From: the human T2T-CHM13v2.0 reference genome, Homo sapiens
Assembly: GCF_009914755.1 (NCBI RefSeq)
Contig: NC_060932.1
Length of the DNA stretch: 64,000 bases
Strand: one strand, 5' to 3'
Shown here: in pieces, positions 1 to 64,000 of the stretch
How the letters are laid out: each line of letters starts with the position of its first letter
Numbering within the stretch: position 1 is the first letter of the stretch
Program-made: the position numbers and the translations under genes
Notes under the pieces: generated by a model
What the model was told of the DNA's origin: nothing
Database searches by the model: none
Seen by the model: only the letters and a program-made list of their open reading frames with translations

Positions 1-1289
1 TATTCAGTGGACAAGGTATATTTGAGAAACTTAAGAAAAATTCAGTGGCTAAGTGTAGTGTATGAGACTGGGGAGAGCCTAAGAATAATGAGAAATCACT
101 GAAAGACTTGAAGCAGAAAATTACTTAAGATTAGAGTCTTGGAAAGATCACTTTAGTTACTAAGTGGAGAATAAAGCTGAAGAGAGAGAGCAAACTCTAT
201 GGCAGGAAGGCCTGAACAGAAGGGTACAGGACTAATCCAAGAGAGAAATGATGACGCTGTCAGCAAAGTGGCAGCAGCATCTAAGTAGGAGTAGCTGAGC
301 TATGAGAGTGGTGAATTCACAAGAAGGGTGAGTGCAGAACAAGCTGGGTGAGACTTTCCAAGTCATCATTCCCATGTGAATGCTAATCCTGCAACTTATA
401 TAGCATCACTAGAAGGCACATAGAAATAAATAAAATGCATGCAATAAATTTGAGAAAATGGCAGACTGCAAAGAGAAAAAGAACAGACAAATTGAGAAAA
501 AAAAGGATGATTTGCGCAAACTCATGCCACTAAAAGCCCTGAGGTTTTTCAAACTTTGGGAAAAAAGAAATTTACAACTGCTATTTACCAAATGCTGTCT
601 CCTGATCCAAAGCAAAAAAATCACATACCCTAGGACTAAACCTAGTGAATGGTTACCACATAGTGCCAAATTTATATCTCAACTGCCAAATGGCAAAGCA
701 ATGGTAAAAGTAATTTTCTAATTGCTAGGATAATTAACAGAGTATCATTTGTTTTAGATAAATAAGGCAGCCCCATTTCTAAAATACACATGTTGCTACG
801 TAATTTGATGATGGTTGTAAACTAGTAAACACAAGCATCAAACATTTAGGACATCCACATACACAGCACAGCAATCACTGCCAGTTTCTACACCTCTGAT
901 TTATTCTAAAAACAGACGTTTCTGTTAGGATCATTTTAAAAGACAAACATGTAAAGTAAATTATGGAACAGATGCAAATACAAAAGCTATCTAAATATTA
1001 TTCTGCTGTAAGATAAATCTTATCACTGATATCTTCATATCATAAAATGTTAACAGAAAAAAAGGTCTTAAGGAAGTCCTATAAATTAAAGATGTCTTCT
1101 TGGATTCAGGCTATAAGAAAAAACAAACTTGCATTTGTCTATCTTTGCCTTTTATCATATAGATTTGCGGTGCAGTATAAAGCATTTAAGGTAGTTTTAA
1201 TTTTTCCTATACAACCATGCATGTAAGGCATAGCTAAAATAGTGACAACTGATAAGCCTTTTGCAAAGCTGTGGCTTCAACGTAAGTCC

Positions 1290-1545
1290 AGGAAGCATGG
1301 CATGCAAAAATGAATAAAGGCTTTTAAATCCTGGTTTTGCATTCCGGCTTTGGAAATTTTACTAGGTATTTGTGTTAATTTATTAACGTCTCTGCGTCCG
1401 GGCTTCCAACATCTGTGAAGTGGGAAGTGTAATCCCTATCACACAGGAATGTTTTACAGATTAAAGATAACTGTACAAAGTACATAATACGGTATTTATC
1501 ACATTGGAAAAACTCAACAAATGATAGTTATTATTTATCATCATC
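1290..1545 (+). mobile_element. MIR (degenerate)
   Basis: MIR core-like ttaacgtctctgcg...catctgtgaagtggga...gattaaagataa. Confidence 0.55.
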
Positions 1546-1571
1546 TTATTAAGTTGCTTATATACGTAAGC

Positions 1572-3541
1572 TTTTTTTTTTTTTTTTTTTTCATTTTAAA
1601 ATTTAACTTTTAGATACAGGGGGCCATGTGCAGGTTTGTTACATGGGTATACTGCAGTCAAGTAGTGAGCATGGTACCCAATAGGTAGTTTGTTCTTGAA
1701 CCTGTGCTGCCCGCTCTAGTAGTCTGCAATGTCTACTGTTCCCATGTTTATGTCCACATGTGCTCAATGTTTAGATCCCACTTATAAGTGAGAACATGTG
1801 ATATGTAGTTTTCTGTTCCTACATTAATTCGTTTAGGTTAATGGCCTCTGGCTCCATTCATATTGCTGCAAAGGGCATGACTTCATTCTTTTTCAGGGCT
1901 GTGTGGTATTCCATGGTGTATATGTACCACATTTTCTTTATCCAATCCACCACTGATAGGCACCTAGGTTGATTCCATGTCTTCGCTATTGTGAATGGCA
2001 TGGCAATGAACATACAACTTCATGTATCTTTTTGGTATGATAATCTATTTTCCTTTGTGTATAGATCTAGTAATGGGATTGCTGGGCCTAATGGTAGCTC
2101 TGTTTTAAGTTGAGAAATTTCCAAACTGCATTCCACAGTGTATAAGCATTGCTTTTTCTCTGCAAATTTGTCAGTATCTATTGTCTTTTGACTTTTTAAT
2201 AACAGCCATTCTGAGTGGTGTGAGACAGTATCTCATTGTGGTTGTGATTTGCGTTTCTCTGATGATTAGTAATGATAAGCATTTTTTCATGTTTGTTGGC
2301 TGCTTGTATGTCTTATTTTGAAAAATGTCTGTTCATGTCCTTTGCCTACTTTTTGATGGGACTGATTTTTGCTTTGAATTAAGCTCCTTATAGATCCTGG
2401 ATATTAGACCTTTGTCAGATGCATAGTTTATGAGTATTTTCTCCCATTCTGTAGATTGTCTATTTACTCTGCTGGTAGTTTCTTTTGCTGTGCAGAAGCT
2501 CTTTAATTAGGTCCCACTTGTCAGTTTTTATTTTTATTACAACTGCTTTTGGAGACTTAGCCAAAAATTCTCTGCTAAGGCTGATGCTGAGGATGGTATT
2601 TCCTAGGTTTTTCTCTAGAATTTTTATAGTTTTAGGTTTTATAATTAAATTCTTAATCCATATTGAGTTAACTTTTGTATATGAGGAAAGGTAAGGGTCC
2701 CATTTCATTCTTCTGCATATGGCTAGCCAACTATCCCAGCACTATTTCTTGCATAGGGAATCCTTTCCCCATTAATTGTTTTCGTTGGACTTGTGGAAGA
2801 TCAGATGATTATAGGTATGTGGCTTAATTTCTGAGCTTCCTATTCCATTCCATCAGTCTACGTGTCTGTTTTTTGTATCAGTGCCATGCTGTTTTCTTTA
2901 TTGTAGCCTGACAGTATAGTTTGAATTTGGGTAGTGTGACGCCTCTGGCTTTGTTTTTTGCTTAGGATTGCTTTGGCTACTTGGGCTGTTCTTTGGTTCC
3001 ATATGATTTTTAGAATAGTTTTTTCTAATTTTTTGAAGAATGATGTTGATTGTTGGATAGGAATAGCACTGAACCTGTAAACTGCTTTGGGCAGTATGGC
3101 CACTTTAATGATACTGATTCTTCCAATCCATGAGCATGGAATATTATTCCATTTGTTTGTATCATCTCTGATTTCTTTCAGCAGTGTTTTATAGTTTTCC
3201 TTGTAGAGATCTTTCATCTCTCTGGGATAGCTATATCCCCAGCTATTTCATTTTATTTGTGGCTACTGTAAATGGGATTGAGATCTTGATTTGACTCTCA
3301 GCCTGGATGCTCATGGTGTATAGAAATGCCACTGATTTTTGTACATGGATTTTGTATACTGAAACCTTGCTAAAATCGTTTATCAGTTCTAGCAGCCTTT
3401 TGGTGGTGTCTTTACGGTTTTTTATACTTAGAATAAAATCATAGTGTCAGTGAAGAGAGGTAGTTTGACTTGTTTTTTTTCCCTATCCAGATGCCTTTTA
3501 TTTCTTTTTCTTGCCTGACTGCTCTAGCTAGAACTTCCTCA
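1572..3541 (-). mobile_element. 5'-truncated older primate LINE-1 (old L1PA/L1PB-type), 3' ~2 kb
   Basis: Poly-T head and L1 3'UTR. ORF2 C-terminal fragments [23 protein letters not shown] and [15 protein letters not shown]. Confidence 0.88.
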
Positions 3542-3549
3542 TGTTATTT

Positions 3550-4540
3550 CTTAGTGGTCATTTATCAGTCCTTATCTTATCTGACCTTATTAGCATTATT
3601 TGGTATCGATGATCACTTCTTCCTCCTTAAAATGTTTTCTTCCTTGGCATCTAGTTCACCACACTCCTTATTTTCCTCCTCCCTAGCTGGTTACCCCTTC
3701 TCAGTCCTTGCTGGTTGGTTTTCATTCTCTTGACATTGGAGTACTCCAAAAGTCTGTCCTTAAACCTCTTTTCTACATTGTCTAACTCATTCCTTTGGTG
3801 AGCTCATGCAGTCTTGTAGCTTTAAATAGCACCCATGAACTGACAACTCCCCAGTTATATCTCCAACCTAGTCCTCTTTGCTAACTTCCATACTGTGGAG
3901 GTTACTGGTTACTATATGGAGTAAATGACATATAGTCATATGCTATAATCCAACTGCCTATGTGACATCACTACATGATATATGTAAGACTTCTCATGCT
4001 TTTCTCCTGTCTAAAATGGAGCTCCCCCTAGTGCTTCCCTTGAAACATATGCTGCAGAATTTCTTGTTAATGACAACGCCATCCTTTTAGTTACTCAGGC
4101 CAAAAACTTTGGGAGTCTTTCTTCATTCCCATCTTTTTCCCACACACTATGCTCAACCCATCAGACTATTTCTCTTGGAGACTATGCCTCCAAAATATAT
4201 CCAGAATCCAATCACTTCTCACCACATCTACTGTCACCTACTTGAAGACAGTATCCTCTCTCAGCTGGCTAGTGGCAACAGCCTTCTACTAGGTCTCCTT
4301 GCTTCCAGTATAATCCCCTTAGAGTAACACAACATGACAGCAGAGTAATCCTGTTAAAACCTAAGTTAGGTATACAAATCTTGTGCTCAAAATCTTCCAG
4401 TGGGTCTTCATCTCACTCTAAGAAGAAACTGAAGTGTTTAAAATGTTCTAGAAGGCCATAAGCAATCTCCCTGACTACATCCCACCCCACAACTTTCCAA
4501 CTTCACCTTTTCCTCTCCCCTTTCTTCACTCCACTCCACT
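3550..4540 (+). mobile_element. L2 fragment
   Basis: Pyrimidine-rich L2-like motifs (cttatctgacc...gatcacttcttcctcc, tgacaactccc, ccaaaatatatccagaatc, ctaggtctccttgcttcc). Confidence 0.65.
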
Positions 4541-5121
4541 TCATGCAACTCAAATGCCACAATTATCAGTTAGCTAGAACCACTGAGAATTAAAGTAACT
4601 TCTGAAAAAATTAAGTTAGTAACAAAATATGAATATTTAATTTCATACATAACTTCTTAATAAATCCAAACAATGATGGAAGGTAAAATCTTCCTAAGGA
4701 TTAATATTAGAATTAAAAGTTCTTATGGATTCATAATGTAGCTATCTGCTTTGGAAGACCTATATACTGTTATGTGCCTGGAATACAAAAATTTAATGAC
4801 TACATCTTTTGATTTCCCCACTGAGCAATAAAATCATGACAACTATCAGTATGTCTAGATGTATTATCACATACTTAATCCAAATGGAATTTTAGCATTT
4901 ACATTTTAATATAAAATATATGTTGTTATCTCACAAATGACTGCTGGGTACATAAGAAAAGGTTTCCTTGCTCTGATAATGCTGGGGAAGTTTTTCAAGT
5001 TATAACTACCATCTAGACAGAATAGCCTAGCATCTAGCTCACCTTTCATCTAAAAGCATAAAATATAAATATTTTTAATTTCTTAGGACTATTATTATTA
5101 TTGAACAAAATTTTTAAATGA

Positions 5122-5484
<363 letters not shown>

Positions 5485-7600
5485 TGGACAATACTTTTTG
5501 AAAGAAAAAAGACTGGTCCTGAAAACACTTGCCACGATCTTTTACTCTTACACATGTTCCAAAATAATAGTTATTTACTTGTGTATCTGTCTCCTAACTC
5601 ACTGTGAGTTCACTGAGAAAAGAGAACATTCCTTAATTTTATGTTTTAAAGGCTTAACAAAGCACCTTACATATAATAGGGTATTTTTTAAAAAAAAGAA
5701 TGAATGAGAGTTATTGTCAGCTTTTGATTTACATTTCTAAAGGTCAAGAGAGGACAAGGATAATCCGACATGGTGAATTTAAATTTGTGTGACAAATTTA
5801 CACTGACACTTCAATACAAGCATGTGTGATGTTCGATGCATTTCCTAAGGAAGAATAAAATCACAACTGTGAAGCTGTAAGTCCTCAGAGAGCCCTCTAA
5901 ACTGTGACATACAGTGTATTTTGTTTTTCTGTAAGATGAAGAACCAGTTTGGCCTAGACCAACTCCTTTGGGACTTTCTAGATTACCATGACTGACTTGT
6001 CCTGATTTGCCCAGTACTTTCCTGATCCTAGGAAACCCATTGATCTCAGCAAACTAAGACGGTTGGTCACCCTACCTTAGCCAGGCAATGTAAATCAGTT
6101 TCTTTGTTTCTGGATCTGTCCAGAATGAGAAAATTGTGTGTGCGTGTGCATATGCTATCAGGTGACATATTGTACTCTACTTTTAGTAGTAAGATTGTTC
6201 AATGTACCATCAGTTTTGTAATCAGTTTTCTTAAGTACTACCTCTCTGAACTCATGTGTTCTACATATCATCCTTGTAATTTTTTTTAACTTCCTGCATC
6301 TTTCTGTGTCCAGGTCTGGCTTCACAAATAAAGTATTGTATATGTATTTTCTCAGTTTAACCAGTCTCAATATCAGTTACTTTACATTTATTCACCATCC
6401 TCTCCCCAATAACTCCTTTTTAAATTATAAAATTACCACATTCCCTCTAAAAATTCAAACAGTAGAGAAAATACTATAATATAAACGTTTATTATTTTTT
6501 CCCTCCAGCCAAACAAGCCCTCTTCCCAAATGTAATCACTATTTACAGTTGCACAATGATCATTTCAGATATTTTTCCATGTATATGAACATGTATTTGT
6601 TTTCTCTCTGAGTTCTTTTTGTTGCTGTTTTTTCCCACACAAATAGGAATGTTATTATATTCTTCTATGATTAGCTTCTTTCCTCTTAATATTAGTACAT
6701 ATCTGTCTGTCTTATTCTTTGTAAGAGCTGTACAGTATTTCCATTGTGTGGCTGTACCATAATTATTTAGTAATGTTCTACTTTTGCTCTGTCTTATCAA
6801 AACATATTTCATTTGATCTATCATTTGGTTAAGATCAATAAGTTTCCCTTCTAAAAATAAAATATTACATTAGCCATTAAAATGGAATTCTTAGGAAAAT
6901 ACAATAAACACATAATTAGCTTTATTAAATTTCTATCAGGCACAGAGACATGATTAATCTGCTAAGAAACTAAGAAGCAACGAGCTTAGTAGCTCTTTGA
7001 GAGAGTGATATTTAGATGAGAACCCTAAACAAATTAACAGCTAGAGAATCGATATAGGCATGAGTCCATGGAAATAAATATATTTCATTGCTAATGCTGT
7101 CTTTCAAAGGGATTTTTAAGTAGTACCATAATGAAGATCAGGCACTCTCATTGAAGTTACTTAACTTTTGGAACACTAGAATGATAATTTAAAAGAGAAA
7201 CCTTGTGGAAAATAAATATTGATTAACGAGGTGAGATGAAAGGAAAAAAGCTGTTTTATTCACTTCTTTATCAAAAAGTATGACTCCTCCAATTTGTCTC
7301 TTCTGCAGATGACATGACTAGATTCTCTAATAGCCGTATGTTTTCTCTCCCATTACGAGTCTTTCTCTCTGGTCCTGGACCTCTTGGTCAGCGGTTCTTT
7401 CAAGCACTGTTCTTAGAGCTAAACGCATCTAACGACAGATATAGTCTCATCACAGTGGATCATGGCATGATACTACTCCTAAAACCTAAGGCTGTTTAAC
7501 ATATTAATGTCTTTAATTCACGGTTTTTGTAATGGGGGAGATGGGTGACAACAGTGCTGACTTCCTCACAAAGTTGTCTTCTGGTTAAAATGACACAGAA

Positions 7601-7903
7601 CCTTTACAGCGACATGGATGCAGCTGGAAGCCATTATCCTAAGTGAACTAATGCAGGAACAACAAACCAAACACAGGTTCTCACTTATAAGAGGGAGCTA
7701 AACAGTGAATACACCTGAACACAACGATGGGAAAACAGGCACCGGGGACTGCTTGAGAGGGGAGTTGGCCGGATGGCTACCCGTTGGGTATTATGCTCAC
7801 TACCTTGGTGATGGGATCATTCGTAAGCCAAGCCTCAGTAACGCACAATTTACCCAAGCAACAAACCTGTAAATGTACCCACTCCTGAACCTAAAATAAA
7901 AGT
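7601..7903 (+). mobile_element. LINE-1 3' end fragment (old L1PA)
   Basis: catggatgcagctggaagccattatcctaagtgaacta ... aacctaaaataaaag. Confidence 0.8.
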
Positions 7904-8209
7904 AGGGGGGACAACAAGAATCAGAGGAAGGGACAGGAGGAACAAGATAGAAAAAAAAGACATGTAGGATGCAACCAAATTTTTTATATCTGAGATGCTG
8001 TAAAATGAACAACAATAATTCATTAGCTGGAGTGTGGCTCTCTATATATCAAATAAATTATTTTGACTTTGATAAAAGATCTTCAATCTGTACTGAGTCT
8101 AAGCCAGTGTCCAGTGCAAGATGTAGAAAATAGAAAACATAAGCAATGACTAAATAAAATAAAATGACATAGCATATACAAAAAATTTTAAATACCAATA
8201 TTTTATTAA

Positions 8210-8425
8210 AAATAACAGCTAAAATTTGGGCATTTTCTATGTACTAAGCACTTTTCTAAGTGCATTATATGTATTAACTTGTTTATACAGCAACTACCTT
8301 AGCTAGAAACACTATTACTTCCACACAACAAATGAGGGAACTAAGGAACAGGGTGATTAACACGGCAAGTTAAAAGCAGAGTCAGGAGTCAAATCCAGGC
8401 AGTCTGACTTAGAAACTCTCATTCT
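8210..8425 (-). mobile_element. MIR
   Basis: ctaagtgcatt...aaatgagggaactaagg...aaatccaggcagtctgact. Confidence 0.6.
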
Positions 8426-9240
8426 GCATTTCTAATTTTCCTTTGTGTGGGGGCTCAGGTTCTAGATAGGATGTTCAGAAATGGACTAATATAGCTGAGG
8501 GGCAAGAATTACTCTTGGCAGGCAGGGATCTCCTTGGTTCTGACAACTTTAGCATTCTGATCCATAGGTCAGTAGACATTAAACTCTATCAATAATGACA
8601 GTGTGACTGTTCCATTGGATAAGCGCCCCAGAAATGTGGAACTCCTTCATAACAGAAGCTGCCTAAAAATAGTTTAATATAGCAGGACAAAAAAGAATAA
8701 CAATATTGAAATTGGAAAGAATAATTGATTCTGCCTCCTTCCCAGTGCAGGATTTTTCTAGATATCTCTAACAGACAGTCACTTGGTCTCTTCTTGAACT
8801 AAACTCCCCTGCAGTTACTTCAACTGCTTATTAGAGAAGAATTTTCTGACTACCTTCTTGGTTACACTCTGGTTGGTCAACATCCCTTCTTAAAATGTGA
8901 CACCCTAAATTGAGCACTAAATCCAAATATGGTCTGATCTAAACAAGCGAGCTCTCTCTCTCTTAAGCAGAACCTGTCAGAGCTGTCATAGCGAAGGTTC
9001 TAACACTGCATTGGGAGGTTGAACTAGTTGCCATTAAGTCCCCATCCAAGTAAGATTCTATGAATCCTAGATAGATTACATGAACAGAGATAAAATAGCA
9101 ATTGATATTTCATAGCCTCAGAAAGGATGTTCTTCCAAAGTAATGGAAGTACTCATCTTTAGGAAGGCATTTTAACAGCTAAAGAATTTATGAAATATAA
9201 AACAAGGTTTCTGTAATTCAAGTTGCCACAAATAGTAAAC

Positions 9241-9498
<258 letters not shown>

Positions 9499-10844
9499 TA
9501 AAGTGAGAATATAAAGGACTATCTTTATTTTAAATGTATGTATTAAGAAGAGAAAGAGAAGGGAAGGGAGAAGAGCAGATAAGATTGAACAAGAAATCCA
9601 TAGGGTAATCTTTGTGAGAATAAAGCTCTGAATGCCAACTTAATTCAATTTTAACGTCACATTATCATTGTGGAATCTTCAAGGGGATTTTTCAGCGGCC
9701 AGCAATTTGTGTTTCTCTTTTCCAGCCTCAGAATCAGCAGAAGAATTAAAACGTGTGGTGAAAATGAGTTTCTAGCATGCTCTCACAAGATTTGTGTGAA
9801 CAAAAATGCTGAGTACTCTCAAGGTGCAACATTAGGTTTTCATCATCGAATGAGAAATAGCTGGTAGATTTTATGAAAAGAAAAAAATCAAAGGTTTCTT
9901 GGTCTGATGTAACTTGATGTTTCACACTTCATGAAAGGAGAAAAATTTTCACACTACCCAAACTGCACATAAATTCCTTTTTGTAACTAATATTTTCAAT
10001 CTTAGGTTTTCATATCTAAGCATCAAAGATTCTACGTAATGGACAACAGATAGAGGTCTTCTTGAAAGAAGAAACCACTTGCACTGATCGGCATTTAATA
10101 ATTACATAGGAGGGAATCGGTCCACCTTAGATCATTAGATAGTCATTTTAACTGCAAACTGGGAAAGTGACAAATTCCTTCAGCTGATTTTAATGTGGCT
10201 AAGAGCTCTAGGATTCTGCAGATATGCTGTCACCTCAAAGTTCCTTAAGTGATAAAGTCTTTGTTGTTTCTGCATTTCTATAATGAATGTGGCAGCCAAA
10301 AACAGCCAGGAGCAGAGACGTCTAGTTCTGTTCCCTGCCCACAGCCTTCTCTCCCAATTCTAATGGGTATTGAACACTGTCTGAAAGTAGATTATTTTAT
10401 GGAGCATTTTTATAATATTCAAAAGTAGGGTATTATGTTACTATTAACAAATTAAAGCATTTTTTTTATAAAATCAAAATATAAAACATTTTATATTTAG
10501 AATTGGTCTATTTCCAAATTTACCAGTTTAGTTATCCAAATATGCATTTCAAGTGATTATGCATAGTATTTACAGTGCTTTCTTGAAGCTTTACTCTTGA
10601 TGGCATTCTTAGTAGAGAAAAACATTTCTTTAAATTAGTCACTGAAAACATTCTTTTAAAAGGCAGAATAATATGAAGATTTTTGATACTTCTAGAAATT
10701 TGTTTTCATAACACAATCCTAATTTAACTGAATGAGATGAGTGAATGGATTAATATGCATATGTGTGAGACAGAGAAGCAAGCTTGAGTGATAATCTCTT
10801 TAATAAAAGAAAAAAAAGGCAGTGATAAAGAAAAAATAACCAGG

Positions 10845-11474
<630 letters not shown>

Positions 11475-13467
11475 CTAGAAATGGTATACAATGAATTAAG
11501 AAATAGTTTACATTGGTTTTATATTGTGGCCAAACAATTGTTTTAATAATGTCAATTCAAAGTTACAGATAATTTCAGAATTCTTAAATCCATAATTAAC
11601 TCATCACTTTCTTTTTGCCATTTCTCATCAGGCTGGAAGAATTTCCTGAAATCAGACTTCTGTTTGCACCTAAACAAGCCTTTTTTTACACAATATAGTC
11701 TTTTACTTAAATAACTTTTTGTAGAATACTCTACTGTCAAATGATATTAACTGAACAGTCTGTTCAAACCAAAGGGTACTCAAATCATAATCATTACAGA
11801 GATATTTTAAAATATCTTTATCATGTAATATTTAATCCATAGAAACATGTAAGTTATAAAGCATATATTAAAACATCATCCAGCATCCATTCAGTTGGAG
11901 AACTGGGACATCGGCAATACCACAGAAGCTATCTTGTGTGTTTCTTCCTGCTCTTTTTCCTTTGCCCCTCTGTGACATGGGTGTTTTTCCAGCTACTGCT
12001 GTAGTTGTAATCCACTCTACTAATGTAAAGTTCGGTTTACTTGTAAAGGCAGAAAGAACACTTTAAACTTCGATTCTAACAATTTTAAAAACAGATGCTG
12101 AAGTGTCATATTTGTAATTTGGCTTCTAAATTTTTAATAATGACTCACACTCACGGCCAAAGGATTTAGTACCAACTCCCTTCCGGTCCCTTGAGCAGTC
12201 TAAAGTGGAAAACAGCAGGAAACTTGTGCTTCTGGATAGGAAGGCAGGACAATTCAAAGCTAGGAGAGTGGCTAAATAGAGGTAAATGGACAACTAAGTT
12301 TTATCGTCTTGCTGCTTTTTAGCACTGTGGTCGGTCCCCTTCTACTAAAAATTCATTTCTCCAGCAGAGAAAACAGCGCACTTGGCATTGGTACTAATTA
12401 CCCTTACCAGTAGAAATGTCATGCTTGACAAAATAGAGATTGTTTTCGTAGAAGCAATTCCCTAATGAAAAATAAAAAAGACATTTTCAAGTCCTTATTG
12501 GTACAAAATGAATATACATAAGCATAAAGATTTTATACAATATATCCCAACATAAGGAGGCAAGAAAACTTGCTCTAAGGGATTTTGGCACTACAGTAAG
12601 ATATGCATTGCTCAGCAAGACGTACTCCGAAGAAGTGACTTGATTAGATATATAATTGAACCTGAAGTATTTGAAGAGTTCCCTAACGCAGACTTACTGC
12701 ATTTTGACCTTCTTGTAATCCCAAGTAGCATCTGAGCTAGGATCCATAAAAGTTGGAAATTTAAAACTGGTATGACCTTTTATCTACCAAGATTTGGCAA
12801 GAATGGAGGGTGATAAAGGTCACTATAGGCCATAGAGAGCCAGATATGTACCCCCAGGTAATGCTAACACTTCCTTTCTTAAAGGGGAAAAGGGCTCTAC
12901 ATAAACTTCACTGCAGATGCCATGAGTGTTCTATCCAGTGTGAGGATACAGTCACTTAGGAAATTCAATTCTGCATTATGGGTAATTGCTACTAACTCTG
13001 CTGAAAAATAAGTAACAAAATATATTATAATCTTGAAATGTTAGAGTCGAAAGGTACTTTAGAGCTCACATGGCCCAAATTCTTCATTTTTTTAGGCTAA
13101 AAAAATTGAGAACTCAGAGATATGATAAAATTTGCCATGAACACATGGCTAATAACAGCTGAAACTTAAAATCAGATCTTCTAGCTTCAAGTTCCTGCTT
13201 TTTCCCACAATACCATGACCCCAAAAGATGCACATAAAATTATGTTTTTGCATTTCAAGGGGGAAAATACTTAAATTGTAAGATATAAATTCAAAAGAAC
13301 TGAACATATCTAAAGACGTAAATACATTTGGGAAGATATTTTAAAATCCTCACTTATTCTTCCAAGTAACTATCAACGAATCATTTTCAGTAATAAAGCT
13401 GAAAAAAAGATGGAATCTTTCTTGCCCAATAGATAATAAGCATTGAGTTATATTTTCTTTTAATCAG

Positions 13468-13962
13468 GTATTTCAGTTATCTATTACTACATAACAAACC
13501 ACCCCAACAGCAGTGAATTACCTGGGCAGGTCTTCAGCTCTATGTGGTATGAGCTACGGTGCTAGGATGGCTGATGTCACCCTAAAGATGGATCGGGAAC
13601 TCAGATGGGGTTAAATTGTCTGGGACGTGTGAATAGTTAGAATCATTAAGAAGCTTCCATACGAACTCAGGTGGGTCTGTTGGCTAGGGGCCTCAGTTCT
13701 TCATGTGGACCTCGTCACATGGCTGCTTGGGCTGCCTTATGACATGGCAGCTGGGTTCCAAGAAGAATTACAAAAAAAGAAACTAGCAGCTGCCAGGCCA
13801 ACTCAGGGGCGTGTCCTGAAAAGGACAGAGTATCACTTGTGCCTTATTTTATTCAAAGCAGTCCCAGGCTAAGCCCAGAGTCAGTGTGGCAGGGGGCTAG
13901 ACAAGGGCATGAGTAATAAAAGGGACGGTTTATTGAGGCATCTCCAAATAACAACCTACCAC
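13468..13962 (-). mobile_element. Old MaLR (MLT1-type) LTR
   Basis: agttatctattactacataacaaaccacccc ... gcttgggctgccttatgacatggcagctgggttccaaga ... ctaccaca. Confidence 0.6.
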
Positions 13963-16900
13963 ATAAAGATTGTTAAAATCCTGGCCAAACACAGTATTTG
14001 GAAAAAAGTTATACTGAGAGACGGGGGTACTGATCAAGAATAATGAGAAACTCTACAACCCTAAAACTTAAATGTAGATACAAAGAATTACACTAATCCT
14101 CCATCTTTCTTGTTCTTCACTGGATGGGGTTTATGGAATTCCATATATGGCATTATTTTCAGCCAGATATTAATTTTTAATCAACACGTGTTTAAAAATG
14201 GGCATATATCTCAAGAATGTATTTCTGAATTTATAAGCTGCTAATTTAGACAAATTTATTTATTAAATGTGACACTGGGTGAAGAGAGGGGAAGGCCAAG
14301 CTCCAACTGAATTAATTAAATTATATGCTTTATAGATTACAAGACAATCTACAGGTTATTTTATCCAAAGGCAGCTGGGACAGAGCTTGGATAATAAGGA
14401 CATTTAAGTGGAGAGAAGGGGAACACTGGAGTACTTAAAAGTATGTAAGTGTCCATTCTAGATACATTTGAAAGTTTCAGAAAAAATTATCAAAGGAGTA
14501 GGAATCTAATTTTCTAAAGGTTACTGTGTGCTACAAACTGTACTAGGTATACTGACCACATTATTTCACTTAATCCTCTCAAATGCCTTGTGGAAAGGGT
14601 ATGGTTATTTCCATTTGAGAGTGAGTAAATTAAAAACTCTAGAGCCATAGACACACACTTGGAAAGCAGAATAGAACCCAATCCCTCTGACCTTACAGTC
14701 TATTTGCCCTATCACAGTTTTTCTATGGTGTCTTCAAGGTACAGCACTAAATTCACTAAATTCTACTTTATTTCTGATTGATTTCCTTTTGAAAGTAGTT
14801 TTCAAACACTTTACTTTTCTCTGTTTCCAGTCATCTTCATTATTAACTATTTGGAAGCAAATATTTACAGGAAGTTGACACTTAAAGAAATCCTTAAGTT
14901 TTCTGAATTAAAATCATGTTCCTCCAATTACCTGCTCATCTAAATTTGTGGTTTCTTACAGAAGGGTATACTAAATACTAAAGCGTTAAAACTAAAAGGG
15001 CCAGGAAAAAACACTGTCACCTTAAATCAGCACTTTATAACTGTATCACCGCAAAAGGAATACTGTATCATTTTAATGCATTAGCTTCAATGTCTTCCAT
15101 AATGTCTTAATCATTCTACCAATGTTTGAGCTCCCCGTTAACCAGTACCATCAACCATATAGTTATCTCCCATGACACTAAGCACAGTGACCCACACATG
15201 GTAGGTATTAAGTGTTGGTGGAATGAATGAATGAAAGGAGCAGAGGGAAACCTGAAATACTCAAAATTACATTGGAGATGTTATTTTAAAAGCACCTATC
15301 AAATATTAGTTACTTTTAATTGGTGACATATACTAGTAGCAACAGTAGGCAGAGTAGATATATTCAAAGATACATATTATTTCTATTTGGAAATATGTGC
15401 CATAGTCCCTAACCCCTACCTATTGCCTATTAAGATGAGGAATGGATAATTTTGGACATTTATTTTGGAAGGGGATAAAGACACCTAGAAAAGGAGAATA
15501 ACACAGAGAGGAACCACAAAGAACTCTCAAAAGAGTTGACTGTTGGACTAATTTTATTCAAATATTTATTTTCATTTATTATAAAAGGTATCCTTACGAA
15601 AATTAACACTGGAAAACAAGAGAATATTACCACCTTAAATTTAGATATCAAACAAGGCCAGAACATGTGGATAATAGCTAATAAAACATCTGATACTGAT
15701 ATAAAACACTGTAAAGGGAGATTAAAGATCAAAAAATCCAAGTTTGAAAATAAAGGAATAAAGAATTCTAGAAAGGCAACAACCTATTTTCAGGTTCTGG
15801 TTCACCTAATGGCAATAATGAATTGTGGACTGTTATGACTAATCATACTGGGCAGAAGGTAGAAGATGACTAAATAACATCTATGTCCCTATGTTTCTAA
15901 AAGTGGTCATCATTATAACACGTATATAATTGCATAAAAGTATCATTTTAGAGCAACAACAAAAGGTAGCATTTTAGAACAAAAAAAAATTCTGCTTTTA
16001 GGGAAAAAAAAAGCCAGTAAAATTTCTAGTGTAGCCAGGAGCCAATTTTGATTTATGTGTAAAATAAAAGCATAGTAACAATATAAACTGTATAAAACCT
16101 TATTGATGTTTTATAATTTTCAGAATTCTAAAGGTTAGGAAAACAATTGTCTTTGGGAAACAAAATATTAACTTCTCACATATTACCTAATTAGATAATC
16201 ATCAAGTCACAGTATAGAATTAAGAGTACTTAAAATTTACACTCTCATTGTATAATCCCACATATTACATTAAAAAAAAACCTAAAGTCTCAAACCCCCA
16301 CATATCTCTAGGCAAATTCCCCACCTACTAACCACTGTATAAGAGACATTTCTTTTCCAAAAACATTTCAAAATTAACATTTTCATGGGCTTTTTAAATT
16401 TACAAACCAGGAACTGTAGTAAAAACTAAGAAAAGGGCTCAGTTAAGCAATAATACAGTAATTTAGGAAACTTCCAAAAAAGGATTCGCTTCTACGCTGT
16501 GTTCTAAAATGAAATTCAGGAAATAAACTTTATATGCCTGATTTACTACATATGAAAAAGTACCTTTATCATCTCATTAATACACAATCTGACTTTCTAA
16601 TTCTAAATAAACACATACAAATGTTCTAAAAAAGGACTACATATCTACTAGGACAGATACTTGTAATTTTAGCAGCTAGATTTGTTTTCTTGATAACAAC
16701 AGGAAGAAAATAAAAACAAACTGACATAACCAAGGGATCTTGTCCCAATCTCCATTAGCACCCAGAACATTTAACACCTTGTGGCTTTACTGCAACTGGT
16801 ACATTTAATAAGAATTACTCTGTGCCGTAAATGAGAATAATATCTAAATAGGAATTATTCAATTCAAACCACACAGATGAGCAATTGTTAATTATTTCTT

Positions 16901-19157
16901 ATATGCATAGCACTAAAACCTAATAAATGCTTAAGTTTAATTTTTTCTATCTAATTTAATTTGAAAAAAACCCTGATAATCTAAAAAAGTATGAGTACAT
17001 TTTGGAACATTATTGCATTATTTATATTTTAGGAATCTTTTGGTACAATAATAATGCTTGAGGTACGTTCTTAAAAATGTTCTATACATTATAAATTATA
17101 CGGTTCTCCCTCATGTTAACAGTACCCCAAAATAAATATAATAATATTAGTAATAATAACAAAAAACATAAAATATCGCATTCACATACTTCTGATTTAA
17201 TTTTCTAAATGGCAAAGGGTAGATGTTTTTCTCACTCAGAGGATAAAATTATGTTTATCAAGGAACAACAAAGTTCTATTCTAAGCTTCTGCTATATGCA
17301 AAGTGCCAGCCTTGGTCCTGGTGCAAAATACAAGAAGAGCTAGTAGAGGAGTAAAAGAAAAAGATATTTATGAACTTTAAGGAACTCTAAGTGCCACAGA
17401 GTAATATAGAAAAGGAGCCACAAGAATTTGGATGAGGAATACATTGGTTCTAGTTAAAGGAAGTATATTCTCCTTTAAGGAAAAGGAAAAATAAATGAGT
17501 TCTATACATTTGTGTAGGAGATGAAGCAGGGAGAAGAGAGAATTTGTTAAATATCAGGGATCATGTTCCTTAATTATTATGATTTATTGCACTAGGAATG
17601 TGGCTGTCAAAGTAGAAGGGTAAGGAAGGGAAAACGAGGCTGTGACAGAAATCGACTCCGGCTGTAGAAATCTCACATAAGTTCTGTAGTATTAAAACAG
17701 TTATAGAAAAGTGACGTAGGCCGGGCGAAACAAGCTCTGTCTAAAAAACAGCTGCATTTAACCACAGATAAGAAGGCCCTTTTCTACACAGTGATAGAAA
17801 TCACTTTATCTACTTGGAGAATCCAAATAAAATCTGGAGTTTCAAGTGCACACAAGAGTGTGAAATTCCCTAAAGCAACTTCAAAACTGAAGGAAAAATG
17901 AACAGTTACCATTTAAAAACACTTCCCAAGAGTAACTAATAGTGCTGAGTAAATCTTTGCTAGTTTATGGCTTGATATGTGTAATTTAACCTTCTATGAA
18001 AGTAGAAGTCTCTCCCCAAATTACCCAGAGAAACAAAATACTCACTGGGCCATGTAACGATATATAAGCTATCTACAAAAACAAATGAACGTAAATTATA
18101 TTCCGAGGGACTCAATTCCTTGCCACTATTTTTGGATTTCATTAAAATAGAGAAAAAGTGGGGAAGCTTGCAAAAATCTGATCTGCAAAATTATCACTCA
18201 CAGAAAAGTAATTTTTTAAAAGCAAAATAATTTATTATTTCTAAGGGGTACCATCCATCCTGATATTTGCCGTAACATTTTCACTGTAAATAATTTCAAA
18301 AGAATTCATTTCTAAATATCAGACATACAATTTTCCTCAATTTTTGTAATGTGTCTTTAAAAATGTTTCAGGTTTTTAGTTAACATTAAAAAATTAACTC
18401 TCATTTAAAAAAAAACCAACTTTATGGTACAGAGTGCATTGGTTTTCAATGTCTATTACGTAAATCATTACAAAACTCTGCAATTACCAAAGCCATAAAG
18501 GATTACATTTCAGTCTATCTTCAGCAAGAATACAAAGTAGATAATGAAGCTGCCAGCTGTATATTTTATATATTACCTTACATTTATGGCAACTGCATAT
18601 TAATATAGAATATTCCTCTCTGTTTTAATCTATTTTCTTTCAATATTCCACAACTAAAACTTAGCCAGTACAAATAATAATAAAAGAGCAGAGCTGTTAC
18701 ATAGATGTAAAAAAATCATTAACAGCAATTTCTCAGCTTTAATGGAAAAAGTGTTGGTATCTAGCAAACAAATCTTCTTCTGCCAAATAAGAAATCAAAA
18801 ACACAAATGTCTTAACAAAGATGGGTAAATAGGACACTCATATTTCCAGTTTCCATTATCATACCCAGAAAAGAGCATATGCTGTAATTTTAATCACCGA
18901 CAAAACTGCAGTTTCATGTAACAAATAACTTGCTGTGTCTGACATTTAAGAGAAAAGGCTTACTTAAGATCCATGCTTCACCAGTTCTATGAATGTGTCA
19001 CAACTGCCAATAACAGATATAGTAGCATTTCATTTACAGTGAAAAGATGCCAGTTAAAATAAAGCCATGTAGGTATACGTGCTTATATATATATATGCCA
19101 CATTCACAAAATTTTGAAGCATTGCAATTAAAGAGGATTGTATTTAAAATAACTTAC

Positions 19158-19233
19158 CTTTCGCCCATCACTTGCATGGCAATTCACATTTAGAGGAGTC
19201 AGTAAAGCCATTAGTTTTTCTTCATTACCACTC
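19158..19233 (-). CDS. TNKS: Tankyrase-1 internal coding exon, 76 nt (probably exon 5)
   Basis: tttatag|G AGT GGT AAT ... GGG CGA AAG|gtaagt gives [25 protein letters not shown], also seen within ORF 19128..19379. Phase joins the 37-nt exon (AG|G = Arg) across a 737-nt intron. KLMALL is the TNKS form (TNKS2 KMMALL). Confidence 0.97.
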
Positions 19234-19970
19234 CTATAAAAAGGTAGTAAGTCAATTCCTCTAAAATTACAAAGCTTCTTATGAATATTTATGCATAATT
19301 TTTTCACACGAGAGTAAAATATGGGTTTGCTTTGATTTCTTTTACATGGATCACAATAAATCTCTTTTGCAATATTCAATTCAATTAATATATTTCTAAT
19401 TAATTCCTGTTAATTACCCTATAGTGGTATATCTTAAATAACATAGCTTTCTACATTTTTGTTTTATTTATCTACATAAAGTCATCTTCTTAATTACAAA
19501 CAAACTTTATTCTGATAAATAGACTAAAACGTTGGAGTTAAAAATACATACAAAATGCTGTAAAGAGCTAATCAATTAAATTATAAACGACCAAGAACAC
19601 AAAAAAAATAGATGAGGATTTTAACATTTACTTTTTGCTCTTCATTCAAGCTTTGCTAGAAAAATCTTCAGATGAAAATGAAGATATAGGTATTTAAATA
19701 CTCCAAGAATATCGCTGGAAAAGCTGGGCAACTAGGGTTTACAGGTACCTTAGGAAATGTTCCAAATAAAATTAACCTTATAATCATCACCACATGAAAA
19801 GATTTTATTATATACAATAATGATATAAAGTATATAAAGATTTAGTATCTGCATAATTGCATAAAATCCAAGCAAGACAATAACGTTATATTTTTTATAG
19901 TCCTCCACCTGCCCTCCTCCTTCTCTTCCTTAATGCATTATATACACTTAAAATGAATGGAATCACTTAC

Positions 19971-20007
19971 CTAGCAGCTTCTAGGAGTTCGTCTTTCTTG
20001 TATTCAC
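19971..20007 (-). CDS. TNKS: Tankyrase-1 internal coding exon, 37 nt (ankyrin repeat region; probably exon 4)
   Basis: Minus strand reads catctag|GTGAATACAAGAAAGACGAACTCCTAGAAGCTGCTAG|gtaagt, giving (G)EYKKDELLEAA(R) with canonical AG/GT. LEAAR matches TNKS rather than TNKS2 (LESAR) as I recall the proteins. Exon number is from memory. Confidence 0.96.
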
Positions 20008-23000
20008 CTAGATGATTGCAAAATATCATGCTGTTAGCATTTGGCAGAAGACAGATTAAGAAATGCAGTAGGCAGCAAATAGAGAATTAAATAGAGAAGA
20101 ACAGAAAAAGAGAGTCCACACCCCGCTGGGTGATGGAGCCGTGACGTTAGCCAGCTTGTGAAGGCAGCATCACCAGTGCCTTGGAGACGGGCAGCAAATT
20201 GACGCAGCTTCTTGTCCAATCCTCAGATGAAATAGCTTTCTTCAGACAACCAATGAATGCTAAATCTCGTGTCCAGAAACACATTCCCTCTGATAACAGC
20301 ATGCCAGCTGAAGACAATGTCCCCTCCCCCCTTTTCTCTATTCAGGCTGTCACAGTATACTTGGGAAGCATAATACATTCTGAGACAAAAGCAAAATAAT
20401 GTGGCTCTTTAAAGGTACAAATTACTAGTCTTCTAAAAACTGAAGTTTTATTGGTAATGACATGGAAAGTTAAAAAAAAAACATTAATTACTATTGTTGA
20501 GCTTTATAGCAGTAGAAAATGCAAATATCAGAACCACGAAGGCTTTGACTCGATAGGCAAGGTCTGTAGACTAGAAATACGTGAACTACGTACCAAATGC
20601 CATGAACCTCTTGGAGGCGGTGCTCCAAAAACCAAAACAGTGAATACATTCTTAAATGGCAATAATATTCTGACATGCTGTAATCTTAATACTTCATATA
20701 AATTCAATACCAATTTTAACATATAATAAATCTTAAAATATTTTTTAAAAGGAGCTTGGGGTCTTTGAGAATGAGCAGATATCTAACTACTGCGACATGG
20801 GTAATTTTCCCCCATTCTATTTTATCACAAGATTTTAAAAATATATCAAATGATGAAAATAGAAATATAATTAAAAACCATCCATAATACATTTCTTAGG
20901 GTATTCAAGATCTAACAAACAAATTTCTTTTGCAAGCTCAATTGAAGGACAAGGAATGTTAATAATACAGTGTTTGTTCCTTCAGTAAATAAAAAGAACA
21001 GCCAGGACTATGATTCAGCTGTAATACACTGACTTAGTTTGCTACATCACTAAAGAAATAATTATACAAAGTATCTCAACAAATAATTACATGAAAGCAA
21101 ATACTAAGTGCTCATATAATAAAACATTAGACTAAATGAAAATGTTATTCTATTATGAAATAATATTAAGTAACTTTTAAAAAATCTTATGTGTAAATAT
21201 GGACTTCGCATGTTGTTTTGCTAAAGAATGCAGAATATTGATGCAAATATTACAAAGACATCTCAAGGCTACCAAATACATACTTAAATGCTATAACCCA
21301 TTATTAGCAAATATTCTTTAGCTTTAATTTTGTCTTGCCTCCTGGATTAAGATTAGGTTAAAATCTGAAAACTATAACCAGGTATTTTCAAAGTAAAAAG
21401 TTGTTAAATACCTATTTTCTCTTAAAAGAACTTTGTATACCAATAAAGTTATAAGTTTAAGAATATAAGCTAGAATATATGATTTCATGGTCATAGAGTT
21501 GGTCTTTCTAATTTCCCATAAATTGTATTTCAGATTTTTTAGCCAACTGACAGAGTAAAGGTCATTTCATTATATCCTCCATCTATTTAAGTTCCTGCCT
21601 TCCCAAAGCCCAAGACCTACCTTTGTTAAACATTTTAGGTAGCAATATGGAAGTTAGAGAGTCAACTTTAAAAGCTCCTTGTGAGGAAAATGGCATAACC
21701 CATGCCCCCAAATGTCTACAGAACCAGGATCAAAGTAAATCAAATTACGCAATGTATCTATAAAATGTATTAATTTCGTAGAGTCACATTTCTTCAATAG
21801 GCCTGTATGCCAGATTTTAACGCGAAAGACACTATCATCTCTGACCTCAAGGAATATTATTCTATTAAAGGAGACAGACAAATAAATAAATGATTACAGT
21901 AAAGAAATTGTATGAAATGTTAGAGAGCTTACCAGCCAGTGTAAATGGGATTAATGATTGGAAGGGTAGTTGGGGGTCAAGGAAGCCTTCCTGGAAGAGG
22001 GGAAACTTGAGCAGTTTTGAAGGAAGGACAAGTAATCCTCAGGTGAAGCAGGGTCAGGGAGAAGGAAGCTACCACAGTGAAAGAAAGGAGAAGGGGAATG
22101 GTTGTAAGTAGCTCTGTGTATCTGAAGCAAAGGACACTCACAGGGGAATGGGTATGGACGAGACAGAGAAGAAATGGAAACATCATGAATGTCTCTCTAA
22201 GCTAAGAAGTTTGAACTTTACTTTGAAAGTAATGAGAAAATACTGCAATATTTTAACAAGGGTAGTGCAAAGTATACTTAAAAAGCTGCAAGTTTTGTGA
22301 TTACATAAAATACTTCCATACTGTACTTCAGCAAACTTTTGTTGGAGAGGAAGGTGGGCAAAAAAAAAAGTAAATTCTGACAGTCTACATTTTAAAGTAT
22401 AAATTCCCTGACAGACAGTAAAAACACATTAAAACTGTGAACTTAAAAGTAGCTACTATTGAAATTTAAGTCATAGTGAAACATGACTCCAATAAGAGTG
22501 GTAATAAAACCGCAAAGTATTTAGGAACCTCAAAGTTCAAATCAGTCTCTCCCTACCTGAACTTCTCATCAAGCATAGTTTATTGATGTTTTCACCAAAA
22601 GGCACATTTTTGCAAAAATGCTATTCCTTCCCGGATAAGCTGATAATAAACCAAAGCTTTCAAAAGGAAATATATTAAGTGCATCCAACAGAGTCAGACA
22701 CAGGTATTACAAATGACTTTCTACTCTTCCTGCTAGAGATCCTAGTACTTTAATCAGCTTTTCTGCAATACATTCTAGCATCCACTATCTGGTGCCCAAG
22801 GACCACAATCCATAAACAGCTGAAGCGATTTTTCAAACGCTAGCTCCCAGGAACAGCTAACATAATGAATTTAGAGCCCCTCACACTCTGATAACAAATC
22901 TGAGCTACTTACTTAACAGCCAAAGCACCAGTTCTCTTTCATCTTAGCTGAGAATCTGAAAATATTCTGGCTGAGACTATGGTGCTCTATGGAGCATTTA

Positions 23001-23230
23001 TATTCTTTAATAACATCCAGATAAAGACTAGTAATAGATCAGCCAGAAAGGAAACTAGGCAATTATAGTCAAGATAATAGCAACCAGGAATGAAGAAAAT
23101 AGATGGCTTAAAACATTTTCTATTAAAATAAAAGTAAATGGAATTTTTGAAAGTAAGCCAAAAAGTTTACTTTCCAAAATCTAAATTGTTTTTACTGGTA
23201 AAATAGTAATGATATGAAAGAAGCAAAGAT

Positions 23231-23243
23231 ACATACACACACA

Positions 23244-23290
<47 letters not shown>

Positions 23291-23295
23291 GGAGA
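23231..23295. repeat. (CA)n(GA)n microsatellite
   Basis: Direct reading. Confidence 0.95.
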
Positions 23296-23638
23296 AATAC
23301 GAGGCTTATGTGTTAAAGAGCTATGTTATTAAAACAAAGCTGAAAAATAAAGCTCTTTTTATTTTTCTGGAGTAGTCAGAAACAGCTTCTCTTTCACTTA
23401 GTGTAAAGGCAAAATTACTTTTTGAGTAAAAATGAAGAAAACTTAAATCACTAAGGAGAAGTCATGATTACTGACTTATCTCAATTTTAACATTGTAAGT
23501 GCTTTTGCCCCTTCAGAAACTGACAGGATGAAGGTAGACTTAGTTTTGTAAAAATAAGTCATTTGGTTTTGTTGAGATGGAATAGCATGGAAAGACTATG
23601 AACATAGAACCACAAATTCTTAAAGCAATGAGAGGCTA

Positions 23639-23973
<335 letters not shown>

Positions 23974-26221
23974 TCAACCATTATGCATGGTATCCAAACC
24001 TATCAGTAACACTTTGCATTATATAAAAGTAGAGGAATGTCATTTGAAAGTCACCCTTTCTCCGTGTCACCTCACCCCCAATTTCAGAACCACTCTCCTA
24101 AGGGATCATCTGAAATTGGTGTCAAGGCAGTTAAACAGATTGTCTTAGGTTTCACTAAGTATTATCCATTATCTGTCAGGCCCTGCACTAGGCTAAAATG
24201 TGAGCACAAACTAACAAATCTGAGTTCTGGAAAAAGACATGTAAGCAAAAGGAGAGAGTAACAAATAGTAATAACAATCAAACAACTTAAAAAATAATGA
24301 CAATTATTAGCTTTAACTAGGTTAATCACATCAATATAACAAGCAAAAAATGTTCATCAAAACTACTTTAAAGCATTTAAATTTACAGATGAGCTTGCAA
24401 GCAAAGGCTATTGGGCCAAGGGAATTTCAGGAATAAAGAAAATTCACTGAGGTCTATTCCAATGATGAATCCATTTTGCATTTTCCATAGCATACCTTAA
24501 TTTCTGAACTTATCAAGCATCTCAAGGGAAGAAGTATGTAAAGACTTCAGTCTAGAATCTCAATTCTCAGGTTAATGTGGGGACTCTTATATTCCAGAGT
24601 GCTAAGTAGTACCATGAATTGATAACACTGATATAGATGTTTTCTCATCAAGGTACCAGCAAATTAAGAGATGAATTGATTCTTGTAGCTAAACTGACAA
24701 CCTATATGAAGAATAAAATATTAATTTAGGTTATATATTCCATCATGTTTTCACTAGTAGATTTGAAAATTAAAAACCAGCTATGTGGCTGTGGAAGGAA
24801 TTCAGCTAAAGCACCAGGAAGTAATCTAATCTCAAGAATTAGAGTTAGGTCTTCCTCTCAAAGCAATATTCAGACAGACTGATACTCTGCTATACTTAAA
24901 CATGGGCTCCAGACACACCTGTATTATTTTGCTCCAGGATCTTTCAAAAATATATTCAGAACAACTGGGGTAAATTACAAAGTTATCACAGCTCTCAATG
25001 CCTTCTTTGTACTTTTTAATCCCATCAGATATTTCTACTCATTATGATACTGGCTTCAAAGTCCATACCACCAATTAAGTCTAGAATCATGGCCAATCTA
25101 AACACTGAACATCCATTCTAAACACAGTTGTTTGTTGTCCTTAAATTCTAAGTTTGAACAGAGTATTTTCCTGGTAGAGACCCTTTCCTTGTCTCCTGGA
25201 ACCTTGACCTTTTAAACTAGCTAACATCACTCTGCTTAGTACCAACATAATCTCTACATTGTCCAATATTTTAGCCACTCCCCTCAACACTTACAATTAA
25301 ATTATATAAAAATAAAAATTCTGTTCATCAGTCACACCAGCCATATTTCAGGTATTCAGTAGGCACAGGTAACTAGCTAGTACCTCTATACTGAACATTG
25401 CAGAGAGACCATTCACCAGAAGAGCTGAAACTTCTATTGGACCACGAAACTTTGCAGTGTTTTTAATGAGCATATAAGAAGTTACCTTTTACCCTAATAA
25501 CCATTTTCCATATTCTTTACTCTTAAAATTATCACTACCAAAACATAAGCTTTTTTTTTCCTTACTGAACACCAAACAACTACTTCATTACCATGAAACA
25601 TGTGAAATAAAAAATGCTGGACTGAATAACAGATCTAGAATGAGTTCTAGCTCTGCCACTAGTTTACTTGTGTGACCTTGGGTAAACCACTTCATGCTTC
25701 ACAGAACCTTCATTTTACTGTCATCTGGAAAATGAACAGGTTAAACGATTTCTAAAGTTTCAACTCTTAAACTTCCATCCTGTATTTGATTCTTAGTATT
25801 GGTAAGCAGTTTTTCTAAGATGGTTTTAATGTTGCTTTAAACAGACTTAAAACAAAACAAAGTTATTTGAGAAAAAACACTCTACTAAATTGTTATAAAA
25901 AGTAGTACCTGAAAATTGTAGAGTAAGCAGTTAAACAATTTTACCCAACCTGTACTATCTACTTGGTTAACAATTCTAAACTTTTGGTAATGTTTTAACT
26001 AGAAGGTAAATAAAAACCAGCTCTTTCAAAAGAAAGTTACTTTTTCAATAATTCTAATCTTTATAGACTTGTTACAACATTTTTTTAAAAGAAAAAAAGC
26101 TCACCAAAGTATGGAACTAGAGACAAACTACGAAGTTATTATTTGAGAAGCTTTCCAATTCTTTAGGAAAACGGAAATGAACCCCCCGACCCCTGCATAG
26201 CAGCTGTGAAAAAAAATTCCA

Positions 26222-26551
<330 letters not shown>

Positions 26552-27238
26552 CTATTATCCTATATTAAAATTTTTATGTCATAATTTTATGTCATAAAAT
26601 TTATATATTATTTTCATGTCTTAAAAATTGTAATATATTAAATGTCAACACAAAAACCTCAATCAATGTCCTAAAACATTTCAAAAACACAATATAACAC
26701 TCATATAATAAAAGCTTTGTAAAAGCTTTATGCAGGAGGCAGTAATATGACCTCTCTTAGTACGAGTAACATCTAAGATACACATCCCATTTCCTGACAC
26801 TTAGCAGGGTTTCCAATCATTTGTACTTGTTTCTGATGTGGTGTCAATTGTAGCCATCAATAGGTGTCTCAATAAATACACATCGGCCAAAAAAAGAGGG
26901 TATTATCAAATACATACATTCTTTAAATTGGATATTAAAAGGTAAAAGAGGTGTTCCTCTAGAAGCTGTTAACCAGTGGGACTTTCTGCAAAGTGTGCCG
27001 GTACTTTAAAAGAAAACAGCCTTTGTGACCACAGTACACATGAAAGAACTTTTTGATATATTAAAAAGAAAACAAAAAAGGAGGAAAGGAAGACGGAAGG
27101 AGGGAGGGAACTCTCTAAGCATGGCAGGTTATGATGCTATGTGTTCAGTCTGGGAGCTCAGGACAACCACTATTATTTAAGCCATCAACTATCTGTGTTA
27201 ATGGCAGCTAGGGGCTGGGGGAAGTGGGATATTAGTTT

Positions 27239-27249
27239 GTTTTTTTTTT

Positions 27250-27290
<41 letters not shown>

Positions 27291-27311
27291 TTTTTTTTTT
27301 TTTTTTTTTTT
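27239..27311. repeat. Compound T-run/(TG)n/T-run microsatellite
   Basis: Direct reading. Confidence 0.95.
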
Positions 27312-27632
27312 ACCATCACAGTGTCTGCTGCATAAAAAGTGATTTAAATCAGGAAAAGTAAATTCCCTATTTGATCCAAAACAACTTGGCAATAGTTTTT
27401 ACATTTTGTTCTATATCACAGGTCCTTTTTCTACAGCCATCAATTCACACTCCCTTGTTTGCAAATCTGAAACCCAAAAAGCTCTAAAAACTCAGATGGC
27501 AGCAAAACTTGACCCATTTAGTGTACACAGCTACACAGCACAGCTGTCATATATTTCACTACAAAAATATCACTGTTACATAGTACAGCCCCAGTCTCCA
27601 CGGGGGGTGTTTTGTAATATATGGTAGATGTA

Positions 27633-28178
27633 CAGTAGCCCCCATTATTCACAGGGGATACATTCCAAGGTCCCCCATTATGTAAGTGGATGCCTAAAAC
27701 TGCGGACGGTACCTACCCTATATATGTTTTTTCCAATAATACATACCCCTTATAAATTTTAATTTATAAACTAGGCATAGTAAGAGATTAAGAATAATCT
27801 CTAATAAAACAGAACAATTGGAACAATATGCCAATATCACTACTCTTGTGCTTCTGGGTCACTATGAGGTAAAGTAAGGATTACTTGCACACAAGTGCTG
27901 CAATAGCAGGACGCTGATCTGATCACTGAGATGGCTACGAAGTGCCTAACGGGCAGAGAGTGTAGACAGCATGGATCTATGGACAAAGGGAAGGTTCACG
28001 CCCTGGGCAGAATACAGCAGGTCTGTGTGAGATTTCATCACCATACTCAGAGCATCATGCCATATAAAACTTATAAATTGTTTATTTCAGGAATTTTCCA
28101 CTTAATATTTTGAGAGGCAGTTGACCACAGGTCACTGAAACCTTGAAAAGTGAAACTGTGGATAAGGGGTGACTACTA
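27633..28178 (-). mobile_element. MER44-type (Tigger family) DNA transposon
   Basis: Inverted termini cagtagcccccattattc ... ggataaggggtgactact, preceded by TA; ~546 bp. Confidence 0.75.
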
Positions 28179-28194
28179 TTAAACTGTGTCTTTT

Positions 28195-28785
28195 CTTATT
28201 CATTTTTCGAAGTATAATTTACATATAGTTAAATTCACCTTTTCAGATGGTTCTGTGGGTTTTGAAAAACTTATACAGCTGTGTGAACACTACACTTCAA
28301 GACAGGAAACATTTCTATCACACCAAAAAGTCAGGCCCCTCTGAAATCAATCGCCTACTCCAATCCCCCTCCCTCCATGGTAACCATGGATATGATTTCT
28401 GTCCCCAGTTTTATTTTACGGAATGCCATGTAAATGGAATCACAGAATATATAAACTTCTGATTCTAGTATCTTTTACTTAGTATAAATGCTTTTAAGTT
28501 TCGTCCATGTTGTTGGACATATCGGTACTTTGATCCTTCTTATTGTTAAGTTATATTCCATTATATGGATGTATCTCAATTTGTTTATCCAATCACCAGC
28601 TGCCAGACATTTGGGTTGTTACCAAATGTCTTTGGGTGATTATGAAGAAAGCTACTGGCAACATTTACAGAGAGTATTTTTGTATGGACAAATAACTTCA
28701 TTTTTCTTGGGTAAATATCTAGCAGTGGGGTTGCTGGGTTATATCATAAGTATCTGTTTAACCTTGTTAAGAAATAGCCAAACCA
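28195..28785 (-). mobile_element. L1M 3' fragment
   Basis: agtataatttacatatagttaaattcacc ... tattccattatatggatg ... tcttgggtaaatatctagcagtggg. Confidence 0.7.
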
Positions 28786-30523
28786 TGTCTTTTTTGAAAT
28801 CTGAAAAATTCTCATGTCACCTATAGAAAAGAAAAGAAAAAAAAGAGAAAAAGTTAACTACTGAGAACTATGATGGCACTGCCACAATTTCACCACTGCA
28901 GATACCAACCTTGCCTCATATAGGGGCAATTCATCTGGCCTGAACTAATTTGCACATCTTTTAACTCTTTCCTTCTCACTTGTTATCTGCATTAAAAACA
29001 AAACAAAACAAAACAAAAAACCAGCATTTTCTATCTTAGGTTCAGGGTAATAGGCATTCCATATATATTTAGAAATGATGGTAAACATTTATTATGGACA
29101 AATTCTACAATAAAGTTCTGGATAACACATAAACTAAAAACTAACCCTGGAAAAACTATTACCATCAGTGTCTTACATCATAGCAAGGCTTTGTATGCAT
29201 GAAGTCTGATGTTTATCACAAGTTAATCCAAGCAGCTTTCTAAAAAGCAAGAGGAACAAGTTAGTTCTGAGTTCTCACCTAACAAAAGCTAACACCACCA
29301 ACTGAAAATTATATATATCTAAAATCTACCCTCTAAGAAGTGGTAACTAGGCAGACAAGTTTATACCAGCACACCCAAAAGAGGAGGAATGACTCCAATT
29401 TCATTAATATAACATTGTTTTAGGTAGAAATGTTGATACTCTATTTTACTAGGTATTTAAAATAAGAAGAAACTACACAATAAAGCTGACATTAGGGATG
29501 GGATTAAATATATTCAGATAAGAAAATTAATATAAACAGCTGATATGTGGCTTCATGCCCTCTACATACAGGCGAATGGTTTCCCAATAAGATAATTTTA
29601 AGATGACCTAAATTTGAACATCTCCACCTTCCATTTCTCCTGCTACTTCGAATAAAAATGTTCTCCTGACTTATATTTAGACAGACTTGAAACAACTTTC
29701 TAATGCAAAATACCACAAACTAACTTTTGAAAAAACCACTAACATGCCTTCTTCATTTCCTCAACTTACAAAGTGTCCTCCATATTTTTCTGAAATCATA
29801 ATAAACATTTTCATACATCTCCTTTTCAACTGAACGAAATGTGGAAAGGAGATCAAGGTAAAATGAAGCAAGTTAAAACCAAAAGCAATCATGACATCAC
29901 AATAGCCCATAGTATTAACTTTATAATAAGAGACGGTTAATTATGTTTAGTAAGTGAATGTTCAACTGCACTGAGTCACTTTTTTTGAAGCTAATATTAC
30001 GCTTAGGAGAAAAAGCAAACTGGTTTTCTAGACATTATATCTCAATAGCCCTTTTTATAGCCTTTTAGATATAATATTTAGCAAAATTGCTTTCCTTGGA
30101 TAATATTTTCTTTAAAACGTCTGAAACTCTTCCTGACCAAATTGCGAACCCTCTTGAAACTGGCTATATAAGAAGTAAAGACTGTTAAATTTTAGCCACT
30201 AGATTACTAAATGAACTACATTATTTAATTAGGTTATTCCAAATTAATGAGCATTTCTCTATATGTGAAGTCTGAATCCGTGGTAATATATCCATTAAGT
30301 CCAAGCTGAATCAATTGTGACTTCTGCTATAACTATGTTCAGAAAGATTATTGGACAAAGTATTAATCTAAATATAAATGTAAATATTTTTACTTTTACC
30401 ACTCATTTACAGATATGTAACATGATATCCCTAGTTACACATTAACCTAACACATTAAAATACAGATTCTGCTACATTATAATCCATACAATGCCTTGTC
30501 CCTACTTTCTTTTTTCCATTCTT

Positions 30524-30828
<305 letters not shown>

Positions 30829-33122
30829 CTTTTTTCCATTCTTATTGCTACAATTTATTTATGTACTTTTTCTTTCACCCACCTCCTATAACAGTCCTGT
30901 AGCTAATCCCTAAATTACTCCTTAATCCCTTGTCTCTAGCCCTTAATTCAGTTACATTAATTCCTGCTTTAATTAGTTTATTCTCCTATTCAATAATAAT
31001 AATAATAATCAAAATAGTATAAATGTATGAGTCCCCATACCTGTCTTACAAAATGGTGTTCAACCCTACAGCTGAATAGTCAAAATCCTTTAAAAATATA
31101 GACTAAATTTATTCAATTTATTATTCACTGTTCCCTATTCCACCTTACCTTCTCAACACACACTATCAACTCTACATCACTCACTTTTACCCAAATACAC
31201 CTTGCATTTTCCTGAATGTCTTTGCTCATGTTGACAATGATCTAAGCTCCAATCATTTGCACTTGTTAAAATCTTGCCACAAACATATGGCCAAACTTAC
31301 ACATAACTTCCTTCATGAAATCACTCCACACCATTTCAGTTAAAAACACTGTCAAAGGGCACAGATTCCAGTCCTAGCTTTGACACTACAGTTTTAAAAT
31401 TTTAGGCAAGTTATTTGCTTATTCTGAGTCTTAATCATAAGGATATCAAACTAGTTTATCTTGTCAAGCCTGTTCTAAGATTATATTTCTAACCATTATG
31501 TGTACATCAGAAGTTCTTAACCTCTGGTAATTTCATGGAATTCAAAAATTCTGTAAATACTTGACAACTAGAGGCAAAATTTGAGTGTATGTTCAAATGT
31601 GCAATGTATTTTCTCCCTAAGGAGTGGATCTAAAGGTGCTTTTATTAGCTCCTTAAAGTGGTCCATGACCCAAAAAAGGTTAGGAACCATCATTTCTCTG
31701 ATCTAAATCTTTTATTTACACAGACATAAACTGATACAAACAGCCCTTACATACCAATGGTAAATCTCCGAAAGCTTTAAGAATATAGTGCTTGGCGCTG
31801 TTATTTCTTAGAAATGATTCCGAATGATTTTTCCTCAACACACCTGACAGATAATGTTCACACGGGTGATTACTTTCATCAGCAACAGCTGGGCCCTGCA
31901 GTCTACTAAATGAACAAGTTGCTGCGGGTTTGGTGCCACTGCTAGCATGCTAGCTCTAAACTCCATCACTTTCTCCAACAATTCAAGATTTCTGTTATCT
32001 GTATCAGTGCTGTATTGTGCTTGGCATATTGTAAACAGTGCCTGTATATTTGTTAAATGAAAAAATAAATGACGTGATTCAAAGAGAACTAGTAAATGAA
32101 TGAGACTCAAAAAAAAAAAAAAAACCCAGAAGGGCTTAAATGAGAAAGGATATTAATCAGACTTCACTAAAGTCAATGAAATCTAACACAGTAAGAGATT
32201 TAGTGATACTTTTGGGAAAATATAAGAAAAAAATAACTGAAGTGTGTGCAGCTGAAGAAGTAAATCACAATTGGTGCTTCTTGAGGAAACCATAATTGCA
32301 CTCACTACATCTTTCTGAGACGTTTTGTAAATCAATGACAGACTATGAAGGATAAAATGCAATCATACACAATAATCACAACAAAGACAAGACAGTTCTG
32401 ACATCATTCAAAAAGCAGTCACATGCCTCCACATCAGTCTGCAATTCCTCAGGATGATATGGTTATAAGATGCAGAGGTCAGGCAATCCCTGAATAGGCG
32501 ACTCCCAAAACTTCAGCCCTCAGTAGGCTTACGCATCCAGGGGCCAAGCATCCCGATAAGAGCAAGGGCTGTAGGAAAGTAATTTTCTTTTCACAGACAA
32601 TGGCCTGGTTCCTATAAATCACAATACGCTTTGTTCATATATCCTGAGAGTTCTGAGATTGCAGCTACTACATATACAGCAGTTTCTTAAATGAAGAGAT
32701 CATATTGGCATACTGGTTTAAACAAAAATGAGTTCTTTCTGAAATAATTATTTCAATATAAATACTTCACATAAAAATAATACAAATATTAAGAAGAATC
32801 TCTGAAGAAAGTGTTTTTGAGTATTCTGTCGTTTCTATTTGTTGAATGACTTATGTTCCTCCCATAAATTTATCAACTACCCTCATATAAAAATTATCAC
32901 TTTGTCTTATTAGAATACTGCTACCATAAAAATCGGAACACTCAAGAACTAAATCATTCCAGATAGCCAAGTTTTTAACATAACTGCTAATTTAGCATTT
33001 TAATTTCTCTTTTCTTGATAGAATTTCTTTATGAAATATATTACATACCTCTATACACTGAAAAACAGATCACTCCAAACATAATTTTACTCTTCTTGAC
33101 AATTCAGGGCCAATTATTATGA

Positions 33123-33539
<417 letters not shown>

Positions 33540-33620
33540 TAATACGTAATTTATTTCTCTCTTTTCCTTTGCATAAATTAATCTCTTTATATATTTCCTT
33601 TTAGTTTAGAATGTTTGAAA

Positions 33621-33806
33621 AGTGCTGTCCAGTAGAAATATAAGCTTCCTATGTAATTGTAAACTTCCAGTAGCAATGTTTAAAAAAGACATGAGTTTTA
33701 ATAGCACGTTTTATTTACCCTACTATATCCACAATATTACCATTTCAACGTGTGGCAGCGTGTTCAGCAGCCAGCTGTGACGAGTGGCTTTGTGCTGGAC
33801 AGTGCA
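33621..33806. mobile_element. MER3-like hAT-Charlie element
   Basis: Inverted termini agtgctgtccag ... ctggacagtgc. Confidence 0.55.
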
Positions 33807-35320
33807 CATCTAAAACCATCATGAGCTGGAAGCTTACAACAGTAAAACGGTTGTAATCAGTCAGCAGCAAAAGCTGTTACTACAGTAGGAGCAAATTTGC
33901 GCTGAGTAAGATGAGGATTCTCCTAGGTACAAGGAACTTCAGTTTCAGAGCATGACTTTGCACATTTATTTGGAGGACAGAGAGAAAAAAAGAGGAGGGG
34001 AGGAAGAAGAGAGAAGAGTAGTAAAAAGAGAGGTAGGAATGAGGTTAGGGAGGGGAAAAGGATCCAATAAAAATATTCTTGAGGTGCGTAGACTCTGAGG
34101 AGGCTTAGAGACTCATAAGGCAACATGAGGCCTTTCTTAGTAGTTACTCTAGGGCTTGTAAAGGTGCATGCAATAATAATGGGAATTCACGAGAGTGAAT
34201 TCATGAGAGTTGAAGAATCCTTGCACCATGCTCCAGTATCCAGAGAAAGAGACCAGTAGAGGTTAACAGTGACTCCTGAAAAGGCAGCACAAGGTTATTA
34301 TGAGGCTACCTCATTCACATGTATATGCCAAGAGATGACTGAGAGTATGCTTAAGACAACAGGTCAAACACACTACTAATCCCTTTTATGGAATCTTGTA
34401 GAGATGCACAACTTTACCATAAGAAATACAGACCATTTCTAGTGACTCTGAAGTCCTGGACAAGGGACCAAAGGCATTGGTGAATTCAGCATTTCTTCCT
34501 GCTAACTTAAAAGAAGTGGAAATACGAATAAAAAACAGAAAAAGTAAATCTGGTTTGCAGAATGATGACTCCCTGGCAACTGCTGAAGAGCATCACATGA
34601 TTGACAAGAACATTTAATCAGGATAAAGGCAATGTCCTGCTATTAGAGCCCTTCTCCCCTCAAAAACAGTCAACTGTTCAAATATGTAAGTGAAGAAAGA
34701 CTAAAAACTGACTCCAGACTAGCCCCAGTAAAAATATTTTGAAGCTAGTTTGACAGGAAGCTCAAGGAAACCAATGTAACAAATTTCAAAACAGCAAATG
34801 GAAACTTACGTCAACAGAATTTTAAAAAGGAGGGGAGGAAAACTTAGTCTAGAGTACAAAAGCTTGAAGTGATAGTAGGTGGTGAGTATAGGAAAGGTCT
34901 TGATTAGCATTGTCAGTATTTCAGAGAGGGCTCTCAAAAGGAAAAACATCCTTATACGATGTAGTTCCAAAAAGAAGTTACTATATTTGGCTTAATGCAT
35001 AGAAGTATTTCTAACCATTTAAGTTACCCAACAATGGACTAATGGCAGACAGCACATAGGGATATGGTATAGAAATGCCGTGTAGTAATATAGTACGGAA
35101 TCCTTATGGGGTAAAAGGTTAGATTAGCTAACCTCTAAATTTAAGGTCTCTTCTAGAGTCATGAACGTGTGACTTTTATTAACAGTTGTATACTTGTTAA
35201 TTATATAAAATTGAACTTAAATTACACATGCATGCGTTTTTTATTTTCTGATCTTCATTAGAACCATCTTCAGTTCTCTAAATGCAGTTCATAATTTTAT
35301 GTACATTACCTGTATATGTA

Positions 35321-36570
35321 CTGTGAGTGATTTATAATAAGAAATATGTATTTGGTCTTCCTTTCCTGGCACATAGCCCCTAAATCTCTTGGAATTTCAG
35401 ATGAGTGTCTCAGATAAGTGATAAGTACATTTTTATATGTTAACGTGCTACAGTTTGAATGTCTGTGCCTTCCAAATGTATGTTGAAATTGGATGCCCAA
35501 TGTTGGAGGTGGGACCTAGTAAGAGGTGTCTGAGTCATGGAGGTGGATCCCTCATGAATAATTTAATTTGCGTTGGAAGGTGCACGGGGAGGAAGTGTGA
35601 GTGAGTTCTCACTCTATTAGTTCCTTCAATAGTTGGTTGTGAAAAACAGCCTGGCACCTCCCTCTCCATCACTTTGCTTCCTCCCTTGCCATGTCGTCTT
35701 TGCACATGCTGACTCCCCCTCACCTTCTGCCAGGAGTGGAAGCAATCTGAAGCCCTCACCAGACATAGATGCTGGCACCATGCTTCTTGTACAGCCTGCA
35801 AAACTGTGAGCCAAATAAACCTCTTTTCTTTATAAATTACCCAGCCTCGAGGTATTCCTTACAGCAACACATTAAATGGACTAAGATATAATGAGACGAC
35901 TGATGGCTGGGGGCTCCTGGATAGTCTCCAGATAGGGGCTGGTACCAGAGGAAACAATCATGTGACTGGATGGGTGGAACTTTCAGCCCCATGCCTGATC
36001 TCCAGGGAGGGAATGATATAATCAATTGGCCACAGTGAAGCCTCCAGAGAAACCCCAAGGGACAGGGTTGAAAGTGTTTCTGGGTTACTGAACGTGTGGA
36101 GGTGCTAGGAAGGTGGAGCACTGGGAGGGAGTATGGAAGCTCCTTGCCCCTGCCCACTGACCTTGCCCTATGTACCTCCTCATCTGGCCATTCATCTGCA
36201 GCCTTTGTAATTCCTTTATAATAAACTGGTAAACATATCTTCCTGAGTTCTGTGGGCACCACTAGCAAATAATTAAACTTGATGAAGAGGTCATGGGAAC
36301 CCCCAATTGACAGCCAGCAGATAAGAAGTATAGATGACAACCTACTACTAGCGAGTAGCCTCTAAAGTGGGGTGTAGTCTTCTGGGACTGAGCCTTTAAC
36401 TCACTGGATCTGACGTTAATTCCAAGCAGACAGTGTTAGAACAGAATCAAATTATAGGACACCTAACTGCTGTTGGAAGAGTGCTCATGGTAGGAAAAAC
36501 TTGCAAATTTTGGTGACCAGAAGTGAAATAAGCAGTAAAACAAAAAAGAGGTTTCTTTTCCTTTACACAT
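35321..36570 (+). mobile_element. MER21-like ERV LTR interrupted by an MST LTR
   Basis: atatgtatttggtcttc...ttcctggcacatagcccctaaa ... taatgagacgactgatggctgg ... aataaactggtaaac. Confidence 0.7.
35446..35888 (+). mobile_element. MST (MaLR) solo LTR
   Basis: tgctacagtttgaatg ... aaataaacctcttttctttataaattaccc ... ggactaagata. 5-bp TSD taacg/taatg. Confidence 0.85.
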
Positions 36571-36680
36571 ACATATACACACACGTGTTTGTATTTGACA
36601 AGCACTTTCCTTGAATAAACTCACTTAATCCTCAAATAATGCTCTGAGGTAACTGGGCAACAAAAGGTCAAACACTTCAG

Positions 36681-37110
36681 ATATTAGTTTCCTATTGTTA
36701 TTGTAACACAATACCAGAAACTAAGTGAATTAAAACACACATTTATTCCCACACAGTTCTGGAGGTCATAAGTCTAAAATGGATGAGCAGGGATGTGTTC
36801 CTTCGGAGCCTCTAGGGGAAAACACATTTCCTTGTCTTTTTCAGCTTCCAAAGCCTGCTCACATTCCTTGGCTTGTGGCCATGCATCACTATGACCTCTA
36901 ATTCTGTCATCAGATCGTCTCTGATTCTGAGCCTCCTTTAAAGAATCCTTGTGATTATACTGGGCCTATCCAGATAACCCAAGATAATCTCTCCATCTCA
37001 AGATTAACTTAATCACATCCGCAGTCTTTTTATCCCATAAGGTAACATAGTTACAGGTTCTGGGGATTAGTATGTTGACATCTATGGGGGCTAGTATTCT
37101 GCCTACCACA
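36681..37110 (-). mobile_element. MLT1 (MaLR) LTR
   Basis: attagtttcctattg ... acagttctggagg ... taatcacatc ... ttctgcctaccaca. Confidence 0.8.
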
Positions 37111-37423
37111 ACTAGTAAATGGCAGATTGAGGATTTTTAACAACAGTGAATGATGCCTCTCAAATACTGCTCTTTCATTGAATGAAAAGTACATACTTTT
37201 TTTAAAAATTTTATTATTATTATACTTTAGGTTTTAGGGTACATGTGCACAACGTGCAGGTTTGTTACATATGTATACATATGCCATGTTGGCATGCTGC
37301 ACCCATTAACTCATCATTTAGCATTAGGTGTATCTCCTAATGCTATCCCTTCCCCCTATCCCCACCACACAACTGTCCCCGGTGTGTGATGTTCCCCTTC
37401 CTGTGTCCATGTGTTCTCATTGT

Positions 37424-41257
<3,834 letters not shown>

Positions 41258-41524
41258 TATGATGTTAGCTAGTTATTTTGCTCATTAGTTGATGCAGTTT
41301 CTTCCTAGTCTTGAAGGTCTTTACAATTTGGCATGTTTTTGCAGTGGCTGTTACCGGTTGTTCCTTTCCATGTTTAGTGCTTCCTTCAGGAGCTCTTTTA
41401 GGGCAGGCCTGGTGGTGACAAAATCTCTCAGCATTTGCTTGTCTGTAAAGGATTTTATTTCTCCTTCACTTATGAAGCTTAGTTTGGCTGGATATGAAAT
41501 TCTGGGTTGAAAATTCTTTTCTTG

Positions 41525-41672
41525 GCAGCCGCCGCCGCCCGACCGCCGGGAGGATGGAGTTCAGCGGGCAGCGGAGCTGTCTCAGTCTTTGCCGCCGCGC
41601 CGGCGAGCGCCGCCTGGGAGGCAGCGGCTGGAGGAGCGGACGGGCCCCGCGGGGCCCAAGGGCAAGGAGCAG
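41525..41672 (+). pseudogene. MAST2: Transduced fragment of MAST2 exon 1 at the SVA 5' end
   Basis: Translates QPPPPDRREDGVQRAAELSQSLPPRRRAPPGRQRLEERTGPAGPKGKEQ, matching the MAST2 N-terminus as recalled (PEGKEQ in MAST2). Ends at GAGCAG and joins SVA Alu-like CCGCCTGCCTTGGCC. Confidence 0.9.
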
Positions 41673-41709
41673 CCGCCTGCCTTGGCCTCCCAAAGTGCCG
41701 AGATTGCAG

Positions 41710-42776
41710 CCTCTGCCCGGCTGCCACCCCGTCTGGGAAGTGAGGAGCGTCTCTGCCTGGCCGCCCATCGTCTGGGATGTGAGGAGCCCCTCTGCCTGGC
41801 TGCCCAGTCTGGAAAGTGAGGAGCGTCTCCGCCCGGCCGCCATCCCATCTAGGAAGTGAGGAGCGCCTCTTCCCAGCCGCCATCACATCTAGGAAGTGAG
41901 GAGCGTCTCTGCCCGGCCGCCCATCGTCTGAGATGTGGGGAGCGCCTCTGCCCCGCCGCCCCATCTGGGATGTGAGGAGCGCCTCTGCCCGGCCGAGACC
42001 CCGTCTGGGAGGTGAGGAGCGTCTCTGCCCGGCCGCCCCGTCTGAGAAGTGAGGAGACCCTCTGCCTGGCAACCACCCCGTCTGAGAAGTGAGGAGCCCC
42101 TCCGCCCGGCAGCTGCCCCGTCTGAGAAGTGAGGAGCCTCTCCGCCCGGCAGCCGCCCCATCCGGGAGGGAGGTGGGGGGGTCAGCCCCCTGCCCGGCCA
42201 GCCGCCCCGTCCGGGAGGTGAGGGGCGCCTCTGCCCGGCCGCCCCTACTGGGAAGTGAGGAGCCCCTCAGCCCGGCCAGCCACCCCGTCCGGGAGGGAGA
42301 TGGGGGGGTCAGCCCCCCCACCCGGCCAGCCGCCCCGTCCGGGAGGGAGGTAGGGGGGTCAGCCCTCCGCCCGGCCAGCCGCCCCGTCTGGGAGGTGAGG
42401 GGCGCCTCTGCCCAGCCGCCCCTACTGGGAAGTGAGGAGCCCCTCTGCCCGGCCAGCCGCCCCGTCCGGGAGGGAGGTGGGGGGGTCAGCCCCCCGCCTG
42501 GCCAGCCGCCCTGTCCGGGAGGGAGGTGGGGGGGTCAGCCCTCCGCCCGGCCAGCCGCCCCGTCTGGGAGGTGAGGGGCGCCTCTGCCCGGCCGCCCCTA
42601 CTGGGAAGTGAGGAGCCCCTCTGCCCGGCCAGCCGCCCCGTCTGGGAGGGAGGTGGGGGGGTCGGCCCCCCGCCCGGCCAGCCGCCCCGTCCGGGAGGTG
42701 AGGGGCACCTCTGCCCGGCCGCCCCTACTGGGAAGTGAGGAGCCCCTCTGCCCGGCCACCACCCCGTCTGGGAGGT
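41710..42776 (+). repeat. SVA VNTR (GC-rich ~37-50 bp units with G-runs)
   Basis: Tandem units such as gtgaggagcgtctctgcccggccgccccgtctggga and gggagggaggtggggggtcagcccc. Confidence 0.92.
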
Positions 42777-44706
42777 GTGCCCAACAGCTCATTGAGAACG
42801 GGCCAGGATGACAATGGCGGCTTTGTGGAATAGAAAGGCGGGAAAGGTGGGGAAAAGATTGAGAAATCGGATGGTTGCCGTGTCTGTGTAGAAAGAAGTA
42901 GACATGGGAGACTTTTCATTTTGTTCTGCACTAAGAAAAATTCCTCTGCCTTGGGATCCTGTTGATCTGTGACCTTACCCCCAACCCTGTGCTCTCTGAA
43001 ACATGTGCTGTGTCCACTCAGGGTTAAATGGATTAAGGGCGGTGCAAGATGTGCTTTGTTAAACAGATGCTTGAAGGCAGCATGCTCGTTAAGAGTCATC
43101 ACCACTCCCTAATCTCAAGTACCCAGGGACACAAACACTGCGGAAGGCCGTGGGGTCCTCTGCCTAGGAAAACCAGAGACCTTTGTTCACTTGTTTATCT
43201 GCTGACCTTCCCTCCACTATTGTCCCATGACCCTGCCAAATCCCCCTCTGTGAGAAACACCCAAGAATTATCAATAAAAAAATAAATTAAAAAAAAAAAA
43301 AAAAGAAAATTCTTTTCTTTAAGAATGTTGAATATTGGCCCCCACTCTCTTCTGGCTTGCAGAGTTTCTGCCGAGAGATCAGCTGTTAGTCTGATGGGCT
43401 TCCCTTTGTGGGTAACCCGACCTTTCTCTCTGGCTGCCCTTAACATTTTTTCCCTCATTTCAACTTCGGTGAATTTGACAATTAGGTGTCTTGGAGTTGC
43501 TCTTCTCGAGGAGTATCTTTGTGGAGTTCTCTGTATTTCCTGAATTTGAATGTTGGCCTGCCTTGCTAGGTTTGGGAAGTTCTCCTGGATAATATCCTGC
43601 AGAGTGTTCTCCCACTTGGTTCCATTCTCCCTGTCACTTTCAGGTACACCAATCAGGACGTAGATTTGGTCTTTTCACATAGTTCCATATTTCTTGGAGG
43701 CTTTGTTCGTTTCTTTTCTTTTTTCTCTAAACTTCTCTTCTCGCTTCATTTCATTCACTTTGGCTTCCATCGCTGATACTCTTTCTTCCAGTTGATCGCA
43801 TTGGCTACTGAGGCTTGTGCATTCGTCACATAGTTCTCGTGCCGTGGTTTTCAGCTCCATCAGCTCTTTTAAGGACTTCTCTGCATTGGTTATTCTAGTT
43901 AGCCATTTGTCTAATTTTTTTTCAAGGTTTTTAACTTCTTTGCCATCGGTTCAAACCTCCTCCTTTAGCTCGGAATAGTTTGATCTTCTGAAGCCTTCTT
44001 CTCTCAACTCATCAAGGCCATTCTCCGTCCAGCTTTGTTCTGTTGCTGGTGAGGAGCTGCGTTCCTTTGGAGGAGGAGAGGCGCTTTGATTTTTAGAGTT
44101 TCTGGTTTTTCTGCTTTGGTTTTTCCCCATCTTGGTGGTTTTATCTACCTTTGGTCTTTGATGATGGTGACGTACAGATGGGTTTTTGGTGTGGATGTCC
44201 TTTCTGTTTGTTAGTTTTCCTTCTAACAGTCAGGACCCTCAGCTGCAGGCCTGTTGGAGTTTGCTGGAGGTCCACTCCAGACCCTGTTTGTCTGGGTATC
44301 AGGCAGCAGTGGCTGCAGAACAGCGGATATTGGTGAACCGCAAATGCTGCTGTCTAATCGTTCTTCTGGAGGTTTTGTCTCAGAGGAGTACCCAGCCGTG
44401 TGAAGTGTCAGTGCGCCCCTACTGGGGGGTGCCTCCCAGTTAGGCTACTCGGGGGTCAGGGACCCACTTGAGGAGGCAGTCTGCCCGTTCTCGGATCTCA
44501 AGCTGCGTGCTGGGAGAACCACTACTCTCTTCAAAGCTGTCAGACAGGGACATTTAAGTCTGCAGGGGTTTCTGCTGCCTTTTGTTTGTCTGTGCCCTGC
44601 CCCCAGAGGTGGAGCCTACAGAGGCAGGCAGGCCTCCTTGAGCTGCGGTGGGCTCCACCCAGTTCGAGTTTCCGGGCTGCTTTGTTTACCTACTCAAGCC
44701 TGGGCA

Positions 44707-44781
44707 ATGGTGGGCGCCCCTCCCCCAGCCTCGCTGCTGCCTTGCAGTTTGATCTCAGACTGCTGGGCTAGCAATGAGTGA
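44707..44781 (+). pseudogene. Truncated L1 antisense ORF0
   Basis: ATG at 44707 gives MVGAPPPASLLPCSLISDCWASNE*, the recognisable ORF0 N-terminus, ending at a premature TGA. Confidence 0.75.
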
Positions 44782-46149
44782 GGCTCCATGGGCGTAGGAT
44801 CCTCCAAGCCAGGTGCAGGATATAATCTCCTGGTGTGCCATTAAGCCCGTTGGAAAAGTGCAGTTTTAGGGTGGGAGTGACCCGATTTTCCAGGTGCCGT
44901 CTGTCACCCCTTTCTTTGACTAGGAAAGGGAATTCCCTGACCCCTTGCGCTTCCCAGGTGAGGCGATGCCTCACCCTGCTTCGGCTCACGCATGGTGCGT
45001 TGCACCCACTGTCCTGCACCCACTGTCCGGCACTCCCCAGTGAGATGAATCCGGTACCTCAGTTGGAAATGCAGAAATCGCCCGTCTTCTGTGTCGCTCA
45101 CGCTGGGAGCTGTAGACTGGAGATGTTCCTATTCGGCCATCTTGGCTCCACCCCCAAGTAGATACTTTTTAAGGTATTCCCTACAAGTTGCTAGGAACAC
45201 AGGAATCTAAGAACACAGAAATCTAATTCTAAGATACATGAAATCTATCATCTAGAGGTACAGCTTGCAAAGCAACAAATAGAATTTTACCTGACATAGA
45301 CTTTCTTTTGAAAAAGAAGCTGTTTGAACAATATATGATGAACATCTAAAGTAAAACAACTACTCTTCTTTTTGGTTAAGTTTGCAATGAAGTGAAAAAC
45401 ATTCTTTAACCAATAAAAACATGTTTGTGTATTCTGAAACTTAAACATTAATGCTGAAATTCTGAATATCCTCATTTATATCTCCTTTCAGTTGCAAAGG
45501 TATTAAAATTTAATTTTTTTTTGTAAAAGCATGTTTTTTTAACACAAGAAACACTCGATTTTTAGTTAGCAGTACTAGTAGGTTAAGAATAAACTATAGA
45601 AAATATAAATCTAAATAGAAAAGCACAGTAGGCATGTTATTTTTATCTGCCAAATGCCTGTTAGAATCTTCCAGTGATCTCTCAAGTATGATTTGGGGAA
45701 TTGCTCTCCTCTATTGAGATCTTGTGATTCTGGTGCAGTTCCCAATCACAGCACCTTGCTCCACTTCTGGTTAATCATCACACTCTATCTGCAGAACAGT
45801 GACTAATGCAGGTATAGATATTTGGCTGAAACAGCTCAGAATTGTTCCTTGAAATTTTTTACTGCACAACTGGGAAAGACCTCTGCAGCTAAAGGGCTGT
45901 GGTCCCAGAGCTGCTAATGGCCATATTCCTCAAACCATGAAGAGCCTAAGGAAACAAAAACCATGCAGATGCAGACAGGAAATGGAGACACAGAGGCTGA
46001 AGTCATCTGGTAGCAGGGAAAGGACTAGAGGGAGCACAGAAGGGAAGGAGAAAGAATAGGAGAGAAAGATCAGAAAGGGAAAGGAACAAGAGTGAGGGGA
46101 GCCAGCAGAAAGAAAGGGCAGAGAATGAAGCAGAAAGAAGGTGGGTAGT

Positions 46150-46569
46150 TGTTATGGGCTGGATGTGGTTTGTCTCCACCAAAATTTATGCTGAAATTTA
46201 GTTGGCAATATAATGATGCTGAGAAGTGGGGCCTTTAAGAGGTGATGATGTTGTGAGAGTGATTAGTGCCTTTCTCATTGGAGTAGAAGTGAGTTCTCCC
46301 TCATGGGACTGAATTTGCTACCACGAGAGTGAGTTGTTATAAAGTGTGGTTGCCTCTCATGCTTGGCGTCTTTGCTTGTGCCCACTTCCCCTTCTTCTTC
46401 TCTGCTGGGTTAAGACCCAGTACGAGGCCCTCACCAGAAGCTGATCAAATGCAGCTGCCCAATCTTGGACCTCCTGGTCTCCAGAACTGTGGGCTAAATA
46501 AACCTCTCTCCCTTATAAATTACCCAGTCTTGATTATTCACTTATAGCAATAGAAGGCAGAATAAGACA
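46150..46569 (+). mobile_element. MST (MaLR) LTR
   Basis: tgttatgggctggatg ... ccagaactgtgggctaaataaacctctc ... taagaca. Confidence 0.8.
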
Positions 46570-46924
46570 ATGTTTTACAGAAACAGAGACAGTCGGATGC
46601 ATGATACAGTTTGAGTCCCCAGATCCAGCAGACCCTGAAGTCAAACCTATCTTTGCTTGATGTGGTTAGTTCATTAAGCAACAAACACTGTCAGCATAAA
46701 CAACAGTAATTTGATTCATGCATGTTTAAAATGTGCTTTGTGTCCTTCCTTTTAATTTCTTTCTCCCTCATTACTTCACTATAGCAGTCTTTAATCTTTC
46801 TTCCCTTCCCCTAACTTTATGACTTTCATCCTAAACATGGGCAGGTGAACATGTCCATGGAAACTGCATGAAACCCTCTAGCAACGTCTTTGGAGGTGTG
46901 GCCTGTGCCTGGCTAGGGAATCAC

Positions 46925-47190
46925 TGGTGAGTTCTAACAAGGAGGATAACCTCTAGGGCTAGACATTTTAAATGAATCCTGGCTCTGCCATTATCTAACC
47001 ATGTAAGTTTGACCAAATCATGTAACCTTCCTCTGAGTTTCATGTTTCTCATTTTTAAAAAGAGAAGATAATATTTATCTTCTGTGGTCGCTCTGAGGGT
47101 CAGGGATAATGGAAATAAAACACTCAATGTTTGACTCACAGAAAAACTCTAACACAAGATGATAGTGATGATGATGATAATAATGTGATT
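46925..47190 (+). mobile_element. MIR
   Basis: aatcctggctctgcca ... ctctgagtttcatgtttctcatttttaaaa. Confidence 0.6.
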
Positions 47191-48031
47191 CAAATCTTAA
47201 AGTATTTGATTTACTAACAATTGTTTCTTATTTCTCTCTGTGAATCACCAGGAAGACAGGACCTCCTTTTCATTAATGTCAGTGAAAAAAATTTTGATGA
47301 AAAGAATTAATATTTAAATAAGCTGAGAAAACAGATTTCTCCACACTCCACTAACTTCATAAGAAAACATATTTTATTTAAACAAAAAGGAGAGGTATTT
47401 TTTATCTTACTATCCTAAATATTTTCCTGCATCCCTAGAAAGTTATAATCCCAATGTGAGAAGCTACAGAAATTGATTTACCACATTAATAAAACAGTGG
47501 CTAAAAAAAGACAGGGCCTTAAATAATTTCCAAGAAAAAGTGAAATGTATTCAAACGAAGATAATTAGAAAAATCATGCAGATCAACTTTCCTTTCTCCT
47601 CTATACCAAAAAAGATAGAACCTTATTGAGATCGATAAAACCTTACCAGGAGTAAATATCCACTTCCTCATTACAGAGAAGAACCTCACTCCAAAAGAAA
47701 GAATATTGGTAATAAGTTCCTGTCATACAAATATCTATCTGATAGTTCTTAATATTCTAGCTGGTGACCTATTGACTTCTAACAGCTTCAAGTATATCCA
47801 TATGTCAGTAATTATAAAAAGCTATGATGAAAGTAAAGATTTGTTTCTATATTTAATACATGTCATTTTTCATTAATTTTAAACTTCATATTTACTTTAA
47901 ATTATGCATACAATGACTGCATGAAACGCATATTGATTGTGGCATATTTTTATGCCATAGAAATGTACCAACCCTGCAGTGTAATAATCCTTATGAAACT
48001 CGAGTGAAGGATAATATGTACATTAGTATTT

Positions 48032-48537
48032 TGAAGTATGAAGTTTGGGATAAATTAAAAAATTAACCTAGGATCAGCAGTATGTTAAATATTGAGGAAC
48101 TACCAATTTGCCTGGCTGATAATGACTATTTCCAACAGGATATGGAACAAGCCCACATAAAAGAATGTTCTTATGCAAGCCCATACCACAGCTAGAAAAG
48201 TGGCCAACAATCTTTTCCTCCTAGTGACTTGCTTTCTGACTAATGACATCACCAGCCTGGCTTCATTCCTCCTGCCTCCCGAACAGATATTTCTGAACTA
48301 CTGAATTGCACTATTTCTTGAGAGTATCCAATCTGGAACTGATCCCAGCTTCCCAAATCCCTTTTAGAAATATTTAGTACAAGTCTAGACCCTACAAGAA
48401 GCCCCTTCTAAGTCCTCCTCTAAATTCTCTCAAAGCTCTTCTGGGTGTGTCCTCCCTTGAGGCAACAAGCGAAATAAATTTAACTTTGTTAATCACAGAT
48501 ATGTTTCTGGTGGTCTTTGACCGATGGCATTCAACAA
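48032..48537 (+). mobile_element. Probable old ERV solo LTR (family unassigned)
   Basis: TG...CA-bounded ~500-bp block with AATAAA followed by a U5-like tgtttctggtggtctttg. Confidence 0.45.
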
Positions 48538-48750
48538 AAGACATATGCATATGTCAATCACTTTCCTATATTTTCTATCCTTATATTAAAGTAAAAGTTA
48601 TTATGCTGGTTGAATACATAAACATAAACTTTAGCTGCTATTTTTATATATATTACACAATTAAAGATTAAAAAAACCAACAGAAGTGAGCCCCACTTCA
48701 TTTATTTTTATTTAAAATTTTGTACTACTCCAAATAAAAGACAATTAGTT

Positions 48751-50437
<1,687 letters not shown>

Positions 50438-51122
50438 AAAGACCATTAGTTATTATTCATTTCTTCTTCAGTGTAACTTACTTTATATTCTACTAGTGAA
50501 GTGTATTAAATAGCCTGGATATGATCTTTAAAAACGTGAAAACTCCTTGCCTCATCTTATTCGCCATGTATAATTTGTCCAGTATTCTCTGGAGAAACAA
50601 GAAAATGAGTTATTTGCTTAGCACAAACGGCTACATATTTGATTGGTTGACTGATTGCTGTCAAAACTTTTTCTTCTTCCTATGGTAGTTCAAGTAGCTC
50701 TGTGCTCAAAACTATCTGCCTTGCTTTCAGGGATAAGAAACATGTTTTTAAAATCTAACAAGTATAGCACACCAAACTTTGTAATGAAAAGTATGTTTAT
50801 ATGTATATGATTATAATAATTTCTTCACTGAATTAGTAGCATAACAATTTCATTCAGCAATTTCAAATAGCCACACCAAAACTGTGTTTACTAATCCTGT
50901 TTATGTATGACACTACTTTCTAAGTCTATACCCTAAACCTATCCCACTGTTTTTTTTTTTTTCTCCCAGGAATTTCCTATACAATCCTGTAATAACTTTC
51001 ATTCTTAGTTCTAAGCCTAGATATAACAGACCCCTCTGTCATCGCAATGGTGTTTTCCCCAAGATGAGACATTCTTTTTAAGGTATGTGACTCTAAGAAT
51101 GGGAAAGTGAGGGGAACAGGTA

Positions 51123-52139
51123 CAGTCATGTGCCACATAATGACGTTTTGGTCAATAAGAGACCACATATACAACAGTAGTCCCATAACATTAATAACAC
51201 AAAGCTGAAAAATTTCTATCACCTAGTAATGTCACAGTGGAAGCATTACTCACGTTTGTAGTGATGCTGGTGTAAACAAACCTGCACAGCCAGTTGTATA
51301 AAAGTATTGCACATACAATACATGAAATACATAATACTTGAAAATGATAACAAATGAATATGTTAGTGGTTTATTGTCCACGAAGACCTTTCAGTGGGAC
51401 GGCATGGGGAGGGGAAAGCCAGTGATAATGACGATCCTAACCCTCCACAGGCCTAGACTAACATGTGTTTTTGTGTCTTAATGTTTAACAAAAAAAGTTT
51501 AAAAAGTTTTAAAATCAGAAAAAGTTTATAGAATAAGCATATGTAAAGAATATTTTTGTACAGCTGTACAATGTGTTTTATGCTAAGTGTTATCATAACA
51601 GTCAAAAAGTTAAAAAAAATGAAACTTTTACAAAGTGAAAAAAGTTACAGGAAGCTAAGGTTAATTCATCGTTGAAGAAAAAAAATTTTTTTAAATAAAT
51701 CTAATGTAGCCTAAGCATACAGTGTTTATGAAGTCTATAGTAGTGTACAATAATGCTCTAGGCCTTCGCATTCTCTCACCACTCACTCACGGACTCACCC
51801 AGTGAGTCAACTTCCAGTCCCGCAAGCTCCATTTATGGTAAGTGCCCTACAGAAGACATACTGTCTCTCATATTTTATACCATATTTTTACTGTACCTTT
51901 TCTATGTTTAGATAAACAAATGCTTACCACTGTGTTATAACTGCCTACAGTATTCAGTGGAGTAACATGCTGTACAGGTTTGTACTCTAGGAGCAACAGG
52001 CTATACCATATAGCTTATGTGTGTAGTACGCTATACCATGTAGGTTTGTGTAAGTATATTCTATGATGTTCACACAATGACAACTACCTAATGACGCATT
52101 TCATAGAACTTATGTCGTTCATTAAGTGATGCATGACTA
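51123..52139. mobile_element. Tigger3-type DNA transposon derivative
   Basis: Inverted termini cagtcatgtgccacataatgacg ... cattaagtgatgcatgact, with TA on both sides. Confidence 0.8.
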
Positions 52140-54171
52140 TATTCTGCTGTATTCAATAAAACGCAGAGCATTCCCAGAAATATAATGAATATAAGATATG
52201 GCCCCTGACTTCAAGGGGCACAAGTCACACAAGAAGACAGACCCACAAATGATTTTCTTAATATAATGTCTGAAGTGTTATGGAGCACACAGGAAGAAGC
52301 AATTAGTTCTCTGCAGAAATTACTAAAGCTATGAACTCAGCAGTTACTGCCTCTGGGTTGTTCTCTAGCCTCTTAAAAGGCTTGGTATTTTCTAACATTT
52401 GTGTATTTTTCCATTTAGAGTATTTTACTTTTCCGTATTTTTGCTCAACAGTGGCAAAAGCATATGGCCTAGACTAAAACCAAATGATCTTATTCAATTT
52501 CACTCTCTAGTTACTGCTGGGTCATGTAAGAGCTTGGTGCAAAATAAATGCAATGAACAAACTAAACAAAAAGGGGCAAAATCCAACTGTTCTATCCCTT
52601 GTACTCAGCAACAATAGTATCATTTGACCAAACAGATACCAAATAGAGGCACTGAATGATCAGAATCATTACGCAAAAAGTGAACAAAGGTAAGTATTGT
52701 CTAGACTGAGGGTAGAAGTGTGCTTGCATGTGTGTGTCTGTTTCTATGCGTGTTTGCGGGTTGTTGCTTTTTAAAGTTATACCTTTAACAAAGCTGGAGG
52801 TTTTTTCTGGAGACAGTAATAGATAGCAAGTGCTCTTTTCTTTAATTTTCCTATGATATTGGCTAGAAAATGGAGTTTTGCAAATCTGATCCACGTTTTA
52901 GTTTAGCCATCTTTGCTCTGCTACCTCTCTGCCATCATCTACTAAGGGATATAAAATTTCCCAAATTTTTCTTTTTTTAAAGACAGTTATAAAAGAGTTT
53001 TAAAGTCGCATAATAGTGCTCTTCAAATACTTGATGAACTGCCAGAGTACAAAAGGATTAGGTTTACTCATAGGACCCCAAAGGATAAAATTAGGACTAA
53101 CGGGGAAAGAGACCTAACAAAGCACCAAAACCTAGAAGCTGGACTAAACTGACTTGGAAAAGAAAAAACCTATGTAAGCATGAATGAGAGAATTACTTGA
53201 TAATGGTACTGAAATATCCATGCACTGTATGATTATTTGGACTAAATGGCCTTCAAGGTCCCATTTAACCTTGAGATTCCATGAGTTTCTGATAATAAAC
53301 CTTAATACATGTCATTTAATATTGATTCCACTTAAAAGGGAACATGTTATGAGATTAGGGAAGTCACCAATCACACAATGTGACTTCAAAAAAATTAGAA
53401 ACTTCTCTGTATAAAAATGAGAAAATCTCAAATGTTTAGAAACCAAAAAAATGAGAATGAAATCAGATGTGAAACAGATTTCTATTTGCAATAATACAAG
53501 CTAGAAAATGAAGAATAATAACTACAGATCACTGAAGGTCGAATTTAAAAAGGTGAATAAAAAAGTTATATTTAATATATTGCAGGTAAGGCATTATTCG
53601 TTTGGAGGCCAAAGAAAGACATGCAAGAACTAAGCGAAAAAAATAACATTCATATATTCTATCTGAAAAAAACAAGGAAATCTTTTTAAAATACTATAAA
53701 AAAAGAAATCTCAAGAGCAAGAGAAGACCAAGAATGCAAGCAATGTAAGTAAGCAAGCAAGCAATAAATGTTTGCAATATACAAGTAAGCCCAAATGGAT
53801 AATGATAATGCAGAAGGAAATTATGTGTTAAGCAGGAATTTCTAAAATGAAGAGATATAATATACTACTAGTCTAGAACTAAAATCCTCAACTATGAGAA
53901 ATTGAAGAACTGAGAAGGGTTGAGGGTAGGGCAATGGAGAAATAGTAAGTAAACGTCTTGGGAACACAGTTATTTTATTTTGCCAAATCAGAGAAACAAT
54001 GTGAATTTAAATATGGCTGTTAAAGAAAAGATAACTATGAGTCAAAACTGTATTTTCAAAAACAGAACTTTCAGGAAGGGAAAACACAAGAAAGAAACTT
54101 GTTTAAATCATCAAAGTAAGTTTCAAAAAATACTAAAGAAAAAGTTAAAATGACAGGAATAAGATCAAACA

Positions 54172-55171
54172 CAGAGGATCCTCAACTTATGATGGGGCTA
54201 TGTCCTAATAATCTCATTGTAAACTGGAAATATTTTAAGTTGAAAATACATTTAGACCATGATGCCTGTTTCCCCTCTACCTAGATTAAGTATGTGCTTC
54301 ATAGTCCCCCAGCACTAATATACCTGGAATCTGAGGTCCCTGCAAATCTTTTAAAATCCTCGCCTCACTCTCTCCACCCAGGTAAATTTAGACGTCAGAG
54401 TGAGAGTATGGGGCTCGTGTCTCTTTCTGTTAAAATTGTTCTGAGGTTCGTCCTGTTTGTGTGTCTTTATCCCTTCAGACTATGCAGACAACTCCTTTCC
54501 TGCCTTTTCCTTGCATAAAACTGTTTACTAACATCTCTGTGCAGCATGGTCTTTGAAAACTCTGACCACTGTGGTGAATTCACACCATTCCAGTATGAAT
54601 GGGCTTCTCTTCATAGGTAGCCACAATCCTGGAGAGACCATGTCTTCTCCCTGATCTTGGGATTCTACAAACCCCACCCTGCTCCCAACCCATCCCCCAC
54701 CCTTGTCCTCCTTAGACCAGATCCTTCTGCTTACCCGTCCTCCCCTTTGCATTCACCACTTCTCCTGATCTTAAGATGGGGTAGGTGACTTACGCCTGTC
54801 TTGTGACATCCAACTTTCTGCAACCACAGAACCAGTCCCATCTGGTTTAACTTTGTGTAATAAAATGGTGAAGAAAAAACATATATTTAATACACCAAAC
54901 CCATGATACATCATAGCTTAGCCTAGTCTACCTTTACATGCTCAGAAGACTTACATTGGCCTATAGTGGGGCAAAATCATCTCACACAAAGCCTATTTTA
55001 TAATAAACTGCTGAAGATCTTCTGTAATTTATTGAATACTGTACTAAAAATGAAAAACAGAATGGTTGTATGGGCATCTGAAGAATGGTCTCCACTGAAT
55101 GTGTATCACTTTTGCACCATCATATAGTAAAAAAAACCAAGGTCAAACTAACATAAGTCGAGGACTGTCTG
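54172..55171 (+). mobile_element. MER47A-like DNA transposon split by a ~620-bp insert
   Basis: Termini cagaggatcctcaacttatgatgg ... cataagtcgaggactgtctg. Element sequence stops at 54254 and resumes near 54890. Confidence 0.75.
54255..54877 (+). other. Unassigned retroposed insert
   Basis: AATAAA at 54859-54864, short A-rich remnant, degenerate TSD aaaatacattta / aacatatattta. Confidence 0.55.
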
Positions 55172-55639
55172 TATATAATTTCATATTTAATTGCTAAAGG
55201 AACAACGCACAAAGCAAATTAGCTCCTGAAGGTGCTGTTGTGGGTTGAATGGTGGTACGCCAAAAGAAATGCCACCCAATTTGTTTAAATTATGCCAGCC
55301 ACTAGAAACTAAAACAGGTTCCAAACAACATGGGAGACAAGCCTTCAGTAAAAAGTCCAAGAAATGGAAGCACTTGATAAGAAAAAGTTCTAGTGGGAAA
55401 CGTTAAAATTTCTCTTTCAGATATTTGACCAATGAAGTAGTGAAAATATAGGTTCAAGCAAGTAGCAGCATGCAAATATCAAATGAATATAACTAAACTA
55501 TAATGATAACAGAGTCTTCTCAAATTGGAAAGAGCCAATTGCCACTTTACCCAATAGAATAAAAAATCTAACCAGAAGGATGAAAAAATGTTCATTTTAT
55601 TTATTTATGGCATCACCTCAGCCACTACCAGAGCCTCAC

Positions 55640-56740
55640 CCAAATTTATCACCTTAACCACTTTTAAGTACACAGTGGCATTAAGCATACTCACACTGTT
55701 GTGCTACCATCACCAAGATCCATTCACAGCACTCTTCAACTGACAAGGCTGAAAATGTACCTATTAAACACTAATTCCCCATTCCCCCCTCTCTTCAGGC
55801 CCTGGCAACCACTAGTTTACTTTCTGTCTCTGAGTTTGGCTATTCTAAGTAACTCCATAAGTGGAATCCACATTATCTGTCCTTTTGTGACTGTCTTATT
55901 CCATTTAGCAAAATGTGTTCAAGGTTCATCCATGCTATGCATGTGTCAGATTCCCTTCCTCTGTTTAAGTCTGATTAATACTCCATTGTATTCCATACCA
56001 CATTTTATTTATCGGTTTATCTCTTGATGGACACCTGGGTTGCTTTTACCTACTGGTTACTGCAAATGCTGCTGCTATCAACATGAGTGTACAAATATCA
56101 CTTCAAGCCCCTGCTTCCAGTTCTTTTGAGCATATACCCAGAAGCAGAATTGCCGGGTCATATGGGAATTCTATTTTTAATTTTTTGAGGAGTCTCCATA
56201 CTGTTTTCCATAGTGCTTACACCATTTTACAATCCCACCAACAGTGCTCAAGGGGCCCAATTTCACCTCATCCTTGCCAATACTTATTTTCTATGGTGGT
56301 GGTGGTGGTTGTTGTTTTTAATAGTAGCTGCTATGGATTGAATGTGTCCCTCCAAGTTTGTATGTTGGAAACTTAATCCCCAATGCAATAGTTTTGAGAG
56401 GCGGGACCTTTAAGAGGTGATTAGGTCCTGAGGGCTCCACCCTCATGAATGGATTAATGCTATTATCGAAGAAGCCATTTAGTTATCACGATAGTGAGCT
56501 TCTTATAAAAAGCAAATTCAGTCCCTTCTTGCTCTCCTGCTCTTCTGCCTTCCACCATGGGATGACACAGCAAACAGGCCCTAACCAGACACGGGTCCCT
56601 CAACCTTGGACTTCTCAGCTTCTAGAACTGAAAAAAATAAACTTCTTTTCTTTATAAATCACCCAGTCTGTGTTATACTATTAATAGCAGCACAAAATGG
56701 ACTAAGGCAATAGCCATCCTAATGGGTGCAAGGTGGCACT
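55640..56740 (-). mobile_element. L1M (MA/MB) 3' fragment interrupted by an MST LTR
   Basis: gtacacagtggcattaagcatactcacactgttgtg ... gatggacacctgggttgc ... tagccatcctaatgggtg. Confidence 0.78.
56329..56709 (+). mobile_element. MST (MaLR) solo LTR
   Basis: tgctatggattgaatgtgtccc ... ggactaaggca. 5-bp TSD gtagc/atagc. Confidence 0.82.
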
Positions 56741-58776
56741 GCCGAAGTTCTTATGTATTTCTTTCCAAGATTATGTCTAATGAGTAAATTTTTAATAAAA
56801 ATGGACTTCTCAAGCTTTTATAAATGAGTGAAAAACACGGGCAACCCCATCTCAGTAATTTCTCATATTCAATTATATTCAATAAAGTAGATTAGGGTTT
56901 TCCTTCCACTGACTTAAAAAAGTATATAAAAATTAGGTAAAATATTAATCTCTCCTTACTATTATGGGGGTAGAGTATAATCAGTTACTTTATAACAATA
57001 GTACATAAAGAAATACAGTACTTACATACTTTTAGTCAAGCTGTTATTATGATATTAGTTCTCCAACAGAGGTAAAATAATTTTCTACATTTTGAGTTTA
57101 CATGAACTTTTATGAGATTCTGAAGTATGTACATTTATTAAAAGAGGTGTCATGTTTTTACTAAACGTCCAAATACTCACTTTAAGAGAATTAAAGTATC
57201 TACAGCAAAGATCTGATGAGAATTTAGGGCTAAAAAAAGAAAAATGATGTTCAATATTCTAAACTGCAGTATATTAAACTAAAATCTTATTTCAAGAACA
57301 CTGAAAGATTTACTTTAAAACATTATGAAAAAGTCTAACAAATTATGTAACTAAATGGTTCATGACTGATCACGTTTATGAAGGATGACATCATTCTGCT
57401 TTATCTTGTACCATTTCAAATTATTTGTCCTCAGCCCACATAGTATTTAGACAGAAATAAAATTTAAATATGTGGAAATCCTAGTGTGACAAAAGTAGAA
57501 AACTGTTTCAAATAAATTGACATTTCTAATTTGTGACTATGTAAAAACAGTCATATATTTAAGAGAATACAATAATTAAGGAAAACTAGCACCGTTCAAA
57601 TACTAAAAACTATTCTCTCTTTACATAATTTCTCATTCTGTGCTAGCAAAAGAAACGACACATTCATTTTGAGTAAATGTGGTTTAATTGATAGAATCAG
57701 CCATTTGTATAATGGCGTCTGCAAATAATTACCTAGGAATGGTAGCAAAGACTACCTAAGCAGTTTGCAGTTGGTACAAAATTTCACCAGGCTATTTTCA
57801 GATTCTTTAGAGGCTAAAGTTTTCTCATCTTGATAAACTTAAAAGATTTAAGCCAAACACTTCTACATCAAGCTTGTAAAGAAGCAACTGTTGTAGTTCA
57901 GAAGTGCAAAAAATTGAAATTCGAGGTGTCCAATGATTTGCCTTGGAAGACAAGGCTTTGTGAGGTTACTTTCTAAAAAGCAAAACTAAGAAACACTTCA
58001 TTCTCTCAGAAGTAATTCATTCTTTGCTTTGTGTGAGATCTACAGTTTCATATCTTACAGAAAACGACTTGTGCAGATAGATATATTGTAGGGCAGATGA
58101 TGAAACTAACAGTAATTCCAGAAATTCTTTTACAAAACGCACATAATATATCATCATAACTGGCTATCAGGTGGTTCTATGTAAATCATTATTATTGAGT
58201 TGCAAAGTAAATGTCTCTGTGTGTCTCTATTCCTCTAACACACACACATAAAAAAAAAATACATTCTCAGAAAAATGTTTTTCTGAAAAATAATGTTAGA
58301 AATACTCAATGGCACTAGAGTTTTTGTGAATAAATTCCAAAAACACAAGTTCTGTCAATGTATTAGGCAATGGTAAGTAGAATTCCATATCCTATACAAA
58401 ATTAAGAAATTCTCAAGTATTTTTATTGACTCTTATTAAAATATACTAAAATGAGTCCAGTGTATGAAGCAGAGATATTTATAAATAAATCAGACTCATT
58501 TTTATTATCACTTGGAAATATCTCAATTACCCAGTTTGAAATTTCCTAGCAGGCCTTTTTTATCCTTATATACTGAACAACTATCAAAGTGCCTGATAGT
58601 CAAGTGGTAAAAAAAAAAAAAAAATTCTGAATTGAACATATGCATATATAAAAAGTTAACAACACATTCAACTCCTAAATGCTGGGGATGAAATTTGCAC
58701 CTTAAGAAATATCTTTAAGGAAACTGTTAATGTTCTCCAGCCAAAGGCCATACTTGTAACTGAACAGGAACACACC

Positions 58777-59239
58777 TGTAACTGAATAAATTGGGTGCAT
58801 TACTTAATGCAGTGAGGGAGAACACACACCATGGAGAACAGTGGGGCATCTTATTAAATGGGTGTTAGAAATAATCTATTAAAGCGTTTGGGCTTTGGTT
58901 GGGAGATTTAGGGAGACGGGCTAAGGAGGTAGATGTTTGTTCTGGATTGGATGCTATTAGAAAATGAGGGGCAATGTATGACTGGGCAAAAAAGTAGCTG
59001 TCATTCACATTAGCCAGGTGAGAAGGATGTTGGGTATGTTGTGAGTTACACAGTGACCTTGTTTAGGTCTGTGCTTAGATAAAATTGTGAAGTGATCTTG
59101 TTTCATATCACTTAATCATGGTCTCAGGTGACCTGATCTGATTATTTATATTCCATGAAATTGTTCAGATCCAACCAGAGAACAACATGACCTAGCTATG
59201 TCAGGCCAGCTCCTACATTAGGTGCTATTTTCTTTCTCA
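58777..59239 (-). mobile_element. Probable ERV solo LTR (family unassigned)
   Basis: tgtaactgaa ... ttctttctca bounded block with LTR-like composition. Confidence 0.45.
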
Positions 59240-59466
59240 AAAGGAATTTAATTGATAAAAATGATGAACCTGTCTTCAGAGTACTCTTGCTATGTCAAAT
59301 TTAATTCTTAATCATTACCGTGCATATAACTTAAGGCAGGTTCTTGAATATAATGGATCCAGTCAGATAGTTATTTACTTCCCTATTCAGTAGACACATT
59401 ATAGTCTGACTAAAAATGCTCTGGGTAAACAATTACCCATTAAGTAACTCAAATAGTATAGCTTTA

Positions 59467-59773
59467 TGATATGGTTTGAATGTATCCCCCAAAGTTCATA
59501 TGTTAAAAATCCCCAGTGCAACAGTATTGAGAGGGAGGAACTTTAAGAGGTGATTAGGTCATGAGGGCTCCGCTCTCATGAATGGATTAATGCCATTTTT
59601 CTGTCTTGCCCTCTGCCGTGGAATAACACAGCAAGAAGGCCCTGGCCAGATGCTGGCTCCTTGATATTGGACTTCCCAGCCTCCAAATTTGTGAGAAATT
59701 GTGAGAAATAAAAATTCTTTTCTTTATAAATCACCCAGTCTATGGTATACTGTTACAGCAACACAAAATGGAT
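59467..59773 (+). mobile_element. MST (MaLR) LTR, internally shortened
   Basis: tgatatggtttgaatgtatccccc ... ctcatgaatggattaatgcc ... tttataaatcacccagtc. Confidence 0.78.
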
Positions 59774-61632
59774 TTCCTTATTTAAGGAAACCCTAACTTT
59801 GGTATAATCAAGATATGAGACTATCAAAATTGCCAGAAAGACCCCTTGATATATTCCCTGTATAGGCACTTTTTAGCTAAAGAGTTCACACATAGTGGAA
59901 AAGATTTATAGCAGCCCACGATGCTTTTCTACAATTATCCTTCGTTGAGTAAGTAAAAGCACAATTCCCACTGTTCTTGAACCGTCCCGATTAGTCTTTT
60001 GGAACATAAGCTTCACACAATTTACTGGAAGATATATGTAGAAATATATGTGTTTTAAAGGAAAGTGAATGAAAGAGTCTAATAGAGCTGCAAATACTCA
60101 AAGAAGCCCTTTTGCTTCCCCACACTTTTCAACTAACCCTTTCACCCTAATACACTTATAGCACAAACCAGAATCCCCTAAGATAACAAGAACTCATCAC
60201 AGTTGCTGAGGAATAGCCTCAGTAGTTAAAATTAAGTTTATTTAATTAAGTCAGGGATAAATACAAAAGTTACTGAACTACAATAAATATCTAAAACATA
60301 GTAAATATATTTTACAGTCTCTTACATAATGAAAAGATACAAGATTGAAAGCTACTCAGGAAAAACCAGAAAGCCAAAAAAAAAAAAGGCTTAGATAAAC
60401 AAGATTATATAGTGAAAACAAAATTATCTATGTATACATTTTAAAGTGACCATATTTATTTTTTCATTTCAATAAAAAATAAATGTTTCATTTTTTAGCC
60501 CACAGAGAAATGAGTGGTCAAAATCAAAAGAAAGCCACTCTTACATCCTGGCAATAAACTGTTCATAAGCTACTCTCCTTATGTTTAAACAACTGACAGT
60601 TTGTAAATGTGCATTCCTTCAAAGCTTAATTGGTTTTCATTCCAATTAAAGATAGGTCTACTTTAAAAAATAAACGAGTTTTCCTGAATTCTTAAGCTTC
60701 AAGAATTTACAAGGTAGTACTGTTATTTGCTCTGAATAACATAGAAAATATTCAGATTCAATTATATCACACTACTGGACAATAGCAAACCTATTGGCAG
60801 AGTATGATGATAAAAGTCTAAATACTTTTCAAGTCAAGGTTCACAGGAAGAAAGTTAATTTAATAACAGAAGTAGGTTAGACAATAATTTGTTTTGAGGG
60901 AAAACTCTGTTAATACAATTTTCAAGACACCCCCATCCTCACTTCCATCTCTTTTTAATTAAGGTATAGAAAGTTCTTGGAATCATTCACTCTTTTAGGT
61001 TCTTTTGCCCTGTCATTTGGGCACCAATTTGAAAAATAGATATACACTCAGTTCTCCTGTAGAGCTTTGTATTCATCCTCATCCTATTTTTTTTCCATTA
61101 TAAATAAGATACCAGTCTCCTTTTGGATCTTATGGCTTTTCACACATTTAAAATAATTTTCTACCTCACATTTTTCAAAAATTTCTTAAGGGAAACTATC
61201 TTTACTTCCACTCTTTGGTTAAATTATGTTTTAAAATATCATTTCAACTTTTTCCTAATCATTTTTGTCTGAAAAGAATGACATAAATATTTAAAGCATA
61301 ATAAACTTAGAATAATTTCTCCTATTCTCTTTTCTTTCAGAAACAAAGTATATAAACTGTCATTCAAAATTATCTCCTTGGATCTAGAAAAAAAGTAGGT
61401 AAAATGTATGTATACACATGTAGGTATATATGGATGCAGCTGCATGGGCATAGCTGTTTTCTTCTCCAGAAAACAGAAGATTTTTAGTTCCAAAACCAGC
61501 CATAATTCAAAGTAGCATTCACAACATTTCACCATAACATTTGGCCCAAGGTATACTTTAACTAATGAGAAAGTAAGTAACATTGACATGGAAGCCATGA
61601 TTAAGGCAAACACAGGGAAATATAAGAATTCA

Positions 61633-61952
61633 GGCTGGAGGCAGCACCTTATATCTGTAATCCCAACGCTTTAGGAGGCTGCGGTGATAGGATCTCTTAA
61701 AGCCAGGAGTTTGAGACTAGCTTAAGCAACATAGCAAGACCCTAGCTCTACAAAGAATAAAAAAGTTAGCTAGTTATAGTGGCGTACGCCCATAGTCTTA
61801 GCTACTTGGGTTTGGGAGGCTGAGGTGGGAGGATACCTTGGGCCCAGAAGTTTGAGGCTGCAGTGAGCTATGATCATGCCGGTACACTCCAGCCTGGGCA
61901 ACAAAGCGAGATCCCATCTCTAGAAAATGTATAAGTAAATAATAATAATAAA
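61633..61952 (+). mobile_element. AluJ
   Basis: Diverged dimeric Alu with J-type aacatagcaagaccc and gagctatgatc. TSD-like aagaattca/aagagttca. Confidence 0.85.
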
Positions 61953-63625
61953 AAGAGTTCAAATATTCAGAAGGGCACACATTAAAGTATAACCTTAAGA
62001 AAAAGGAGTAAATAAAATCACAAACTTTTGGTGATAGTAGTACATATAAAGTGGTTTAAACATTGCTTGCATTCTTAATTGAGTTTCTTTCCCTTCTTTA
62101 TTCCTGGCTAGATTTCTCTCCTATAAAGCATCATTAATATTTCTACTTCATGTGTTTTTGTTTTTCTTTTACAAAGAGTATAAGCAAATGAGCATTTTAC
62201 TTTCCCTTATTAGGTTTTTAAAATAAGAAGACTTATTTTGTAAACAAATTCACAAAATTTGTTGCTCTCCTGGAGAAAAGGATACTGTCCCATTGCTGTC
62301 TGTCATTGCCACTGGCATTCTAATAACTTCTTCAAAACAAGAGTCATTTTTATGTCCCATCATAAGCAATTTATCATTCACTCTCAGTGCATTAAAAGGG
62401 TAATAGAATAATAAAAAACAACAACATATGGAAAGATTATAACACCAATAGAGAAAAAAGAGTATTTTTTATTCACCTGGGGCCCATTTTCAAATACTGG
62501 AGCCAAATATATATAACTAGAATTATAAAGAGCAATGTTTCCCCACAAAGAAAGAACCTGAAGGAAGGAACGGAAACCAAAACTGGTACACAGAACCAGT
62601 CTGTATCGTCAGAAAGAAAAACAACATGATACTCACAGGCAATAACAAAGTTCTGATAATCCACAAATCAATGGACAGTCTACAATTGAAAAGCATTCCT
62701 TATCTAGGACTGATTTCCTGTCTAATTAATTTCCCAAATATTACTTCTTTTAAGAGAAATTCCCATATCTAGAACGATAACTCATAGTCATTTGAGATAA
62801 TTATGCAGTTTCCACTTTCATTCAAAAAAATTTGAGCATATTCTTCACTGTATTCTTCTGCATGTCCACTCAAGCTGTCAATTCAGATGATTTCCAACAT
62901 CCACATCAATAAAGGTCTAGCAATTTTAAAACTGTCAAGAGGCTAATGATCAAACATACAATATTAAGGTACTCTAAATTACTGACATTCTAAGTAGGCC
63001 TGATGTTTTCCCAAAGAAGAGAAAGTAGTGATTACTTACATATTGCAGTCATATATACAAAGCTAAGAAGGCTAATTTGGCTAATAAGCTTTCTGGGAAC
63101 TAGTTAGTACTCATCTGGTGTCCATCTAACGTAACGTATTCTCAAAGAGTGAAGTGAAAGCACTCTTGACCAATTAGGAACACTGAATCTATTGTCATCT
63201 TATGGAAAAGGCAAGACAAAATGACACAGATATCATTTGCTTCAAAACAACCTCACTGGATGTAATGCCCAAGAGTTTTCTTCAGAACAAGATAGAAAGC
63301 AAGGAGAGTTAACAATTATAACAATGCCCATAAAATGCTCTGATCTGAAATGAGGCCTGGGAACTTTTAACTTTATTCATAGAAAAAAAGACATTTAATT
63401 TTGAAACAATAATCAATAGAAAAGACCATCAATGCAGTTAGAAGTAAAATGTAAAGAAAAAGAAAAAAAAAGTCTTGAGCTCTTTATAAGCACTAATAAT
63501 TCAAAAAAGAGGCTAAGGTCAGAAAACCAGAAAAGCTAGTATAGATGGCATGACCGCATAACTTATTAACATCAATCAGTTTTCCTTTTTCTTTCTTATG
63601 CCCAGCATGATCACTTTGAATAACA

Positions 63626-64000
63626 TTTTACTTGAAATAACTTCAAACAGAAAATTTGCAAAATTAGTACAAGGGGCTCCTCCATATCCTCCATCTCACC
63701 TACTTATAATCATCTGCCCATGTGCTTTATATCCTCTCGCTTATGTTTATGCACATAGGTATATGTAACAACCAATTTTTTATCCATTTGAGAAGGCTGC
63801 AATACATCGATACATTATTTCTCCTTGCGTTTAGTACTTCAGTGCCTATTTTTTAAAAACAATACTTTTTTCATGTAACCACAGTACAGTAATTAAATTC
63901 AAGTAACACTGGTACAATACTTTTCATCTAATATACAGTATGTGCTCCAATTTTGTCAGTCATTCCTATTATAGCCTTTATAGCATTTTTCTCCTCTAGT
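63626..64000 (-). mobile_element. Old L1M 3' fragment
   Basis: ttttacttgaaataacttcaaa...gcaaaattagtaca ... catgtaaccacagtacagtaatt. Confidence 0.55.

What the first reader, a model, noticed from the sequence alone, without database searches (positions are those of the whole stretch)
41509..43319. Gene-capturing SVA_F1 carrying MAST2 exon 1, nested in ORF1 of a full-length L1 inside a TNKS intron
Seen: 148 nt encoding a MAST2-like N-terminal peptide replace the SVA hexamer and most of the Alu-like domain. The junction GAGCAG|CCGCCTGCC looks like exon-to-cryptic-acceptor splicing. The 15-bp TSD is perfect, with a TT/GAAA L1-endonuclease-type site, and there is no 3' transduction after the poly(A). 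Established: SVA_F1 is a described human-specific subfamily created by splicing of MAST2 exon 1 into an SVA, so the family itself is not new. Inference: this copy is young, possibly polymorphic, and puts a CpG-island-derived promoter fragment antisense to TNKS.
Basis: partly seen in the sequence, partly recalled or inferred. Interest (0 to 1): 0.8.

Follow-up and report, generated by a model that had tools for sequence, protein, structure and literature searches.

The report
Ordinary SVA_F1 retrotransposon in TNKS intron
This is a normal member of the already described human SVA_F1 family of jumping elements, which carry a piece of the MAST2 gene; it sits inside an old, dead L1 element in an intron of the tankyrase gene and shows nothing new.

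Summary
Window 41524-43304 (+ strand) is a 1,781-bp SVA_F1. It consists of one non-templated G, 148 nt of MAST2 exon 1, a 36-nt Alu-like remnant, a 1.07-kb VNTR, SINE-R, two AATAAA signals and a 16-A tail. A perfect 15-bp target-site duplication flanks it.

- **MAST2 origin:** the 148 nt match one chr1 locus at 146 of 148 bases. Only there are they followed by a GT intron.
- **Splice junction:** three canonical SVAs carry a pyrimidine tract and AG exactly before the junction base. The junction is therefore an exon-to-acceptor splice.
- **Family size:** the same junction occurs at 79 places in this genome. Published work counts 84 reference copies.
- **Host element:** the L1 is about 6.16 kb, on the minus strand (sense to TNKS), with its own duplication and broken reading frames. 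The insertion splits the C-terminal domain of ORF1p.
- **Orientation:** the SVA is antisense to TNKS.

The claim that the copy is young and possibly polymorphic is not supported. Its private changes are at or above the family median, and it is absent from a published list of 543 non-reference SVAs.

A side result: 11 of 78 genomic copies share its exact 5' end, and most are preceded by an extra G. This points to a recurrent start site rather than random truncation.

Known family; low interest.

The parts
41509..41523 (.). 5' copy of the 15-bp target-site duplication GAAAATTCTTTTCTT (L1 ORF1 sequence). The preceding bases are GGGTT, which gives a TT/GAAA-type site.
   Evidence: It is single-copy in L1 paralogues L090 and L091.
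41524..41524 (+). Non-templated G at the 5' end of the element; the source gene has C here.
   Evidence: A G at this place is found in 55 of 71 distinct-flank copies, against 15.5% G in the flanks.
41525..41672 (+). The last 148 nt of MAST2 exon 1 (coding residues 11-59, no ATG). 78% G+C, 20 CpG, 2 private CpG transitions.
41673..41708 (+). Remnant of the SVA Alu-like domain, starting at the base after the cryptic AG acceptor.
   Evidence: alignment A1 with three canonical SVAs (L051-L053).
41709..42777 (+). SVA VNTR, units of about 37-50 nt, about 26 copies of a 40-nt period.
42778..43288 (+). SINE-R domain with AATAAA at 43273-43278 and 43281-43286.
   Evidence: It is 97.9-99.0% identical to the SINE-R of 20 other F1 copies.
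43289..43304 (+). Pure poly(A) tail, 16 A.
43305..43319 (.). 3' copy of the target-site duplication.
37202..41523 (-). 3' part of the host L1. It holds the end of the ORF1 C-terminal domain (41354-41523), the ORF2 endonuclease (about 40178-41272), reverse transcriptase (about 39002-40206), the 3' UTR and a short A run. ORF2 is broken into many pieces. The L1 duplication copy AAGTACATACTTTTT lies at 37187-37201.
43320..45155 (-). 5' part of the host L1: 5' UTR from 45155, then the ORF1 coiled-coil/trimerisation region, the RRM and the start of the C-terminal domain, with two in-frame stops. The L1 duplication copy AAGTAGATACTTTTT lies at 45156-45170.

Best explanation
This is one fixed-structure copy of the human SVA_F1 retrotransposon subfamily.

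[quoted passage not shown] The chimeric RNA was retrotransposed and became a source.

Origin of this copy:
- It was made from an F1 RNA whose 5' end lay 148 nt before the MAST2/SVA junction. This is inferred from the extra, probably cap-derived, G and from ten other copies that share the same end.
- The L1 machinery inserted it by target-primed reverse transcription at a TT/GAAA site, creating a 15-bp duplication. This is shown by the sequence hallmarks.
- The target lay in the codons for the C-terminal domain of ORF1p of an older, roughly 6.16-kb L1. That L1 lies in the sense orientation in a large TNKS intron, 21.5 kb upstream, in transcript direction, of the exon at 20007-19971.
- The SVA is antisense to TNKS and to the L1.

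Most likely it is now a silenced intronic passenger with no measurable effect on TNKS. This last point is inference from general knowledge of SVA repression and was not tested.
For: 1. MAST2 part and junction.
- The 149-nt 5' segment has at least 40 genomic matches (40 scored of 80 candidates).
- Of the 30 loci returned, 29 continue CAG|CCGCCTGCC. Only L024 on contig 1 continues CAG|GTAGGG, which marks the gene itself.
- Alignment A1 shows that the three canonical SVAs fetched (hexamer plus full Alu-like domain) carry CCTCCACCTCCCAG just before the junction base.
- In a wider pattern search, 25 of the first 100 listed places show that same AG context by my count. The rest are Alu-antisense.

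2. Family.
- The junction 27-mer occurs at 79 places (72 exact, 7 with one mismatch). The reversed control gives 0.
- Passages of PMC12593883 give 84 reference copies and a single ancestral splice at SVA_F consensus position 385.
- A passage of PMC6139936 describes the same acceptor.

3. SVA body: VNTR, and a SINE-R 97.9-99.0% identical to 20 other F1 copies.

4. L1-type insertion.
- The 15/15 duplication, the 16-A tail and the AATAAA signals are present.
- In L1 paralogues L090 and L091 the left and right flanks overlap by exactly the 15 nt, which are present once.

5. Host L1.
- Pfam finds the ORF1p trimerisation domain, the RRM and dsRBD-like profile positions 1-22 on one side of the insertion.
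- Profile positions 18-65 lie on the other side. The 5-residue overlap equals the duplication.
- Endonuclease and reverse-transcriptase domains lie on the minus strand.
- The L1 5' end and its own 14/15 duplication are present.

6. TNKS strand: AG and GT border both annotated exons on the minus strand.
Against: Nothing contradicts the identification. The limits are these.
- Human specificity, meaning absence from apes, could not be tested because no ape genome is held.
- SVA_F diagnostic positions were not compared with a curated consensus because no repeat library is held.
- At 43105 and 43122-43123 this copy differs from 17 and 19 of 20 other F1 copies and agrees with L047. This suggests a minor sub-lineage or gene conversion and was not pursued.
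- The name MAST2 for the chr1 locus rests on the published annotation of identical F1 sequences (Table S2 of PMC12593883) and on my recollection of the gene's position and N-terminus. No gene table for chr1 was available.
Confidence: 0.97

Rival explanations
1. The copy is an ordinary 5'-truncated SVA_F1. Reverse transcription of a longer F1 RNA (more than 320 nt of MAST2) stopped by chance 148 nt before the junction, and the shared end has no meaning.
For: PMC12593883 defines a full-length F1 as having more than 320 bp of MAST2 (passage). By that rule this copy counts as truncated. MAST2 lengths in the genome range from about 15 to 382 nt over 42 length classes.
Against: - 11 of 78 alignable copies end at exactly this base, which is the largest single class. 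All have unrelated flanks and all are preceded by G where the gene has C.
- Across the family, 55 of 71 distinct-flank copies have an extra G, against 15.5% G in the flanks (binomial p about 8e-31). From established knowledge of L1-mediated copies, this is the mark of a capped RNA 5' end copied to completion.
- Four further non-reference F1 insertions in Table S2 of PMC12593883 begin with the same 30 nt.
Confidence: 0.2
2. The 148-nt class, this copy included, descends from one truncated master element that itself begins at this base. It would then be a sub-lineage rather than a recurrent start site.
For: The 5' end, including the extra G, is identical in 11 copies. Polymorphic members of the class exist.
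Against: - The class is split 6 T to 5 C at the one common variant just after the junction, much like the whole family.
- The VNTR of this copy is most like L008, L035, L033 and L012, whose MAST2 lengths are 296, 146, 89 and 231 nt. The eight other 148-nt copies that were comparable rank 7th to 37th of 43.
- In SINE-R this copy shares three variant bases with L047 (301 nt) and not with the 148-nt copies L045 and L050.
- Caveat: VNTRs change quickly and the common variant is a CpG site, so none of this is decisive.
Confidence: 0.2
3. The MAST2-like stretch is a fragment of a processed MAST2 pseudogene or a segmental duplication that merely lies next to an unrelated SVA.
For: None beyond the presence of gene-derived sequence next to a repeat.
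Against: - One 15-bp duplication brackets the MAST2 part and the SVA together, with the poly(A) tail at the far end.
- The junction is identical at 79 dispersed places.
- The MAST2 part stops exactly at the exon-1 donor.
- The flanks are contiguous L1 sequence.
Confidence: 0.01

Closest known systems
SVA_F1 (MAST2 exon 1 - SVA_F chimeric subfamily; Damert et al. 2009, Hancks et al. 2009, Bantysh & Buzdin 2009, as cited in PMC12593883 and PMC6139936)
   Same: It has the same MAST2 exon-1 sequence and the same splice junction. It lacks the hexamer and most of the Alu-like domain. It has the VNTR, SINE-R, poly(A) and an L1-type duplication. It is a member.
   Different: It carries only 148 nt of MAST2, where the longest copies have up to 382 nt. 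Its Alu-like plus VNTR stretch is shorter: 1,105 nt, against 380-2,559 nt (mostly 1,400-2,300) in 20 other copies. It has no 5' or 3' transduction.
CH10_SVA_F / H10_1-derived SVA_F1 transduction group
   Same: It has the same MAST2/SVA core.
   Different: Those copies carry Alu sequence transduced from chromosome 10 at one or both ends (PMC10681720 and PMC12593883 passages). In this genome, 7 of the 8 copies with 364 nt of MAST2 share one 5' flank. The TNKS copy has no such flank.
Canonical SVA_F
   Same: From the acceptor onward it has the same Alu-like tail, VNTR and SINE-R. PMC12593883 states that F and F1 are identical downstream of position 385.
   Different: Canonical copies start with (CCCTCT)n and a full Alu-like domain (L051-L053).
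[quoted passage not shown]
   Same: The principle is the same: a GC-rich first exon of a kinase gene replaces the 5' part of an SVA through splicing (PMC6139936 passages).
   Different: The gene, the species and the SVA parent differ. It is not related by descent.

Membership tests
SVA_F1 | 5' part derived from MAST2 exon 1 and ending at the exon's 3' end | tested here: met
   146 of 148 nt are identical to L024, the only locus of 30 where the stretch is followed by a GT intron. The name MAST2 is taken from published annotation of identical F1 sequences.
SVA_F1 | Junction to the cryptic AG acceptor at the 3' end of the SVA Alu-like domain | tested here: met
   The junction 27-mer is shared with 78 other places. 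Three canonical SVAs have ...CCTCCCAG just before the junction base. The consensus coordinate 385 given in PMC12593883 was not checked.
SVA_F1 | No (CCCTCT)n hexamer; most of the Alu-like domain absent | tested here: met
SVA_F1 | VNTR, SINE-R, polyadenylation signal and poly(A) tail | tested here: met
SVA_F1 | SVA_F-type diagnostic bases in SINE-R | tested here: inconclusive
   No curated consensus is held. The copy is 97.9-99.0% identical to 20 other F1 copies, but at 43105 and 43122-43123 it carries the minority state.
SVA_F1 | Human-specific (absent at the orthologous site in other apes) | not testable with these tools
   No ape genome is held. Human specificity of the family is stated in PMC12593883 and PMC6139936.
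L1-mediated (target-primed) insertion | Target-site duplication, A-rich endonuclease-type site, poly(A) tail abutting the duplication | tested here: met
   There is a 15/15 duplication. The site reads GGGTT/GAAAAT on the top strand. The tail has 16 A. The target is single-copy in L1 paralogues. That TT/GAAA is a listed variant of TT/AAAA is recalled, not tested.
LINE-1 (host element) | 5' UTR start, ORF1p domains, ORF2p endonuclease and reverse transcriptase, A-rich 3' end, own duplication | tested here: met
   Pfam finds PF17489, PF02994, PF17490, PF03372 and PF00078 on the minus strand. The ends and a 14/15 duplication are present. The length is 6,158 bp without the insert. The reading frames are not intact.

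The most novel reading that the evidence does not exclude
The base 148 nt upstream of the MAST2/SVA junction is a discrete, repeatedly used transcription start inside the MAST2-derived part of SVA_F1 source elements. Copies like the TNKS one would then be complete cDNAs of capped RNAs, not truncated leftovers. A 148-nt MAST2 remnant would still belong to a currently mobile class, because four non-reference insertions share this end. If the remnant keeps promoter activity, the TNKS copy could start transcripts running antisense through the TNKS intron.

The primary 2009 papers, which I could not read, may already describe the 5'-end clustering and the extra G.
Probability: 0.4. Interest if true: 0.25.

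Novelty: already known. Interest (0 to 1): 0.1.

Why it matters
It matters little beyond correct annotation. The element shows why part of it (41544-41615) escapes repeat masking: according to PMC12593883, standard repeat libraries hold no SVA_F1 consensus. That gap can make the MAST2 piece look like unexplained exon-like sequence. SVA_F1 is reported as the most active SVA lineage among polymorphic insertions, so each reference copy is a candidate source element and a candidate regulatory variant. Nothing here singles out the TNKS copy. The family-wide 5'-end pattern (extra G, preferred start at -148) is a small, testable point about where F1 RNAs begin.

Tried and rejected
- The primary papers (PMC2775593, PMC2775590) are not held. 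What they say about 5' ends, about a copy in TNKS or about polymorphism is unknown to me.
- Literature searches for this copy found nothing relevant:
  - TNKS + SVA_F + retrotransposon: 0 papers.
  - TNKS + SINE-VNTR-Alu: 0 papers.
  - TNKS + SVA + retrotransposon as whole words: 1 paper, on mouse VL30 and irrelevant.
- Supplements were searched for TNKS:
  - PMC12593883: 0 hits in 2 files.
  - PMC10681720: 0 hits, but only one 7,245-character file is held, so its tables of reference copies were not seen.
- No canonical SVA and no second L1 ORF1 region lay in the window or in the loci already held. Examples were therefore fetched from the genome.
As a result, full 3' ends were compared for only 20 of the 78 other copies. 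The VNTR was compared for 43.
- I tried to decide between a 148-nt lineage and a recurrent start from the first 385 nt after the junction. That stretch has only 15 columns with a minor state in 4 or more copies, most of them at CpG sites, which is too little for a tree. No tree was built.
- A rough age from private changes is about 4 Myr, with Poisson limits of roughly 1-11 Myr. It rests on 3 events in 1,046 nt with 57 CpG and on mutation rates recalled from memory. It is too wide to be useful, so I give it no weight. Only the ranking within the family is used.
Full report
**What is at the coordinates**

The plus strand of window 41509-43319 reads as follows:
- the 15-mer GAAAATTCTTTTCTT;
- a G-rich, CpG-rich stretch of 149 nt;
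- 36 nt of Alu-like sequence;
- a 1,069-nt array of 37-50-nt repeats at 41709-42777;
- about 510 nt of unique sequence ending in two AATAAA hexamers (43273, 43281);
- a pure run of 16 A at 43289-43304;
- the same 15-mer again.

The two 15-mers are identical in 15 of 15 positions. The element between them is 1,781 nt long, 66% G+C, with 112 CpG.

**The 5' part is MAST2 exon 1, joined by splicing**

The 149-nt stretch was searched in the window's own assembly, which is held as G000. It gave 40 scored matches out of 80 candidates. In 29 of the 30 loci returned, the window's own included, the stretch is followed by CCGCCTGCCTTGG. In one locus, L024 on contig 1 at 45.68 Mb, it is followed by GTAGGGCGGG, a splice donor. 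That locus also extends upstream through an ATG 177 nt before the donor.

Read from that ATG, exon 1 encodes 59 residues. The window copy encodes residues 11-59 with one change, E to K. It therefore carries MAST2 coding sequence but not the start codon.

Against L024 the copy has 146 of 148 identical bases. Both differences are transitions at CpG sites, and both are private among the 43 copies that have at least 148 nt. The first base, 41524, is a G where the gene has C.

On the SVA side, three canonical SVAs were fetched from the genome. They have a CCCTCT hexamer array and a full Alu-like domain. They align with the window copy from the junction base onward and carry CCTCCACCTCCCAG immediately before it.

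Passages of PMC12593883 and PMC6139936 describe exactly this event as the origin of SVA_F1.

**Family size and published status**

The 27-nt junction string, allowing one mismatch, occurs at 79 places in the genome: 40 forward and 39 reverse, 72 of them exact. The reversed control occurs 0 times.

Published counts are at least 84 copies in older reference assemblies and 139 non-reference copies in 32 people. The subfamily was described in 2009 by three groups (PMC12593883 passages; PMC10681720 passages). Those three primary papers were not available to me.

PMC12593883 also states that the repeat library used by RepeatMasker has no F1 consensus. This fits the hub's note that 41544-41615 is unmasked.

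**Insertion mechanism**

The hallmarks of L1-mediated target-primed reverse transcription are present: the perfect duplication, the tail abutting it, and a top-strand site GGGTT/GAAAAT. That TT/GAAA is a catalogued variant of the TT/AAAA endonuclease site is my recollection, not a tool result.

As a stand-in for an empty allele, I compared the two flanks with two paralogous L1 copies, L090 and L091. In both, the left flank ends at position 1700 and the right flank begins at position 1686. The flanks thus overlap by exactly the 15-mer, which is present once. No extra sequence lies between the tail and the duplication, so there is no 3' transduction. No sequence lies between the 5' duplication and the extra G, so there is no 5' transduction either.

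**The host L1 and the gene**

On the minus strand Pfam finds the following:
- the ORF1p trimerisation domain at 43678-43950;
- the RRM-type domain within 43198-43674;
- the dsRBD-like C-terminal domain at profile positions 1-22, running into the 3' duplication copy;
- the same domain at profile positions 18-65 in 41354-41560;
- endonuclease and reverse-transcriptase domains further down.

The five profile positions found twice are the five codons of the duplication (KEKNF).

The L1 starts at 45155 with the usual GGGGG-TGGAGCCAAGATGGCC on the minus strand and ends near 37202. It has its own 14/15 duplication at 37187-37201 and 45156-45170. Without the insert it measures 6,158 bp. It is full length in extent only. 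ORF1 has two in-frame stops, and ORF2 is in many pieces in different frames.

It is 93-95% identical over 1 kb to the two paralogues, so it is much older than the SVA. I infer that it will be shared with other apes.

The two annotated TNKS exons in the window are bordered by AG and GT on the minus strand. TNKS and the L1 therefore run on the minus strand and the SVA is antisense to both. It lies 21.5 kb from the nearest exon in the window.

**Is this copy young or polymorphic?**

Within the family it is not especially young. The evidence is:
- It has 2 private changes in the 148-nt MAST2 part. Of the 43 copies, 26 have none and 10 have one.
- It has none in the next 385 nt.
- It has two adjacent private bases in SINE-R, at 43151-43152. 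The 20 other copies range from 0 to 7 with a median of 1.
- Six of those 20 copies have no private SINE-R change at all.
- The tail is short, at 16 A.

The supplementary table of 543 non-reference SVAs in PMC12593883 lists gene names and positions. It holds no TNKS entry, and its first chromosome-8 entry is at 10.56 Mb. So the copy is not a non-reference insertion in that panel and is probably part of GRCh38. Whether some people lack it could not be tested.

**Side result on 5' ends**

I fetched at least 430 nt upstream and 400 nt downstream of all 79 junctions. BLAST aligned the MAST2 part of 78 of them; the 79th has only about 15 nt. Lengths fall into 42 classes from 35 to 382 nt:
- 148 nt: 11 copies, the window's included, all with unrelated flanks. 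This is the commonest class.
- 364 nt: 8 copies, 7 of which share one flank. This matches the published chromosome-10 transduction group.
- 89 nt: 6 copies.

In 61 of 78 copies (55 of 71 distinct flanks) the base before the first templated base is a G that the gene lacks. G makes up 15.5% of the flanks (p about 8e-31). From established knowledge, an untemplated G is the trace of the RNA cap. Most F1 copies therefore look like complete copies of RNAs that started at various points inside the MAST2-derived CpG island, and -148 is the favourite point.

The 148-nt copies do not look like one lineage:
- They split 6 to 5 at the common C/T variant after the junction.
- The window copy's VNTR is closest to copies with 296, 146, 89 and 231 nt of MAST2, while the other 148-nt copies rank 7th to 37th of 43.
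- Its three minority SINE-R bases are shared with a 301-nt copy.
- Four non-reference insertions in the published table begin with the same 30 nt. One of them, at chr5:151.17 Mb in GRCh38, probably corresponds to the 148-nt copy seen here on contig 5 at 151.7 Mb.

I rate a recurrent start site as more likely than a truncated master element or chance, but the evidence is thin. The 2009 papers may already cover it.

**Verdict**

The finding is a correctly read, ordinary member of a family described since 2009. The structure, junction, duplication, host L1 and orientation are all confirmed. Youth and polymorphism are not supported, and promoter activity is untested. Novelty: already known. Interest: low.

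Noticed in passing
Loci L001-L005, L026, L027, L045, L050, L066, L067 (5' ends); window 41524: Eleven of 78 SVA_F1 copies in this genome start at the same base, 148 nt before the MAST2/SVA junction. All are preceded by a non-templated G and have unrelated flanks. L066 and L067 also have internal deletions of 13 and 8 nt in the MAST2 part.
   Followed up: partly
All 78 alignable SVA_F1 loci: An extra G precedes the first MAST2-templated base in 55 of 71 distinct-flank copies, against 15.5% G in the flanks. This suggests that most apparently '5'-truncated' F1 copies are complete cDNAs of capped RNAs.
   Followed up: partly
L082 (G000:C1:23832151-23832177) and L087 (G000:C6:15061675-15061701): Two F1 copies on different chromosomes share the same 25-nt 5' flank, the same 91-nt MAST2 length and the same junction mismatch. 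This looks like either a small 5' transduction pair or a duplicated segment.
   Followed up: no
L074 (G000:C16:1613801-1613827): This F1 copy has only about 15 nt of MAST2 sequence before the junction, the shortest seen.
   Followed up: no
window 43105, 43122-43123, 43151-43152: In SINE-R this copy carries C and CC where 17 and 19 of 20 other F1 copies carry A and AT. These bases are shared with L047. It also carries a private adjacent pair, TG instead of CA. Possible explanations are a minor sub-lineage, gene conversion or one dinucleotide event.
   Followed up: partly
window 37187-37201 and 45156-45170: The host L1 has its own 15-bp target-site duplication with one mismatch (AAGTACATACTTTTT / AAGTAGATACTTTTT) and a very short A run at its 3' end.
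   Followed up: yes
L050/L006 (G000:C5:151705353-151705379): This 148-nt-class copy on contig 5 lies near the position of a non-reference F1 insertion listed at chr5:151166574 (GRCh38) in Table S2 of PMC12593883. If it is the same insertion, that copy is polymorphic in people.
   Followed up: no
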